Assembly (NCBI GenBank): GCA_903891165.1
Contig: CAITDR010000124.1
Span: 2,088-66,087 of the forward strand
From: an uncultured Pseudomonadota bacterium
GTDB taxonomy: Bacteria > Myxococcota_A > UBA796 > SXON01
Direction of reading: 5' to 3'
DNA length: 64,000 bases
In this document: positions 1-64,000 of the stretch, piece after piece
How the letters are laid out: each line of letters starts with the position of its first letter
Numbering within the stretch: position 1 is the first letter of the stretch
Notes under the pieces: model-generated
What the model saw: only the letters and a program-made list of their open reading frames with translations
What the model was told of the DNA's origin: nothing
Database searches by the model: none
Position numbers and translations under genes: made by a program

Positions 1-39
1 GATCAGGGTGAAGCCGGAGCGGGCAGCGCGCTTCAACAT
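1..39 (-). CDS. Prepilin-type protein (PilW-like minor pilin), 5' end only
   Basis: Reads MLKRAARSG|FTLI, a class III signal peptide; its ATG overlaps the upstream TAA; runs off the window edge. Confidence 0.7.
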   Translation of the reverse strand, partial: MLKRAARSGFTLI

Positions 40-533
40 TAGGAGTCCCGGAAGCGGAAGGAAGAAACGGTGGTTCCGTGGTAGAAGCCCGTCGCCACGT
101 CCTCGTAGTTGCAGCGCACCCGCAGACGTAGCCAGGTGGAGTCCGCGTCCATCGGCGTGACATCCCAGGAGACGGAGTACATCACCGGCCCCAGGCTCAC
201 ATCGTCGTTGTTCGCGGCATTCACTTCCACCCCGGTGCCCTGCTCCAGTGCACTCCACATATCGTAGTCCGCATCGCTCATTCCGGCATCCTGCAGCGAG
301 GTGGGCTGGCTGGTGGCGGTCCAGTCGGCGGCCTGCAGCCGCTCCATCTGGGTCTGGGCGAGGTAGGTGCAATCGGTCAGGCGCCGGGCATTCATGTTGG
401 AGCGAACGGCCTGAGCGTGGAATCCAAACATCACGATCAGCGACGCACCGAGGAGCGCCGAGGCCACCATAACTTCGACCAGGGTGAACCCGCGGGTAGA
501 AGCCGTCCGACGATGGAAGAGGGAGCGGTTCAT
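39..533 (-). CDS. Type IV minor pilin, PilV-like
   Basis: MNRS...RG|FTLVEVMVA prepilin motif; ATG at 533 overlaps the upstream stop (ATGA). Confidence 0.8.
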   Translation of the reverse strand: MNRSLFHRRTASTRGFTLVEVMVASALLGASLIVMFGFHAQAVRSNMNARRLTDCTYLAQTQMERLQAADWTATSQPTSLQDAGMSDADYDMWSALEQGTGVEVNAANNDDVSLGPVMYSVSWDVTPMDADSTWLRLRVRCNYEDVATGFYHGTTVSSFRFRDS

Positions 534-1318
534 GGCGCGGTCGCCTCCGCGGCGCCCACTGGATTTCCAGGGAGCAAGGTTCGTTTTCCGGTCTCGATCC
601 GGATCATCCCGGTGCGGCTGATGCGCAAGTCCGCTCTCCCCATGCCTCCATCGAAGGAAGCACGTTTGTTGATCAGGGTCAAGGTGATGTAGCCAGAGCT
701 GAAGTCCGCCGGTGGATTTTCGATCCAGCCTCGCGGGGAGAAGACGATGGCCTTGGCGCAGTTCAGCCCCGGCCCCACGAGGCTGGGACCGTCGGCGAGG
801 CTGATCCAGGGACTCTCCATCGATCCTCCAGGATAGAGGCTGCGTTCTCCCAGACCGTCGTCCACTACCCCGTTCTCGTTGGGGGGCAGGGTGTCCCACT
901 CGGAGCTCAGCCCCGAGCGGTTTCCGATCTGAAGCAGCCATTCACCGCCTTGAGGCTCCGTCGGATCCAATGCCGCGTCGGCAGAGACCAGCACAAGGCG
1001 AGTCTGCCGGTTGCTGTAGATCGCCAGCGAGCGTAGCTGCTGGAGATCGGCATGGAGAAGGCGGGAAATCTTCAAGAGACGGTACTGGGCGAGAGAGGTC
1101 TGAACTGCATACCAGCCGATGGAGGACAGAATCGCGAGAATCGCGATCACGATCGCCAGCTCTGGAAAGGTAAAGCCTGCCTTGCCACTCCTTTGGCATG
1201 CAAGAATGGGGCCAGGAAGCTCAAGAGTGGAGGTAGAGGGGGCAGCACGGCTTCCAAGCGTGCTATCGGCAACGCTACCGATGCCCCTCCGCCAATGGGG
1301 TGGGAAAAAACTACCCAC
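530..1318 (-). CDS. Type IV minor pilin, FimT/FimU/GspH-like
   Basis: KAG|FTFPELAIVIAILAIL prepilin motif and IVFSPRG FimT-like C-terminal motif; start uncertain. Confidence 0.75.
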   Translation of the reverse strand: MGSFFPPHWRRGIGSVADSTLGSRAAPSTSTLELPGPILACQRSGKAGFTFPELAIVIAILAILSSIGWYAVQTSLAQYRLLKISRLLHADLQQLRSLAIYSNRQTRLVLVSADAALDPTEPQGGEWLLQIGNRSGLSSEWDTLPPNENGVVDDGLGERSLYPGGSMESPWISLADGPSLVGPGLNCAKAIVFSPRGWIENPPADFSSGYITLTLINKRASFDGGMGRADLRISRTGMIRIETGKRTLLPGNPVGAAEATAP

Positions 1319-2111
1319 CTGGGGACTTCCTTCCCTGGTTCACCGGGCAAAGATCGTCTACCGCCCCCCGGCGTCGCTGGATCAAGCGCCGGGCCTGCTG
1401 CACCTCGCCGGGCAGCACCCCCATCGCTTCCGCCTCATCCAGGTTCCGACTGGCTTCCTCCAAAACCTCGTAGATGGGTGGCGCGGTCTCGGCGCAGCGC
1501 TCTCGATCCACACGATCCGCCGTCACCGCTGTAAGCGCCCGTGCCCGGCTAAGCAGCGCGAGCAATTTTCCCCGTTTATCTTGTGCTTTCTGTAGGGCCA
1601 ACGTAGCCGCGTCTACCGCCTCCGGCGCCCGTTCCAGCGCCAGCAGCGCCTCGGCACGGCCCTGCAGCAGTACCGATCGGTCGGGTTGCACCAACAGCAG
1701 CTGATCAAAACGGACCAAAGCTTCCGCCGGTTGTCCTGTAGAAAGCTCTAAAATTCCGAGACTCTGCTGGGTAGCGGCGTCGTCCGGCGCAAGGGCAAGT
1801 GCCTCTTCAAACCTCTTGCGGGCCATCGCCGGGTTGCCCTCCGCCATGGCCACACTGCCCAGGCCCCGGTAGCATGCAGCATAGTCGGGATGTTGGCGTA
1901 GACACTGATCAAAAGAGGAACGTGCCGGCTCGATCTGCCCGGCGAGGTGCCAGGTCCAGCCCAGACCGTACAGGGCCTCGGCGTTGCCGGGCTCTTTTTG
2001 GAGGGCTGCTCGCCAGGATGCCTCGGCGGCCACCAGATCCCCTTCCTCTAACGCCTCTTTTCCAGCGCGGATGTCCGCACCGACGCCGCAGGCCACAAGC
2101 CAGAAGATCAT
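1311..2111 (-). CDS. TPR lipoprotein (possibly PilF/Tgl-like)
   Basis: LVAC lipobox and several TPR repeats (AEALYGLGW, AACYRGLGSV). Confidence 0.75.
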   Translation of the reverse strand: MIFWLVACGVGADIRAGKEALEEGDLVAAEASWRAALQKEPGNAEALYGLGWTWHLAGQIEPARSSFDQCLRQHPDYAACYRGLGSVAMAEGNPAMARKRFEEALALAPDDAATQQSLGILELSTGQPAEALVRFDQLLLVQPDRSVLLQGRAEALLALERAPEAVDAATLALQKAQDKRGKLLALLSRARALTAVTADRVDRERCAETAPPIYEVLEEASRNLDEAEAMGVLPGEVQQARRLIQRRRGAVDDLCPVNQGRKSPGG

Positions 2112-3469
2112 CCAACCTCCAGGCCGTACTCACGGATCTTATACAAAAGTGCTTTGTAGGACAGCTCCAGGATACGCGCCGCTGCCGCCTTGTTTCCAGA
2201 GGTACGCTGCATGGCCCGCTGAATCAGATCGCGCTCCAGTGCCGCGGTACGCTGTGGGATCGAGAGCAGGTCCCCCTCCACCGTGGGCGTGGCGGGAGGC
2301 TGCTCGCGAATGTTCACGGGCAGGTCCTCCACCGTGATGTGGTTCCGGTCGCAAAGCAAAATTGCACGTTCTAAAGTATTTTCGAGCTGACGGACATTTC
2401 CGGGCCATCGGCACAGCAGAAGTGTTCTCATCGCCTCGGGTTCGACGGTGGGCCGGAGCAGACGCAGGCGCTGGCAGAGGCTGCCAATCAGGTGCTCGAC
2501 CAGGAGCGGTACATCTTCGGGGCGCTCCCGCAGCGGCGGCAGGTGCAGGTGCACTACCGCAAGGCGGTAGTAGAGATCTTCGCGGAAGGCCGGCGGCATC
2601 AAAGAGCGGGCGGTGGCGGCCACGATTCGTACATCCAGCTCCACATCGGCACGCGCGCCCAGACGACGCACCTTGCCGTCCTCTAAAACCCGAAGGAGCT
2701 TGGCCTGCAGCCCCAACGGCAGCTCCCCGATCTCGTCCAGAAAGAGGGTGCCCCCGTGGGCATCCTCAAAAAGACCCGGTTTATTGCCAACTGCGCCGGT
2801 AAAGGCCCCCCGCATGTAGCCGAACAGCTCACTCTCCAGGAGATTTTCGGGGATAGCCGCACAATTCACCGCCACAAAGGCGCGCTCCCGCCGAGGTGAG
2901 AGCCGATGCAGGGCACGGGCACACAGCTCCTTGCCGGTGCCACTCTCGCCGGTGATCAGCACCGTGGTGTCGTAGGGTGCCACGCGCTCCAGCATCCGCA
3001 GGGCGGGCTGAATAGCAGGTGCACGGCCTACAAATCCCTCTACAGGTTCGCCTACACGTTCGGAGAGGCGTGCGTTCTCCAACGCAAGACGCCCCCGATC
3101 GCGGGCCAGGTTCTCGCGCTCCTCCAGCTTCCGCAGGGTGAGCACCACCTCGTCCGGGGTCAGGGGCTTGGGAATATAGTCGTAGGCCCCCCGGCGTACG
3201 GCCTCCAGCGCCGCCTCGGTGCCACCGTAGGCGCTCATCATGATCACCGGAGGCGCTTCGGGAGGCAGCTGACTTAGGAAGGTCAAGCCATCCATTTCCG
3301 GCATACGGATGTCGCAAAGCACCACATCTGCTCCGCGAACCAACGGAAGCGCGTCACGACCATTGGGGGCACCCAACACCTGATAGCCGGCCCGGGTCAG
3401 GACCAGCTTCAGCATGTGGCGGATGTTTTCTTCGTCATCCACCACCAGGACCCGGAGGGAGGGTGGCAC
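2108..3469 (-). CDS. Sigma-54 enhancer-binding response regulator (NtrC/PilR family)
   Basis: REC domain (VVDDE, CDIRMP), [31 protein letters not shown], Fis-type HTH; GTG start at 3469 inferred (ORF is open to 3487). Confidence 0.93.
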
Positions 3470-3491
3470 CTGGACATGATAGCTCAAGCCG

Positions 3492-4760
3492 ATGGCACCG
3501 CCCCGTCTGCTGCAGCTGGTCCACGGCTACCCGCCCGAACAACGGGCAGGAACCGAAGTCTACGCGCAGCGGGTGGCGGCGGGTCTGCAGGCGCGCGGGT
3601 GGCAGGTGCACACCGTGGCGGCGCACCGGGAGCCCGGCGCCGCCCTCTATGCCGAGCGCCGGGAGCCGGGGCTCTTGCGGGTGGTGCAGAACCGGCCCTT
3701 CCGGGGGCTGGCAGCGGCAGAGTCTGACCCAATCATGGATCGAATTATCGAGCGGGAGATCGAAAAATTCAGACCAGATCTGGTCCATGTGCAGCACCTG
3801 CTCTTTCTTTCGACCAGCTTCCGTTGTGCAGTGCCGATGATCTGGACCCTTCATGATGCCTGGGGCTGGTGCCCGGCCGGGGGGCTTTTGTTGAAGGAAG
3901 GACGCCCCTGTTCCGGGCCTTCGGCCGCCTGTGTGACCTGTGCGGGGGCCTGGGGCAGCGAGCCTGCGGCAGCGGAACAACTCATCGGACTTGCAGGTCG
4001 GTTGAGTTTTCTGGCCTCAACGGGGCAGATGCATCGGCTGTGGAAACGTTTGCCCGTGCGCTTGCGTGCACGCTTGCCTTCGCGACCAACCGTGCTGACG
4101 CAGGGGCATGTGGACCGGCGCCAGGAGGCCCTGAAAACATTCGCAGGGCGTTGTGCACGGTTATTGTCTCCGAGTCGCTATCTTGCGGAGAAGGCGGAGG
4201 CGGCGGGTCTCGGTCCTGTGGAGCTGCTGCCCCAGGGGGTGGACGCCCCGAACCTGCCTGAACTTCCGCGAGACTACCTGCTCTTTCTGGGCACACTTGC
4301 CCCCCATAAGAACCCGATCCTGGTGCGGGAGGCATGGAAAAAATCCGGCTCTCCCCTCCCCTTACGTATCGTCGGTCCGCCGGGCTCAGATCTGGGCTAC
4401 CTGCGGCAGCTGGAGACGGGCCAACCGCGCCCGGAGGCTGCCGTTGCCGACCCTTTTCCGCTACTTCGCGGTGCAAAAGCCCTGGTTCTGGGATCGATCT
4501 GGCCCGAGAATGCGCCGCTGGTCATCCGCGAGGCGCAGGCGGTGGGCACCCCGGTGATTGCGCCGGACATCGGGGGGATTCCCGAGCTGGATCCGTCCTG
4601 TCTCTACCCCCCCGGCAACCTGGAAGTGCTGGCGGCCTGCATCCGGGATGCCGGATCGCTGCCTCCTCCTCCGCCTCCCCCCTCCTTTTCTGCCCACCTC
4701 GATGCCCTGGAAAAGCACTACTTTTTGCTGGGAGCAGGACGACCGGCCCGACGTGCTTAG
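3492..4760 (+). CDS. Glycosyltransferase, GT4 family
   Basis: HGYPP..AGTE, PDLVHVQH, WTLHD, SIWPENAPLVIREA, GGIPE motifs. Confidence 0.85.
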   Translation: MAPPRLLQLVHGYPPEQRAGTEVYAQRVAAGLQARGWQVHTVAAHREPGAALYAERREPGLLRVVQNRPFRGLAAAESDPIMDRIIEREIEKFRPDLVHVQHLLFLSTSFRCAVPMIWTLHDAWGWCPAGGLLLKEGRPCSGPSAACVTCAGAWGSEPAAAEQLIGLAGRLSFLASTGQMHRLWKRLPVRLRARLPSRPTVLTQGHVDRRQEALKTFAGRCARLLSPSRYLAEKAEAAGLGPVELLPQGVDAPNLPELPRDYLLFLGTLAPHKNPILVREAWKKSGSPLPLRIVGPPGSDLGYLRQLETGQPRPEAAVADPFPLLRGAKALVLGSIWPENAPLVIREAQAVGTPVIAPDIGGIPELDPSCLYPPGNLEVLAACIRDAGSLPPPPPPPSFSAHLDALEKHYFLLGAGRPARRA

Positions 4761-4779
4761 GTTGAGAGCGGGAGGCAGG

Positions 4780-5202
4780 ATGGAACCGTTGGTGGACCGC
4801 ATCAGCGACTATCTGGTGCAGATGGACATCGACCCAGAACCCACAGAGGAAGGGATTTTTCTGGTCCGCTATGGCTCTGCGGTGGTGATGATCTCCACTT
4901 TTACGCACGAGGGCCAGGACTATGTGCGCCTTGCGGCGGTGCTGTTGTTGGGCTTCCGACCCAAGCTGGAGCTGCTGACGCGCCTTCTACGCCTGAACTC
5001 CCATGTTCTGATGGGATCTTTTCAGCTTTTTGAAGATGAGACGCTCTGCTTCACCCATACGCTGGTGGCCAAAGGACTGGACCTCGCGACCTTCCGCCAT
5101 GCCCTCCTCTATGTGGGCCGTGTCGCGGACGATCACGACGAGGCGCTGCAGGCCCTGGGTGGCGGCGAGCGGATGGAAGAAATTTTGGATGCCCCAACCT
5201 AG
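4780..5202 (+). CDS. YbjN / T3SS-chaperone-like protein
   Basis: 140 aa; RYGSAVV, LLRLN..G.F, VADDHDEAL..GG pattern; GGAGG Shine-Dalgarno. Confidence 0.65.
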   Translation: MEPLVDRISDYLVQMDIDPEPTEEGIFLVRYGSAVVMISTFTHEGQDYVRLAAVLLLGFRPKLELLTRLLRLNSHVLMGSFQLFEDETLCFTHTLVAKGLDLATFRHALLYVGRVADDHDEALQALGGGERMEEILDAPT

Positions 5203-5210
5203 GAGGAAGA

Positions 5211-5564
5211 ATGCCGGGAACGGTGTACAAGGCTGGATCGTCGGTGGTGCTGGGCCGCTGGGATGGCGAGCGCCTGTATGAGGGTGCAAGTATGACCCAG
5301 GTGGCGAATCGGAAGGGGGAGCGTGTCTACAAAGGTGCTGGACAGACGCAACTTTTTCGCATCACCCGCGGAAGTTTCTACGCCGGAAACAGCAGCGAGG
5401 TGGCCTGGAGGATCAACAATGGCATGGTCTACAAGGGCAATTCCTCGGAGGTGGCTTGGCGTCTGCGCGGCGATCAGCTGTACAAAGGCTCCGCACCCTT
5501 TTTGAAGGGAGAGGGTTGTACCGATGAGGAGCTGGTGCTGGCCGGGCTTTTATTGGGGAGCTGA
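5211..5564 (+). CDS. Hypothetical protein built from about six 17-aa beta repeats
   Basis: AGGAGG Shine-Dalgarno; repeated G..(V/L/F)Y.G.S..V..R units. Confidence 0.7.
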   Translation: MPGTVYKAGSSVVLGRWDGERLYEGASMTQVANRKGERVYKGAGQTQLFRITRGSFYAGNSSEVAWRINNGMVYKGNSSEVAWRLRGDQLYKGSAPFLKGEGCTDEELVLAGLLLGS

Positions 5565-5569
5565 TAGCC

Positions 5570-6247
5570 TTATCGTAGGCCGTACATCGCATCCAACACG
5601 GCGACGGTGATGTTGCACCAGGCATGAAAGAAGGCGCCCGCCAGGGTGCTGCCGGTCTTTTCCCGCAGCCAGCCAAAGAGCAGCGCCGGGAAGAAGATCG
5701 CGAAGTGCCACCAGCGAAAGGTCACGATGGAATGACCGAAGGCAAAGATGATCGCGGTAAGGGGCAAGCTCCAGCCCACCGCCACCCCGAAAAGTGTCCA
5801 GGGTCGGGGGAGGAGCTCGTTCAGCCGCCCCTGAAGGTAGCCGCGATAGAAAAACTCTTCAGGAACCGCCACAAAAAAGAGGTGGTAGGGGATGAGGAGC
5901 CAGGCGTCTTTGGGCAGCCGCAGATCAGGGGCGTAGCCAAAGATCAGGCTCTGGTAGAGGTGGTAGCCTAAAAGCCAGGGCACGATGATGATGGCAATCA
6001 CTTTGCCTGCCTCGATCGCCGCTTCTTTCCACGCAGGCCCATCCGAGAAGGCCGGCAGCGCCAGCCCATAGCCATCGGGATCCACCCCCCGATAGCGGCA
6101 CAGATAGACAGGCGCATAGACAAACAAAAAGGGGACCAGGGCGAGGACCACCTCGTGAACGCCCAGATCGTGCAGGACCACCACCCCCCGGATGGCCAGC
6201 AGGGTGCCCAGCCACAACAGCCCCAGCTCGATCGCCAGCTTCTTCAC
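5570..6247 (-). CDS. CPBP (Abi/CAAX) intramembrane glutamic protease, myxosortase-like
   Basis: EEFFYRGYLQ, FAFGH and HAWCN motifs; multiple TM segments. Confidence 0.85.
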   Translation of the reverse strand: MKKLAIELGLLWLGTLLAIRGVVVLHDLGVHEVVLALVPFLFVYAPVYLCRYRGVDPDGYGLALPAFSDGPAWKEAAIEAGKVIAIIIVPWLLGYHLYQSLIFGYAPDLRLPKDAWLLIPYHLFFVAVPEEFFYRGYLQGRLNELLPRPWTLFGVAVGWSLPLTAIIFAFGHSIVTFRWWHFAIFFPALLFGWLREKTGSTLAGAFFHAWCNITVAVLDAMYGLR

Positions 6248-7068
6248 CGAGGCACGCCGTTCGTACTTCCGCTGCGGTAGCCCTCCAGATCCAGGGTCAC
6301 AAAGGCGAAGCCCTCGGCCTTACAGGCCCCCACCACCGCCTCCCGGAGATCCCCACCGGCCAGCAAGGGCAACTGTTCCAAAGCCAGCTCGATGCGCAAA
6401 ATCTCCGTCGTACCTGCTTCGTGGTAGCGTACCCGGAAGCCCCGAAAGCCCAGCGTCCGCAGAAGACTTTCAATACGCCCCACCCTCGTGACTCTCTCCA
6501 GAGTCACGCGTGTTCCCACCGCAAAACGGGAACCCAGACAGGCAAAGGAGGGCTTGTCCCATAGTGGCAGGCCCAGGGCCAGTGCCGCGGCACGTACCTC
6601 CACCTTGGTCAACCCGGCTTCGACCAGTGGATGCCGCACGGCCTGCTCGGCCGCCGCCTTCAGACCGGGGCGGTGGCCGCCCAGATCATCGACGATGGTG
6701 CCATCTGCTACCCAACGCAACCCCAGGCTTTTTGCCCGGTCCGTACACAGTTGAAACAGCTCGGTTTTACAAAAATAGCAGCGATCCCCGCCGTTGCGGG
6801 CATAACCTTCCCGCTCCAGCTCTGCGGAGTCCACGATCACGTGCCGCGCTCCGATAGAGGCTGCAAAAATGGCGGCTTCATCGGCCTCTTCTGCGGGAAG
6901 GGTCGGCGACGTAGCCGTCAGACCTACCGCTCCCTCCCCCAGCTCCTGCACGGCCACCTTCAGCACCAGCGCCGAGTCCACACCACCCGAGAAAGCCACC
7001 AATACCTGACCCATCTCCCGCAGGACAGCTCGCAGGTTTTCCAGACGTTGCTCCAAAACTACTTCCAT
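6244..7068 (-). CDS. larE: ATP-dependent sacrificial sulfur transferase LarE
   Basis: PP-loop AFSGGVDS, RCYFCK, HRPG, WDKPSFACLGSRF, DLEGYRSGS. Confidence 0.9.
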   Translation of the reverse strand: MEVVLEQRLENLRAVLREMGQVLVAFSGGVDSALVLKVAVQELGEGAVGLTATSPTLPAEEADEAAIFAASIGARHVIVDSAELEREGYARNGGDRCYFCKTELFQLCTDRAKSLGLRWVADGTIVDDLGGHRPGLKAAAEQAVRHPLVEAGLTKVEVRAAALALGLPLWDKPSFACLGSRFAVGTRVTLERVTRVGRIESLLRTLGFRGFRVRYHEAGTTEILRIELALEQLPLLAGGDLREAVVGACKAEGFAFVTLDLEGYRSGSTNGVPR

Positions 7069-7790
7069 GGGTGCACCCGTACCAACATCCCCATCTCCAG
7101 CGCCAGCTCCGCCTGCGCCGACCCGTTACGAACGGCCAATTCCAGCCTACCGGTAGAGCCGGTGAGCGCCAGGGCCTCCCCCGGCGCGACCGCACCATAG
7201 CTCACAAAAACCGGCAGGGAGCGGTCGGCCACCTCTACCTCGCCCACGTCGATACCCCGAAGCGAGGTGATCGCATTTCCATAGCCATCAAAGTACAGGA
7301 TCTCTCCTTCGCCATCCTTGGCCTCTGGCAGAGAGAGCCGCTGGGGATCCGACACCGGGTGGCCCAGGCGGCCTGGCTCCTGCCCGGCGGCCAGCTTCGC
7401 AGCCACCGGCGCAAAAAGATCACGCCCATGAAAAGTGCGCGAAGCAAGAGGCTCTTTAACGGCGATCTCCCACCACTCCCCGTCGGGAAGCAGGCTCAAA
7501 AGTCCGTTGTCCGGTCCCACAAAAAGACGACCCGCGCTACGCAGGATCACCGGGCGACGCGGCCCTCCCACGCCGGGATCCACCACACATAAAAATACCG
7601 TACCCTCCGGAAAATAGCGCCAGGCCGACTCCAGAAAGAGGGCGCCAGTGCGCACGTCCTGGGGCGGCACCCCGTGGCTGAGATCCACCAAGGTTAAGGT
7701 AGGAAGAAGGTGGAGCATCACCCCCTTCATCACCCCCACGTAGGGATCGGTCAGGCCAAAATCGCTCAGCAGCACGACAACAGGAGGCAA
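7059..7790 (-). CDS. SAM hydrolase / chlorinase-fluorinase family (DUF62)
   Basis: LSDFG..DPYV, VVDPGVG, GPDNG, TFHGRD, DGYGN motifs. Confidence 0.9.
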   Translation of the reverse strand: MPPVVVLLSDFGLTDPYVGVMKGVMLHLLPTLTLVDLSHGVPPQDVRTGALFLESAWRYFPEGTVFLCVVDPGVGGPRRPVILRSAGRLFVGPDNGLLSLLPDGEWWEIAVKEPLASRTFHGRDLFAPVAAKLAAGQEPGRLGHPVSDPQRLSLPEAKDGEGEILYFDGYGNAITSLRGIDVGEVEVADRSLPVFVSYGAVAPGEALALTGSTGRLELAVRNGSAQAELALEMGMLVRVHPWK

Positions 7791-7802
7791 AGATGCTCCG
7801 AA

Positions 7803-9119
7803 TCAGCGGAAAAAGGCGAAAGGTTCATCCAGACCGGCCAGCTCGGGATCCACCAGACCCAGGATCTGGCGGGGATCAGAGGCCAGGTCCACCACCCGTC
7901 CCAGCGGCCGCCCCGCCGGATCACGAACGATACGGACCACCGGCCGATCGGCCCGAGAGGGATCGGAGGCACTGTGCAGGATCACCGCCAGCTCTCCCGA
8001 AGACAGGCGCACAGCCGACCCCAGCGGATAGCGGCCAATCACCCGGTTGAAAACGGCCAACAGCTCGGCGTCAAAACGGGGCGATCCCGCCATCTGTGCA
8101 AGCGCTTCGTCTGGGAGCAGTGGACTATGGTGCTCGGTCCTGGTCGTCAGCTTGTCATACATAACGGCAATTGCGACGATTCGCGAGTAGAGGTGCAGGC
8201 CGTGCGGCCGCTCCAACGCATGTTCGTACACCACCATCAGGCGACGCGCGCGCACCGGCGTCAACCGATGGCCGGTCACAAGGCGGGCCGCCACCTCCAA
8301 GCGCTGCGCCTCTGGCGCATCCGAACAAAGTGCCCCCACCAACATGGCCGCAAAACCCAGCTCCACCAGGAGCGGCTTCTCCAAGCCCAGGCGCTGCCCC
8401 AAGGCCAGGGAGAGGATGCAGACCTGGATGGCATGGCGCGACTCCCCCGCCACATCCTCCCGCACCGAGGTCAGTGCGAGGTGGTGGTCGGGCTCGTCGA
8501 TCGCCAGCTCGGCGAGGTCCTGCACAGCCTTGAAGAGCTGCGCGGGCATTTTCTCAATATTTTTGTTTTTCGTCGCATGTTGAACAGCGTTTGCAGCGCG
8601 CACATAGCCGCGAAGTGCATCGGAGGCCGCCACCCGCACCGAAGAGCCGGAGCCGGTCACCGAGCCCGACATCAGCTTGCGGGGCGGCAGGACTTCCAAG
8701 GCCTGGGCACCGTGGCCTTCCAGCCAGGCCTGGAAGACAGCGCGGTCCGAAGCCGCCTCGCGCACGCCCGTAAAAAAAGCAGAAAGGTTCATGCGACTTG
8801 CAGGCCCTTTCAGACGCAGGCCGCCCGCCATACGTGCGCGCAACAGATCGGAAAACTCGGAGAGCTGGGCACGCTGCTCGCGAGAGGCACGCACCGGCAT
8901 CCCATTCACAAAGGGAAAGCCCCCGTCCAGCTCGATCCGGCAGTCGCCTCGGGTGGCCACAAGGGTGTTCATATCCTGGATCAACCAGTCCAAAAGCCGC
9001 GAAACTGCACGATTCGCCACCGCGTGGATGCGGGTGGCGTGGCTGACGGCGCAGAAGCGTCGGATCAGCGACTCAGTGGCCGGATCCCGCTTGTGCCGGG
9101 AAACATCCGCGAAACTCAT
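7803..9119 (-). CDS. Degenerate HD-GYP-like protein
   Basis: SRIVAIA..YDKLT and GRYPLGS.VRLSSGE.AVI typical of HD-GYP C-termini; HD and GYP motifs absent. Confidence 0.65.
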   Translation of the reverse strand: MSFADVSRHKRDPATESLIRRFCAVSHATRIHAVANRAVSRLLDWLIQDMNTLVATRGDCRIELDGGFPFVNGMPVRASREQRAQLSEFSDLLRARMAGGLRLKGPASRMNLSAFFTGVREAASDRAVFQAWLEGHGAQALEVLPPRKLMSGSVTGSGSSVRVAASDALRGYVRAANAVQHATKNKNIEKMPAQLFKAVQDLAELAIDEPDHHLALTSVREDVAGESRHAIQVCILSLALGQRLGLEKPLLVELGFAAMLVGALCSDAPEAQRLEVAARLVTGHRLTPVRARRLMVVYEHALERPHGLHLYSRIVAIAVMYDKLTTRTEHHSPLLPDEALAQMAGSPRFDAELLAVFNRVIGRYPLGSAVRLSSGELAVILHSASDPSRADRPVVRIVRDPAGRPLGRVVDLASDPRQILGLVDPELAGLDEPFAFFR

Positions 9120-10825
9120 GCGCCCATCTCCCGCAGAATACTCTCGGCCTCGGTGGCGTGGCGGGGTACCTCCCCCACCACCCGCTGCAGAGCCGACCGG
9201 GCATTTTTGGAGCCCGAAGCTCTAAGTCCTTGGAGAGCCATCCGCTGCGTGTAGGGGTTGGAGGAGCGCTTCTGGCCCAAGGCCAGGGCCATCAGCACCG
9301 CGTCCGCCTCTCCCTTGAGGGTCCGCCCCAAACAGATACACAGCGCTCGGATTTCCGCCTCAGAAGCCTTTTCTATCTCGGCAGCAGTCAGACGTGCCTC
9401 GATACGGCGGGCCTGTTGGGTGTCGCGGGCCGCGATCACATGGCGCAACACTTCGAGGCGCACCCCCTCGGCGGGGTCTACAAAAAGCTCCTGCACCCGC
9501 GTGCGCAGCCGTTGGGAGGGGAAACGTCGCAAGGCATAGAGGGCAGCCTCGCGGATCTCCGCGTCCTCATTGGCGGTCATCGCCAGGATGGGTTCGCCCA
9601 GACGTGCATCGTCCACCCGGGCCGCCATCCCCAGCCCCAGGCGCACCCGCCCCGGATCCTCCGACAGCACGCGACTACGTACGGAGTCGAACAGATCCAC
9701 CTCGTCCCCTTGCTCCCTCAACACCACCGCATCGGCCACCACGCGGATCGCCCAGACCGGCAACACCATCACCACCCGGCGCAGCAGATCCTCCACCGTC
9801 ACCACGGTACCCAGGGAGAAAAGAATCGCTCGCCACTCCGGGTTCTCCTCCCTCGGCACCGCAAGGCGCAAGTGTTCGATCACCTCTGGATCGACGAATT
9901 CGGCCAAGGACGCCACCACCGAGGAACGCCAGTGGAGCTGCGGCGTACACTCGGGATCCAGGAGCTCCAGAAGGCGGTGTATGCCCGCCGTGTTGGTATT
10001 CCCGGCTACAATCTGGCGCACCAAAAAATCGATCATCGCCCGACCCAGCAGCTCCACCCGCTCCGGGTTCTCGATGGTGTGCATACATAAACCCAGCACC
10101 GCCGGCAGCTCGGGCCCCCCCAGATCCTGCCCCTGCCGAAGCTGCTCCAGATCCTGTTGGATACGGGGCACCAGCTCAAAACCCAGCTTCAGATCAGCAG
10201 AACGGCTGCGTTCCCCCACATCCTCGCGCAGGCGCAGCAGCACCTCCACTTCGTCCTGGCGCATCAAGCCAGACTCTTCTGAAGCTTCAGCCTCCGCTTC
10301 CAGAGACTCGATCATCTCTTCCACACGACGCACGGCGGGACTGTCGCCGTCGGTCTGCTCGTCCACCAGACGCTCCACCAGCTCCATCCGCACATGCGAA
10401 AAGTCCGATTCCCAGACCGCCGTCGCCAAATCGGATTCGTCGTTCTTCCGTTCATGCCAGGGAGTAACCAGGATTTCTGCGAGCTGGTCCAGCTCCACCA
10501 CAGTCACCCCGGCCTCAATGGTCACGGCGCGGACGCCCTCCGAGTAGAGCACCTCCACCAGATCTCCCTTTCGTTCGGTAGCCTCCATCACCGGATGATC
10601 GGTATGGTAGATGGCATCGGGCATGACATCCAGCTGCAGGCGGGAATGCTGCTCCAACGCGGCGCGGATAGAATCCTGATACTGATTCTTGAATCGATTC
10701 TCTACCTGGCTTACTTTCTCGGTATTCATCCCCTCAAGGAGCTTTGCGCTGCGACGTTCTCGCACCAGCGCACCCAGCGCGGTGCGAAGCAGGGCGACAG
10801 AGCGGTCAGAGGTCGGTGCGGCCAT
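9116..10825 (-). CDS. HEAT-repeat protein
   Basis: C-terminal HEAT repeats (DAEIREAALYAL, EGVRLEVL); coupled to the HD-GYP-like gene. Confidence 0.7.
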   Translation of the reverse strand: MAAPTSDRSVALLRTALGALVRERRSAKLLEGMNTEKVSQVENRFKNQYQDSIRAALEQHSRLQLDVMPDAIYHTDHPVMEATERKGDLVEVLYSEGVRAVTIEAGVTVVELDQLAEILVTPWHERKNDESDLATAVWESDFSHVRMELVERLVDEQTDGDSPAVRRVEEMIESLEAEAEASEESGLMRQDEVEVLLRLREDVGERSRSADLKLGFELVPRIQQDLEQLRQGQDLGGPELPAVLGLCMHTIENPERVELLGRAMIDFLVRQIVAGNTNTAGIHRLLELLDPECTPQLHWRSSVVASLAEFVDPEVIEHLRLAVPREENPEWRAILFSLGTVVTVEDLLRRVVMVLPVWAIRVVADAVVLREQGDEVDLFDSVRSRVLSEDPGRVRLGLGMAARVDDARLGEPILAMTANEDAEIREAALYALRRFPSQRLRTRVQELFVDPAEGVRLEVLRHVIAARDTQQARRIEARLTAAEIEKASEAEIRALCICLGRTLKGEADAVLMALALGQKRSSNPYTQRMALQGLRASGSKNARSALQRVVGEVPRHATEAESILREMGA

Positions 10826-10885
10826 CTGCTAGGGATAACCCAATCCGCTCTGGAGGGGACCCCCAGGATCCGATAAGGAGGGGCG

Positions 10886-12820
10886 GTGGAAGCTACCGGA
10901 CTGAGCGAAATTTTTGTCACCCTTGGCATACTCACCCAAGAGCAGCTGACGGGCGCGCGCGCTGAAATGACTGATGAGGAAGAAGGCATCTTTATCGAAC
11001 GTCTTTTGCTTCAAGGGCTGCTGACGGAGGAGGCTCTGGCCCGTGCCCTGGCCACCCGGTACCGACTCAACATGGTGCCCTTGGATCGGCTTGGGAAGCT
11101 GAACGTCTCCCCGGAGATCCTGTCGCTGCTGCCCGCCGAGCTGATGCGCAGCCGCCTTCTGCTGCCCACCTTCCTGGATGCAGAAAAAGGGGTTCTTTCG
11201 CTGCTTACTGCCGATCCCACCGATGGAGATGCCCTGCGGCTGGCCCAAGAGGCCGCTGGTGCTGAGCGCCTCCGACTTTTTGTTGCACCGCGGACGGCGC
11301 TGGATGCGCTGATTCAACGGCTGCTCCCCGACGGGGAGGACTCCGGGGTCCACACGGCGCTGCGCTCGCTGACGGTGGCCTGGGAGCCCATTCCTCAGCT
11401 GGCCGACCGCCTGTGTGGTCTGGTGGACCCGACGCGGGTGGCCGTGGCCCGCAGCTCGGAGGAGGTGCTGGCGCTGCTGCACGCGGGGCGGGTGGAGCGG
11501 CTCTTGCACCGTCCTGAAGTTCGGATGTTGGTAGAGGCACATCTTCCGCAATGGAAGAGACTTCATCCCCAGCTCTTGGTAGGAGAGGTCTCCAGTTGGG
11601 GGCCGGACGCGCAGCCGGCTATCCCCTATGACCGCAGCCGTGATGTGCTCCACCGCACGATTGAACGCAGCTTTATAGCCCTGGAACGCCGTGATCCCGA
11701 GGGGCGACAACGTCTGCGGCGCCTGTATCAGCTGGCGCGGGACATGGCCCGACGCCTGGAGCTGACCCTGGAGCAACAGGACGCAGTCGTGTTGGCTGCT
11801 CTTCTTTTGGGCCTGGAGGATCCCACCACGGATGGCGGACGTTTTGTGTTGGTACGCGACGCCATCCGGGAGCTGGAGCCCCCCTACGATCTGGAGCCGA
11901 TCCTGGTGGCGCTGGAGCGGCGTATCTCTGGGGTGGATGGTCCAACGCGGATTTTTGAGGTGGAGATCCTGTACACCGCACGTGCGGCGGCACGTCTGGG
12001 GCTGCGTGACGGGGAGGACACTCTGGCGGCCTTTGGACTGGAGGCTACTCGCCACGATGGCCCGACGCTGCGGATCCTCGGCGAAGTACTAGCGACCCGG
12101 ACCCTTCCGCCACCCTCCAGCCCTCCAGAAACCATTTTGGTGGCCGAGCGCGACAGTACGCTGATCGCCGCATTAGAGGCGCGTTTAACCAGCGTGGGCT
12201 TCCAGGTTCTTACCGTAGGCGATGGCGAGCAGGCGATCGCCGCTGCACGCCGCCTGCCGGTGGCGGCAGTGATCGCGAATATGCGTCTGCCCAAAAAGGA
12301 TGGGACGACGCTCCTTTTGGAGCTTCGGCGGGATGCGCAGCTTGGAGATATCCCCGTTTTTCTCCTGTCGGAGAGCGGCAGCCCCGCCGACGTGGCGCGT
12401 GGCCTGGAGCTTGGGGCAGAAGATGTCTTACTACGTCCATTTTCACTCGATGGACTGCTGATCAAGCTGCGGCGGGTGCTGGATCGACGCAGCCATACGG
12501 CGGAGTCGGCGATGCGCGGCCAGTTGCGCTTTCTGCCGCTGGTGGAGCTGCTGCAGATGCTGATGATGGGCGGGAGAACGGCCTGGATTCACATCACCAG
12601 CAGCGCGGAAGATGGGATGGTACAGGTGCGGAACGGGCGGATTGTGGCGGCCGAGCTGGGTGCAGCCTGGCAGGGGGTGGAAGCCCTCTACACCATGGTG
12701 GACCTGGACGACGGGCGCTTCTCCGTACATTTTGGCGATCTCAACCGCACAAACCTGCAAGGGAACAGCGAGTTTTTGCTGTTGGAAGCCTTGCGGAGAC
12801 GCGACGAACGCCGGGGCTGA
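10886..12820 (+). CDS. Multidomain signalling protein: MshEN/GspE-N, degenerate HD, receiver, DUF4388
   Basis: N-terminal LLQGLLTEEALARALA; atypical REC (ILVAER, NMRLP); C-terminal MRGQL..L.ELLQML DUF4388 pattern. Confidence 0.75.
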   Translation: MEATGLSEIFVTLGILTQEQLTGARAEMTDEEEGIFIERLLLQGLLTEEALARALATRYRLNMVPLDRLGKLNVSPEILSLLPAELMRSRLLLPTFLDAEKGVLSLLTADPTDGDALRLAQEAAGAERLRLFVAPRTALDALIQRLLPDGEDSGVHTALRSLTVAWEPIPQLADRLCGLVDPTRVAVARSSEEVLALLHAGRVERLLHRPEVRMLVEAHLPQWKRLHPQLLVGEVSSWGPDAQPAIPYDRSRDVLHRTIERSFIALERRDPEGRQRLRRLYQLARDMARRLELTLEQQDAVVLAALLLGLEDPTTDGGRFVLVRDAIRELEPPYDLEPILVALERRISGVDGPTRIFEVEILYTARAAARLGLRDGEDTLAAFGLEATRHDGPTLRILGEVLATRTLPPPSSPPETILVAERDSTLIAALEARLTSVGFQVLTVGDGEQAIAAARRLPVAAVIANMRLPKKDGTTLLLELRRDAQLGDIPVFLLSESGSPADVARGLELGAEDVLLRPFSLDGLLIKLRRVLDRRSHTAESAMRGQLRFLPLVELLQMLMMGGRTAWIHITSSAEDGMVQVRNGRIVAAELGAAWQGVEALYTMVDLDDGRFSVHFGDLNRTNLQGNSEFLLLEALRRRDERRG

Positions 12821-12828
12821 GATACAAC

Positions 12829-12858
12829 TTGACATCTTGTGGGGGCCTCGGATACGCT
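12829..12858 (+). promoter_or_regulatory. Putative sigma-70 promoter
   Basis: TTGACA-N18-TACGCT. Confidence 0.5.
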
Positions 12859-13163
12859 CCTGAGGACGAAAAATTCACGGTCTGGCGTCGTTTCGCCATG
12901 GACTGGTTCAAGGTGGCCAAGGGCTGCTGGGGGAGGAGGAGGCCAAGGGCCTTGGCGTCTCTCCCGCGCGGACCGGCCGGATCGCTGCTTCCTCCTCCTC
13001 TCCCTCCGTCCCTTTCTTGCGGCCGGTGGCCTCCCTTCCCCGCGAAGGTCGTGGCCCCACGGCTCCCCACCGCTCCCGCTCTGCCGCCCTGTCCGGGGCC
13101 TGCCTTGGCTTTTTTCTACTCCTTCAACCTTATGAATCCCGAAAATTATTTTCTCAAAAGCCC

Positions 13164-13192
13164 TTGATCGCCGCGCGAGGCTGCGCTACAGT
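13164..13192 (+). promoter_or_regulatory. Putative sigma-70 promoter with AT-rich UP element
   Basis: TTGATC-N17-TACAGT preceded by GAAAATTATTTTCTCAAAA. Confidence 0.6.
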
Positions 13193-13332
13193 CAGAGGGT
13201 AGACAAAACCTTCCTTCCCGGCCTGTTGATGCCCTTTCTCGCCTGCCATCGCACCACCGTAACAAGCGACCGCCCCGTGGGCGGCGATGCCCGGCCGTGG
13301 CACTTCTGAGACCGATCCCCCTGGATCTCTCC

Positions 13333-13368
13333 GAAGCCCCGGCCCACGTGCCGGGGCTTCTGCTTTTT
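13333..13368 (+). terminator. Intrinsic terminator / attenuator hairpin
   Basis: Perfect 11-bp stem GAAGCCCCGGC/GCCGGGGCTTC followed by TGCTTTTT. Confidence 0.7.
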
Positions 13369-13496
13369 GGCTATCACCCCCCATATCAACCTGGTTGGGG
13401 GTCGTCTTCTACGCGGTTGTGCACGGAAACGGCGCGACCGGTACCACGGCCCCCCCTCCCCTTCCCCCAACCGAGGCATCGTCCTCTGGAGTCATC

Positions 13497-13661
13497 ATGC
13501 TCAACGAACTTCCTTGTCTTTTCGACGTCAGCCACCGCGACCTGCTGCCTTTGGCACCGGTCGAGCGGTGGCCGACCCTCCGGCCCACCCGGCTCCGCCC
13601 CCAGCGGCAGCCGCCGCCGTTGCCGCTGGAGCGGGGGGCTGACATTCGAATAGCGGCGTAA
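13497..13661 (+). CDS. Small 54-aa hypothetical protein ending -IRIAA
   Basis: GGAG Shine-Dalgarno 5 nt before ATG; terminator immediately after the TAA. Confidence 0.55.
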   Translation: MLNELPCLFDVSHRDLLPLAPVERWPTLRPTRLRPQRQPPPLPLERGADIRIAA

Positions 13662-13663
13662 AC

Positions 13664-13697
13664 AAAAAAGACCCCTCCGAAAGTAGGGGTCTTTTTT
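13664..13697. terminator. Bidirectional intrinsic terminator
   Basis: AAAAAAGACCCCT-N8-AGGGGTCTTTTTT between convergent genes. Confidence 0.85.
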
Positions 13698-13752
13698 ATT
13701 GCCTGCTGGGAGAGACCCACCGACGGATCTCACCCCGCAAAGGGATGCCCGC

Positions 13753-15198
13753 TCAGTACGTCGCCCCCGGCCAAGGATCCCCCATAAAGGGGAAGTCATC
13801 CAGCACGGTCAGGCCGGTATTGCTCACCCCATCCGACACCAGCGAGCTGTAAGAACCCACGAGGAAGCCGGCCAATGCGGTCAGCTCCACATCCACCACG
13901 TCGTCGGTGATGAAGCGCCCGTTGGGGAACTCGCCAAGGCCGTTGGCCGTCCAGCTGGTGCAGCCATTCAGGTTGATGCGCAGGGCCTCGAAGGCCGAGA
14001 AGTTCTTGTTCTCTCCGGAGATCGGCCCGCCGAAGCTGTAGCCGCCCGGCATGGTGCAGAAGCCCGAATAGCCGGTGAGGAAGGCCACCACCAGATCTTC
14101 CCGGCCCGTCACCGCCGTTTCCAGACCGATGGCGGTCAGGTCGAGGGCTGCGTCGGCCTCTACTTCGAGCTGGTTGGCGTCGGGCGTACCCAGCACGGCG
14201 TTCATGTAGATGGGCAGCAGGGGCTCCGCAACCCAGCTCAAAAACTGGAGGTCGTCGCTGGGATGACTCGCGTTGAAGATGTCTTTTTCGCTGATGGGCA
14301 ACACGGCTTCGTTCACCAGCGGCATACCCAGACGCGACACCTGCACCCACTCGCCACGATCCTTGTGGCTGGCGTCGGCACGCCGAACCGTCAGCGCCCG
14401 GCGGGAGGTGGTGGACCATGCGGCGATCACGTCGTTCTGACGTCCACTACTGGGTGCCAACCCATCGCGGGTCAGGCTGTCCGCATCCACTTCAATGGCG
14501 ATGGAGTGGACGTTGAAGCCATAGAGCGAGTTGGTATTGGCCGTTACACCCACACCCAGAAGATCGAAGGTGTGCGCCAGGTCCACATAGAACTCCTCCT
14601 GCCGGGGACCGGCAAAGTAGCTGTAGTCCGCGCCGCCTACCGTCGTATTGTAGGTGTGTGTGGTGGTGATGATTCCGCCCGCCGCATCAGTGGGATCGTA
14701 GCCACCCACGATCATCGAGCGCGGGCCCACATTCGCCGGAGCCACATCGCCCTGCCCGATCACCGTGGAGGTGGAGCCGTCCACCCGGGTCAGCGTGTAG
14801 GTCTGGGCGATGTTGATGTCTTCGATGCCATCCACGCCCTGCACCCCGCCATTGCCGACGCCAAAGGCCACGCCGTCATTGTAGAGGAAGGTGTCAGGAA
14901 TATTGTACGTCGTGTTGGTCTGGAACTGAAAGGTGATGTCCTCCTGGCCGTCCCCTTCGTTGTCGATGTGGATCTGGTAGAGCACATCGTCGTCGAAGTT
15001 GTGGAAGTTGGGACCGCTGTAGGGCGCCTGCAGCGGCAGGACGTTCATGATGAACACCACCTTCGAGGTGTCGTTGGGGTTGCGGAACATATAGAAGTCG
15101 GTGATGTCCGCCGAAGGATCCCGCGAAATTGCGGGGGCTTCCCGGTGAGAGGAGGCCAGGACATTCGGGCTTGCCGCGAGAAGAAGAACGCTAAGCAT
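13753..15198 (-). CDS. DUF4331 domain secreted protein
   Basis: ASSHREAP, ADITDFYMF, WVQVSRLGMPLVNE, FPNGR..DDVVD. Confidence 0.88.
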   Translation of the reverse strand: MLSVLLLAASPNVLASSHREAPAISRDPSADITDFYMFRNPNDTSKVVFIMNVLPLQAPYSGPNFHNFDDDVLYQIHIDNEGDGQEDITFQFQTNTTYNIPDTFLYNDGVAFGVGNGGVQGVDGIEDINIAQTYTLTRVDGSTSTVIGQGDVAPANVGPRSMIVGGYDPTDAAGGIITTTHTYNTTVGGADYSYFAGPRQEEFYVDLAHTFDLLGVGVTANTNSLYGFNVHSIAIEVDADSLTRDGLAPSSGRQNDVIAAWSTTSRRALTVRRADASHKDRGEWVQVSRLGMPLVNEAVLPISEKDIFNASHPSDDLQFLSWVAEPLLPIYMNAVLGTPDANQLEVEADAALDLTAIGLETAVTGREDLVVAFLTGYSGFCTMPGGYSFGGPISGENKNFSAFEALRINLNGCTSWTANGLGEFPNGRFITDDVVDVELTALAGFLVGSYSSLVSDGVSNTGLTVLDDFPFMGDPWPGATY

Positions 15199-15210
15199 GG
15201 GTGCCTCGAT

Positions 15211-17475
15211 TCAGTAAGAGAGGGTGTAGATGTCGGCAGCGGCGCTGTCGGAGACATCAGAGAAATACAGGTTTAAGGCGCTGGAAGCGACACCAGTCGG
15301 AAGTTTGAGCCCACTGGTGGGCAGCTCCTCCGTCAGGCTTCCGTCGCTCTTGAGCCCGGTGACGCCGGAAGACTGGATATGGCTGTAGAAAAGCCAGCTT
15401 CCATCCTCGCTGACTGCCAGTCCGCCGGGGAAGGACACCTTGAAGCCGGTGGCCAGGGTGCTGTAGGTGGAGAAGTTGCTGGAAAGCGCCAACAAGGCCG
15501 ATTTCTGGGCACCCGCCCGCGCGTCCACCACATATACCCTGGTACCGTCCGGACTCACCGCCAGCGCCAGTGGCTCCGACAGGGGGCTGCCGACGTGCTC
15601 GGCCACGGGTGTACCCCCGTTGGCATCCATGGAGAAAATGGCCGGGTAGCCATTCAGCTCGTTGCTCGTTACGTCGTCCCTTCCACTGATATACAGTGTA
15701 AGTCCGTCGGGAGAGACGGCGACATCGCCGGGCATGTCCACCACGCCGCCCGCTCCCAGCTCCACGCAGCTTCCGCTGCTTACATCCACCGCAAAGACCT
15801 CTCCGATGTGATCCGCCGAGCTGGTTTCAGCAGCAGCATCGGCCACATAGAGGGTGGTTCCGTCGGGAGACAGCGCCAGACCGGTGGGCTGTACCAGAGG
15901 ATCTCCGCTGTAGATCTCGGTGATGGCGCCGGTGCTCAGGTCCACCCCCACCACGGCCGCTTCGCCCGCGGTGTTGAAGCCCACGGCATAGAGGGAGGTG
16001 GCATTGGCGGCCACGTCGATGGCTTCGCTCAGGTCTGCGGTAGCAGAGATCGGGGAAAATGCTGCATTTTCCAGGGGATCGTCGGCATTGGCCACATAGC
16101 CGCTGGGCTGGCTGCAGGAGGTGAGCATGGTGTCGGGGTCGCCGGAGCCATCTCCGTCGCGGTCGATGTACCAGGTGCCGCCCACCACAGCGGTGTCGTT
16201 GTCGTCGATAAGCCCGTCGCAGTCATTATCTACTGTGTCGCAGATTTCATCTACACCAGGGTTCAAGCTGGCATCTGCGTCGTCACAGTCGCCATCGGCG
16301 GGGGCTTCGCCGGGAAGCGCCTCGCAAGAAACCGTCGCATTGCCAGTTCCGTAGCCATCGCCATCGGCGTCGGTGTACCAGCTGCTGGCGCCCACCACGC
16401 CCACGTCATCGTCGTCGGCGACGCCGTTGCAGTCTTCGTCCACGTTGCCGCTGTCACAGACTTCGATGGCATCGGGGTTGACGAAGGGATCGCTGTCGTC
16501 GCAGTCGTTGCCATCGGCCACGCCGATGGCCGCACAGGCGACCAGGCCGGTGCTGGCGTTGCCAAAGCCGTCGCCGTCGTTGTCCTGGTACCAGGTGGTC
16601 GCGTTCTGGAGGTTGGGATCGTCGTCATCGACGAGGGCATCGCAGTTGTTGTCCTGGCTGTCGCAGATCTCAGCATTGCCAGGGTACAAGGCGCTGTTGC
16701 TATCGTCGCAGTCATCGCTGGAAGAGGCGTAGCCCGCCGGTGCGCGGCATGCCTCGATGGTGGCAGCGACCGTGCCGTGGCCATCCAGGTCATTGTCGGC
16801 GTAGAAGCTGCTCTGACCGGTGACGTCGGCATCGGCATCGTCGGTGTTGCCATCGCAGTCGTTGTCCAGACCGTCGCAGACTTCGGTGCCGCCAGGGCGG
16901 GCTTCTGCAGAGCTGTCGTCGCAATCCACTGGCTCGTTGACATAGCCGTTGGGCGCGGTGCAGGCCACAATCGGGCTGGTCTGGTCGCCGTAGCCATCGC
17001 TGTCGCGGTCGGCGTAGAAGGTGGCGCCGCCGGTGCGGTTGGGGTCGGCATCGTCGATCAGGCCGTCGCAGTCGTTATCCACACTGTCGCAGACTTCAGA
17101 GGCGTCAGGGTTGATCGCCGCGTCGGCATCGTTGCAGTCTTCGTCGTTGGTGACGTGGCCGGTCGGTGCAGCGCAGGCGGTGATTCCCGTGCCCGCACCG
17201 GCGCCGTCGCCGTCGGCAGCGGCGTAGAAGCTGGTACCGCCGGTGACGGTAGGATCGGCGTCGTCCGCCAATTCGTCGCAGTTGTTGTCCTGACCATCGC
17301 AGATCTCGGCGGCTGCCGGATTTACGTTGGCGTCGTTGTCATTACAGTCTTCACCCGCCGAAAAACCGTCGGCATCCAGATCGGAGGGAGCAGGTCCCGT
17401 ATCTTTGCCGGTATCGTTGGGTGGAGGACAACCTGCCAATACGGCCAGGCTGCTCAGGAGAAGCAAGGTTCTCAT
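15211..17475 (-). CDS. Lipoprotein with MopE-type Cys/Asp repeats and a C-terminal beta-propeller
   Basis: LAGC lipobox; six full and one partial DxDxDG...DCxD..PxxxExCDxxDNxC repeats; repeated AVSPDG..Y blades. Confidence 0.85.
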   Translation of the reverse strand: MRTLLLLSSLAVLAGCPPPNDTGKDTGPAPSDLDADGFSAGEDCNDNDANVNPAAAEICDGQDNNCDELADDADPTVTGGTSFYAAADGDGAGAGTGITACAAPTGHVTNDEDCNDADAAINPDASEVCDSVDNDCDGLIDDADPNRTGGATFYADRDSDGYGDQTSPIVACTAPNGYVNEPVDCDDSSAEARPGGTEVCDGLDNDCDGNTDDADADVTGQSSFYADNDLDGHGTVAATIEACRAPAGYASSSDDCDDSNSALYPGNAEICDSQDNNCDALVDDDDPNLQNATTWYQDNDGDGFGNASTGLVACAAIGVADGNDCDDSDPFVNPDAIEVCDSGNVDEDCNGVADDDDVGVVGASSWYTDADGDGYGTGNATVSCEALPGEAPADGDCDDADASLNPGVDEICDTVDNDCDGLIDDNDTAVVGGTWYIDRDGDGSGDPDTMLTSCSQPSGYVANADDPLENAAFSPISATADLSEAIDVAANATSLYAVGFNTAGEAAVVGVDLSTGAITEIYSGDPLVQPTGLALSPDGTTLYVADAAAETSSADHIGEVFAVDVSSGSCVELGAGGVVDMPGDVAVSPDGLTLYISGRDDVTSNELNGYPAIFSMDANGGTPVAEHVGSPLSEPLALAVSPDGTRVYVVDARAGAQKSALLALSSNFSTYSTLATGFKVSFPGGLAVSEDGSWLFYSHIQSSGVTGLKSDGSLTEELPTSGLKLPTGVASSALNLYFSDVSDSAAADIYTLSY

Positions 17476-17836
17476 CCAGTGACCTCCATCGGCGCGGAAA
17501 GCACCGCGGCCAGGATACGGATTTTGACCAGAAAAGGATCGGCAGGCCTCAAAAGATAGCTCTTTGCAAATTCCGGGAGGGAGGACTCCCTCGGGTGGCG
17601 CAGAAATCCTTCAAAAAATCGACTGTCCTTGCTCCGCTTTTTGCCTGATATCTTCATAAGGCCGCTTGCCCGACCTCTTTGGGCCAAGACCGGAGGCGCC
17701 ACTTTGGTACGCTACCTTACAGATGTCCAGCTTCGGCCCCTGCAATGCTGGCGATCCGTCTGGAATCTGGCAGGCTTGCCGGGAAGAGATGATCCTTTTC
17801 GCATTGCCACGCGTAGTGGCACCAGGAGACCTGACG

Positions 17837-19207
17837 ATGTACCGACTGCTTCCCTTCCTCCCCTCGCTCTTCCTCCTCACCGGCTGCCCCCCTGAAGAAG
17901 TTAAGGAGAGCATTCCCGAATCCGATACCGATACGGATACCGATACCGACACGGACACCGATACCGACGCCGATGCGGACCCGGTGGTGTCGATCACCAG
18001 CCCCACCAACGGCGCCCAGCTCACCGGCGGTCAGGTGGACCTCACCTACACCGTGGAGAATTTTGTGATGGACCCCGCCGCCATCGGCGGCGCAGCGGTA
18101 GAAGGTGTGGGCCATGCCCACATCTACGTGGACAGCAACTACATAGATGCAACCGCCGATCTGGACTATTCGCTGTTGGGCCTGTCCAGCGGTCCCCACA
18201 ACATCGAAGTACGTCTCGCCAACAACGACCACTCTGAGCTGGGGATCTCCGACAGCCTGACCATTGAGATGATCAGCCCCTCCATCCAGATCCTCGCTCC
18301 GCAGACCGGCTCGCCGGTGCCCGGATCTTCGGTGGAGATGCAGGTGCAGATCGGGGACTTCACCCTGGATCCTATCGGCAGCCCCAACGCAACCGGGCAC
18401 GGGCACTACCATGTGGAAGTGGACGGCGTCTACTTCGACCTGAGCAACGACCCCACCACCGCCTACGCCACCCGGCTATCGGCCGGCGCCCACAACATCA
18501 CCGTGCGGCTGGTGGCCAACGATCACCTGCCGATCCAGAACGGTGGCACCTGTGGGGCGGATAACCTGACCTGTTCCAGCATTGACATCACCGTGCCTGC
18601 CGACGGTCCCCAGCTCGCTCTGAGCGACTACGGCGGCGATTATGGCTCGGCGACCGTGCCGGTCAACACCACGGTCAGCAACTTCACGCTGGAGCCCGAT
18701 CATGTAGGTGGAACCAACGAAAGTGGACATGGCCACATCCACATCTACGTGGACGGCAGCTACTACAACTACACCTCGCTGACCAGCGACTGGATCTACA
18801 ACCTGGCCCCCGGTGACCACACGATCAAGGTGGTCCTGGCGAACAATGATCACAGCGAGCTTGGGGTTGTAGACTACCGCTATGTGACCGTGGCGGCAAA
18901 CGCGACCGACGTGCGCATCAGCTCTCCCGCCAACAACGAGGTGGTGACCAGCACCTTCTATACCAACATTTCCGTAAGCAACTTTACGATGGTGGACCCC
19001 ACCTTCAACACGGTAAATATGCCAGGGGAAGGGCACTATCACCTGTACCTGGATGGCATCTACTACGGGCTTTCCTACGACACCAGCATCATGATGAGCA
19101 ACCTGTTGCCCGGCAGCCACACCCTTCAGGTGGAGCTGACCAACAACGATCACTCCGATCTGAACCCGCAGACGCTGAGCGCTCCGATCAACATTACGGT
19201 GCAGTAG
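17837..19207 (+). CDS. Lipoprotein with a DT-repeat linker and four His-motif Ig-like domains (DUF4399/DUF6130-like)
   Basis: AGGAG Shine-Dalgarno, LTGC lipobox, four GHxHxxxD...GxHxxxVxLxxNDH units. Confidence 0.8.
   Translation: MYRLLPFLPSLFLLTGCPPEEVKESIPESDTDTDTDTDTDTDTDADADPVVSITSPTNGAQLTGGQVDLTYTVENFVMDPAAIGGAAVEGVGHAHIYVDSNYIDATADLDYSLLGLSSGPHNIEVRLANNDHSELGISDSLTIEMISPSIQILAPQTGSPVPGSSVEMQVQIGDFTLDPIGSPNATGHGHYHVEVDGVYFDLSNDPTTAYATRLSAGAHNITVRLVANDHLPIQNGGTCGADNLTCSSIDITVPADGPQLALSDYGGDYGSATVPVNTTVSNFTLEPDHVGGTNESGHGHIHIYVDGSYYNYTSLTSDWIYNLAPGDHTIKVVLANNDHSELGVVDYRYVTVAANATDVRISSPANNEVVTSTFYTNISVSNFTMVDPTFNTVNMPGEGHYHLYLDGIYYGLSYDTSIMMSNLLPGSHTLQVELTNNDHSDLNPQTLSAPINITVQ
17921..17980 (+). 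repeat. Coding 6-bp degenerate repeat (Asp-Thr)n
   Basis: GAYACS tandem units encoding DTDTDT...DADAD. Confidence 0.85.
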
Positions 19208-20720
19208 AAGAGAGGAACTCAGCGGCCCGTTTTGCACGCGGGCCGCTGGGATCCAGGGCCAGGTAGCGTGTCCAGGCATCCCGCGTTCGTCCGTCGGGAG
19301 CATCCTGGTAGAACCTACCTCTTTCATACCAGGCGCGCGCATACTCGGGCGAGAGGGTACAGGCCCGGTTGTAGTGGGCGGCGGCCAGCGCCCGGCTGGT
19401 CGCCTTGGGGCTTGCCTCGTAGAAGCTGCCCAACAACAGATGCATCGCCGGATCCTCTGGCCAGCGGATCACCGCTTCACGGGCATCGATCAAGCCTTTT
19501 TCTGGCCCACCCAGGATGGCGCGTCGCATTTGGATACGTGCAACCAGCTCATTTTCGAAGGGGTTGGAGGAGGAGGCGGCGGCGCTCATCGCATCGGTGA
19601 GGCGGTCCACGGCCTCTGGCTCCAATGCCAACGCCGAAGCCAAGGCGGCGGCCCAGATCAGCGCCGGACGCAGGGGCGGCGGTGTAGGCTCCTGGGGACG
19701 CTCGCCGCGCCCCTCCGCCTGGACGAGGTAGCGGAGGCCGGGGAGCAGCGCTGCCTGGGCTTGGAGACGCTCCTGCTCCTTCAGGAGCACATCCGCCTGC
19801 TCCACCCGATCCAGATCCAGCAGCAACAAGAGCCGCGCCACCAGGACATCGGCCGCCGCCGGAGAGGCCGGCCCCAGATCCGCCAGCCCTTCGCGCAGCT
19901 CGCCCTTCCGCGCGTGGACCGCCGCCAACACCAGTAGTGCATCGGGATCTGTGCCGTCGGTAGCCCGCGAAAGTTCCGCAATCGAGAGCGCTTTTGCTAC
20001 ATCGCCACGCCCCAAAAGTGCCCGGGCCTGCACACCCAGGACCCGCGCTCGCAGACGGCCGGGCAGTCGATAGCGCACCTGCACCAGATCGGCGAGCTGC
20101 ACCTGCACGTCGGGCGTACCCAGCTCCACCCGCAGCACCTGAGCCAGCAGATGATCGGGATGATCCAGCAGAATTGAGCGTAGCTCCTGCGCGCTCTCCT
20201 CCTGGCGCCCGGCAGCGTGCAAGATCCGTACCCGCAGCAGGCGCACCCGCAGAGCGGCCAGCTCCTGGATGCCATTCATCCAGGACAAGGCGGCACCGGG
20301 CTCGCCCCCAGACAGGGCAATACGGGCGTAGATCAAGCGCTCTTCGTCGGTAGCCGGAGGAGCCGGGCCCAGGATACGGCGGGCCTGTCCCAGGTCCCCG
20401 TCGCGCAGCGCCAGCTCGGCGCGGACCAGGCGGGAAGCCGGGTCTTCGGGCGGCAGGGAGGCCACCCAGAGCTCCACCTGCTTACGACGGTCGGGCGCCA
20501 CCTCGAAGTCCAGGATGGCCAGCCGTATCGTCGCAAGGGCGGCGTCCACGGCAACGGGATCGGGGGCGCTCTCGCGACGCTGGAGCAGGCGCTGCTCCTC
20601 GTCCCGAAGGCTTTCCAGGGAGGCCTCGCCCAAGGCTTCCGCCGCCTCCACACCGAGCTCCTGAGGAGAGAGTGGAGGGGAACCGCAGCCGAACAGCACC
20701 AGCAGCAGGCCGAGCAACAT
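19194..20720 (-). CDS. TPR-like lipoprotein
   Basis: LFGC lipobox, helical Ala/Leu-rich repeats, C-terminal AWTRYLALDPSG. Confidence 0.7.
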   Translation of the reverse strand: MLLGLLLVLFGCGSPPLSPQELGVEAAEALGEASLESLRDEEQRLLQRRESAPDPVAVDAALATIRLAILDFEVAPDRRKQVELWVASLPPEDPASRLVRAELALRDGDLGQARRILGPAPPATDEERLIYARIALSGGEPGAALSWMNGIQELAALRVRLLRVRILHAAGRQEESAQELRSILLDHPDHLLAQVLRVELGTPDVQVQLADLVQVRYRLPGRLRARVLGVQARALLGRGDVAKALSIAELSRATDGTDPDALLVLAAVHARKGELREGLADLGPASPAAADVLVARLLLLLDLDRVEQADVLLKEQERLQAQAALLPGLRYLVQAEGRGERPQEPTPPPLRPALIWAAALASALALEPEAVDRLTDAMSAAASSSNPFENELVARIQMRRAILGGPEKGLIDAREAVIRWPEDPAMHLLLGSFYEASPKATSRALAAAHYNRACTLSPEYARAWYERGRFYQDAPDGRTRDAWTRYLALDPSGPRAKRAAEFLSSTAP

Positions 20721-20721
20721 C

Positions 20722-22137
20722 TCAGCCTTGGAGGAACCAGATCAGCACTACCAGAGCAAAAAAAGCCAGACCCATCAGCGCGACCAGCGCCGCCAACAGC
20801 TTGGTCAGCGCACCCATGTCCGGGGCGGCAGGTGGCGGCGGCGCCACCTCTTCCGACTCCGGATCAGGGCCGGAGAGCAGAGCCGATCCCGAAGATGGAA
20901 CCGGCACTTTTTCAATCACTTCCATGGGCCGCTTGCGCGACTCGGTGGGCTCGTTCAGGGGTTCGGGCGCGGGTGCCGACCGCGAGAGCTGCACCAGGTT
21001 TTCGTCCTCCTCCTCCATCCGTGCGGGCTCGGCCTCCGATGCCGAGGGCTGCACACCCATAGACGCCTGCCAATCCCGAAGATTCAGCGTCTCCCGTAGG
21101 TTTTCGTCCTTCCGCGTGTGCATGGGCTTACGCTGGCCATTTTCGCCAGGGCGCAGCACCAGCATGATCTGGGTGTCCTCGGCGCGGCCGGGGACATTGG
21201 CGGAGTTCATCTGAGCGGCATCTTTGCCAGGATCCGTGTCCTCCTGAGCGGATAACATCTGCTCCCGCGTTGCGATGGGGGAGAAGCTGGTGTGCTCCTC
21301 GCGGTCGTCGCGACGAGAGGCCTGCACCGTCACCTTGAAGAGCGACGGGAAGTTGGCCCCCTCCTCCATCATCACCGCTGCCTGTTTGGCTTCCGTATGT
21401 TCGGGTTCCTCTGCCAGATCTGCCCCACCCAGCTCTTCAAGGAGCTTGTCCACGGGGCTGTCCTTGCTGGTGAAGGTGCCATTGAGTCCCCAGAGCAGGT
21501 CCTGAACCCGACGATTCTCCGGGTCCATCCTCCGCAAACGCTCCAAAATACTCTGCGCCCGAAAAGAGGAGCCAGTCGTAAGAAAATACTCGGCCAACCC
21601 GATCAAGGCGGCGGGATCCCCGCTCCCCTCGATCTCCCGCGCCTGTTGCCCCAAGCGCACCGGCTCGGCCTGCGCGCGCTTCCACAGCTCCTCCACCTCG
21701 GGTCCAGAACGATGTTCCCGGAGCGCGGTGAGAATCTTCCGGGCATGCGAAGGCCAACCCCGCTCCAGGTAGATCTCGGCCAGCAGGCGCTGTGCCTCCA
21801 CATCCTCGGGGTTACTTTCGGTCACTTCGCGTGCCCGCGCCATGGCCCGATCCATCAGCCGCAGGGCGAACAGGGCGCGAGCCTCCGCAAAACGTGACCT
21901 TCGAGTAGGGTTTCCGCCAACCACCCACGCTTCAACAACACGAATGACGTTGCGATGATCGCTGCGCGCAGAGAGCTGCTGCACCAGCTCGTCCAGGCGG
22001 CGATCTCGGGGCGACAGGAGGGGAGAGGGGGCGACAGGAGGCAAGGGCAAAAGATACCACGGATCGGGATTGCGCGCCGCTACAAGGCGACCCGCAAACC
22101 GAGGTGGCCCCCAAAGCTCTGATCCAGGGGTCCCCAA
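20722..22137 (-). CDS. TPR protein with a disordered linker and C-terminal TM anchor
   Basis: TPRs (AQRLLAEIYLERG), acidic/Pro-rich region, hydrophobic tail; start uncertain. Confidence 0.65.
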   Translation of the reverse strand: MGTPGSELWGPPRFAGRLVAARNPDPWYLLPLPPVAPSPLLSPRDRRLDELVQQLSARSDHRNVIRVVEAWVVGGNPTRRSRFAEARALFALRLMDRAMARAREVTESNPEDVEAQRLLAEIYLERGWPSHARKILTALREHRSGPEVEELWKRAQAEPVRLGQQAREIEGSGDPAALIGLAEYFLTTGSSFRAQSILERLRRMDPENRRVQDLLWGLNGTFTSKDSPVDKLLEELGGADLAEEPEHTEAKQAAVMMEEGANFPSLFKVTVQASRRDDREEHTSFSPIATREQMLSAQEDTDPGKDAAQMNSANVPGRAEDTQIMLVLRPGENGQRKPMHTRKDENLRETLNLRDWQASMGVQPSASEAEPARMEEEDENLVQLSRSAPAPEPLNEPTESRKRPMEVIEKVPVPSSGSALLSGPDPESEEVAPPPPAAPDMGALTKLLAALVALMGLAFFALVVLIWFLQG

Positions 22138-23066
22138 TTCAGCTGTCCGTACACTTTTACCAGGAAAATGTTGGCTTGGACACCGGCAAAGACGCGCGCG
22201 GAGCTGTCCGCAGCCAGACCGTTTGTGACCAGCGTGGCATCCACCCGCCCAAGCCGTTGTTTCTGGCCTTCATATTCGATTTGTAGCGGGCCTCCCAGGG
22301 ACAGATCCGTGGTGGCCCGGCTGCCGCCCAGGCGCAGGTCGAAACCCAGGCCGGTATAGAGGCCCACCACCGAGAGGCGCATATTGGTGGACAGCTCGAT
22401 GGGGACGGTGCTGGCATTGCTCTCCAGCGTAAAACTGCCGGAGGCATCCCAGCGTACGGCGTCGGCCTCGACCGGCATGGTCTGAGAAAGCTGCAGATGG
22501 TAACGCGATAGCTCGTAGCCGGTCGTCAGATCCAGGCCGCCCCACTCCACAATTCCCTTGTGCGGTGGCCGGATCATCTTGAACTGTAGATGGGCCCCCA
22601 GGTTCTGCATCTCCGCCTCAAAAACGCCGGTTTTTCCTTTCAGGGCCATCCCGTTGACCGAAAGCACAAAACGCCGGAGGACACTCTCGTCACCAGAAAG
22701 AAAGCCCAGGTTCAAGGCTGCCATCAGGGAAAGCTGCACCGAATAGCCACCTTCAGGAAGCTGCTCTGGGCCCCAGGTGAGCGAGGGGGCGATGCCGTTT
22801 TCCGAGCTGCCAAAGGAGGCGCCCACCACAAAACGCTGGGGGTTGCTGGCATAGTCCACCCCCATCCCTTTGGTGGACAGGGCGTTGGCATTGGCCATCC
22901 GCTCCAGGAACTCTTCGTGCCCGTCGATATGCAGGGTTCCATCCACCTTATCGGCGATGTCTTGCTGGATCTGCTCGGCGTCCAACCCCGCCTGGGCGGC
23001 CAGCTGAGGGTCCACCTGCACCCGGACCTGCTGCGCCAGCGCCATGCTGAAAAGTGCGATGATCAT
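22080..23066 (-). CDS. Putative outer-membrane beta-barrel protein (Lsa36-like)
   Basis: Short signal peptide, amphipathic strands, C-terminal FGGHLGLRVAL; AGGAGG Shine-Dalgarno before ATG 23066. Confidence 0.6.
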   Translation of the reverse strand: MIIALFSMALAQQVRVQVDPQLAAQAGLDAEQIQQDIADKVDGTLHIDGHEEFLERMANANALSTKGMGVDYASNPQRFVVGASFGSSENGIAPSLTWGPEQLPEGGYSVQLSLMAALNLGFLSGDESVLRRFVLSVNGMALKGKTGVFEAEMQNLGAHLQFKMIRPPHKGIVEWGGLDLTTGYELSRYHLQLSQTMPVEADAVRWDASGSFTLESNASTVPIELSTNMRLSVVGLYTGLGFDLRLGGSRATTDLSLGGPLQIEYEGQKQRLGRVDATLVTNGLAADSSARVFAGVQANIFLVKVYGQLNWGPLDQSFGGHLGLRVAL

Positions 23067-23112
23067 CGTGCCTCCTGGGGATTGGACACCACTTAAGAAC
23101 TCTCTAACGCCC

Positions 23113-23994
23113 TCAGCCGCGAAAAAGCTCCCGGACGGCACGGCGGACCACCCCCGGCAGATCGGCGTAGCGGGTGGCGCGATAGATTCTTCCATGTCCT
23201 TCCTGGGCCATTTCGCGACAACACCGCGCGCCTTGGGGGTGGTGGTCCCCCAGATGTACCACATGGAGGCGTGGAAAGCGCCGGGCGACCGGCACCGGGT
23301 TCCGACCCACATTGGCCAGCCCATCGGTGAGCAACAGCCCCACCCGATCCCGCTCGCGTCCGCTCCGAAGTTCTATCAGAGCCCGCTCCAAGCCCGCTTC
23401 GATATTGGTATAGCCCTGGGCAGGCACCTCCAGGACCCGACGCACCACCTCCCGCGGGGACAGCTCCTCCTCCACCCCCACCAGCCGATGTGCAGTTGTA
23501 TCAAAGACTACAACTCCAACCTTCTCCAGCTTCAAGCGCAAGATTGCCACCGCCACCGCAATCAGCGCCACCTTCTCTCCGGTCATCGACAGCGACATGT
23601 CCAGGATGGTGACCAGGGCCAAGGCACGCGGGCTTTGCTGGGTAAGACGCAATTGCTCTGGGCGCACCAAGCCCGACACCCCCAAAAAACCAGCTTCCAG
23701 GCTACGCTCCAAGTCCAGCTCTCCGGGGCCGGGCCAGGCATGTTCCGCAAGTGCGACCGGCCGGGCGGCATGGCGGAGAAGGTCGCGTGCGCGGCGGAGG
23801 ATCGCGTCGATGGCGGCCTCGCGCGCCTTCCGACGGAGCGGAGCCGGCAGCTGCGCTCCCAGCTTCCGCCAGTTTTTGGCCAGCTCCCAGCCCCCGGGCA
23901 GCTCGCTCTGATCCTCTCCTGCGGCGGCGTGGGCTTCGATCAGAGAGGACGCTGCTCCACTATCGTGGGACAGCAACCCCGCGGTGGGCTTCAC
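23113..23994 (-). CDS. VWA-domain protein (MoxR partner)
   Basis: MIDAS DMSLSM, GYTNI, LLTDG; GELDLERSL motif. Confidence 0.85.
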   Translation of the reverse strand: MKPTAGLLSHDSGAASSLIEAHAAAGEDQSELPGGWELAKNWRKLGAQLPAPLRRKAREAAIDAILRRARDLLRHAARPVALAEHAWPGPGELDLERSLEAGFLGVSGLVRPEQLRLTQQSPRALALVTILDMSLSMTGEKVALIAVAVAILRLKLEKVGVVVFDTTAHRLVGVEEELSPREVVRRVLEVPAQGYTNIEAGLERALIELRSGRERDRVGLLLTDGLANVGRNPVPVARRFPRLHVVHLGDHHPQGARCCREMAQEGHGRIYRATRYADLPGVVRRAVRELFRG

Positions 23995-24812
23995 AACGGC
24001 GGGGACGCGCTCAGTTTTTTTTTGAGATCCTCAACAATCTGGGCCAGCTGGCCCGGCTCCAGGGCCTCCACCCGCGTGGGTAAGGCCAGGGCCGCCGCCC
24101 GACCCAGATCTCCGCCCAGACCCACGGCAATATCGGCGATGGCGATGGCTGCGCGTACCGACGCTCCCCGGCGAAGGCGGGGATCCTGGCGGGTGGCCCG
24201 CACCAGCGCGACCGCCTCGCGGATCAGAGCCTCCGTTGGAGAACGTCGGCATTCCTGGCGAAGGATCTCGCATTCCTCCTCCGCGCTCTGGTAGCCCAGG
24301 CGCACCAGCTCAAATCGATCCTGAAGGGCCTCCGACAGTGCCCCGGTCGCGACAAATTCCGCCGGATTCTGGGTAGCCACCACCGCAAAACCCTCCTTAG
24401 CCCTCACTTCTCCCAACTGCGGCACCTGCAGCCGTCCCTCGTCCAGCGCCGGCAGCAGCACATTCTGCACACCCTCCGGCATACGGTTCAGCTCGTTCAG
24501 GAAAAGCACCGCTCCTTCCTGCATGGCGCGCATCAGCGGCCCAGCCAGAAAATTCTCCGGCTGATAGCCCCGTGCGAGGACCGCCGGGGGGTCAAAGGCC
24601 CCGACCAGCCTGGACTCGGTGTAGCGTCCATCGCCATCTACGCGGATCATTCCTCGACCGAGCCGATCCGCTACCGAACGCGCAAGAACGGTTTTACCCA
24701 CACCAACGGGCCCCTCCAAAAGCACATGCCGGCCTGCCTCCAGGCAAGCCAGCATGGACTCCCGCTCTTCCAAACGCCCGACAATAGCGGACGCCTCAGA
24801 GGCAAGAATCAA
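23991..24812 (-). CDS. MoxR-family AAA+ ATPase
   Basis: EGPVGVGKT, FLNELNR, ATQNP, ALQDRF. Confidence 0.9.
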   Translation of the reverse strand: MILASEASAIVGRLEERESMLACLEAGRHVLLEGPVGVGKTVLARSVADRLGRGMIRVDGDGRYTESRLVGAFDPPAVLARGYQPENFLAGPLMRAMQEGAVLFLNELNRMPEGVQNVLLPALDEGRLQVPQLGEVRAKEGFAVVATQNPAEFVATGALSEALQDRFELVRLGYQSAEEECEILRQECRRSPTEALIREAVALVRATRQDPRLRRGASVRAAIAIADIAVGLGGDLGRAAALALPTRVEALEPGQLAQIVEDLKKKLSASPPL

Positions 24813-25522
24813 CGGCGATTCAGGCGCATCAGCAGCGAGAGGATGTTCCAGAACAGGACCAGGATCCCCAGCGTGATGGTGTAGGCACCTTCCACGTGCA
24901 TGGATGTGGTGAAGCGGTGGATGACGCCATTGAGCTGGTACAGCAGAGATCCTGCAGAAATCAGCACAAAGACGCCGGAAATCACCAGACCAAAGCCGCC
25001 GCCGAACAGGCCAGGGAAGGCAAAGGACACCGCCATGATGATCAGCATGGGAATGCTGAGCGCCGAAAGTGCAGCGCCGATCATGGAGAATTCACGCGGC
25101 GCCGACCATGCGTAAGCGGCCATGCCCAAGGCGGAGAAGAAGGTGAGGCCACCTGCCAGTCCGATGAGCAAAAAGGGATTGCCGAAGCTTGCCCCGCTGA
25201 CCAGCATTGCCGCGAGCAGCAAAAAACCCATCGCGACGCCCTGCGCGGCAGTACCCAGGAAGAAGCCGGGCCACTTCGCATTGCCGAAGACCATGGGCTG
25301 TGCGACGAAGTTGGTGATCGCCCAACAGCCCAGGATCAGGATCATGGGCGCATAGCCGCTGAGCAACTGGGGGGTGGTGGCAATCACCGTCGCACTGGCG
25401 ACGCTGGTGATACCGGACACGCCCAGCCCCAACAGGGTGGTGCTGAGCACCCGGCGCAAGTACGCGCTGCGGTCGGCCTGGGTTGCATGGGCAACCACCG
25501 CTTCAAAACTATAGGAAGACAT
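24809..25522 (-). CDS. Bax inhibitor-1 / YccA family membrane protein
   Basis: R.AYLRRV N-terminus, about seven TMs, LFWNILSLL C-terminus. Confidence 0.8.
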   Translation of the reverse strand: MSSYSFEAVVAHATQADRSAYLRRVLSTTLLGLGVSGITSVASATVIATTPQLLSGYAPMILILGCWAITNFVAQPMVFGNAKWPGFFLGTAAQGVAMGFLLLAAMLVSGASFGNPFLLIGLAGGLTFFSALGMAAYAWSAPREFSMIGAALSALSIPMLIIMAVSFAFPGLFGGGFGLVISGVFVLISAGSLLYQLNGVIHRFTTSMHVEGAYTITLGILVLFWNILSLLMRLNRR

Positions 25523-25620
25523 GGACTCTCCAGAGCTACAGGCTAGCCAGGATGCGGGGGGAGTCAAGCCAGCGCTTTCACTTTCAGGATCATGCCCGGA
25601 CGATTTTGTAGTCTACCTTA

Positions 25621-26283
25621 CTATTTTACCGATCCACCCCAGTCCACGCGGGTCCACCCCCGACGCCGCGCCTCTCTGGCCAGGGCGGGGTCGGGGTTGA
25701 CCACGACCGGATGTCGCACCCGCTCCAGCACGGGCATGTCCGAATAAGAATCCGTATAAAACCAGGACTCTTCCAGCTTTTCCCCAAGCTGCAACGCCAG
25801 TCGCTCTGCATGTACTACCTTGCCGGCACCAAAACAGAGGGGGCGCTGGGGCTGGCCAGTGAACCGACCGTCCTGGACCTGGAATTGGTTGCAGCAGAGG
25901 TGGGGGATTCCCAGGCTTTCCCCTACAGCTTCGCTCAGATAAATGGAGGAGGAAGTGAGCAGAGCCAGGCTGTGCCCCTGCTCCCGGTGCTGCTGCACCG
26001 CGGGCAGGGCTCCGGGGCGAAAGGTACGCTCCACCTCGCTCCGGTAGAAGCGGAGGCTGCGTTCACGCAGAACCTCCTCCTCCTCCCCCGCCAACGTGGC
26101 GATGGCCTCCTCCAAAATAGGCTCCATCCTGCTGAAACCAAGGTGGTAACCGAAGATCCACAGGGCGGCGCGCGCGGCCTGACCGATACGGATGCGGCCC
26201 TCCCGCCGCTCAAAAGCCACCCATAGCTGCCCTGAATTGACGCTGATCAGGGTGCGGTCCAGGTCAAAGAAGGCGATGGGCAA
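25621..26283 (-). CDS. HAD-IB (SerB-like) hydrolase
   Basis: AFFDLDRTL, GAGK, YTDSYSD, VNPD. Confidence 0.9.
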   Translation of the reverse strand: MPIAFFDLDRTLISVNSGQLWVAFERREGRIRIGQAARAALWIFGYHLGFSRMEPILEEAIATLAGEEEEVLRERSLRFYRSEVERTFRPGALPAVQQHREQGHSLALLTSSSIYLSEAVGESLGIPHLCCNQFQVQDGRFTGQPQRPLCFGAGKVVHAERLALQLGEKLEESWFYTDSYSDMPVLERVRHPVVVNPDPALAREARRRGWTRVDWGGSVK

Positions 26284-26381
26284 AGCAGCTCCGGCGACGG
26301 AAGGAGATAGCGCATGACCGCGTGGGACTCAAGCCCAGCGCGCAGATGGCCGTATGTCCGGACGTGGAAGGCCAGACGCTC

Positions 26382-26765
26382 ATGCACCCAACCCCCCGTG
26401 TCCTGGTCATTGATGACGAGGAAAAAGTCTGTGTGGCCTTACGACGCAGCCTGCGCGCCCAGGGGGATACGACCACCATCTCTTCCCCGGTGGCGGCGCT
26501 CCAACACTTCCAGGAAGGTGCGCGCTATGATCTGGTCTTCTGCGACCTGCGTATGCCAGGCATGTCCGGACCAGAGCTGTATCACGAGCTGTTGCGCGTT
26601 GCGCCGGAGCAGGCTGCGCGGGTGGTGTTTATGACCGCCGACGCGGATCGGTGGGAGCACCACGAATTTTTAAGCCGGGTGGCCAACCGCTTCATCGAAA
26701 AACCCTTCGATATCCGGCGGGTCCGTGAGCTGGCCACCGCCTGCTGCACCTACACCAATTCGTAG
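26382..26765 (+). CDS. Single-domain response regulator
   Basis: VIDDE, CDLRMP, FMTA, EKPF. Confidence 0.85.
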   Translation: MHPTPRVLVIDDEEKVCVALRRSLRAQGDTTTISSPVAALQHFQEGARYDLVFCDLRMPGMSGPELYHELLRVAPEQAARVVFMTADADRWEHHEFLSRVANRFIEKPFDIRRVRELATACCTYTNS

Positions 26766-27577
26766 GCCGCTTCCTCCAGAAGTTTTCGTAGCAGGGCCAG
26801 GTGCAGGCTGTGGCCTGAGCGCCAGGCCCGGAAGTGGCCCAGGACCGGGGCGCCGATCAGGGAAAGATCCCCGAAGAAATCCAGGGCTTTGTGGCGGACA
26901 ACCTCATCCGGAGCGCGCAGACCGCCCGGGTTCAGGGGGCCTTCGTCCCCAAAAACCAGGGTATTTTCCAGGCTTGCGCCACGCGCCAGACCCATCGCCA
27001 CAAGCCGCTCGGCGTCCGCGAAAAAACCCAGGGTACGCGCCCATGAAAGCTCCGCCACAAAATCTGCAGGTCCGCCTGCCCAGTGCTGGGTGCCGATCGC
27101 GGGATGGGCAAAGGTGACGCCCATCGTCAGGCGAAGTTGCTCGGACGGCTCGACCTCCATCCAGCTTTCTCCAACTTCAACACGGAGAGGAGCCCGGACA
27201 CGAAGGGTAGACACCGGTGCCGCCTGCACCAACAATCCGGCCCGTTGGATGGCCTCCACCCAGGGACCGGCCGTCCCGTCGAGAACCGGGACTTCTCCGC
27301 CCTCCACCTCTATTTCCAGGTTGTCCACCCCCGCCGTGTAGAGCGCCGCCCCCAGGTGCTCGACCATGGACACCCGCTGTGTACCTACACCCAGGGTGGT
27401 GGCCAGCTGGGTACCGGTCACAAAGGGCACCCGCGCCGGGATACGCTCCCCTCCGAGTACATATACCAGACCGCTATGTACGGGCGCCGGGCGGGCGCTA
27501 AGACGTACGGATGCACCGGTGTGGAGTCCCCTCCCCTCCATCACAAAGGGGCGGGCAAGGGTCTGCTGCGGCCTCAC
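26750..27577 (-). CDS. lpxC: UDP-3-O-acyl-GlcNAc deacetylase
   Basis: QQTL, GLHTG, VEHL, EVPVLDG, RHKALDFFGDL, SGH. Confidence 0.95.
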   Translation of the reverse strand: MRPQQTLARPFVMEGRGLHTGASVRLSARPAPVHSGLVYVLGGERIPARVPFVTGTQLATTLGVGTQRVSMVEHLGAALYTAGVDNLEIEVEGGEVPVLDGTAGPWVEAIQRAGLLVQAAPVSTLRVRAPLRVEVGESWMEVEPSEQLRLTMGVTFAHPAIGTQHWAGGPADFVAELSWARTLGFFADAERLVAMGLARGASLENTLVFGDEGPLNPGGLRAPDEVVRHKALDFFGDLSLIGAPVLGHFRAWRSGHSLHLALLRKLLEEAAYELV

Positions 27578-27975
27578 TTCGGCGCCGCCGGGATTCCCTC
27601 CACCTTATCGCCGACCTTGATACCATTTCTGGAATACCAACCCTGGTTTACCTCAAGAGCATACTGAGCTGGCCCAGCGGAGGCGGTGCCATGGGTATCC
27701 AAGGGCTTCATATCGGAAATACTGATAATTACGCCCCGAGTATCGAGAAAAGCTATAGAAAGAGGGATACGCGTATTTTTCATCCAGAAGGAGCGAGGCT
27801 CAGCATTCTCATACACAAAGAGCATCCCCTGACTCTCAGGCATACTCTCCCGATACATCAGGCCCAAGGCCCGTTCTTCGCCATTGTCGGCGATCTCCAC
27901 GGAGATCGGCTTTCCCGCCACGGTGAGTGTGCTGAGATCCGCGCCATTACAAGCCAAAATCCATGCAAAAATCAT
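27574..27975 (-). CDS. DUF192 lipoprotein
   Basis: GLMYR, GMLFVY, FWMKNT.IPLSIAF, ALEVNQG. Confidence 0.92.
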
Positions 27976-28961
27976 GGCTTCTCTCCAGGAATTCCTAAAG
28001 CGCGCCGTCCGGATTGGGTGAGAATACGCCCCTGCGGGGTCCGCTGCACAAGGCCCTCCCGGATCAAAAAGGGCTCGCAGACCTCCTCGATGGTGTCCTG
28101 CTCTTCGCCGATGGCCGCGGCGAGGTTGGATAGTCCCACCGGACCTCCATCAAAACGCACTGCAATGGCGTGGAGGATACGACGATCCAGGCTGTCCAGG
28201 CCGCGCTCGTCCACGTCCAGGCGCCCCAGCGCCATGCGGGTCAGCTCCAGATCGATCACACCGTTACGATGAACCTGGGCAAAATCCCGCGCCCGACGCA
28301 GCAAACGGTTGGCAATCCGTGGGGTGCCCCGGGAGCGGCGCGCCAGCTCGAGCGCCGCATCTTCGGTCAGCTCCAGGCTCAGGCGTCCGGCACTCTGGAG
28401 GAGGATCGTTCTTAATTCGGCGGGCTGATAAAAATCGAGGACGGCCTGGATGCCGAAGCGGCCGCGCAGCGGACTGGTGAGTAGCCCGGAGCGGGTGGTG
28501 GCACCGACAAGGGTGAAGCGGGGCAGGGGCAGGCGCACCGACTGGGCCCCCGGACCCTGACCCAGGACAATGTCAATATGAAAGTCTTCTAAAGCCGGGT
28601 AGAGCACTTCTTCCACCGCACGCGGGAGGCGGTGGATTTCGTCGATAAAAAGCACCTCGCGCGGGCCCAGGCTGTTGAGGATCGCGGCCAGATCGCCGCC
28701 TCTTTCCAGGGTAGGTCCCGAAGCCGTACGCAGACCAACGCCCAGCTCGGTTGCAATGATGTGGGCGAGGGAGGTTTTTCCAAGACCCGGCGGGCCCGAC
28801 AGGAGCACATGGTCCAGCGCCTCGTTGCGCGCCATGGCGGCCTGGACGTAGACCTTCAGGTTGTCCTTGATCTTCTCCTGGCCAATGTAGTCCGCAAAAC
28901 GACGCGGACGAAGCGCGGGATCGACCTGCTCCTGCTCCACCGGATCCACCAAGCGGGTCAC
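27972..28961 (-). CDS. ruvB: Holliday junction branch migration ATPase RuvB
   Basis: [42 protein letters not shown]. Confidence 0.98.
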
Positions 28962-29533
28962 GCGCCACCTCCGGCAAAGATACGCAGCGCCTCGGCGAGG
29001 CGCGCCTGTAGCGGTGCGGCGCCCATACCCCGCTCCTTCAGAGTCTGCATCGTGCTGTCGATTTCAGAGGGTTTATAGCCCAATCTTCCGAGTGCCAGGG
29101 GCAGCGGATCGTCGGGACTGTGGATGACGGTCGAGGCGCCACCGGTAAGCTTGCCCTTCAGCTCCAGAATCAGGCGTTCGGCCGTCTTTTTTCCGATGCC
29201 GGAGATGGTGGAGAGGGTGCGGACATCGCCGCCGTTGACGGCCTGGGCCAAGGCGTCTACCGAAAGTGCTGAGAGCGCCGAAAGACCGATCCGTGGCCCC
29301 ACCTGGCTCACCGAGATCAGTTGTTCAAAGACCTTTTTTTCGGCCGGGCTGCCGAAGCCATACAGGGTGATCGCATCCTCCCGGACGGCCGTATAGATCC
29401 ACAGGGTGACGTCGCCTCGCAACGTCGCCAGCAACCGCTCCGGCACCAGAACGGCATAGCCGACCCCACCCACATCCAGGATCATCTGCTCGCCGTCCAC
29501 CTCGGCCACGGTACCGCGCAGTCTTCCGATCAT
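28958..29533 (-). CDS. ruvA: Holliday junction binding protein RuvA
   Basis: [39 protein letters not shown]. Confidence 0.97.
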
Positions 29534-30021
29534 TTAGGGGCTCCCGGCATATTTTTCCAACCGTGCGCATGGTGGGTGATGGCGATGGCCACCGCGTCGG
29601 AGACATCGTGGGGCCCGCCCACCGGCGCCCCCAACAAAAGCCCCACCATCCGCTGCATCTGCTCTTTGTCAGCTCTTCCCGAGCCGGCAACCGAACTTTT
29701 GACGGTCATGGCATTGTATTCCTGCACGGCAAGGCCACGCTGCGCCAAGGCGAGGAGCGCCACCCCACGCGCCTGCCCCAACTTCAGCGCGCTGGTGGAG
29801 GACTTGTGCGAAAAAATCGCTTCAATCGCCGCACATTCGGGCTTGTATCGATCAATCACCTCCAGAAGACCTTCGTAGATCTCCCGCAGCCGCTCGCCGG
29901 TGAGCGCATCGGTATCGGTGCGGATTGCGCCCCCGGCTACCAGCCGATAGCGTCCGGCCTCCCGCTCCACCAGCCCCCAGCCGGTGGTGCGGCTGCCAGG
30001 GTCCACCCCGAGCACACGCAT
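29530..30021 (-). CDS. ruvC: Holliday junction resolvase RuvC
   Basis: GVDPGS..TGWG, AIEAIF, LGQARG, DVSDAVAIAITH. Confidence 0.97.
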   Translation of the reverse strand: MRVLGVDPGSRTTGWGLVEREAGRYRLVAGGAIRTDTDALTGERLREIYEGLLEVIDRYKPECAAIEAIFSHKSSTSALKLGQARGVALLALAQRGLAVQEYNAMTVKSSVAGSGRADKEQMQRMVGLLLGAPVGGPHDVSDAVAIAITHHAHGWKNMPGAPK

Positions 30022-30075
30022 CGAAGCTCTCCACGCGCGAAGGGACTATCCGGTGGGGGGGGCTTGCGCAAGGGT

Positions 30076-31830
30076 TCAGTGACCGACGGACGCCACCCCA
30101 AAACGCACCCGCCCCTTCTCCTCCTCCACCTTCCCCCGATCCCCTAGCTCCCGATCCAGCATCAATGCCGGATCCCAGCGCCAGATCGACCGGTCGCCAT
30201 TCCGCTCGATCCACACCTTCCCTTCGGCCACCGCTCGGCTGGCGGCGGCCAGATCGAAGCCGGAGGCACCTGGAAAAAGTGGAGAGAGATCGCGAATCAA
30301 TGCCTCGAAGCGGCCCTGCACCTCGGGATCTACAAATTGGTAGCGATAGCGGGCCGTATAGGCCACGTGCAGCCAGGCGGGGCGTAGACCCACCCCGACC
30401 AGCCCCAAACGGGCGGCCATCCTCCCCAAAAGCTCCCCGGCCTCCCGGGCCATCCCCAGGCCGGGCACCTCTTGACCTGGCAAGGGTGGACGCTTAAAAG
30501 CTCCCTTCGGATGCCGTAAGGTAAGCCAATGAACAAACAAAACCCGCTGGTCTTCCAGTGTCTGGATCTCCAGGCTGGACTCCACCAGGATCTCCCGCTG
30601 CGGTGCCTCGGAAAAGCGGCCGCTCAACTGCATCCGCTCCCCCGGATCGGCCGCAAGCAGCTCCACACGGAAGTCGTGGTAGCCCAGGCTTTCCAGGGTG
30701 TGGAGGATGCCGAAGTGGTGCAGGGCCACCTCCACCCCGGCCGCCGTATAAAAACCCAGGAGACGGTCGGGTTTTGCCGGACGTAAGCCGAGGGTTGCGG
30801 CCAGATCGTCGTCCGACAGCTCCCAGGATCCCAGCTTGTCCTTGGGGAGTTCTTCCGAGAGGCGCGCATAGCGAAGGGCCATCGGATCGACGGTGACGGG
30901 TATCTTGGGCGGGCTATGCCGCCGCAAAATCCAGGCGGTACCTGCCAGGAGTCGCCAGGCATCCTCCCGGTACCCTCCGCCGGGCAACCATACCGACGGA
31001 AGCGCTTTGAGCTTTTCTGCTACCCGACGATCTCGCTCCCAGGCCCCGTCAAAACTCAGGGCCAGGCCGCCCAGGGGATCCCCCGCCAGCACGTCGCCCC
31101 CGGCGATGACAAAAACCAGCGCACAGGGCGGCATCCGCAACAACAGCGCGTTCAGCCGCTCCAGGTAAGCGGCATCGTCTGCCCTGGGGCACACCGTTTC
31201 GTCCACCCCGGGCAGCTCTCCCCAATCCACGCCAGAAATGGATCCAATCCAGATTTCTCCTAATTTTTCGGTACATGCGGCGGTGCCATCAGGCGGGTGC
31301 GCATCGAGATCAAGGACGCCAATTCGGCCTTTAAAACCCTCACTCCGCAGCACCGCCACCGCCACGGCGATGTCATTGACCGCACACATCCCCGCTCCCT
31401 TTCCGGGATAGGCATGGTGGAAGCCGCCAAAAAGATTGAGCGCGACCCCCTTGGTCTGTAGCACCTCCCGTGCCGCCGCCAGCGTGCCCCCGCAGGCCAT
31501 CCGGATGGCGGAGAGCAGCGGATCCACCTGAATATCCCAGCTTTCCAGTGCAAAAACCCGCGCCAGGGTTTCGGGCAGGCTCAGTGCCTCCAGCCAGGCC
31601 GCGTCGTGGACCCGCGCCAGGTCTGAGTAGGCAATCCGCTCCGGACGCCGTTGTTGATCTTTCCCAAGGATCCCCTCCTCTTCCAGAAACCACAGCACCA
31701 GATCGGCGCGCCGCGGATCAAAGCCCACCCGCGCCTGCATCGTCGTAAAGGGCAGACGGTAGGAGGGGTCGTACCACACGGGGACCTGTGGGGCGGACCA
31801 CCAGTCGGAGAGGCGTTGGAGGATAGACAC
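30076..31830 (-). CDS. Histone deacetylase family protein with a C-terminal extension
   Basis: GGFHHA, G.C.VND, DLDAH, GD...DPLG, GGGY. Confidence 0.88.
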   Translation of the reverse strand: MSILQRLSDWWSAPQVPVWYDPSYRLPFTTMQARVGFDPRRADLVLWFLEEEGILGKDQQRRPERIAYSDLARVHDAAWLEALSLPETLARVFALESWDIQVDPLLSAIRMACGGTLAAAREVLQTKGVALNLFGGFHHAYPGKGAGMCAVNDIAVAVAVLRSEGFKGRIGVLDLDAHPPDGTAACTEKLGEIWIGSISGVDWGELPGVDETVCPRADDAAYLERLNALLLRMPPCALVFVIAGGDVLAGDPLGGLALSFDGAWERDRRVAEKLKALPSVWLPGGGYREDAWRLLAGTAWILRRHSPPKIPVTVDPMALRYARLSEELPKDKLGSWELSDDDLAATLGLRPAKPDRLLGFYTAAGVEVALHHFGILHTLESLGYHDFRVELLAADPGERMQLSGRFSEAPQREILVESSLEIQTLEDQRVLFVHWLTLRHPKGAFKRPPLPGQEVPGLGMAREAGELLGRMAARLGLVGVGLRPAWLHVAYTARYRYQFVDPEVQGRFEALIRDLSPLFPGASGFDLAAASRAVAEGKVWIERNGDRSIWRWDPALMLDRELGDRGKVEEEKGRVRFGVASVGH

Positions 31831-31911
31831 ATCGCTGTCTATCCCGGCGCCGCCCCAGCCCCTCCCAAAAAACCCTTCCCCTTTGCCCCACGGTGACTAG
31901 CTTCCTCCGCC

Positions 31912-32166
31912 ATGCCGCGCCCGACCTTCCCCCATACGATGTTGGATCTTGTCCATGCTGTTGATGGCCCGCTGGGCCTCGTGGTGGGGGATCTCCCCAA
32001 TGGGCAACTTTATGTGCTGAAACGAAATCGGAAGACGCCGGGCTACAGCCTGTTGGGCTACCGGGATGTCAGCCGAAAGGATCTGCTGTCCAGCCGGGAG
32101 ATCGCAGATCGTCGCGAGGCATTGAATGCTATGTCTGAGGCCATCGGCCTGGGAGAACGCCTATGA
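31912..32166 (+). CDS. Small hypothetical protein
   Basis: 84-aa ORF coupled (ATGA) to the helicase gene. Confidence 0.65.
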   Translation: MPRPTFPHTMLDLVHAVDGPLGLVVGDLPNGQLYVLKRNRKTPGYSLLGYRDVSRKDLLSSREIADRREALNAMSEAIGLGERL

Positions 32167-34199
32167 ACCCGGTGGTACAAGAAGAGATCGGCTGTCTGGA
32201 AGAGGTCGTCGCGGCGATGCAGCGGGTGCCTCCGCCGGAGAGCCTGGACGAAACTGGGCTTTTGGCGGAGCTGGAGCGGCTTCGGGAAGACGCACGCACC
32301 GCCAAAAACGAAGATAAAGCCGCCATTGAGCAGCACTATGAGCATATGGGGCGCCTGTTGGAGCAGCTCCGCAAGGGGCGGCCCACCGACTCCGTGGACC
32401 CCGAGAGCCCCTATTTTGCCCACATCCGTATCCGGCAGGGCAGTCGGGACACCGACATCTTCCTGGGCAAGGCAACGCGACTCGGCGATGGTCTGCGGAT
32501 TGTAGACTGGCGCCATGCGCCCATCGCAAAAGTCTACTACCAGTACGAGGAAGGAGAGGAGTACGAAGAGGATCTTGGCCATAAAACCTTGACAGGTCAA
32601 GTGATAGCACGGCGCACCGTCTCCATCCGGGAGCGGGAGCTGGAGCGGGTTTCTGCGCCGCAAGGCACCTGGGTTCGGGAGGACGGCGCGTGGACCGAAT
32701 TGGCCACCTTGAAGCCGGTTCGTATGGATGCCACGGGGGTCTTTTTGTGGCACCGGGCCGCAGGGGACCAGAAATTGGGCACCGGTCTGGCGCGGCGGGC
32801 CGACAAACACCTGCCGGACATTGCCGCACTCATCGACAAAGAGCAGTTTGAACTTATCTCAAGGCCCGACGCCGGGCCGGTGATCCTGCGGGGTGGTGCC
32901 GGATCGGGCAAGACCACAGTGGCCCTGCACCGCATCGCCTGGCTGGCCCACCAGAACCCCACCCGCTTTGCACCGCACCGGATGCAGGTAGTCGTTTGGG
33001 GCAAGGCACTTCGGGACTATGTAAGCAAGGTCCTGCCGAATCTGGGGGTGAACAATGTGGCGGTCACCACCTGGTCGGAGTGGTCCCGGCGGCTGGTGGG
33101 TCGTCTCTTTCCGATGTTGCCGGGCCACGCAAATGCCAACACCCCTGCCATGGTTGCCAGGTTCAAGCTGCATCCTGCACTTCCGTTGAAGCTGGAAAAG
33201 CTGATCCGCGGCCGCAAGGTGCAGGCCAACCCCTCGGCGGTCTTAGAGGACTGGCGCCTGGTGACCTCCGACCGGAGCCTGATGGAAGAGCTGGGCTTTA
33301 CCCCTGCAGAAACCGAGCAGATCGCCGAACATGCCCGCGCTCAGCAGACCCAGTTGGACCGGCGCCTGGAGCGGGAAAAGGGAGCGGAACCCTGGCTGGA
33401 CGAGGAGGACGACGCCATCCTCTTGCGATGCTGGCAGCTCCGCCTGGGGGCGCTGAAGGCCAAAGGTGGTGGAGAGCTGCGCTACAGCCACATTGCCGTG
33501 GATGAAGCCCAGGATTTTGCAGCGATGGAACTTGCCGTGCTGATGGGCACCCTGGACAAACACCGCTGCATCACGCTGGCGGGTGACACCCAGCAGCACA
33601 TTCTGGAAGTGGGCGGAACCGGCGATTGGAGCACCCTTCTCGATAGCCTGGGTATCCCAGCCACATCGTTGTCCTCGCTGCGCATCTCCTACCGCTCCAC
33701 CCGCCCGATCACCGCCTATGCCCGGGCCATCCTGGGCAAAGCCGCAGAGGACGACCAGGCACCGCTGACCACCCGCGACGGCCCCCCCGTCGAGATCCTC
33801 CCCTTCCCCGACCACGGTGCCTGTGTGGACTTTTTGGGGCGTGCGCTGCGGCCGCTCTTGGGACGGGAGCCCAATGCCTCCATCGCCATCATTACGCCCA
33901 CGTTGGAGCTTGCCCGCACCTATTTCCGGGGTCTGGAGCGGATGGAGCTGGCAAGGCTGCGGCTGATAGAGGATCAGACCTACAGCTTCACCCCCGGCAT
34001 CGACGTGGTGGATGTAAGCCAGGTCAAGGGACTTGAGTTCGACTATGTAATTGTGGTGGAGGCCAGCAGCGAGTACTACCCGGATCGCCCGCACCTGCGT
34101 CGTCTCTTGCATGTGGCGGCCTCGCGTGCGATCCACCAGCTCTGGTTTACGATGGTGGGTGACCCCTCACCGCTGCTTCCTCGGGAGGTCAAGCCATGA
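32163..34199 (+). CDS. UvrD-like SF1 ATPase, HelD-like
   Basis: SPYFAH, IVDWR.API..YY, GGAGSGKTTVALHR, VDEAQD, GDTQQ, SYRST, KGLEFD. Confidence 0.85.
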   Translation: MNPVVQEEIGCLEEVVAAMQRVPPPESLDETGLLAELERLREDARTAKNEDKAAIEQHYEHMGRLLEQLRKGRPTDSVDPESPYFAHIRIRQGSRDTDIFLGKATRLGDGLRIVDWRHAPIAKVYYQYEEGEEYEEDLGHKTLTGQVIARRTVSIRERELERVSAPQGTWVREDGAWTELATLKPVRMDATGVFLWHRAAGDQKLGTGLARRADKHLPDIAALIDKEQFELISRPDAGPVILRGGAGSGKTTVALHRIAWLAHQNPTRFAPHRMQVVVWGKALRDYVSKVLPNLGVNNVAVTTWSEWSRRLVGRLFPMLPGHANANTPAMVARFKLHPALPLKLEKLIRGRKVQANPSAVLEDWRLVTSDRSLMEELGFTPAETEQIAEHARAQQTQLDRRLEREKGAEPWLDEEDDAILLRCWQLRLGALKAKGGGELRYSHIAVDEAQDFAAMELAVLMGTLDKHRCITLAGDTQQHILEVGGTGDWSTLLDSLGIPATSLSSLRISYRSTRPITAYARAILGKAAEDDQAPLTTRDGPPVEILPFPDHGACVDFLGRALRPLLGREPNASIAIITPTLELARTYFRGLERMELARLRLIEDQTYSFTPGIDVVDVSQVKGLEFDYVIVVEASSEYYPDRPHLRRLLHVAASRAIHQLWFTMVGDPSPLLPREVKP

Positions 34200-35131
34200 A
34201 TCCTGCGGCCCTTACCCGTCTGCGTAGTGGCGGAACCGACCGGTTGGTGGATCTGCTCCTGGATGATGTTCTGGATCGCCCGCTGGCCGAGCTGGTGGAC
34301 CCGGCCTGGGCGGCCCGACAATTGGTGGTGGCCGCACGTGCGGTGGCGGCCGACCAGAAGCTGGAAGACTGGCTGCGGCAGCGCTTGGCCGAGCTGAGAA
34401 AGCAGGTTCCCAGAGGGCATCTTCCCCTCCCCGCCGAGGTGCGGCGCCCGCTGGAGGAGGTGCTCAAAAAGCCCTACCGTCCGGACCGGCTCCTTGTTGG
34501 GCGACTGATGGATCACGACGCCGCTCGGCTGATGCTGAAGAGCACTTTTCAGGATCTTCTGGTCAGCTTTGGGCGCAAGTTAAAGCCGGTGATGCCCAGC
34601 AAACCGCCCGGGCTCAACCTGGGAAGGCTCTCCAAAATCGGCGAAGCGGTCAGCGGGGTGGTGGGACAGGAAGTCGAGCGGCAGGTGGAGGAGAAGGCAC
34701 GGGAGTTTATGGAGGCCGGGGTGCAGAGGCTGGTGAACACCATCGCCGATCACCTGTGTGACCCGCGCCATGTGCAGGAGTACGCATCCTGGCGGGTCTA
34801 TGCGTTGGATGTACTTTTAAGCACGGATATGCGCGATCTGGAGAAGGAGTTAGAGAAGCTGGATCCGGATGCTTTGGTCGCGACCGGTACCGCAATTGCC
34901 CGGGGTTTTCTGGGAAGAGCGGAGCTGGAGGGAGAGCTGGAAACGGTGATGAAGGCGGCCCTGGATCAGACTGGCAACCGATCGCTGCGCGACCTGCTTT
35001 CTGAAGTAGGAAGTGGAGAGTTGGGCGACCAAAGTATCAAAATGCTCCGGGACCTGCTGCGGCAACGTGCGGCGGCCGTGGTGGAAACGGAGGCCTTCGC
35101 CCAGTGGTGGGCGGAGGTGGTGGAGGGATGA
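34196..35131 (+). CDS. Hypothetical helical protein
   Basis: 311-aa ORF coupled by ATGA overlaps on both sides. Confidence 0.7.
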   Translation: MNPAALTRLRSGGTDRLVDLLLDDVLDRPLAELVDPAWAARQLVVAARAVAADQKLEDWLRQRLAELRKQVPRGHLPLPAEVRRPLEEVLKKPYRPDRLLVGRLMDHDAARLMLKSTFQDLLVSFGRKLKPVMPSKPPGLNLGRLSKIGEAVSGVVGQEVERQVEEKAREFMEAGVQRLVNTIADHLCDPRHVQEYASWRVYALDVLLSTDMRDLEKELEKLDPDALVATGTAIARGFLGRAELEGELETVMKAALDQTGNRSLRDLLSEVGSGELGDQSIKMLRDLLRQRAAAVVETEAFAQWWAEVVEG

Positions 35132-36096
35132 TCTGGCTCTCCGCGCTGGCCTGGGCACACCGGCCAGGACTTTCCTACGCCAAGATCGAGGGAGATAGCC
35201 TGATTCTCACCTTTGCGGCGCCAGAGCTGCAGGGACTTGCGCCGCTGAACGACCTGGAAGCCTCACGTCTGCTCCTGGCCCAGGCAACCATCGACAAAAC
35301 CGAAGTGTTGTCGAATGATATCGTCTGCCCGCATAGCGAAGCCACCATCCACGCCGTGGAAAATGATGGGATCGAGCTGCGCTCTACGCTGGACTGCCCC
35401 TCGGGCGATACGTGGACCTACCGCGCCAACTTTTTGAAGGACTTTGAGCCCGGGCACCGGCACTACCTGGAGGTGGATGCCCAGCCCATCGGTGTACTGG
35501 ATCAAGGCAACCTGGAAGCCACTTTTACGGGGGTTGCCGACCGGAGCGAGGTGGCAGAGCGCTTCCTGCACCTGGGGGTGGAGCATATCTGGACCGGCTA
35601 CGACCACCTGCTCTTTTTGGCCGGGCTTTTGTTAGCAGCCGCGCGCCTGAAAGATATGTTATTTATTGTAACCGGATTCACGGTGGCCCACTCCATCACC
35701 CTGTCACTGGCGGCCACCGGGATCCTGGTGGTGCCTCCGGAGATCGTGGAGCCCGCCATCGCCGCCTCCATCGTGTGGGTGGGGCTGGAGAACCTGTGGA
35801 AGCCCCCACCCCGACGGCGGGTGGTGCTCACATTTTTGTTGGGCTTGATTCACGGCTTTGGTTTCGCCGGAATGTTGGCCGAGCTGGGGCTGCCCGCGGG
35901 AAATCTGGCCTTGGCGCTGGTGTGTTTCAACGGCGGAGTAGAGCTGGGACAGGCGGGTGTGGTGCTGGTGCTGCTGCCGATCCTGTTGCTGCTACGACGG
36001 CGGCCCTGGTGGGAACGGTATGCCGTACCGCTGTTGTCGCTCGGGGTAGCGGCGATGGGGCTTTATTGGCTGGTGGAGCGGGTTTTGGGGAGGTGA
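35128..36096 (+). CDS. HupE/UreJ family protein
   Basis: GVEHIWTGYDHLLF, FTVAHSITL, GLIHGFGFA, FNGGVELGQ. Confidence 0.92.
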   Translation: MIWLSALAWAHRPGLSYAKIEGDSLILTFAAPELQGLAPLNDLEASRLLLAQATIDKTEVLSNDIVCPHSEATIHAVENDGIELRSTLDCPSGDTWTYRANFLKDFEPGHRHYLEVDAQPIGVLDQGNLEATFTGVADRSEVAERFLHLGVEHIWTGYDHLLFLAGLLLAAARLKDMLFIVTGFTVAHSITLSLAATGILVVPPEIVEPAIAASIVWVGLENLWKPPPRRRVVLTFLLGLIHGFGFAGMLAELGLPAGNLALALVCFNGGVELGQAGVVLVLLPILLLLRRRPWWERYAVPLLSLGVAAMGLYWLVERVLGR

Positions 36097-36111
36097 ATGA
36101 GGGTTCATTCA
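36094..36111. repeat. Palindrome TGAATGA-GGGT-TCATTCA (left copy)
   Basis: Perfect 7-bp arms; 17/18 identical to the reverse complement of 37823-37840. Confidence 0.85.
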
Positions 36112-36166
36112 TTGTCCGGCGCGGCGATGGCTGCCGGAGGGGCCCGCTTCATGATAACTTGCAGCG

Positions 36167-37804
36167 ATGCCGCCGCCGATCCTGATCTCCACCTCTGACT
36201 TCCTGAAGATTCGCAAGGCCCAAGGTCTGTATGTGGACAAAAGCGACTTCATCGTGGAAGTGCTCCGGCGGCCGGCCGAGGCCCAGCTTTACCCGCGGCC
36301 CCGGCGTTTTGGAAAGACCACGAGCATGTCGGCGTTACGCTATTTCCTGGAAAAAGGGGAAGATCGGAGCAGCTTCTTCTCCGACCTGAAGGTCTGGCAG
36401 GATCCGCTGTGTCGGAAGCACTTTCAGAAGTATGCAGTGATCAACCTGAGCTTCAAAGACGTAAAACCGCAGCGATGGGAGGAGATGAAGGTACAACTTG
36501 AGGATGTGGTGCGCGACGAGCTACGGCGACACATGCCCGGGCTGCGGACCGCAGGGATCGATCCGGCGCTGGTGGGGATGCTGGATGCGGCAAGCTCCGG
36601 CGATGTTCGCCCCAGAATTCTCGTCAACCTCTGCGAGGCGCTGTACGCCGCAACCGGCGAAAATGTAGTGCTGCTGATCGACGAGTACGACGCCCCCCTT
36701 CTGCACGCCTGGACTCGCGGCTACTACGACGAAGTTGCCTCCTGGTTCCGGGCTTTTCTTACGGCCGGCCTCAAGGACAACAGCTACCTGTACCGGGGCG
36801 TGCTGACCGGGATCCTCCGCGTTGCCAAAGAGTCCATGTTTTCTGGGCTCAACAACGTACAGGTCTATAGCCTACTCTCCAAAAAGGAGGAGCTGTTCGG
36901 CTTCACCGAAGCCGAAGTAGCCGATCTGTTGCAACTCTATGGCCGGGAGGCCGAAGCGGAAGAAATCCGGGCTTGGTACAATGGCTATCGCTTTGGGGGG
37001 CGCACCGTCTACAACCCCTGGTCCATCCTGAGCGTGCTGGGCTCGCCGGAGGAGGATCTGGGCCCTCACTGGCTGAACACCAGCGACAATGCCATGGTGC
37101 GCGAGCTTTTGTTGAAGGAGGCGGATCTACAACCTGCCATCACAACCTTGTTAGCAGGAGGTTCCATTGAGCGGAGTGTGGACGAAAATGTAGTACTACG
37201 CGACCTGACCGGGGATCATATCTGGAGCTTCCTACTCTTTTCTGGCTATCTGAAGGCACTTTCTTTCCGGGAGGATCAGGGGCGAACGCTTGCTGAGTTG
37301 GGCATTCCCAATCGGGAAGTGACCAAACTCTGGCAGAACACCTTTGTGCGCTGGCTGGAAACGGCGGCGGGTCAGATCGAGCCACTGCACCAGGCCATCC
37401 TTGCCGGTGCAGCCGAAAAGGTAGAGCAGATCCTATCCAAAATGCTACTTCGGCACGTCTCGCAACACGACGTGACCATGACCCAGAGCGAAGCCTTCTA
37501 TCACGCATTTGTGTTAGGATTACTGGTGAGCATGGAGCGCACACACTTCGTGCGCAGCAACCGGGAAGTAGGCAAGGGTCGTGCGGATGTCCAGATCATT
37601 CCCAAACAGCCTGGCCAGCCGGGAGTGGTACTGGAGTTCAAAAGACAGGACGACAAACGGAGCCTTTTTGCCCACGCCGGAGCCGCCCTGCGCCAGATCC
37701 AGCAGAAGGGCTACTGCACCGAGCTGGAGTCCGCCGGCGCCACCCCCATCCACCGCCTGGGCATCTCCTTTGCGGGAAAAGACGTGTCGGTTCGGGGTGG
37801 TTGA
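36167..37804 (+). CDS. AAA-ATPase-like plus PD-(D/E)xK nuclease (PDDEXK_9 type)
   Basis: YVDKS, RPRRFGKT, LIDEYDAP, WYNGY, YNPWS, EAFYH, SNREVGKGRADV..VLEFK. Confidence 0.92.
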   Translation: MPPPILISTSDFLKIRKAQGLYVDKSDFIVEVLRRPAEAQLYPRPRRFGKTTSMSALRYFLEKGEDRSSFFSDLKVWQDPLCRKHFQKYAVINLSFKDVKPQRWEEMKVQLEDVVRDELRRHMPGLRTAGIDPALVGMLDAASSGDVRPRILVNLCEALYAATGENVVLLIDEYDAPLLHAWTRGYYDEVASWFRAFLTAGLKDNSYLYRGVLTGILRVAKESMFSGLNNVQVYSLLSKKEELFGFTEAEVADLLQLYGREAEAEEIRAWYNGYRFGGRTVYNPWSILSVLGSPEEDLGPHWLNTSDNAMVRELLLKEADLQPAITTLLAGGSIERSVDENVVLRDLTGDHIWSFLLFSGYLKALSFREDQGRTLAELGIPNREVTKLWQNTFVRWLETAAGQIEPLHQAILAGAAEKVEQILSKMLLRHVSQHDVTMTQSEAFYHAFVLGLLVSMERTHFVRSNREVGKGRADVQIIPKQPGQPGVVLEFKRQDDKRSLFAHAGAALRQIQQKGYCTELESAGATPIHRLGISFAGKDVSVRGG

Positions 37805-37822
37805 GGGGGGCCATCTCTCCCC

Positions 37823-37840
37823 TGAATGAAGCCTCATTCA
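37823..37840. repeat. Palindrome TGAATGA-AGCC-TCATTCA (right copy)
   Basis: Perfect 7-bp arms, in a convergent intergenic gap. Confidence 0.85.
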
Positions 37841-37933
37841 TTTCTTCCCCACCTCCAAGCCCCCGAAAAGGCGCCTGCGGCGTTCCTCGCCGCACGCGCC
37901 TTTGTGGGTGTTGCAACCGCCAGGCTTATTCCC

Positions 37934-38557
37934 CTAAAAAATCCGCTCCCACCTTTGTAAGAGCGCTTTGGCTTTCGGGCCGCCGCGGGGGCTGGGCAGG
38001 GGGTCCACTTCTCCTTCGGGAGATTCTACCAGCTCTTGTAGGGCGCTGATCCGCTCGCCCAGGATCGGCTCGCTGGGGTGGGCTTCGGCAATTCTCAGCC
38101 ATACTCCCAGGGCTTCTTCCAGTTTTCCAGCACCCTCCAGCCGCTCAGCAACGGCAGGACGGTCGAAGGGATCCTCTCCCCGGAGTGTGGAGAGCGCGGT
38201 TTGTGTAGACAAGGCGGCGCGTAGCTCGGACACCCGCACGTCGGAAGGCGCAAAGCCGCTCATCCGGTCCAGCACCACTCTGGCTTCACGCCACTGCCCT
38301 TCGGCGGCCAACAGCCGGGCCAGCAACAGCCCGGCAGATAACTGTGATGGCTCTCCGTTGAGTACCTCCTCCAGCACCCCGATGGCCAGCCGCCTCGCTC
38401 CCCCTTCGGCGTGCACCCTCGCCAGCAATACCCTCCCTGCGGCATGGTCGGGCGCGGCCACAAACAGCTCTCTCAGGGTCTGGAGTGCTTCCTCCCGCTC
38501 TCCCTGCTCCAACAGCTGCTCGGCCCGCGCTAACAGGCTCTGCGCGCTGCTCCTCAT
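37934..38557 (-). CDS. TPR protein
   Basis: Tandem TPR-like helices; ATGA-coupled to the upstream gene. Confidence 0.7.
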   Translation of the reverse strand: MRSSAQSLLARAEQLLEQGEREEALQTLRELFVAAPDHAAGRVLLARVHAEGGARRLAIGVLEEVLNGEPSQLSAGLLLARLLAAEGQWREARVVLDRMSGFAPSDVRVSELRAALSTQTALSTLRGEDPFDRPAVAERLEGAGKLEEALGVWLRIAEAHPSEPILGERISALQELVESPEGEVDPLPSPRGGPKAKALLQRWERIF

Positions 38558-39171
38558 CCCCCTGTGCCGGTGGATACCGCGATCACGGCCGCCGACACCT
38601 GGATGTCCACCGTCACGTCCTGCGTTCCACCGGGCGCAGGTGCCTGATCCACAAACAGGTAGAAGGGCATCAGCCCGTGCTTGTCGCTCTCCCCGGTCAT
38701 CATGTTGGGCCGGAACGGGGCTCCGGTGTCGCTCACCGGGGTGGTGTACGTGCCCGAGATCTGGAAGAACTGCTGCTTTTCCGCGTCGAAATATTCGGGG
38801 CAGCCCTCTGCAGTGGGGTCGCCCACGCAGGCTTCAAAGGGGCCTTCCACAATCTCGATGGCCGCTTCCGGGATCACATAGATGTTTACGGCGTTGGTGT
38901 AGACCGTTACCGCGATTTTTTCCTGGGGGACATCCTGAGGATTGGTCACCAGCGCCCGCATAAAGATCAGGTTCCCGATGCCATCCGCCGGGTCACAGTC
39001 CGCAAGGTAGGCGCCCTCGTTGGCGTAGTCGTCCAACGCGCAGCTATTGGAACATTTGGCGTACCGGCAGCCCTCAGCAAAATTAATCGCCCCGGGTGCG
39101 GCGGACACCGTAGACCCGAATTCGGCCACGTAGGGGCCTGAGCAGGCCAGCAGTCCAAGCAGCGTGATCAT
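38554..39171 (-). CDS. Cys-rich lipoprotein
   Basis: LLAC lipobox at residue 10; six further Cys. Confidence 0.7.
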   Translation of the reverse strand: MITLLGLLACSGPYVAEFGSTVSAAPGAINFAEGCRYAKCSNSCALDDYANEGAYLADCDPADGIGNLIFMRALVTNPQDVPQEKIAVTVYTNAVNIYVIPEAAIEIVEGPFEACVGDPTAEGCPEYFDAEKQQFFQISGTYTTPVSDTGAPFRPNMMTGESDKHGLMPFYLFVDQAPAPGGTQDVTVDIQVSAAVIAVSTGTGG

Positions 39172-40265
39172 CCCAACCTCTTCAGCGCATCCACCAGCGC
39201 GGGGACTTCTTCCATCGTCAGCTTCCTCAGTACCACCTCTCCAGGGGCCTGCGGTACAACAATCTTGAGCATACCACGCGCGCGCTTCTTGTCGAAGCCT
39301 ATCGCCCGCGCCAGCGCTCCTGCATCCGCCTCAAAGGGCAGTTTTTGCGGTAATCCCATCCTTCCCAGGAGCCCGTGGATGCGCTGTGGCAGCTCCCTCT
39401 CGGTGAGCCACCCCCGCCCCCACCCAAACCTTGCCACTGCGAGGATCCCGAGTCCTACGGCCTCTCCGTGCCCGAGCCTCCCGTAGCCTCCCACCGTCTC
39501 GATGGCGTGCCCCAGCGTGTGCCCCAGGTTCAGCACCGCCCTCGGTCCGGCCTCCCTCTCGTCGGCCTCCACCAGCCTTGCTTTGGTGCGGATGGACGCT
39601 TCTATCACCTTCGCCAGACCTTCCGGGTCCCTCTGCAACAGCGCCGGGGCCATCCTCTCACAGTCGGCGAGAGCAACTTCTCCCTCGATCAGCGCATGTT
39701 TGACCACCTCTCCGAGTCCGGACCTCAGATCCACTTCGGCCAGACTCTCCAGGCTCTTGAGCGCTGCCCACACCAGCACCGGCTGGTAAAAACTCCCGAC
39801 AAGGTTTTTGCCAGCTTCGGTGTTTACGCCGGTTTTTCCACCGACGGAGGCATCAACCATGGCCAGAAGTGTGGTAGGAACCTGCACAAAAGGGATACCT
39901 CTCATCACGGTGGCGGCGGCAAAACCCACGATGTCCCCGGTCACCCCGCCCCCCAGTGCCAGCACCGGTGTCGTCCGGTCCACCCCCAGGTTCACCAGCG
40001 CCTCCACCAGCCTTCCCCAGGTCTGGAGATTTTTGTGCGCCTCTCCGTCGGGGATCTCCAGCTCCTCCACCTTCCACCCCTCCGCCTCCAGCTCCCTCCG
40101 CACCACCGCCCCGTACAGCGCCCCCACCGTCGGGTTGCTGACCACCACGCAGCGATCCCCCTCCTGCACCCCTCGTAGCTCGGCCCCAAGCCCACGGAAA
40201 TCGGAGGCCACCACCACGTTGTAGCTCCGCTCTCCCAGCCCTATCTCTTGACGCGTCAAGCGCAA
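39168..40265 (-). CDS. aroB: 3-dehydroquinate synthase
   Basis: GEAHK, LGGGVTGD, PTTLLAMVDASVGGKTG, LNLGHTLGHAIE, HGEAV. Confidence 0.97.
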   Translation of the reverse strand: MRLTRQEIGLGERSYNVVVASDFRGLGAELRGVQEGDRCVVVSNPTVGALYGAVVRRELEAEGWKVEELEIPDGEAHKNLQTWGRLVEALVNLGVDRTTPVLALGGGVTGDIVGFAAATVMRGIPFVQVPTTLLAMVDASVGGKTGVNTEAGKNLVGSFYQPVLVWAALKSLESLAEVDLRSGLGEVVKHALIEGEVALADCERMAPALLQRDPEGLAKVIEASIRTKARLVEADEREAGPRAVLNLGHTLGHAIETVGGYGRLGHGEAVGLGILAVARFGWGRGWLTERELPQRIHGLLGRMGLPQKLPFEADAGALARAIGFDKKRARGMLKIVVPQAPGEVVLRKLTMEEVPALVDALKRLG

Positions 40266-40717
40266 AGGGCCTCCACCGCATCGGCGACTCGTTCAGGGTC
40301 TTCTTCCGCTTCTACCCATGGACCGGCCAGGCGCCAGCTCTCCTGCCGGGCGGTCCATAGTGCCTCCATCTGCCCTCCGAGCGGTCGCCCACTGCCGACG
40401 ATTCTCCGCGCCAATACGGCTACGGGTGCCATCAGCACTACCACCTTCCACTCCGATAGCAGCGCCCGGTTTGTGTCCGCGACCACCGTCCCTCCCCCTA
40501 GCGCAAGGACTCCCTCTTTTCCGACGATCGTCTCCAGCGTGGCCGTCTCCCGCCGCCGGAAGCCGACCTCTCCTTCTTTTGCCCATAGGGCAGGAATGTC
40601 GCCAATCTCCTGGTCCAGATCCACAAAGGGGCGCCCATGCCGCGCGGCAAGCAGCCTTCCCACGGTGCTCTTTCCGGCCCCCATGGGCCCGGCGAGGGCC
40701 AGCCTTCCCGGAATCAC
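40256..40717 (-). CDS. aroK: Shikimate kinase
   Basis: GPMGAGKST, FVDLD, GE..FR..E, LALGGG, RPL; GTG start overlaps the pilQ stop. Confidence 0.92.
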   Translation of the reverse strand: MIPGRLALAGPMGAGKSTVGRLLAARHGRPFVDLDQEIGDIPALWAKEGEVGFRRRETATLETIVGKEGVLALGGGTVVADTNRALLSEWKVVVLMAPVAVLARRIVGSGRPLGGQMEALWTARQESWRLAGPWVEAEEDPERVADAVEALCA

Positions 40718-43140
40718 TGGCTGGCGGAGGGATCTTCGTCCACCGGCACGATCCGCGGGGTGATGAAGATCAACATCTCGTTCTGCTCCCGCGTGCTGGA
40801 GCTGTTCCGGAACAGGTAGCCAATCAGCGGGATCTTTCCAAGTCCGGGGACCCTCTCCTGCGCGAAGGTCTCGGTGGTGGCGTAGGCCCCGCCGATCACT
40901 GCGGTGTCGCCATCGGCCACCAGCACCCGTGTGTTCATCTGCTTGGTCTGGATGGCCGGCTGCCCTTGGATGACCCGCGCAAAGTCGGGCCGGTCGTTGG
41001 TCAGGCTGATGTCCAGGAAGATGTAGCCCTCCGACGTGATGTGCGGGGTGACTTCCAGTTCCAGTGCGGCCTTCACAAATTGGACCTGCGTACCGCCGTT
41101 GGAGGTGGAGAGGTAGGGGATCCTGGCGCCCTGCTCCACATTTGCGGTCTCGTTGTCCATCACCCGCAGCTTGGGGGCGGACACGGTGCGTGCCCAACCT
41201 TCGGCCTCCATCGCGGCGAGTCGCACATTCAGGTCGATCAATCCGGGGATACTGCCCAGGCTGAAGTCCAAGGCCGACGAAGGGCCGTCCGGTCCCATGT
41301 CCACCGAAAGTGTGTTCCCGATGGAAGAGGGGAAAAAGGCGCCGGTGGGGAAGCCGGTGGCGGCCGAGGCGTCCAGACTCCCACCCCAGGTGATACCGAG
41401 GCTCCTCGAAAAGTTGCTGCTCGCCTCGACAAAGCGGGCGTCGATGGTGATCTGCCGCGTGGGCCGGTCCACCTGGATCAACAGCTGCCGCACTTTGGCG
41501 AGGTAGTCCTCGGCATCCCGCACAATGAGCTGGTTGCTCCGGGCATCCACTTCGACCGAACCCCGCTCAGACAGGATGGACTCCACCTGCTTGATCAGCT
41601 CGTCGGCCTGCGCGTAGTTCAGCGGGGCGACATAGATGCCCAGCGGCGCCAGCTTTTCCTGAGAAATCTGGGCGTCCAACGCGGCCTGTTGCTCGGCCTT
41701 GATCTGCTCCAGCGGCGCAACCCGGATGATGTTTCCGAACTGCTGTGCGCCCAGGCCCTTGGCCTGCAACACCGCTGCGAGGGCTTCGTCCCAGGGCACA
41801 TCTTCCAATCGAACGGTGACTTTCCCGCTTACATCGTCGGAAGAGACGATGTTGATATCCCCGTATTCTGCAATAAACCGGAATACGGTGTGGATGTCGG
41901 CGTCCTGCAGGTCGATGCTGACCCGCCGCCCGGTGTAGTTGCGCCCGCCGGTATTGGCTTCCGTCGCAAAGGCGAAGGCATCCGGTGAGCCAGATCCGTC
42001 GGATCCCAGCTTGGACTGAGGGTCCACCCGCCTTCCGGTGCCGGTGATCATCACCTCGCTTCCCATGGCGTTGGAGAGGGTCCCGGTGCCGTTGGTGTCC
42101 GGCCCGGAGGGAGCGGCCGCGGCGGCACGCTGGAGTGCCCGGTCACGCTGGGCGAGGATCTCGGGAGGGGTAGCAATTTCAAGTACATACAGCTCACCCT
42201 CTCGGGAAACACTGTAGGTGCTGTTCATCCTCAGTTGGATGGATACCCGTGTACCGTCCCGGGTGGCGTAGGCGCGGATTTCATCCACGGCCGAGGCGAA
42301 GAAGCGGGTGTCCAGCTGCCGCCGTAGTGAGCCCGGCATCACCGCACCCTTCAGGTCGATGACGATCATGTCGGCACGCGGGGTGCTGACCACCGGATCC
42401 ACCATCTTCAGGCCGAGGATGACCCGGCTGGACTTGTCCCTCTGCTGGAAGTCCAGCGAGGTGAGCACGGCACCTTCGGCGACGGCCTGGGGACCGGAGA
42501 GCCGAATGCCCTCGGAGTTGTTTGTGTCCGGAGTCGGAAGTGCGGCCTGGCTGGAGCTGGAAGCAGGAGCGGGGGTCGGGGTGGGCGCAGGCGCCGGGCT
42601 CGGAGCGGGGGCCGCGGGTTCGGGCGGGGGCTCGTCGGCCAGGGCGGGATCGTCCGCCGGGGCCGGCTCAGCGGGGGCCGATGTGGCCACCGGCGCAGGC
42701 GCGGGCTCGTCCATCCCCTGCTTTTCGGGCAGCGCCGCGAGGGGATCCTCGATGGTGCCGGGGATCAGGGTCAGCACGATGCTGTTTCCCTCCACCCGCG
42801 CTTCGTGCTGGGCATCCCCCGTCAAAAACAGGGTGAGCCGCACATTTTCGGCACCGTCCTGGAAGGAGGAGAACTCAGCCTTGCTGACCAGCCCGCCACT
42901 GCTGACTTCGGGCGCGGGGCCCAGCGCCGCGCCGGTGATGTCCACCACGAGCCTGCTGGGGTTGCTGGCCCGGAAGATGCTGTAGGAGGCGGTGGAGGTG
43001 GACAGGCGGATCTGCACGACGGTGCTGTTGCCGGAGGCGCTGATCGCCACACCGTCCACCGAAGCAGGCTCGGCCGCAAAAACAGGCGCCGAAAAGAGGG
43101 ACGCCACCACAAGAAGAGCCGCGAGGCCGACCGGCTTCAT
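40714..43140 (-). CDS. pilQ: Type IV pilus secretin PilQ
   Basis: Two AMIN domains with a Pro/Ala linker, YTGRRVSIDLQDADI, VPWDEAL, secretin C-terminus LIFITPRIV; GGAG Shine-Dalgarno before ATG 43140. Confidence 0.95.
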   Translation of the reverse strand: MKPVGLAALLVVASLFSAPVFAAEPASVDGVAISASGNSTVVQIRLSTSTASYSIFRASNPSRLVVDITGAALGPAPEVSSGGLVSKAEFSSFQDGAENVRLTLFLTGDAQHEARVEGNSIVLTLIPGTIEDPLAALPEKQGMDEPAPAPVATSAPAEPAPADDPALADEPPPEPAAPAPSPAPAPTPTPAPASSSSQAALPTPDTNNSEGIRLSGPQAVAEGAVLTSLDFQQRDKSSRVILGLKMVDPVVSTPRADMIVIDLKGAVMPGSLRRQLDTRFFASAVDEIRAYATRDGTRVSIQLRMNSTYSVSREGELYVLEIATPPEILAQRDRALQRAAAAAPSGPDTNGTGTLSNAMGSEVMITGTGRRVDPQSKLGSDGSGSPDAFAFATEANTGGRNYTGRRVSIDLQDADIHTVFRFIAEYGDINIVSSDDVSGKVTVRLEDVPWDEALAAVLQAKGLGAQQFGNIIRVAPLEQIKAEQQAALDAQISQEKLAPLGIYVAPLNYAQADELIKQVESILSERGSVEVDARSNQLIVRDAEDYLAKVRQLLIQVDRPTRQITIDARFVEASSNFSRSLGITWGGSLDASAATGFPTGAFFPSSIGNTLSVDMGPDGPSSALDFSLGSIPGLIDLNVRLAAMEAEGWARTVSAPKLRVMDNETANVEQGARIPYLSTSNGGTQVQFVKAALELEVTPHITSEGYIFLDISLTNDRPDFARVIQGQPAIQTKQMNTRVLVADGDTAVIGGAYATTETFAQERVPGLGKIPLIGYLFRNSSSTREQNEMLIFITPRIVPVDEDPSASQ

Positions 43141-43178
43141 GAACGCTCCACAATCTACTTTGTTCAGCTTCGACGTCA

Positions 43179-43688
43179 TCAAGGCTTCCCCCCACCTGCA
43201 CCCAGCTTGAGCTGGACCGGATTCACCACCAGCTCGTCGTCGATGGACTTGTACTCTTCGGTGACCACCACCAGACCATCCTGGATCGCCGTGACTTTGC
43301 CCCAATTCCGGCCCACATAGGAGCCGAGCTTCACCACATGACCCACCCCTTCGGGGTCGATGAGCATGGCCCGCGGGGAGTCGGTGCCAAAAATGATTCC
43401 GCGCAACACGTAGCGCTCGACATCCCATCGCTGTAGGGGCGGCTGATTCCCATCTTCTCCCGGCAGCTCTACGTTCCGCTGGGAGATGAAGCTCTGGAAG
43501 GGATCCCGCTTTCCGGCAGGGTTGTAGGCATACTCAGGCACCACTTCGGCGGCGCTGGGATCGTCCTTTTTGGCCTCGGTTTTGGCAGGCGCCACCGGAG
43601 CAGTCGGCTTGGCCCCAGAGGAGTTGGCGTCCACCACCTCCCCACAGGCCACCAGCAGAAGCATCGCGAGCGACATCGTGTACCTCAC
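43179..43688 (-). CDS. pilP: Type IV pilus lipoprotein PilP
   Basis: LVAC lipobox, YNPAGKRDPF, G.YVGRNWGKV. Confidence 0.93.
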   Translation of the reverse strand: MRYTMSLAMLLLVACGEVVDANSSGAKPTAPVAPAKTEAKKDDPSAAEVVPEYAYNPAGKRDPFQSFISQRNVELPGEDGNQPPLQRWDVERYVLRGIIFGTDSPRAMLIDPEGVGHVVKLGSYVGRNWGKVTAIQDGLVVVTEEYKSIDDELVVNPVQLKLGAGGGKP

Positions 43689-44305
43689 TTCTTCTTCTTC
43701 TTCTGGGCTTCCAGTTCTTTGTTCCGCTTGATCTCTTCTTCGGTAAGGAACCGGTAGGTCACAACCTTGCCGGAGACCGTCAGCACGGTATCCCCTGCAT
43801 TTTCGGCGGCATCCGAGAGCAGCACGTCCGCCACCGAGACGATACGGTTCATCTTCGACACTTTGTCGAAGAAGGTCCCCACCTCGTGGAAGCCGCCGTC
43901 CATCACGATCTGCACGGGAACTTCGGCGTAGTACTCCTTCATCACCTCGGGCAGTGGCTGGAACTTACGGACTTCCAGGCCTGATTTGCGGGCGAGGCCG
44001 TCGATGTCAGACAGCAGCGCGGGGATCTCCCGGCCCTCCGGCAGCTCCCGCAGGGCTTTTTGAAGCTCGGCAGAAAGCTGCTGCACCTTTGCCGCAAAGG
44101 CGGGACGGTTGGCAGCACGCCGGGTGGCTTCGTCCCGTTTGGCGGACAGCTCGGAATTTTTCGCGTTTGCCGCAGAGATTCCGTCCAGTGTGGGCGAGAT
44201 CAGCACAAAGAAGGCTGCGACCAGGATCAGGAGATAGCCCAGGGCGAAGGTCAAAAAACGCTGCGAGCGCGGCAGCTTGTAGAAGCGATCCATGAGCTGG
44301 TTCAT
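43685..44305 (-). CDS. pilO: Type IV pilus assembly protein PilO
   Basis: N-terminal TM, LPEGREIPALL, YYAEVPV, G.FHE...FFD.V..M.RIV. Confidence 0.93.
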   Translation of the reverse strand: MNQLMDRFYKLPRSQRFLTFALGYLLILVAAFFVLISPTLDGISAANAKNSELSAKRDEATRRAANRPAFAAKVQQLSAELQKALRELPEGREIPALLSDIDGLARKSGLEVRKFQPLPEVMKEYYAEVPVQIVMDGGFHEVGTFFDKVSKMNRIVSVADVLLSDAAENAGDTVLTVSGKVVTYRFLTEEEIKRNKELEAQKKKKK

Positions 44306-46047
44306 GTGCCACTGCCTCCGGGCGCGGGTGCGGCGGGTGCGGCCCCTTCAGGCTTCTTGGCGTCCTTCGTCGCATCCTCCACTTTCTGGCTGGTAAGCCG
44401 CGAGGTGAGCTTGAAGTCCTTCAACAGCACTCCGTTGGCTGCATTCGCCCCTTTGAGCTTCGAAGCTTCGATATCCTGGAGGAAGACCTGTTCGAAAGAC
44501 TCAGTCTTGTCCAGGCTCCGTAAGAATTGGCTGATGACTTCGTTGCTGACGGACGTACCTTTGACCTCGATCTGGTCGCCCTTCTGGGTCAGGCTGACCA
44601 GCTGCACCTTGTCCGGTGTGGCGGTCGCCAGATCGTCCAGCATGTGGACCGGCCCGGTCTTCTGCGCGCGCAGCGCACCGATGACCTGAAGTTTGGTCTG
44701 CAGATCCTTCTCCATGGTCTCCAGCTCTTCCACGGCGGCCACGTCGGTCGCCGCCTGGTCGATGGCCGCCTGCAGCGCCTTGGTCTGCCCCTGCACCGCC
44801 GAGAGCTGGATCTGAAAGACCCCCCACAGCGCCAGCGCCACCCCCACGGTGATACCTGCACCCACCCCGCCCAACAGCAGATCCCGGCGGATCGCCTCGG
44901 CTTTCCGGGTCTGCCGGATAGGCAGCAGGTTGACACGGATGATGGACCGGGTCTCGCCCTTGACCGGCGGGGTCCGGTTGTCGTCCATGTAGCGCAGCGC
45001 CAGACCCACCGCGATGCCTGCCTGCGGGGCGGTATCGCGGAGATAGCCAGGTTGGAAGCCACGCTCGTCGATCACGATCCGACGGAAGGGGTCCACCACT
45101 TCCACCGGGCAGCCGCAGAAGCGCTCCAGCGCGCTCTTCAGCCCCGGCGTGCTGGCCGCCCCACCGGCGATGTACAGGTAGGAGAGGTTCCCGCCGCCCG
45201 CGGTGGACAGGTAAAAGTCCAGGGAGCGATGGACTTCTCCGGCGATGTTGTCGGAGACCGCCGAGAGCACCCGCTCCACTTCTTCGGGCACCACCGCGGC
45301 CCGATCCCGCTCTGCACCGCCGCCGGTCTTAAATGCCTCGGCCTCTTCATAGGAAATATTAAGTGCGCGCTGGATTTCTTCCGTGTACGCACGTCCGCCC
45401 ATGCCGATGTCGCGCGTGAAGGTACTCACCCCACGCCGCAGCACGTTCAGGTTCACCACCCCCGCTCCGACATTTACCAGGGCCACCAGATCCCCGGGAT
45501 TGTCGTAGTTGAGATTGAACATATTCTCCATGGCAAAGGCGGCGACATCGATCACCACCGGCCGGAGCCCAGCCTCCATCACCACACTGGTGTACTCGTT
45601 CACCAGTTCCTTGCGCGCGGCGACCAACAGCACGTCCATCTGCCCGGCCTCGTCGGCCTTCCCCTGGAGCACATGGGCATCCAGGTTGACGTCGTTCACG
45701 TCGAAGGGGATGTACTGCTCTGCCTCCCAGGGCAGAGATTCTTCCATTTCATCCTGCGTCATCACCGGAAGGGAGATACGCTTGATGATGACGGAATTCC
45801 CAGAGATGCCGACCACGGCATCCTTGGTTTTAATCTTGTTCTTCGCCAACAACTCCTTGATTGTGGAGACGATGGCGGTGGTATTCATGAAGGCGCCGTC
45901 GACGATCGCCTCCGGCGGGAGCGCGGCAATGCCGAAATTCTTCAGGCGATACTTGCCATTACGCTCGCGCTCAAGCTCCAAAAGCTTCACATAGCTGGAG
46001 CCGATGTCCAGCGCGACGGTACTCGCTTTGCGGGAAAGCAGGGCCAA
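44302..46047 (-). CDS. pilM: PilM-PilN fusion protein
   Basis: PilM actin-like domain (LDIGSS, WEAEQYIPF, GLALR) continues in frame into PilN (IRVNLLP, TM, coiled coil). Confidence 0.88.
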   Translation of the reverse strand: MALLSRKASTVALDIGSSYVKLLELERERNGKYRLKNFGIAALPPEAIVDGAFMNTTAIVSTIKELLAKNKIKTKDAVVGISGNSVIIKRISLPVMTQDEMEESLPWEAEQYIPFDVNDVNLDAHVLQGKADEAGQMDVLLVAARKELVNEYTSVVMEAGLRPVVIDVAAFAMENMFNLNYDNPGDLVALVNVGAGVVNLNVLRRGVSTFTRDIGMGGRAYTEEIQRALNISYEEAEAFKTGGGAERDRAAVVPEEVERVLSAVSDNIAGEVHRSLDFYLSTAGGGNLSYLYIAGGAASTPGLKSALERFCGCPVEVVDPFRRIVIDERGFQPGYLRDTAPQAGIAVGLALRYMDDNRTPPVKGETRSIIRVNLLPIRQTRKAEAIRRDLLLGGVGAGITVGVALALWGVFQIQLSAVQGQTKALQAAIDQAATDVAAVEELETMEKDLQTKLQVIGALRAQKTGPVHMLDDLATATPDKVQLVSLTQKGDQIEVKGTSVSNEVISQFLRSLDKTESFEQVFLQDIEASKLKGANAANGVLLKDFKLTSRLTSQKVEDATKDAKKPEGAAPAAPAPGGSGT

Positions 46048-46276
46048 GACGAACCCCCAGGCTCCCCGGTTTTAGCCCAAGAAGACATGCCCGGTCAACC
46101 ACTCTTGAGGGTCATCCCCAGGAACAGGCTTTCCTCGTTCCCTTCTTGGGAAATTTTTTCCCACTCGCCCGTGACGGGGAAACGGCGGCGGCGCAATCGG
46201 GGAGGATCCGCACTCTATCAGCATAGGCGGAGACTGACCTTGACGCTGTTCTTGACAGGTCAAGATCTGGAGCGCC

Positions 46277-47170
46277 TCAGAAGCGGCCGCGGGTCTTCCG
46301 AAAATCCTCCCCGCTGACCGGTACCAGGTTCACCACCTCATAGAGTCGGGAGTAGACCCGCTCGCCCAGCCGGTCGTCCAAGCTCTCCAGGCTGCCCGCC
46401 GCGAGGCTGCCACTCTGGGGGCTGCGACTGCGGTTTTCGTTGCCCTTCAGCGGGAAGTTGGTGGTCGCCAGGATCCGGCGCCGCGCGTTGTAGCGCCGGG
46501 TGATGATCTCGTCGATCACCGAAAGCTCAAACTCGGTCTTCCGCCCCTTCCCCAGCTCGTCGATGGCCAGGATCGGCACCTGCACCAGGGGGGTCAGGGT
46601 GACCGCCTCGCCATCCCCCCGGTCAAAACCCTCACGGATCGAGCTGATCAGGTGGGTGAACTCCACAAAGCGGCACTCCACACCATAGCGGAAGATCAGC
46701 TCCCGGAGTGCACCGACCATCAGGTGGGTCTTGCCCCGGCCGGGCTCCCCTAGCCAAACCATCCCCTGCTGCGCACTGTTCTGCGGGTCAAAGGTATCCA
46801 ACCAGCGCCGGGTGATGGTCCATGGCTCCCGACGCCCCTCCATCTCCGACCGGAAAGTCTCCAGCGTACACAGCGCATGGCGGGAGGGGATCCTTGCCCG
46901 GTTGAACATGGCGATTCGGTCGGGCAACATCTGGCAGCGACAGCGTAGTACCCGCATCACCTTCCCGCTCCGCAGCGAGGCGCCCGCCTGCAGGGGGTGG
47001 GCCTTGGGGTTGCCGGTGGGCCAGGTAAGCGCGTCGGCCTGCTCCACCTCGACCCGGCCGCTGCCCCTACAGCGTGGACAGAGCTCCTGCGGCAGCAAAT
47101 GGGCTTCGGCAAAAGTCCCGGAAGCGTCTATCGAAAAGCCCTCATGCCACTGCACGTTCCAGCTCCTCAC
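46277..47170 (-). CDS. DnaC/IstB-like AAA+ ATPase with an N-terminal Zn finger
   Basis: CPRC.GSG...CRC, GEPGRGKTHL, LAIDELGK, RRYN, TTN, GERVYSRL; start uncertain. Confidence 0.85.
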   Translation of the reverse strand: MRSWNVQWHEGFSIDASGTFAEAHLLPQELCPRCRGSGRVEVEQADALTWPTGNPKAHPLQAGASLRSGKVMRVLRCRCQMLPDRIAMFNRARIPSRHALCTLETFRSEMEGRREPWTITRRWLDTFDPQNSAQQGMVWLGEPGRGKTHLMVGALRELIFRYGVECRFVEFTHLISSIREGFDRGDGEAVTLTPLVQVPILAIDELGKGRKTEFELSVIDEIITRRYNARRRILATTNFPLKGNENRSRSPQSGSLAAGSLESLDDRLGERVYSRLYEVVNLVPVSGEDFRKTRGRF

Positions 47171-47846
47171 AGATGCGGGTCATCGAAAACTCGGGGTAGC
47201 GACGGCGCAGACTATCCCGGGCACGCTCTTCGGCGGCGCGCTGCAGGCCACTTTCGCCCAGGAGCGCGGCGAGATCCTCCAGGTCCTTACTCGCCTGTTC
47301 GAGAAGTGCAGGATGTTCGGGACGGTGCAGCTCCCACAGAGCGGCGTGCAGCTCGCGCACGATGTGGCAGGCCTGCTGCAGGCGCGCCTCCAGGTCGCCC
47401 GACAGGCTGTGCAAGCGCCCTCGGGCGGCCGCCAGAAGCGCCTCCTCCCCCTCCACCGGGCTTCCTTCGGGGGTCGGCAGCTCCAAGGGGGCAGGCAGCT
47501 TGCCGGCCCGCAGCTTTTTGAGCGTGGCTTCGCAGGCGTCCAGATGAAAAGGATGGCGCGCACGGCGGGCGACGCGGCGGGCGGCCACCTGCTCGATGGC
47601 CACCAGGATGCTGCTGACCGGGTGACCGGCCTCCAGCCAGGTCACCAGCAAGCGGCCGTCCTTCCCGGAGAGAAAAGGAGCCCCGCCCCGCGCCTGGACA
47701 AACCATGCGCGCACCTCCTCCGCGGCGGCCGCCAGAGACTCCGGGACTTCGGTTCCAAATACGCCGCTCCCTTCGCCCACGATCTCTGTTCCCTCACGCA
47801 GCTCTTCCAGATGTTCCACCTTTTCCCCCTCTCCCGGCGTCGCCAT
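47142..47846 (-). CDS. Hypothetical protein with a DnaD/DnaB_2-like N-terminal domain
   Basis: F...RG....LS.KD..L...W...G.P...IL.AI pattern; overlaps the DnaC-like gene. Confidence 0.5.
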   Translation of the reverse strand: MATPGEGEKVEHLEELREGTEIVGEGSGVFGTEVPESLAAAAEEVRAWFVQARGGAPFLSGKDGRLLVTWLEAGHPVSSILVAIEQVAARRVARRARHPFHLDACEATLKKLRAGKLPAPLELPTPEGSPVEGEEALLAAARGRLHSLSGDLEARLQQACHIVRELHAALWELHRPEHPALLEQASKDLEDLAALLGESGLQRAAEERARDSLRRRYPEFSMTRICEELERAVA

Positions 47847-47912
47847 GTGGCGGCTTTTCTATTATCCTTGGCGGCCATGCTGCGGGGGCTTCCGCGGCAA
47901 GCCGGAGCCTGT

Positions 47913-49148
47913 ATGTCCCGTCTCTTCCCGTTGTCTGTGCTACTTCTTTCTGTGATGGTCACCCCTGCCTGGGCGAAAAGCAAGGACAAGAAGGACGACG
48001 ATCAGGAAGAAAAAGACGATAAGGACAACAAGGACGAGCCCAGCGACGACGATCTGCTGGAAGAAGATATCACGCCCAACGAGGATGACTTTAAGGAAGA
48101 GGCCGATCCGAACGACAAGCCGCCTCCCCGCCGTCTGGATCCAGACGAAGAAGATAAAAAGGAAGAGGGCGAGCTGGATTTTGAGGAGGGAGAGGACGAG
48201 GACAACCTCCAGTTCGACGAGAACGATAACGACGAGCAGGAGTCGCTGAAACCCCGGGGCCCCGGCGAGGACACCGCGCAGCTCTACCGCGAAGCCGAGA
48301 AAAAATACCGCGAGATGAGCCCCGAAGAGGAGCTGATCGCCTGGGAGCAGTACCTCCAAAAATACCCGAAGTCCCTGTTCCGGGAGCGTATCGACGAGCG
48401 GGTGGAGACCCTCTCCAGCGATATGTACAACGAGCGGGTTCCCGGCTCAGATCGGGGGGCACGCGCCTCGGATGCGGCCCGGCGGGAGCTGAACTTCTTC
48501 CAGCCCGTCCATATGTCCTCGGCCGACCCCCGCCAGAAGATTATCCTGGAGGCGGGCTGGGGCTTTCCCAACTGGGTTTCCGTGCAGCTCGACTACGAGC
48601 ACGCCTTCACCCGCGAAGCCTCCGCGCATGCGGGGATTGAGCGCAACCTGACCGGCTATTCCATCGGTCTGGGCGCCAAGTATGCGCTGATCAAGTCTGC
48701 ACGCACCGGCACGATCTTCTCGGGCGGAATCGACTTTTATGGAAACACCCTGCCAGCCTACGCGGGAATCCGGCCCACCCTCTCGTTTGGGCAGCGGATC
48801 CGGGTGATGGAAGGTCTGGACCTCCAGGCCCAGGTGGCCCTGGATCTGGAGCTGCGGAAGCCCTTTGGGGTCCGCTGGGATGCGGGCCTCGGTGCTGAGC
48901 TGCACCCCAACAAGGTGGTGTCGATCTTCGTAGAGACCGACATCGACATGAAGTACGTGGGCGCGCAGGAAGTGCCGCTCTTCTACTTCAATACCGCGAT
49001 CTTCGGCTTGAAATTTGTGCCGCGCGCCGGCGACAAAGACGGCCATGGCCGCTTTGAAGCAGGCCTGGCCGCCGATGCCCCCTATGCCTACCAGTACTGG
49101 GGCTTCTACCGCGGTGGGGTGGACCTGATGGGCGCCTACTACTTCTAG
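47913..49148 (+). CDS. Secreted protein with an acidic N-terminus and a probable outer-membrane beta-barrel
   Basis: Signal peptide ending AWA, D/E-rich tract, WEQYLQKYPKS helix, beta strands ending in F. Confidence 0.7.
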   Translation: MSRLFPLSVLLLSVMVTPAWAKSKDKKDDDQEEKDDKDNKDEPSDDDLLEEDITPNEDDFKEEADPNDKPPPRRLDPDEEDKKEEGELDFEEGEDEDNLQFDENDNDEQESLKPRGPGEDTAQLYREAEKKYREMSPEEELIAWEQYLQKYPKSLFRERIDERVETLSSDMYNERVPGSDRGARASDAARRELNFFQPVHMSSADPRQKIILEAGWGFPNWVSVQLDYEHAFTREASAHAGIERNLTGYSIGLGAKYALIKSARTGTIFSGGIDFYGNTLPAYAGIRPTLSFGQRIRVMEGLDLQAQVALDLELRKPFGVRWDAGLGAELHPNKVVSIFVETDIDMKYVGAQEVPLFYFNTAIFGLKFVPRAGDKDGHGRFEAGLAADAPYAYQYWGFYRGGVDLMGAYYF

Positions 49149-49171
49149 GCGGCCCTTCTCCGACTTCGGCC

Positions 49172-49516
49172 TTACTCGACCGGCCAGCCCTGAGCCACCC
49201 AGGCCATGGTGCCGCCTTCGATGTTGACGCCCTTGTAGCCACGGTCGGCGAGGATGCCGCAGGCGCGCGCGGAGCGGGCACCGGAGCGACAGATCACATA
49301 GATTTCCTGCCCTTTATACGGGGCCAGCTGGTCTACGGTCTGCGCAAAATCCGCCAGCGGCATCAGCACGGCCCCCGGCACATGCCCACCCTGGTACTCC
49401 TCCGGTGTGCGAACATCGACAAGAACCGGCACTTGTCCGGCTTCCCTCGCCGCCTTCAGAAAGACCACATCCACGGCAGGAACGGTTGGACCAAAAACAG
49501 AATTCAGAAAACTCAT
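49172..49516 (-). CDS. Rhodanese-domain sulfurtransferase
   Basis: VDVRTPEEY..GHVPGA, ICRSGARS, GGTMAW. Confidence 0.92.
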   Translation of the reverse strand: MSFLNSVFGPTVPAVDVVFLKAAREAGQVPVLVDVRTPEEYQGGHVPGAVLMPLADFAQTVDQLAPYKGQEIYVICRSGARSARACGILADRGYKGVNIEGGTMAWVAQGWPVE

Positions 49517-49579
49517 GATGACCTCTTCGGGGGGCGAGATTTTAGCCCGCTGGACTGACCGGGGCACGCCCGGAAGCGC

Positions 49580-49595
49580 AGCAAGGATCATGCCA
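49580..49595 (-). promoter_or_regulatory. Sigma-54 (-24/-12) promoter of the rhodanese gene
   Basis: TGGCATGATCCTTGCT with exact GG-N10-GC spacing. Confidence 0.7.
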
Positions 49596-49658
49596 TGCCC
49601 ACTGCGCAACGATCCTCAACCATCTATGCCTTTTTTGGAGGAGGAGGTAGGATCGGGC

Positions 49659-49697
49659 ACGTTTCAAAATGGTTCAGGGACGTTCCAGAATGTTTCA
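49659..49697. promoter_or_regulatory. Four helically phased direct repeats, putative enhancer
   Basis: ACGTTTCA, ATGGTTCA, ACGTTCCA, ATGTTTCA at 10/11/10-bp period. Confidence 0.5.
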
Positions 49698-51578
49698 AAC
49701 AGCCGTCGAACTGTGGGCGGGGACCACCCAGCGCCAGCCGCCCTCGCCGCGCTGTAGCAGCGGTGCGACATCGCAGATCAGGCAGTCCAGGCTGGGATCC
49801 AGGTTGATACATTTCGGATTTTCCAGCATTCTACAAAGACTCTCCAGCCCCTGTATCATCAGCTTGGCCGACCGCTGCCGGGGCCACTCGATCCCCCGTT
49901 GTAACAGGTCCGCACGCAGCTCCGCCTCGGACCAGCGCAGGAAGTCCTCTCCTTTTTCCCAGCTTCGGGCTGGGTAGTACAGAGTCTGGAGCGCCGCCTG
50001 AAGAAACTGCGGGTCGGTGGCCACCGCCAGCCCCAAGGCGTCGTGCTCCAGCACCCGCTCCAGGGCCAGCTGGTAGACAAGCTCAGCCTGAAACACTGGA
50101 GCAAGCGGCTGATCTCGGTTCCACAGGGCGGAGGCGGCGTCGATATACTGGTGCAGCACTTCTTTGATGTGGAAGGGGTGCGAGCGCGCACGAAAGACCA
50201 GGATCGGCGCCCAGCAACGCCAGCGCTCGTAGGCTCCTGGATCTGAGGAGGGTACCGCGAGGTTGGTCGTAAAAATACGCAGCTCGGAAGGGCGATGACT
50301 TACAAAAAGGCGATCGGTGAAAAGAGTCTCCAGGAGGCCTTCGGCCAGGTCGCTGTGGACCTCCTCGCTGACCGGGCCACTCAGGTGCTCAAAGGAGTCC
50401 TGCCCGGTGAGGAAGACGAAGAAGGCATTGTCCTGAAAAATGCCCTTCAGCCTGCGAATGGACTCTTTGAAATAGTCGAGTTCATTCAGGGTGAACTTGT
50501 CGATTTCGTCCACCAGAAACATCGGATAGAGCCCGATGTCCCGCAGCTGCTGGAGGATGTGGGGCAGCCACCGCGGCAGCGCCCGGCTACTCCGAAGATC
50601 CTCTTTGAACTCCAGAGAGCTGACATCCGAGGACTTTCGGATACGGTCGGTGGTCCAGTTCAGGACGGTGGTGGTGCTCACCGCACTGCTCACCGCAGCC
50701 ACCGACGCCAAGAGTGGCGAGACCTGGTAGACCCCCGCAGCCATGAGGCCGCCCGAAAGAATCCCCAACAAAGGGTTCATATAGTCGCTGCCACGTATGG
50801 TTTGCTCGGTACGTTGGCGACGTTCCTCCTCCGTCTGATCCGTCTGCTTGCGGGCCTGCTCCAGCGTGCCCGAGATCATCATATAGCCCTGGGAAAGCCC
50901 CCAACATGCGCTCACTTCCCGTGCACCTCGGTACTTGCCCGCCTGCGGAAAAAGCACGCCATGCGGCATCGCTCCGCCCGCCTCCCACCACAACCTCAGC
51001 CGGGACAGGTGGATGGCCGAGCGCATCATATCCACCCGCAGCTGTTCGGCGATCTCCGCACGTTCTTCCTGGGCGTTGGGGCGCAAGTGCTGCACGTCCA
51101 CACCCATCGCACGTATCATTTCATGAAGCACCGCGTGGTGTAGGGCTTTGACCAGCACCTCCATCAGCACGTCGGCGGGCTCACGCAGCGGCGGAGTTGC
51201 GGCGGGAGGCTGGCCCGCGGCCCCCGCTGCCGTGGGTGTCACCGGTGCCGATGCGGCGGACCCGGCTGCCGCCTGGATCGCCCATTTTTCGGCCCGGGCC
51301 AACAGGGAAGGTCCATAGAGAGTGACCGGCAGAAGCCGGCGATCCGCGGCGTCCGCGCTCACACTCCGCAGGGCGTGGTGCACCATCATGGTCTTGCCCG
51401 AGCCCCGATCCCCACCCACAAGGACCGACCGACCAGGCAATTCGTCCCGCAGGTAGCGATCCAGCAGATCCACCAGCATCCGCCGCGCCGCCGAATCTGC
51501 AGGCATGGCGACGTCCCGTAGCGGAGGCAGCCGGTTCATCCCCGAGGGTTCAGGAAGATGGCGGATGTGGAGGCTCAT
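49695..51578 (-). CDS. P-loop NTPase with an inserted hydrophobic segment (KAP-like)
   Basis: Walker A GDRGSGKT, Walker B FLVDEIDK, hydrophobic hairpin between them. Confidence 0.7.
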   Translation of the reverse strand: MSLHIRHLPEPSGMNRLPPLRDVAMPADSAARRMLVDLLDRYLRDELPGRSVLVGGDRGSGKTMMVHHALRSVSADAADRRLLPVTLYGPSLLARAEKWAIQAAAGSAASAPVTPTAAGAAGQPPAATPPLREPADVLMEVLVKALHHAVLHEMIRAMGVDVQHLRPNAQEERAEIAEQLRVDMMRSAIHLSRLRLWWEAGGAMPHGVLFPQAGKYRGAREVSACWGLSQGYMMISGTLEQARKQTDQTEEERRQRTEQTIRGSDYMNPLLGILSGGLMAAGVYQVSPLLASVAAVSSAVSTTTVLNWTTDRIRKSSDVSSLEFKEDLRSSRALPRWLPHILQQLRDIGLYPMFLVDEIDKFTLNELDYFKESIRRLKGIFQDNAFFVFLTGQDSFEHLSGPVSEEVHSDLAEGLLETLFTDRLFVSHRPSELRIFTTNLAVPSSDPGAYERWRCWAPILVFRARSHPFHIKEVLHQYIDAASALWNRDQPLAPVFQAELVYQLALERVLEHDALGLAVATDPQFLQAALQTLYYPARSWEKGEDFLRWSEAELRADLLQRGIEWPRQRSAKLMIQGLESLCRMLENPKCINLDPSLDCLICDVAPLLQRGEGGWRWVVPAHSSTAV

Positions 51579-52027
51579 GGTGTGGGGCTCCCCGCCATGG
51601 GAGTCGCCGGCGGGGCCGTCGCCGGTGCAGCCGGTGCGATCGCGGCCTCTTTCCCAGCGTTAGGGGCGACTTCAGCAGCGACGCTTGGCTGCTCCGCCTC
51701 CTGCATTTTTACAAACTGCACGGCGGATACACCACCAAAAAAGATGGCCATGGCCAAATGCGCCACGGCCGGGCTGATGCTCACCCCCCCGCCGGTGCCC
51801 CCCAGTCCGCCCCAATAGCTGCGCAGCTCCAGCTGCCGCGATTGTTTCAGCTCGCTGGCATAGGCCAGCCCAAAGGAGGCCGAAAAGGCCAAAGAAAAGA
51901 TCGGCATCAGGCTGCGAAGGCGGCTCTCCATATGGCCGGGCAGCCAAATCCCGCCCTCTTCGCTGACCAGAAAAGCAAGGCCAAAGCCGATCAGGACGCC
52001 GACAAAAATCCAGGGTAGACGACCCAT
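51575..52027 (-). CDS. Small membrane protein (about three TMs)
   Basis: Hydrophobic segments, SYWGGLGGTGGG motif; ATGA-coupled to the NTPase. Confidence 0.65.
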   Translation of the reverse strand: MGRLPWIFVGVLIGFGLAFLVSEEGGIWLPGHMESRLRSLMPIFSLAFSASFGLAYASELKQSRQLELRSYWGGLGGTGGGVSISPAVAHLAMAIFFGGVSAVQFVKMQEAEQPSVAAEVAPNAGKEAAIAPAAPATAPPATPMAGSPTP

Positions 52028-52028
52028 C

Positions 52029-52748
52029 TTATCCCTCCAGCTCTGGCTCTTTTTGGAGAGCCTCCGCCCAAAAGGGCAGCTTTTGATAGTGGCTCAGAAG
52101 TTCTGCCGGCAGCGGGGCCTGCACCGAGAGGCCCTCCAATTCCATCCGTAGACAATGGAGAGCCAGCCGCCGAATCCCATTTTCCCGCCAGAGGCGATTG
52201 GTAGCACGGCAGCCATGCTCCACATCCCCCACGATGGGGTGGTCCAGATCCCGCACATGACGCCGCACCTGGTGATAGCGACCGGTCTTCGGCCACGCAC
52301 GAAGAAGAGAACAGCGAGGTTCTTCCGAGGTCCCGATGCAGTCTACCCGGGTCGCAGCCTCCTGCATCACCCCCTTGGTATTCTTCAGCGCCCGCTCCCA
52401 GAGCACCTCTCCCTCCCGACGCCAGGTACCCCGACACAGCGCAAGATAGGTCTTTTTTCCCTCTGCCAACCGCTGCGCCCAGCCCTCCACCCCCTCGGCG
52501 GTGAGCGCCACCAACAGACAGCCCGACACCGGCTGGTCCAGCCGGTGGACCGGCCACACATAGCGACCCAGCTGACTGTGCAGGATCTCCACCAAAGGAA
52601 GATCCCAGGAGAGCCCACGATGTACCGGCACTCCAGCTGGTTTATTCACCACAATCCAGCCCGGCCCCTCTGCGATGATAGGGATAAAGGGCACCCCCTC
52701 CCCTTCCCCAATTGGCAGCGCATTCTGAGCCATCTTGTCCACCCCCAA
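52029..52748 (-). CDS. RluA/TruC-family pseudouridine synthase
   Basis: VNKPAG, VHRLDQPVSG, KTYLA, TGRYHQVRRH, PIVGD. Confidence 0.92.
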   Translation of the reverse strand: MGVDKMAQNALPIGEGEGVPFIPIIAEGPGWIVVNKPAGVPVHRGLSWDLPLVEILHSQLGRYVWPVHRLDQPVSGCLLVALTAEGVEGWAQRLAEGKKTYLALCRGTWRREGEVLWERALKNTKGVMQEAATRVDCIGTSEEPRCSLLRAWPKTGRYHQVRRHVRDLDHPIVGDVEHGCRATNRLWRENGIRRLALHCLRMELEGLSVQAPLPAELLSHYQKLPFWAEALQKEPELEG

Positions 52749-52769
52749 CGCATAAGCTATCCTGCGGCC

Positions 52770-53393
52770 ATGCCCACGCTACGCTGGATTCGTGCGCCCG
52801 CCTCCGCCGCCACCACCAACGGACAGCCCATCGCGACGGGCGAAGAGAACCGTGCGGCCCTTCACCGGCTTCAAGCCCTGCTGAAGAAGCCTACCCTGAT
52901 CGTGGTACCCGGCTTTACCCCTGTAAAAACTACGATACCCATCCAGCTACACGAGGTGTCGCAGCGGCGGGTCCGGACTGCGTTGGAGCAGGCCCCAAAA
53001 AACCGGCTTTTTCTGTTCAGTGGCGGAAATGTACACCCGGAGGGCACACCCTACAACGAAGCCTACGAGATGAAACAATTTGCGATGCGGAGCCTGGAGG
53101 TGCCCGAGGAGGAGATTGTCATCGACCCCTACGCCCGGCACTCCACGACAAACCTACGCAATGCCGGGCGTTTTATGAAGGTTTTTGGCTTCAAAAAAGC
53201 CACCATCGTCACCAGTTTTGATCAGGCCTTTTATTATGGCTTCCAGATCATCAGCACCTTCGAGCTACGCTGTCGCAGCGAGCTGGGCTACAGCCTGGGC
53301 GAGATGAAGGCGCTGGACCTGGATCTCTCGCGACTCTCCTTCAGTCCTTCCGATGACGTGGATCGCCCCGGAGACGATCCACTGGACCCCTGA
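52770..53393 (+). CDS. YdcF/DUF218 family protein
   Basis: FSGG.VHP, NEA..M, ARHSTTNLRN, IVTS. Confidence 0.8.
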   Translation: MPTLRWIRAPASAATTNGQPIATGEENRAALHRLQALLKKPTLIVVPGFTPVKTTIPIQLHEVSQRRVRTALEQAPKNRLFLFSGGNVHPEGTPYNEAYEMKQFAMRSLEVPEEEIVIDPYARHSTTNLRNAGRFMKVFGFKKATIVTSFDQAFYYGFQIISTFELRCRSELGYSLGEMKALDLDLSRLSFSPSDDVDRPGDDPLDP

Positions 53394-53410
53394 GACGTTA
53401 AGCTTCCCCC

Positions 53411-54445
53411 ATGGCATTGGAGCTTTCCGGAGTGGCGGTCACCGCAGGCAGGGCCACCCTGTTGCAGGGTCTGGACCTGAGCCTGGGACCGGGCCAGCTG
53501 GTGGGCCTGATCGGCCCCTCCGGCGCCGGAAAAAGCACGTTAATCAAGGTACTACTCGGCATCCGTGAGCCCTCATCGGGCACGGTGCGGCTGAACGGGC
53601 AGCCGGTGCAGCAGGCCGGACCGGTGGGCTATGTGCCCCAGGACGATGCCCTCCACGGCAGTCTTCGCGTACAAGAAGCTCTGCTTTTTGCTGCTGAGCT
53701 GCGCATGCCCACCTGGACCGATGCCGCCCGCCGCTCCCGCGTGGAGCAGGTGATCCAGCAGGTAGGGCTGGAGGAACGCCAGAAGGTCGCGATCCATCGC
53801 CTCTCCGGTGGCCAGCGTAAACGGGTGAGTGTGGCCATGGAGCTGCTGACCAGCCCCCCGGTCCTGATCCTGGACGAGCCCACCTCCGGCCTGGATCCAG
53901 GCATGGAAGCCAAGATGATGGAGCTTTTTCAGGCCGTGGCCCAGGCGGGCCGTATCGTCCTGGTCTCCACCCACGCCATGCAGAGTCTGGACCGCTGCTC
54001 CCGCCTCCTCATCCTCATGCAAGGTCGTATGATTTTTGGGGCTGCGCCCGATCAAGCGCCCGACTGGTTCGGCACCCGTAGCCTCAATGGCATTTTTGAT
54101 CAGCTCCCCACACAGCGACCCGAAACATGGGCCCAAAAATGGGCCACCGGCCGCACCCTCCTGGCCCAAAGCACCCCCGTCCAACTTTCCGCCCACTTAC
54201 GCGTGGCTGGCCTCCCCGAACACCCAAGTGATACACGGCAGGGTGATACACGGCAGGGTGATACACGACAGAGTGATACACGACAGGGTGATACACGACA
54301 GGGTGATACACGACAGGGTGATACATCCACCCCATCATCTGCTGATTCCCTGAAGCCCCCCAAAAATCTGCACCCGGCGCTTCGGGATCCAGCCCTGCAA
54401 AAACAGCTTGAAGAGCTGAAAGCCGCCCGCGAGAAAAAGGGATGA
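53411..54445 (+). CDS. ABC transporter ATP-binding protein (ABCG-like) with a repeat-containing tail
   Basis: GPSGAGKST, YVPQDD, LSGGQRKR, LDEPTSGLD, H-loop STH. Confidence 0.93.
   Translation: MALELSGVAVTAGRATLLQGLDLSLGPGQLVGLIGPSGAGKSTLIKVLLGIREPSSGTVRLNGQPVQQAGPVGYVPQDDALHGSLRVQEALLFAAELRMPTWTDAARRSRVEQVIQQVGLEERQKVAIHRLSGGQRKRVSVAMELLTSPPVLILDEPTSGLDPGMEAKMMELFQAVAQAGRIVLVSTHAMQSLDRCSRLLILMQGRMIFGAAPDQAPDWFGTRSLNGIFDQLPTQRPETWAQKWATGRTLLAQSTPVQLSAHLRVAGLPEHPSDTRQGDTRQGDTRQSDTRQGDTRQGDTRQGDTSTPSSADSLKPPKNLHPALRDPALQKQLEELKAAREKKG
54228..54330 (+). repeat. 15-bp tandem repeat GTGATACACGRCAGR, six full copies plus a partial one
   Basis: Read directly; in frame, encodes (DTRQG)n. Confidence 0.95.
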
Positions 54446-55218
54446 GCGAGGTGCCGGCAAAAACAGCGGAAAGGAGCCGCCCGCCGGAGAGGCCGGTTCT
54501 GCGACAGGTGGATGTATTGACCCGGCGGTATTGGGCCTGTACCCTTGGAGATCCTGTCACATTGCTGCTGTTGCTCGCACAGGCGCCCTTCATCGGCTAC
54601 CTGTGTACCCTGGTGTGGGGATCCATCGAAAAAGATACTCCCTCCCTATATTTTGTGCTGTGTCTCTCCTCGGTGTGGTTCGGATGTATCAACGCATGCC
54701 GGGAGGTGGTGAAGGAGAGGGCGATCCTGGAGCGGGAGCGTTTTTTCGGGCTGTCGCTGGGCGCCTATGTGCAGTCCAAAGGCAGGGTATTGGCGGGTAT
54801 CGGTGCGGTACAGGTGCTGATGCTGCTGATGGCGGTGGAGTGGAAGATAGCATTGAACGGGAATTTTTGGCTACAGCTCGTGGCCCTGTGGGGGGCGAGT
54901 CTGTGTGGGACGGGGCTGGGGCTGCTGGTGTCGGCCTTTTCCAAAAGCCAGGAGAGGGCGGTTGGCGCCATTCCCCTGCTCATCCTCCCTCAGATCCTGT
55001 TTTCCGAGTTTTCTATCCCCAAAGAATCCTTTTCGGATACCGTACAGTGGGCCGAGCGGGCGATGCCCGTCCACTGGGCCTTCGAGATCTTCCAGCAGGC
55101 CGCCTCCACCGAGCCCGAGGGATGGACCCTGTTGGGGGCACTATGTGTGCTGCCGCTCTACGCAAGCGGGCTGGGCCTCCTGACCGTCGCCGCCCTGTTA
55201 CCCCGGAGAGAGCTTTGA
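54442..55218 (+). CDS. ABC-2 type permease
   Basis: LLAQAP, WFGCINACREVVKERAI..RER, LPQILFS. Confidence 0.9.
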   Translation: MSEVPAKTAERSRPPERPVLRQVDVLTRRYWACTLGDPVTLLLLLAQAPFIGYLCTLVWGSIEKDTPSLYFVLCLSSVWFGCINACREVVKERAILERERFFGLSLGAYVQSKGRVLAGIGAVQVLMLLMAVEWKIALNGNFWLQLVALWGASLCGTGLGLLVSAFSKSQERAVGAIPLLILPQILFSEFSIPKESFSDTVQWAERAMPVHWAFEIFQQAASTEPEGWTLLGALCVLPLYASGLGLLTVAALLPRREL

Positions 55219-55706
55219 AAAATTTTGCCTACCTCCTACTTTTTCTGATCCTCGCCGCCGGAGTATACGCGGGGGGTGCCCACCTATCCGGAGGTGCCTG
55301 GCCCACCTTCGGGCTGCCGCTGGGCGGGGCGATGGGCGAGCTGCGGCAGATGTGCCAGTCCTACTGGGAAGACATCCAGTTCAAGGATTTTAAACATGCC
55401 GCACAATACCATGATCCGAGCGTGCAGGACAGCGTAGACATCCCCTACCTCCTGGAACGGATCTTCCTTCAAAAACCTGAATTTTTGGACCTGATGGAAT
55501 ACGAAGTCGTTTTTGTAGATATCGACTCCAGCGGGCTGCGCGGACGGGCAAGGACCCGGGTACGGGTCAAGGATCTGGTGAAGGAGAAGATCCGCGATCA
55601 GGAGGTGATGCTGTACTTTAAGAGAAAGAGTAGCTCCGACCCATGGTATATGGATCTGGAGACCAGCCTGCGGGCCATTGAGGGAGAAGAGGGAAAGAAG
55701 CACTGA
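55215..55706 (+). CDS. Hypothetical exported protein
   Basis: TTG start overlaps the permease stop; N-terminal signal or TM segment. Confidence 0.65.
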   Translation: MKNFAYLLLFLILAAGVYAGGAHLSGGAWPTFGLPLGGAMGELRQMCQSYWEDIQFKDFKHAAQYHDPSVQDSVDIPYLLERIFLQKPEFLDLMEYEVVFVDIDSSGLRGRARTRVRVKDLVKEKIRDQEVMLYFKRKSSSDPWYMDLETSLRAIEGEEGKKH

Positions 55707-55800
55707 AGCCGAAGGAGGGGCACGACCCGGCCGGCAGGATCAAGATGTCGCGGCCCCGACGAACATACACCGTGCTACCTTCCAAAAAAAGGAGCTGACC

Positions 55801-56859
55801 ATGCTGAGCCTCTGCCTTACCCTGTTTGCGGCTGCACAGACCCCCAACACCGGCGGGCTGGAGGTGGTGGGCGAGGGGCGGAGTTTAAGGTTGGTGGACG
55901 CCACCGGACACGCACTCACCAACGAGCAGGCCCTACGAGCGCTGGGCCGCGACGATCTGGCGGAGGAGGCCCGGCGGCACCGGAACCTGATCAAGGCAGG
56001 CTCGATTGCGCTCTGGAGTGGCGGGGGGCTACTGCTGTTGGGGGGCAACAGCTTGAACAGTGCGTCCAGCCTTACGGTTCCGGCCACCAACAACGACTTC
56101 AACCCGACGGGACTGGTGGTGATGGGGGCGGGGGTAGCTGCCGCAGGCGGTGGCTTTGCCCTGTACTTCGCCGACCCGAAAAAGCCGCTGACTGCCTGGA
56201 TTGATCCGGTGGAGATCAACAGCATCATGGCCCAGCAACAAAGGCCCGTGGTCGGCGGCAACCCGCCGCTGCCCGGCGACGGAAGTGCTCCCCCTCTGGC
56301 GGGGGAGGCCCCCAACCCCTATCGACCGGTGGGCGAAGGCAGCCTGTGGATCGACGAGGAGGGCCAGCTGCGGATGGGGAGCCGGCGGCTGGATGCCGAG
56401 TCGGCGGCCCGGTTGTTCAACGACGATATTGTTGCCGAGCGCTACGAAGAGACCCGCACCCGCGACAAGGCCCTGTGGATTCCGGTCACGGCCGTGGGGG
56501 GCGCCATGGCGGTGGGTGGCTCCGCCACCGCACTGGTCGGGCTGGTTCTGCTGATCGGCGGGGGAGTGGGGCTCGACAATGACATGGCCACCCGCGGGAC
56601 AGTGCTGTTTTTGGGCGGGGGACTGGCCAGCATGGTGGGTCTCGGGGGTGTCGCCGCCGGAACCACTGGACTGATCGTGACCGCGGTAAAACACAATCGG
56701 GTGGACTACTACTACAGCCCGGATGAACTGCGCAACCAAGTGGATGGCTACAACAAAAATGCGCCCCTGCCGCCCGGGGTGATGCCGCTGCCTGAAGCAA
56801 AGCTGCAGGTCATGCCGATGCTCGGTTTTGGCATCGTGGGTGTACAGGGAACATTTTGA
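55801..56859 (+). CDS. Hypothetical envelope protein with an internal duplication
   Basis: AAGGAG Shine-Dalgarno; two Gly-rich hydrophobic hairpin modules; C-terminal GIVGVQGTF. Confidence 0.7.
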   Translation: MLSLCLTLFAAAQTPNTGGLEVVGEGRSLRLVDATGHALTNEQALRALGRDDLAEEARRHRNLIKAGSIALWSGGGLLLLGGNSLNSASSLTVPATNNDFNPTGLVVMGAGVAAAGGGFALYFADPKKPLTAWIDPVEINSIMAQQQRPVVGGNPPLPGDGSAPPLAGEAPNPYRPVGEGSLWIDEEGQLRMGSRRLDAESAARLFNDDIVAERYEETRTRDKALWIPVTAVGGAMAVGGSATALVGLVLLIGGGVGLDNDMATRGTVLFLGGGLASMVGLGGVAAGTTGLIVTAVKHNRVDYYYSPDELRNQVDGYNKNAPLPPGVMPLPEAKLQVMPMLGFGIVGVQGTF

Positions 56860-56893
56860 GCGAACAATCCCATAGAAGAAGGAAGGCATAAAA

Positions 56894-57739
56894 ATGTTGA
56901 CACGGCAAATGGGTCCCTGGACGGTTTCGGCGCTGGGCCTTGGGGGAATGCCCTTATCTCTCAGAAGGCGGCCTTCGGAAGCGGATGCAATCAACCTGAT
57001 CCATGCCGCGTTGGACGGGGGAATCACACTGATTGATACCGCCGATGTCTACTGTATCGACCACCGAGACATCGGGCACAACGAGCGGCTGATCAGCAAG
57101 GCCCTTCGCGATCGGAGCGATCGTACAAAAATCCTGGTAGCGACGAAGGGCGGACTGGAGCGCCCCAACGGGGCATGGCCCAGCAATGGGCGTCCCGAGC
57201 ACATGATCGCCGCCTGTGACGCCAGCTTGCGTGCGCTCGGGGTAGAGAAAATTGCGCTCTACCAGATCCATGCCCCGGATGACGAAGTGCCCTGGGCCGA
57301 CACCGTGGGCGCCGTCGCGCGGCTGAGGGAAGCCGGAAAGATCCAGGAAGTGGGCCTGTCCAACGTGAGTGTGGAGCAGATCGAGGAGGCCCGGGCCATT
57401 GTGCCCATCGTGTCGGTGCAGAACCGCTGCCATTTTCTGGATCGGAGCGGCTGGGAGGACGGGGTGATCGACCACTGCACCCGCGAAAACATCTGCTTTT
57501 TGGCCTATTCTCCGGTGGGCGGCAGCAGTGACTATGCGGATATCGGCGCCGACCCGCAGCTTATTGCGGTCGCCCGTGCACACGGTGCAAGTCCCTACGA
57601 GGTGGCCCTGGCTTGGCTCCTTACAAAAAGTCCGGTGATCTTGCCCATCCCCGGCGCCAGCCGGATGAGCAGCCTGCAGTCGATTTTGCGGGCGGGGGAG
57701 CTTTTGTTGGGGGATGGGGAAGTGGCGGGGTTGGGGTGA
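56894..57739 (+). CDS. Aldo/keto reductase
   Basis: LGLGGM, IDTADVY, VATKGG, LYQIH, GLSN, AYSPVG, PIPGAS. Confidence 0.95.
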   Translation: MLTRQMGPWTVSALGLGGMPLSLRRRPSEADAINLIHAALDGGITLIDTADVYCIDHRDIGHNERLISKALRDRSDRTKILVATKGGLERPNGAWPSNGRPEHMIAACDASLRALGVEKIALYQIHAPDDEVPWADTVGAVARLREAGKIQEVGLSNVSVEQIEEARAIVPIVSVQNRCHFLDRSGWEDGVIDHCTRENICFLAYSPVGGSSDYADIGADPQLIAVARAHGASPYEVALAWLLTKSPVILPIPGASRMSSLQSILRAGELLLGDGEVAGLG

Positions 57740-57759
57740 ACCGGGAGGTGGGATTGGCG

Positions 57760-57832
57760 CGATACATTTTTATAATGTATCACCAAAATCAGCCTAATCC
57801 CTACATACCTGTGATACATCAAAAATGTATCA
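57760..57832. repeat. Bipartite palindromic site, left copy
   Basis: CGATACAT-N7-ATGTATCA, 29 bp, TGATACAT-N5-ATGTATCA. Confidence 0.88.
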
Positions 57833-58750
57833 TATCCCTGCAGAGGTTTCCTGCTGCTCCCCCTCCGACGAGTGGATCTTAAAAGATCCGCAGGAGGACG
57901 GACGATAGCCCTGAGGTGCGGTCGCTGGCAATCGCCCTCGCATCCATGCAAGTTCACGGAGTAGAATCCGTCGGATACTGGCAGCCGAGGTAGATAGTTT
58001 CACCTGCTGGCCTGCCATCTGAAGCACCACGGCCCCTTCGGCCGGTACCAGCTCCAAGTGCAGTCCGACCCGAGGGGCCTGCGCGGCAGCAACCCGACGC
58101 ACTTCCGCCATCAGGATTTTCTCCAGCGAGCGGAACTGGTGGCGCGGTCGGTAGGAACCGGAAAACTTGGGAACCCGCGTCGGAAGTGGTCCCCGAACAT
58201 AGGGGTACAGGTCCGCAGCGTGTTGACTCTGCACCGGCAGGACCGGAAATCCAGACTTGGTGACTCTAACAATCTCTTCGCGCGGAACATCCGCATTTTC
58301 AGGGCAAAGCAACACACCTTGCCATCGAATCTTGATTTTCTCCGGTAGGACAGCAAATTCGGACCGAAGTCGATCACAGCCCGCCTTCAGCTGATCCAGA
58401 CCCGTTTCCAGGTTCTTGCGTTTGGTGCCCTTCAGCTCCACCAGGGTGCAATACCACGTTGCATCGTGCCCCTCAGTCCGAAGTGCAGCCCAGCGTTTTC
58501 CACAGGGGATAAAGAGCACCAGATAGTCCGGCTTTTTCACACCCTCACCACCGATCAGGGGCCTTGAACCACCCCAGTCCAGGTTAAAAATAAGGCAGAT
58601 TCCTTCGTCCTGGATAGCCTCATGAACATAAAAACGGACTCCACTCTCCGGCGGTACACTCCTGGCCCCCCGGACCATCCCTCCGACAAAAAGGTTCTCC
58701 AAAAAGCTGCTGCGCGGGTCCGCCTGACGGCGTTCAAGCCGGGGTGGCAC
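57830..58750 (-). CDS. Putative PD-(D/E)xK nuclease-fold protein
   Basis: KKPDYLVL...LVELKG...GLDQL; GTG start at 58750 with a GAGGA Shine-Dalgarno inferred (ORF is open to 58804). Confidence 0.6.
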   Translation of the reverse strand: MPPRLERRQADPRSSFLENLFVGGMVRGARSVPPESGVRFYVHEAIQDEGICLIFNLDWGGSRPLIGGEGVKKPDYLVLFIPCGKRWAALRTEGHDATWYCTLVELKGTKRKNLETGLDQLKAGCDRLRSEFAVLPEKIKIRWQGVLLCPENADVPREEIVRVTKSGFPVLPVQSQHAADLYPYVRGPLPTRVPKFSGSYRPRHQFRSLEKILMAEVRRVAAAQAPRVGLHLELVPAEGAVVLQMAGQQVKLSTSAASIRRILLRELAWMRGRLPATAPQGYRPSSCGSFKIHSSEGEQQETSAGI

Positions 58751-60074
58751 GATCTTCCTCTTCACGAATGGCAAAGTAGATGTTCTGCAGATCGCCACTC
58801 GCATCGCTCAGCGTGGGGGATCGAACACCCCAGCCCTCCTCCCACAGATCCCGCAGCTTCCCCTCCTCCATCTGCCAGGCACCCACTTCCTCTCTCTTCA
58901 GAAAGGCGGGCGGATCCTTCAGGAACAGGTGGGAGGCCTGCCGCTTCCCCAGCTCCGTGTCGGATGTATCACCCGCAACCAGATTGTTCAGGTGGGCCAT
59001 CAGGTAGGGACTATGCGTGGTCAGCAGCACTTTTTTCCCGAGACGCACCAGGATGGCCAGTGTCTCCAGCAGCTTCGCCTGCGTCAGGGGGTGCAGGTTC
59101 AGCTCGGGCTCGTCGATGATCAGGAGCTGACCCGGATGCCCGTGCCGCATCCACAAGAGTAATGGCGCAAGCTGCTTCACGGCGGAAGATGCGTTGTAGA
59201 GGTCCAGTGGAGTGGCGCCGGGAATTGTGAGCTTCATCTCTCGCGCCGAGGGACCCAGGGACTCCCAGACCAGGCGGTGTTCGCCCATTGCGACCGCTTC
59301 CAACTGGGTTGCCAGGACGGAGACAGCGTCTTCGGGGCGAACCTTGTCGTCCAACTCGCAGAGCGCCAGAAAATCCAGGAAGTCCTCCACCGGCTGGGGA
59401 AAACGCTGCTCTCCCAGCTCCCGATAGAGCTGTTCCTGGCGGGAGAGCTGGGATGGCCCCCCCCGCTCTCTGAATAAAACCGCCTGCCGACGAACATCCA
59501 GAAGCATCTTCAGCCGCCGCTGGGACAACATTTTGTATGTTAGAACTAGACTGTTCCGTTCAGCGGGAAGTGCGAACGGCATCGGAAACAAGGACTGAGC
59601 CGCCCGATTGAGCCCGGGCCCCAAGGCCTCCAGAAGCTGCGATAGCGGAACCTCCTTTTCCGGGCCACGTTGGATCCCCGGCAAAATCCAACCAGCCTCC
59701 GTGTATCTGGCGCCGGGGATTCCGCTGATGATCGCGGCATGCAAATCCCCAGGCTCCAAAGTGAAATCCAGGATTGCCCTGTTGGCTCGGTCGGAGCCAT
59801 CCTGAAAGAACACAGGTAGCTGCTCCGCTATATTTCTGCACTGGTACCTTAACCGCTCCTCAAACTCTGCCTCAAACCGAGCAAGATGACCTAATACAAA
59901 AAGTTCTTCTTGCCGCAGTCTAATTTGAAATTCAGTTCCAACTCCCAGAAGTGCATACACCGCATAGGCCAGCCAGGTCTTCCCCGCGTGGTTCGGCCCC
60001 AAAATGGCCGTGAACGGCCGGAGCGGCAACTCCACATCTGCCAGGGGCCCCAGGTTCTGGATACGGATCTTCAA
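58734..60074 (-). CDS. ABC-type (AAA_15/AAA_21, AbiEii-like) ATPase
   Basis: IQNLGP, GPNHAGKT, LPAER, ASSAVKQ signature, IIDEPELNLHP, LLTTHSPY; TTG start with GGAG inferred. Confidence 0.88.
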   Translation of the reverse strand: MKIRIQNLGPLADVELPLRPFTAILGPNHAGKTWLAYAVYALLGVGTEFQIRLRQEELFVLGHLARFEAEFEERLRYQCRNIAEQLPVFFQDGSDRANRAILDFTLEPGDLHAAIISGIPGARYTEAGWILPGIQRGPEKEVPLSQLLEALGPGLNRAAQSLFPMPFALPAERNSLVLTYKMLSQRRLKMLLDVRRQAVLFRERGGPSQLSRQEQLYRELGEQRFPQPVEDFLDFLALCELDDKVRPEDAVSVLATQLEAVAMGEHRLVWESLGPSAREMKLTIPGATPLDLYNASSAVKQLAPLLLWMRHGHPGQLLIIDEPELNLHPLTQAKLLETLAILVRLGKKVLLTTHSPYLMAHLNNLVAGDTSDTELGKRQASHLFLKDPPAFLKREEVGAWQMEEGKLRDLWEEGWGVRSPTLSDASGDLQNIYFAIREEEDRATPA

Positions 60075-60190
60075 GCGTTCTCCAAGAGATTTTCTATCCG
60101 GGGCTGGCCCCACCTGCAACCGCAGCCCCGCCCGGAGCTGGCTTGGCCCATGACGTCACCGTCTGCACTCTCTGCAGAAACCTTGATCCG

Positions 60191-60273
60191 TGACACATCC
60201 ACTCCATGTATCACTAAAACAACCTTCCCCTCATCACTCCCATGATACATCCAAAAAGTATCACCATGTATCA
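60191..60273. repeat. Bipartite palindromic site, right copy, plus an extra half-site
   Basis: TGACACAT-N7-ATGTATCA, 29 bp, TGATACAT-N5-AAGTATCA, then ATGTATCA at 60266. Confidence 0.88.
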
Positions 60274-60290
60274 AATCCGCCGCCTCCCCC

Positions 60291-60494
60291 CTACCGCCGC
60301 AACCGCACCACCACCGGCAGCGCGGCCGGCACCAGGTTCGCCACCACGGCCACACCCACCCGCTCCCAAGCCTCGACATCCGCCTGGATCGCCTCTTCCG
60401 ACCACGGAAGCAGGCTGAGGGCCAGCCCAGAAGCGCTGATCAGCCCGAGCACGGCAACACTGGTAAAGATCAGGTCCAAGGTCAGAAAGTCCAT
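60291..60494 (-). CDS. Small membrane protein (67 aa)
   Basis: GGAGGAG Shine-Dalgarno; hydrophobic N-terminal helix. Confidence 0.6.
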   Translation of the reverse strand: MDFLTLDLIFTSVAVLGLISASGLALSLLPWSEEAIQADVEAWERVGVAVVANLVPAALPVVVRLRR

Positions 60495-60655
60495 GATTTT
60501 TCTCCTCCACACGCGAGGCAGGTTACCAGGGCTCCCGGCCAGCGAGAGCCCCTTGCGTTGAACGTGTTTTCAGGTTAGCTGAACACCCGACAGGCTGCAA
60601 GTCTTTTCAGGTCAACACCCCCAAAAATTTCCATAGTCGAGGCAGATGAGCAGAT

Positions 60656-61633
60656 ATGGACGAAAAGCAGTTGAACAAAGCCCAGAAGTTCGTGCGGATT
60701 TTGGAGCTGATTCAGCGCCCCGGTGGGGTCGCGGCGCAAGAGCTGATCGATCGTTTTGAGGTAGATTCCCGCACTCTTCGCCGCTATTTCTCCGATCTCA
60801 AGGAGATGGGCGTGCCCCTGAAGGAGGAGTCCGGCTCCGGCGAGCGCCTCCTTGCGGTGGATCCCACCTACGCCCGTACCGGCGTCCATCTGACCCTGGC
60901 CGAAGTGCTCTCTCTCCACTTTGGCCGCACCCTTTTTACCTTCCTGGATGGCACCTCCTTCGCCTCGGAGATGGATGGCGCGATTGAGCGCCTCACCCCG
61001 GCGATCAGCCGCTTCACCCAGGACATCACCCGCGACCTGGATCGCAAGTTTATGGCCGTGGGTGAACACGCCAAGGACTACACGGGGGAAGGGGACCTCC
61101 TGGACGAGATCGTCAGCTCGCTTTTGTACAACAACCCCGCCGATGCCGAATACCGTCGTATACGCTCGGTGTCGAAGTTCTACAGGCTGGAGCCTCTGAC
61201 TCTGGCCACCTATCGGCAGGGACTCTACCTTTTTGCCCGTGACCTGGGTGAGCAGAAGGTGAAGTGTTTTGCGGTGGAGCGCTTCGTCCGCTACTCCCGC
61301 CTCCGTCGCGAGCGTTTTGACTACCCGGACTACTACGACCCCCACGACGAAACTGCCAGCGCCTTCGGAATTACCGGCGGCCCCCCTGAAGATGTGACGG
61401 CCGTCTTCACCCCCACCGTCGCGCCCTATGTGCGCGAGCGCCAGTGGCATCGTACCCAGCGTCTCGAAGTACAGGAAGATGGTGGCATTCGCCTCTGGCT
61501 GAAGGTCTCCGTCTCCCCCGAATTGAAGGAGTGGCTCCTTGGTTTTGGGCCGGAGGCCAAAGTGGAGTCCCCGCCCTCCCTGGTGGAGTGGGTACGCGAC
61601 GCCCATCGTGCGGCCTTGGACCGCTACAAATGA
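60656..61633 (+). CDS. HTH-WYL-WCX transcriptional regulator (PafB/PafC-like)
   Basis: RTLRRYFSDL wHTH, LEPLTL..GLYLFA, FAVERF, RERQWH..Q, WLLGFG...V.SP. Confidence 0.92.
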   Translation: MDEKQLNKAQKFVRILELIQRPGGVAAQELIDRFEVDSRTLRRYFSDLKEMGVPLKEESGSGERLLAVDPTYARTGVHLTLAEVLSLHFGRTLFTFLDGTSFASEMDGAIERLTPAISRFTQDITRDLDRKFMAVGEHAKDYTGEGDLLDEIVSSLLYNNPADAEYRRIRSVSKFYRLEPLTLATYRQGLYLFARDLGEQKVKCFAVERFVRYSRLRRERFDYPDYYDPHDETASAFGITGGPPEDVTAVFTPTVAPYVRERQWHRTQRLEVQEDGGIRLWLKVSVSPELKEWLLGFGPEAKVESPPSLVEWVRDAHRAALDRYK

Positions 61634-62382
61634 AGATTCCCGAGCGCGATGTCCTTCCCACACTGCTGCTCCCCGAAGATCCCAGCGCCCAAGATGAGTC
61701 GCTTCTTCCTCCTCTGACCCAGAAGGAAGCCCGCGTCTTCCATGCACGTCTCGCGCCCTGTCTCTCCGGGAAGCTCCCCTGGGATCCTGAGCTTCTGCAG
61801 CTTGCGGAGCAGCTACGCCTGAACCAGCCTTTTGGATCGCTCCCCCCTCCTCCTCTCCTGGAAATTCCGCTTTCGGACGAGCTTCTCTCCGATCTCTGCG
61901 AGGACTACAATCCGGACGCGGGGGTGATGGGCGAACGTATCACCGGGGATGCCTACGCCCCCTTTGATAGCCGTGTCGGCGCTGCACTTCTGTTTGTCGC
62001 CACCCTCTGGCGTGGCCAACGGGGCGTGGATTGTTGGGCTCAGGAAGCGGGAGATCCGGTGCTGAAACGTTCGGTGCATGCCCTGGATCGCAGCCCGCCC
62101 TGGCTCTACTCCGAGAATCGCCCGCTTGCCTGGGGGGAGCCCGCCACGGCCGATCTCTGGGTGGGACGCTTGAGCCGTGTGGGAGAGGGCTTCCGACGGA
62201 TCACCGCCTGGGAACTCCCGGATAGTCTGCCTCTTGAAAAAATGTATCGCAGACTACAAGGCGAACTGTGGAGCTTCCGCCTGTGGCATCCCGGAGCTTC
62301 TCTATCCGAGCTGCTCCGCCTCCGTCCGGAGCTGGTCTACCGTAGTGCCCTGGAGCTGGCCCGCCGTCATGGGCCCCGATGA
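61630..62382 (+). CDS. Hypothetical protein
   Basis: 250-aa ORF ATGA-coupled to the WYL gene. Confidence 0.65.
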   Translation: MKIPERDVLPTLLLPEDPSAQDESLLPPLTQKEARVFHARLAPCLSGKLPWDPELLQLAEQLRLNQPFGSLPPPPLLEIPLSDELLSDLCEDYNPDAGVMGERITGDAYAPFDSRVGAALLFVATLWRGQRGVDCWAQEAGDPVLKRSVHALDRSPPWLYSENRPLAWGEPATADLWVGRLSRVGEGFRRITAWELPDSLPLEKMYRRLQGELWSFRLWHPGASLSELLRLRPELVYRSALELARRHGPR

Positions 62383-62460
62383 GGACCGCCGTGGAAGGGC
62401 ATCGCACCGGGCTTGCCGATGGGGCGCTGCCGGTGTACCGTCTCTGACCTGAGGATTCCG

Positions 62461-62865
62461 ATGTTGTTCTGGTTGTTGGCCTGTGGTGGTCCCCCCGTCG
62501 AGCTGGAATTCAACCCCGATCCTCTGGACTTCGGCGAGGTGCCCTACACCTCGGACATGCCCGAAGGCGGTTTTGCGCAGAAGGAGCTTTCCATCACCAA
62601 TACTGGCGAGGGCGAGTTCAACCTGAGCCTCGCGGCCCACGACGAAGCCTGGTTCTGTGTGGAGGGTATCCCGGACACAAATGTGGTCACCGATCTGGGC
62701 CTTCTGAATCCCGGCTCCACCTACCTGCTCCAGGTGGGGCTTTGTGACCATGCCCCCGGCACCTTTGACTCGGACCAGGAGCTGGAGCTGGCCTTCCTCA
62801 CCGATGGGGATCCCGTGCGTTTTGCCCTAAAGGTACTGGTCCATCCGATGCTGGTGGTGGAGTAG
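62461..62865 (+). CDS. Small lipoprotein with an Ig-like (ASH-type) domain
   Basis: LLAC lipobox, P.PLDFGEV, ITNTG, LNPG. Confidence 0.7.
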   Translation: MLFWLLACGGPPVELEFNPDPLDFGEVPYTSDMPEGGFAQKELSITNTGEGEFNLSLAAHDEAWFCVEGIPDTNVVTDLGLLNPGSTYLLQVGLCDHAPGTFDSDQELELAFLTDGDPVRFALKVLVHPMLVVE

Positions 62866-62868
62866 CCC

Positions 62869-63291
62869 TCAGCCCGGCAGCTTCCCCTCCACCATCCGGA
62901 AGATCCCCATTCCCGCGAGCATCACGGCCACAAAAATCACCGCGGGGGTTCCCATACCGACCAGCGAGGTCACCGCTGGACCCGGGCAAAAGCCGGCGAT
63001 GCCCCAACCCACGCCGAACAACACCGCACCGACGATAAGGCGCCAGTCGAGATCCGTGCGCGTCGGAAGCTGAAAACGTCCTCCAAAGAAGGGTTCCTTC
63101 CGACCAAGCACTAGTCTATAGACGATGGTATTCACGCCGATCGCACCCACCATCACAAAGGCGAGGCTCGGGTCCCAATTCCCGAAGAAGTCCAGGAAGC
63201 CGATGACCTTGTGCGGCTGGGTCATCCCGGCGACGGCGAGGCCCACCGAAAAGAGCAGACCGGCAAGACCGGCAACAAGATCCTGTCTCAT
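62869..63291 (-). CDS. YeeE/YedE family sulfur-compound transporter subunit
   Basis: [31 protein letters not shown]. Confidence 0.9.
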
Positions 63292-63719
63292 ACGTCTCCC
63301 ATCAGCAGCCTGGTCACGACGACCGTCGCCGCACCCGCCGCGATAAAAGTGATGGTAGAAACCAGCGAACGTACGGACAGCCGGCTGATTCCGCAGACCC
63401 CATGTCCGCTGGTGCAGCCACTGCCCAGCCGCGTCCCAAAGCCCACCAACAGCCCGGCCACCACCAGCAAGGCCGGGGAACGCACCAGCTCCGACTGAAA
63501 GGCTTCCGGAGTGGCCATCCACATGCCCACCCCTCCAAAGAGCAGGCCGCCCACAAAGAAGACCCGCCACCGCGCGTCACCGGGGGTAGGGGCCAGCAGC
63601 GCACCGACAATGCCGCTGATCCCAGCGATCCGCCCGTTGAAGGCCAACATCAGCGATGTGGCCAGTCCGATGATCAGCCCGCCGATCAGGGCGGGAACAG
63701 GTGTGAAGTTTTCCATCAT
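63288..63719 (-). CDS. YeeE/YedE family sulfur-compound transporter subunit
   Basis: [25 protein letters not shown]. Confidence 0.92.
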
Positions 63720-63725
63720 CCCGTC

Positions 63726-64000
63726 CTAAAGCTGTTTGAATGCCATATATGCTGCCATTCCCAGAACAAAGATCCCAAAGGCGCGCCGGAGCTGCTCCTG
63801 CGGCATCGCCTTGGAAAGTGCGCCGCCGATGACGGAGCCCACCACCGCCCCGCCGCATAGCTCCGCCGCCAGCCCATAGTCTACCTGCACGTGGGTCATA
63901 TGCCCGATAAGACCCGACAGAGACTGCAGAGTAATCACCAGAAGAGAGCTGCCCACCGCTTTGCGCATGGGCAGTCCCCCCAAGAGCGTCAGCGCCGGTA
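63726..64000 (-). CDS. TauE/SafE sulfite exporter family, 3' part
   Basis: PAL..LGGLPMRKAVGSSL, LRRAFGIFV; start lies outside the window. Confidence 0.85.
   Translation of the reverse strand, partial: PALTLLGGLPMRKAVGSSLLVITLQSLSGLIGHMTHVQVDYGLAAELCGGAVVGSVIGGALSKAMPQEQLRRAFGIFVLGMAAYMAFKQL

Follow-up and report, generated by a model that had tools for sequence, protein, structure and literature searches.

Paired palindromic sites around a two-gene cassette belong to a genus-specific family of intergenic loci

The 64,000-nucleotide stretch of DNA analysed here, the window, contains a pair of genes enclosed by two similar sites that are each built from two palindromes, and the question is whether these sites are parts of a dedicated mobility system of the cassette or belong to the genome that carries it. 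In the left site (57760..57832) the first palindrome (57760-57782) reads CGATACAT-N7-ATGTATCA and the second (57812-57832), after a spacer of 29 bp, reads TGATACAT-N5-ATGTATCA. The right site has TGACACAT-N7-ATGTATCA at 60191-60213 and, again after 29 bp, TGATACAT-N5-AAGTATCA at 60243-60263; an extra arm, ATGTATCA, is found beyond it at 60266-60273, and doublet and extra arm together cover 60191..60273. Neither site is assigned to a strand. Both are 73 bp long and share the layout 8-N7-8, 29 bp, 8-N5-8, exactly as the initial annotation had described, with one mismatch in three of the eight arms. The 29-bp spacers start with CCAAAA and CTAAAA, which are part of the extended arm consensus tttGG-TGATACAT-N6-ATGTATCA-CCaaa obtained from 84 sites with an N6 spacer. 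The core 8-mer was observed 10 times in the window against 0.42 expected (maximum 2 in 100 shuffles), seven of these within the two sites, and one exact palindrome with an N4-8 spacer was observed against 0 expected. The two 73-bp sites are confirmed as real and far beyond chance.

The left site is situated between two convergent gene ends. An aldo/keto reductase gene (56894..57739, plus strand), identified by family match and synteny and conserved in the sister species, ends at 57739, and the site's last three bases double as the stop codon of the nuclease-like cassette gene, which is on the minus strand. The right doublet precedes the ATPase start by 72-154 bp and follows, at a distance of 18 bp, the stop of a 74-aa ORF without family match (60291..60512, minus strand; ORF and synteny). 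The slot is adjoined by an HTH-WYL-WCX regulator gene (60656..61633, plus strand; Pfam WCX 9.2e-19, HTH_11 and WYL), also conserved in the sister species. These coordinates agree with the earlier statement that the sites bound the ATPase-nuclease pair. The minimum-energy and centroid folds predicted for the sites consist of two separate local hairpins on both strands; the predicted fold z-score is -5.0 at the left site and between -2.7 and -2.9 at the right.

The first cassette gene encodes an ABC/OLD-type ATPase of 461 aa (58734..60119, minus strand) with Pfam matches to AAA_21/AAA_15 (5.5e-19 and 2.2e-18) and a match to the PADLOC model PD-T4-4_A (1.4e-39). The second, a candidate PD-(D/E)XK nuclease gene recognised by an alignment motif, is annotated as 324 aa (57830..58804, minus strand); judged from its relatives, it probably starts near 58723 and encodes about 297 aa. 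The partner protein gave no match in Pfam, PADLOC (E<=0.01) or NCBIfam. Five relatives of it were found, and the motif PDY...E-x-K (D66, E96, K98) is invariant across the six aligned sequences. The AF2 model of the partner is weak (pLDDT 57), and the Foldseek rows of highest probability, FokI, PaqCI and Card1, are not significant. The cassette, a candidate defence system, resembles PD-T4-4 in its ATPase and in having two genes with a nuclease-like partner, but differs in that the partner matches no PADLOC model. A JGI contig of 4034 bp seems to carry the reductase (94% identical) together with the partner gene (76% identical). A metagenome scan with a single protein returned nothing, while a repeat scan with the alignment returned 42 loci; ATPase and partner are paired in 38 of the 42, and the pair occurs without these palindromic sites in 38 of the 42, at GC contents of 27-66%. 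Genome contigs contained only one distant match to the cassette. Since the gene pair is found elsewhere without the sites, the sites belong to the host genus.

The two sites are members of a genus-specific family of about 90 conserved intergenic loci and are not private to the cassette. In the genome, 135 palindromes were found with spacers of 4-8 bp (N6 in 84), and 109 of them are intergenic, at 87 loci of which 65 are single and 22 double. By the gene calls of a crude caller, convergent gaps hold 36 of the 87 loci, compared with 498 of 2821 background gaps, and 14 loci are in divergent gaps. The median distance to adjacent gene ends is 21 bp for 3' ends and 97.5 bp for 5' ends, with 14 of 62 adjacent 5' ends within 60 bp. 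At 28 loci the outer TGA of an arm is a stop codon. The stems are AT-rich in a genome of 63% GC, and the arm also occurs in tandem arrays with a period of 7-9 bp.

Of the 31 genomes searched, only this one and that of its single sister species carry the family in large numbers. Counts of the exact N6 palindrome are 42 here, 40 in the sister species and 0-5 in each of the 29 other relatives, where the few matches mostly resemble a coding motif. The largest protein-family cluster beside the sites is that of MopE-repeat proteins, whose coding repeat (...DDTSxDVS...) mimics the palindrome; six apparent sites with a 201-bp period on contig C270 were rejected as an artefact of such coding sequence. 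Viral contigs with the site gave 42 matches, all of 16-52% GC and none resembling this genome, which is consistent with chance. A literature search for both arm words gave nothing related to the element among the matches listed.

Of 33 sites of the sister species that fall within aligned blocks, 31 are matched by a site at the corresponding position here, and site positions are almost fully conserved at a flank identity of about 80%. Most of the loci adjoin conserved core genes and are still in place in the sister species. In orthologous sites the arms are identical at 625 of 656 positions, a value biased upward since the arms were what identified both members of each pair, and the spacers at 101 of 193, in agreement with the earlier view of conserved arms and diverged spacers. 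It is the sequence of the arms rather than their structure that is maintained: of the double-arm variants, 0 of 6 in this genome and 1 of 3 in its sister species are compensatory.

The doublets contain families of linkers and are polar. In seven of the eight doublets with a CNAAA linker start on one strand only, the first spacer equals or exceeds the second in length, and in six of these eight a minus-strand gene stops no more than about 30 bp from the second palindrome. Between two stop codons, one species has a doublet that is cleanly missing from the other, and another locus has a doublet in one species and a singlet in the other. No target-site duplication was found at the junctions compared base by base. 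A second repeat family of the same genus, about 300 nt long, structured and non-coding, is associated with the sites; it matched no family in an Rfam search.

The comparison with the sister species connects the sites with gain and loss of DNA. The 2.5-kb cassette is missing at the syntenic locus, and its edges coincide with the sites: synteny stops at the reductase stop codon (57739) and restarts at about 60277, and the rightmost palindrome and extra arm of the right site are orthologous to a sister-species site. Between the syntenic flanks the sister species has 254 bp with sites at both ends. This filler was considered as a deletion scar, an explanation rejected as it has no similarity to the cassette. 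In a second slot, a 9.4-kb defence block (PDDEXK_2, NACHT and TIR proteins) stands against about 440 bp between two sites in the other species. The 'empty' alleles of both gene-cassette slots thus consist of two sites and a unique filler. Three insertions of the non-coding repeat show one site in one genome and two flanking sites in the other, each inserted unit bringing its own linker and palindrome and ending in a site. The initial annotation had reasoned that a cassette system would leave a single site at empty loci; this pattern was found in these three cases, all of them the non-coding repeat and not cassettes, and at the cassette locus itself two sites with filler were found instead.

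Among indels of at least 300 bp, in regions picked around sites and with edges classified by hand, 11 of 19 have a site at an edge, six of them at both edges, and eight have no site; the comparison set of gene junctions carries a site in 36 of 249 cases. Several inserts bring only one site to a place that has no site in the other genome. No cassette recurred in a second site context. Neither an excision joint nor the circle of about 2.4 kb (predicted earlier at ~2.43 kb) was seen in low-depth Logan contigs of four lake or freshwater runs from three studies; such contigs are blind to rare forms and this search is evidence in neither direction. The cassette and its flanks are present in pieces in the Logan contigs. 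A 17-letter loose end in X2 was also observed at 60277, the right edge.

A search for an acting enzyme gave no match to PF00589, PF00239, PF01797, PF01548 or PF07282 on the contig of the window, and the claim that the window encodes no recombinase holds for these families. The genome has five tyrosine recombinase (PF00589) loci and two serine recombinase loci, none with arms nearby, and two Xer-like genes. It had been suggested that a recombinase gene might carry the same site; none carries or adjoins one. RAYT, IS110 and TnpB were found in neither genome of the genus (assemblies 84% and 93% complete); PF01797 (Y1 transposase) has 0 matches in this genome and its sister species and is present in 12 of the 31 genomes searched. 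No binding protein or recombinase was identified for the sites, and a search with a dif consensus found no dif-like site. A PDDEXK_2 'transposase', three copies of which adjoin sites, was rejected as the acting enzyme; the family is also present in relatives without sites.

Several known systems share parts of this pattern. In integrons the attC site has two simple sites with unequal spacers and a variable middle, is placed at the 3' end of its unit, often overlaps the stop codon, and has the R''/R' core consensus RYYYAAC / GTTRRRY. The doublets are similar in their two simple sites, unequal spacers, variable middle, position at the 3' end and overlap with stop codons. They differ in that there is no attI and no one-way array, the arms TGATACAT/ATGTATCA do not fit the R''/R' consensus, and two local hairpins are predicted instead of one long hairpin with extrahelical bases; in the test for an integron integrase, none of the five PF00589 loci was on the contig of the window. 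The pdif/Xer site is a 28-bp site with distinct XerC and XerD arms and a 6-bp centre, acted on by a recombinase in trans. Short sites with a 6-bp centre on either side of passenger genes, together with the two Xer-like genes, are points of likeness, while the identical arms (a perfect palindrome), the variable spacer and the chromosomal sites conserved in place are differences. The initial annotation had already noted that the motif matches neither dif nor attC.

The REP, BIME and REPIN elements of Proteobacteria are lineage-specific extragenic palindromes that are located at the 3' ends of genes, either alone or as doublets with defined linkers, and the family studied here shares the extragenic palindromes, the singlets and doublets and the prevalence at 3' ends. 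A REPIN-bearing genome is expected to encode a Y1 (RAYT) transposase, which is usually flanked by the repeats. The present family differs in the lack of a RAYT, in its AT-rich stems at 63% GC, in the retained arm sequence and in the stop codons inside arms.

Neisseria genomes have many hundreds of dRS3 loci, compared with about 90 loci here. The dRS3 sequence, ATTCCC-N8-GGGAAT, differs in arms and spacing, and the present family is therefore an analogue and not a member. The two have in common short inverted repeats around a free centre (6-N8-6 in dRS3 and 8-N6-8 here), and for dRS3/NIME Bentley et al. 2007 (PMC1797815) describe inverted repeats that flank families of short repeat units, are intergenic and genus-specific, and occupy syntenic positions with variable copy number beside variable genes. 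There, dRS3 sequences are proposed as substrates of a recombinase or of homologous recombination, and the arrays are stated not to have been seen outside Neisseria (PMC1797815). Repeat units between sites, synteny and doublet-versus-singlet variation are all found here. The two families share neither sequence nor phylum; one flank protein of the present genome has its nearest named relatives in Myxococcota. Entire gene cassettes, as well as the structured ~300-nt repeat, are situated between sites here, and no counterpart of the IS110-type enzyme acting on dRS3 was found.

How the sites act can be explained in several ways. A dedicated integron- or pdif-like cassette system, in which units with a polar doublet at the 3' end are assembled into slots by a recombinase encoded elsewhere, is possible but doubtful. 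It accounts for the three inserts that bring linker and palindrome to a single site, the six indels with sites at both edges, the polarity of the doublets and the doublet precisely absent between two stop codons, and arms of up to 13 bp around 6 bp resemble simple tyrosine-recombinase sites in their geometry. Against it are the lack of a recombinase associated with the sites and of an excision joint or circle in the contigs of the four runs, the fillers between two sites in both gene-cassette slots, the position of most sites beside conserved core genes and the failure to find one cassette in two site contexts. The spacers moreover differ in sequence and length, which classical strand exchange is not known to tolerate. 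The boldest version of the proposal, in which anti-phage cassettes and the ~300-nt repeat would be moved among ~90 chromosomal landing sites of a freshwater and probably myxococcal genus by exchange in trans at attC-like doublets of 32-bp palindromes, through an enzyme outside current models or the host Xer pair, is speculative and has a rather low probability. It is unlikely that the sites act at the RNA level, as 3'-end hairpins that end or stabilise transcripts. Such hairpins would travel with transcription units, and indels of whole operons would therefore look site-bounded; the bias to 3' ends and convergent gaps, the free length and sequence of the loop, the separate hairpin predicted for each palindrome and the site at the end of every inserted unit are consistent with this. 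However, there is no U-tract, and the flanks, with T in excess on the 5' side and A on the 3' side, are opposite to those of an intrinsic terminator; a terminator scan called none at the sites. The weak, AT-rich stems, the stop codons inside them at 28 loci, the 14 loci in divergent gaps, the arms kept without compensatory change and the tandem arrays of arms also argue against an RNA function.

A selfish repeat of REPIN or MITE type, spread by a transposase and without host function, would be multi-copy and lineage-specific, could be present or absent, or doublet or singlet, at a given locus, and could be associated with a second repeat family of the genus, all of which was observed. The lack of a Y1 transposase in both genomes, the almost full conservation of positions at ~80% flank identity and the lack of target-site duplications make this quite improbable. 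Operators of a transcription factor controlling the cassette would be palindromic, and the right doublet upstream of the ATPase start and the nearby WYL-type regulator gene could be read in this way, but most sites are at 3' ends, few adjacent 5' ends are close, the left site is downstream of both its neighbouring genes, the sites contain no sigma-70-like promoter and the 87 loci are beside unrelated genes. We consider such a role very improbable.

The reading that we prefer, to which we assign about an even chance, is that the sites are a palindrome family like REP or the Neisseria dRS3/NIME elements that marks recombination-prone slots. It builds on the observed family, its placement and conservation, its restriction to the genus among the searched genomes and its association with indels. 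Its units would be palindromes with 8-bp core arms that extend weakly to 13 bp and a free spacer of 5-7 bp, single or in polar doublets with a linker of about 29 bp, placed immediately downstream of the stop codons that close transcription units and with arms probably kept by selection. Each arm may be recognised by a sequence-specific DNA-binding protein, possibly a recombinase. In the slots between sites DNA would be gained, lost or replaced, the defence pair being a horizontally acquired passenger. Recombination within or between sites may be of the site-specific kind, or the sites, being 32-73 bp long, may act as portable homology for homologous exchange. Against this reading, no binding protein or recombinase was identified, eight of the 19 indels have no site, several inserts have a single site opposite none in the other genome, and the variation of spacer length from 5 to 7 is more easily reconciled with a hairpin than with a rigid dimer or a classical tyrosine-recombinase core. 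Of the site-specific system for defence cassettes proposed in the initial annotation, the edges of presence and absence at the sites stand, but the sites are not special to defence genes and also mark core-gene loci. The annotation had named REP-like repeats unrelated to gene gain and loss as the opposing case; the family is REP-like, but it is statistically linked to gain and loss.

If confirmed, the family would be an analogue of dRS3/NIME or REP in a distant lineage, with the clean features of arms conserved across species, stop codons inside arms and polar doublets. Filled and unfilled slots are available in two genomes, and the 32-bp site could be used as bait. If a recombinase is found, the sites would represent a new cassette platform, and if not, they would represent host repeats serving as portable homology. 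The link to gain and loss of defence genes may in either case provide a handle on how defence islands are seeded at fixed slots.

The two 73-bp sites flanking the cassette are built alike, as the initial annotation had described and as was confirmed in the window sequence. The left site (57760-57832) reads CGATACAT-N7-ATGTATCA, a 29-bp spacer and TGATACAT-N5-ATGTATCA, and its final triplet serves as the partner gene's stop codon. The right site (60191-60263) has the identical layout, TGACACAT-N7-ATGTATCA, a 29-bp spacer and TGATACAT-N5-AAGTATCA, and is directly followed by an additional ATGTATCA arm (60266-60273). The arm 8-mer is found in 10 copies in the window against 0.42 expected, seven of them inside the two sites. 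The spacers start with CYAAAA because the arm consensus extends weakly, to tttGG...CCaaa.

The whole assembly (7.05 Mb in 711 contigs, 63% GC) contains 497 copies of the arm 8-mer, against about 56 expected from composition. Allowing up to two mismatches, it has 135 palindromes, 84 of them with an N6 spacer, 27 with N7 and 19 with N5. Palindrome pairs 50-52 bp apart, with the doublet layout seen in the window, occur 14 times, and a core motif is common to many linkers in either orientation. Eight doublets have a linker that starts CNAAA on just one strand. In seven of them the second spacer is no longer than the first, and in six the second palindrome has the stop of a minus-strand gene at most about 30 bp away, which gives the doublet the look of a polar composite. 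Predicted genes contain 26 of the 135 palindromes, of which at least six are artefacts of a DDTSxDVS coding repeat that inflates naive site counts. Six palindromes at C270:10253-11282 (locus L024), with a period of 201 bp, were rejected as such, the source being a 67-aa repeat (DCDDTSxDVSP) of MopE-motif proteins; the same artefact is seen on contig C178 of the sister species.

The 109 intergenic palindromes form 87 loci. With gene positions from a crude purpose-written gene caller, 36 of the 87 loci are in convergent gene gaps, compared with 498 of 2821 background gaps. The median distance to adjacent 3' gene ends is 21 bp (at most 60 bp in 80 of 107), and to adjacent 5' ends 97.5 bp. The outer TGA of the arm is a gene stop codon at 28 loci, on both sides at five of them. 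No enrichment at contig ends was found (18 of 87 loci versus 20% of the genome).

The family is largely restricted to one genus. Among 31 genomes searched, the exact N6 palindrome is found 42 times in this genome and 40 times in the sister species; four other genera have it 5, 2, 1 and 1 times, 25 genomes lack it, and a reversed control pattern was absent from all 31. The few palindrome matches in other genera are mostly of the coding-type form. Named homologues of the flanking reductase belong to Myxococcota (about 60% identity), which is only a hint that this may be the phylum. When 427 kb around the sites of the sister species were aligned to this genome, 31 of the 33 sites inside aligned blocks had a counterpart in the same position here, and variant forms were found at the other two places. 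These positions are the fairer test of conservation, since arm identity (625 of 656 positions in 41 orthologous pairs) is inflated, both members having been found by their arms; spacer identity is 101 of 193 positions in 32 orthologous pairs of equal length. Compensatory changes account for none of six double-arm changes here and one of three in the sister species. Because double-arm changes are not compensatory and the arms and positions are kept, selection, as judged from these alignments, acts on the arm sequence, which points to each arm being recognised by a putative binding protein.

Comparison with the sister species connects the sites with gain and loss of DNA. The window is syntenic over 53061-57739 and 60277-63998, and the interval between these blocks is 254 bp in the sister species versus 2537 bp here. 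At the left end of the 254 bp a palindrome overlaps the stop codon of the reductase gene, and at the right end lies the orthologue of the rightmost palindrome of the right site; no similarity of this filler to the cassette or the rest of this genome was found. A 9.4-kb block (C214:5932-15112, locus L007) corresponds to about 440 bp between two sites in the sister species. Its genes, two for PDDEXK_2, two for NACHT proteins and one for a TIR protein, are separated by sites into three units (PDDEXK_2 + NACHT-FGE; NACHT-FGE + TIR; PDDEXK_2 alone), all absent from the sister species. One doublet of the sister species is precisely absent here, where the TGA and TCA of two convergent genes border the spot, and at another locus a doublet of this genome corresponds to a singlet in the sister species. 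For indels of at least 300 bp, in regions picked around sites and with edges classified by hand, a site was found at an edge in 11 of 19 and at both edges in 6 of 19, compared with 36 of 249 gene junctions carrying a site (binomial p = 0.004 for any edge and ~2e-6 for both). Homologues of the partner (P0001, 76% identity) and the reductase (P0008, 94%) both come from one 4034-bp JGI contig; the cassette is probably also present at this locus in a third lineage, more diverged there than the flank. In one contig from metagenome run X2 the match to the window begins at 60277 and continues rightwards, and the 17 letters in front of it do not resemble the window; this is very weak evidence that the right edge may have a third allele.

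This genome has 32 copies or fragments of a non-coding mosaic repeat, about 250-400 nt long and apparently highly structured (C5:412-780, C594:10023-10543, C427:308-539, C599:398-633 and about 28 more, L080-L089). A search gave 26 matches in this genome, 21 in the sister species and none in 29 other relatives, and no Rfam family matched. Copies are often at contig ends, and about half abut palindromes. At three places a single site in one genome corresponds to site-insert-site in the other, the insert being a copy of this repeat together with a linker and a palindrome of its own. Tandem direct arrays of the arm motif, with periods of 7, 8 or 9 bp, gave 12 matches on 10 contigs (C203:176-260, C133:138-195, C427:1-80, C599:692-745, C657:5007-5114, C171, C481, C610, C663 and C705). 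Several adjoin the non-coding repeat, and one array in the sister species is located at a synteny break.

The cassette encodes an ABC/OLD-type ATPase (58734-60119, minus strand; Pfam AAA_21 and AAA_15, PADLOC PD-T4-4_A 1.4e-39) and a nuclease-like partner (57830-58804, minus strand) that matched no model in Pfam, NCBIfam or PADLOC. The partner has a PDY...E-x-K motif, presumably the PD-(D/E)XK nuclease signature, that is invariant in an alignment of its five relatives. Its structure model is weak (mean pLDDT 57), and the best-probability Foldseek rows (FokI, PaqCI and Card1, nucleases of the PD-(D/E)XK fold) are not significant. With family matches for the ATPase, and for the partner a motif, this model and these rows, the label ATPase-nuclease pair is thus reasonable but unproven. 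A search with the partner-protein alignment retrieved 42 metagenome loci (L094-L135), in 38 of which the ATPase adjoins the partner gene; these 38 span GC contents of 27-66%, and none of them contains the palindromes. The pair is a widespread, conserved two-gene module, here a passenger in a host-specific slot, and because it is found elsewhere without palindromes the sites belong to the host and not to the gene pair. An HTH-WYL-WCX regulator (60656-61633, plus strand), of a type that often sits beside defence systems, adjoins the slot and is kept in the sister species.

A role at RNA 3' ends is an unlikely explanation of sites so close to stop codons. Structure prediction gives every palindrome a hairpin of its own. 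The flanks, rich in T on the 5' side and in A on the 3' side, are arranged opposite to those of a terminator. The scan found neither an intrinsic terminator nor a sigma-70-like promoter at the sites, and an operator role is the least probable reading of all for a family mostly at 3' gene ends. That the family is a selfish repeat is quite improbable, with sites so regularly in the same places in both species. Searches of both genomes of the genus found no Y1 transposase, IS110 or TnpB. One long attC-like hairpin is not predicted from the doublet. Because those defining features of REP/BIME, attC and pdif that could be tested are lacking here, the family is regarded as an analogue and not a member of known systems. 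The nearest published description found is that of dRS3/NIME in Neisseria, where inverted repeats of 20 bp around a free centre flank families of short repeats; the paper places them at syntenic positions within the genus, proposes that a recombinase or homologous recombination acts on them, and states that they had not been seen outside Neisseria (PMC1797815).

The initial annotation proposed a mobility system that captures or excises defence cassettes. This interpretation is supported in part: the link of the sites to gain and loss stands, but the family also flanks conserved genes, with doublets on C631 and other contigs bordering genes collinear in both species, and no arms are found near the recombinase loci of this genome (five tyrosine, two serine). 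Eight of the 19 indels are site-less, and several inserts contain a single site at places that are site-free in the other genome. The contigs of four metagenome runs, which cannot show rare forms, show the cassette still at its locus and no joint that would indicate excision, and no viral contigs plausibly carrying the site were found. PDDEXK_2 adjoins sites three times yet is also present in relatives without sites, and was rejected as the acting enzyme. A dedicated cassette integrase system is rather doubtful, if less so than the other alternatives. At about even confidence, the sites are instead a genus-specific family of palindromes, each arm of which would be recognised by a protein; the palindromes would punctuate gene ends and mark recombination-prone slots, and the defence pair would have entered one of these host-specific slots as a passenger.
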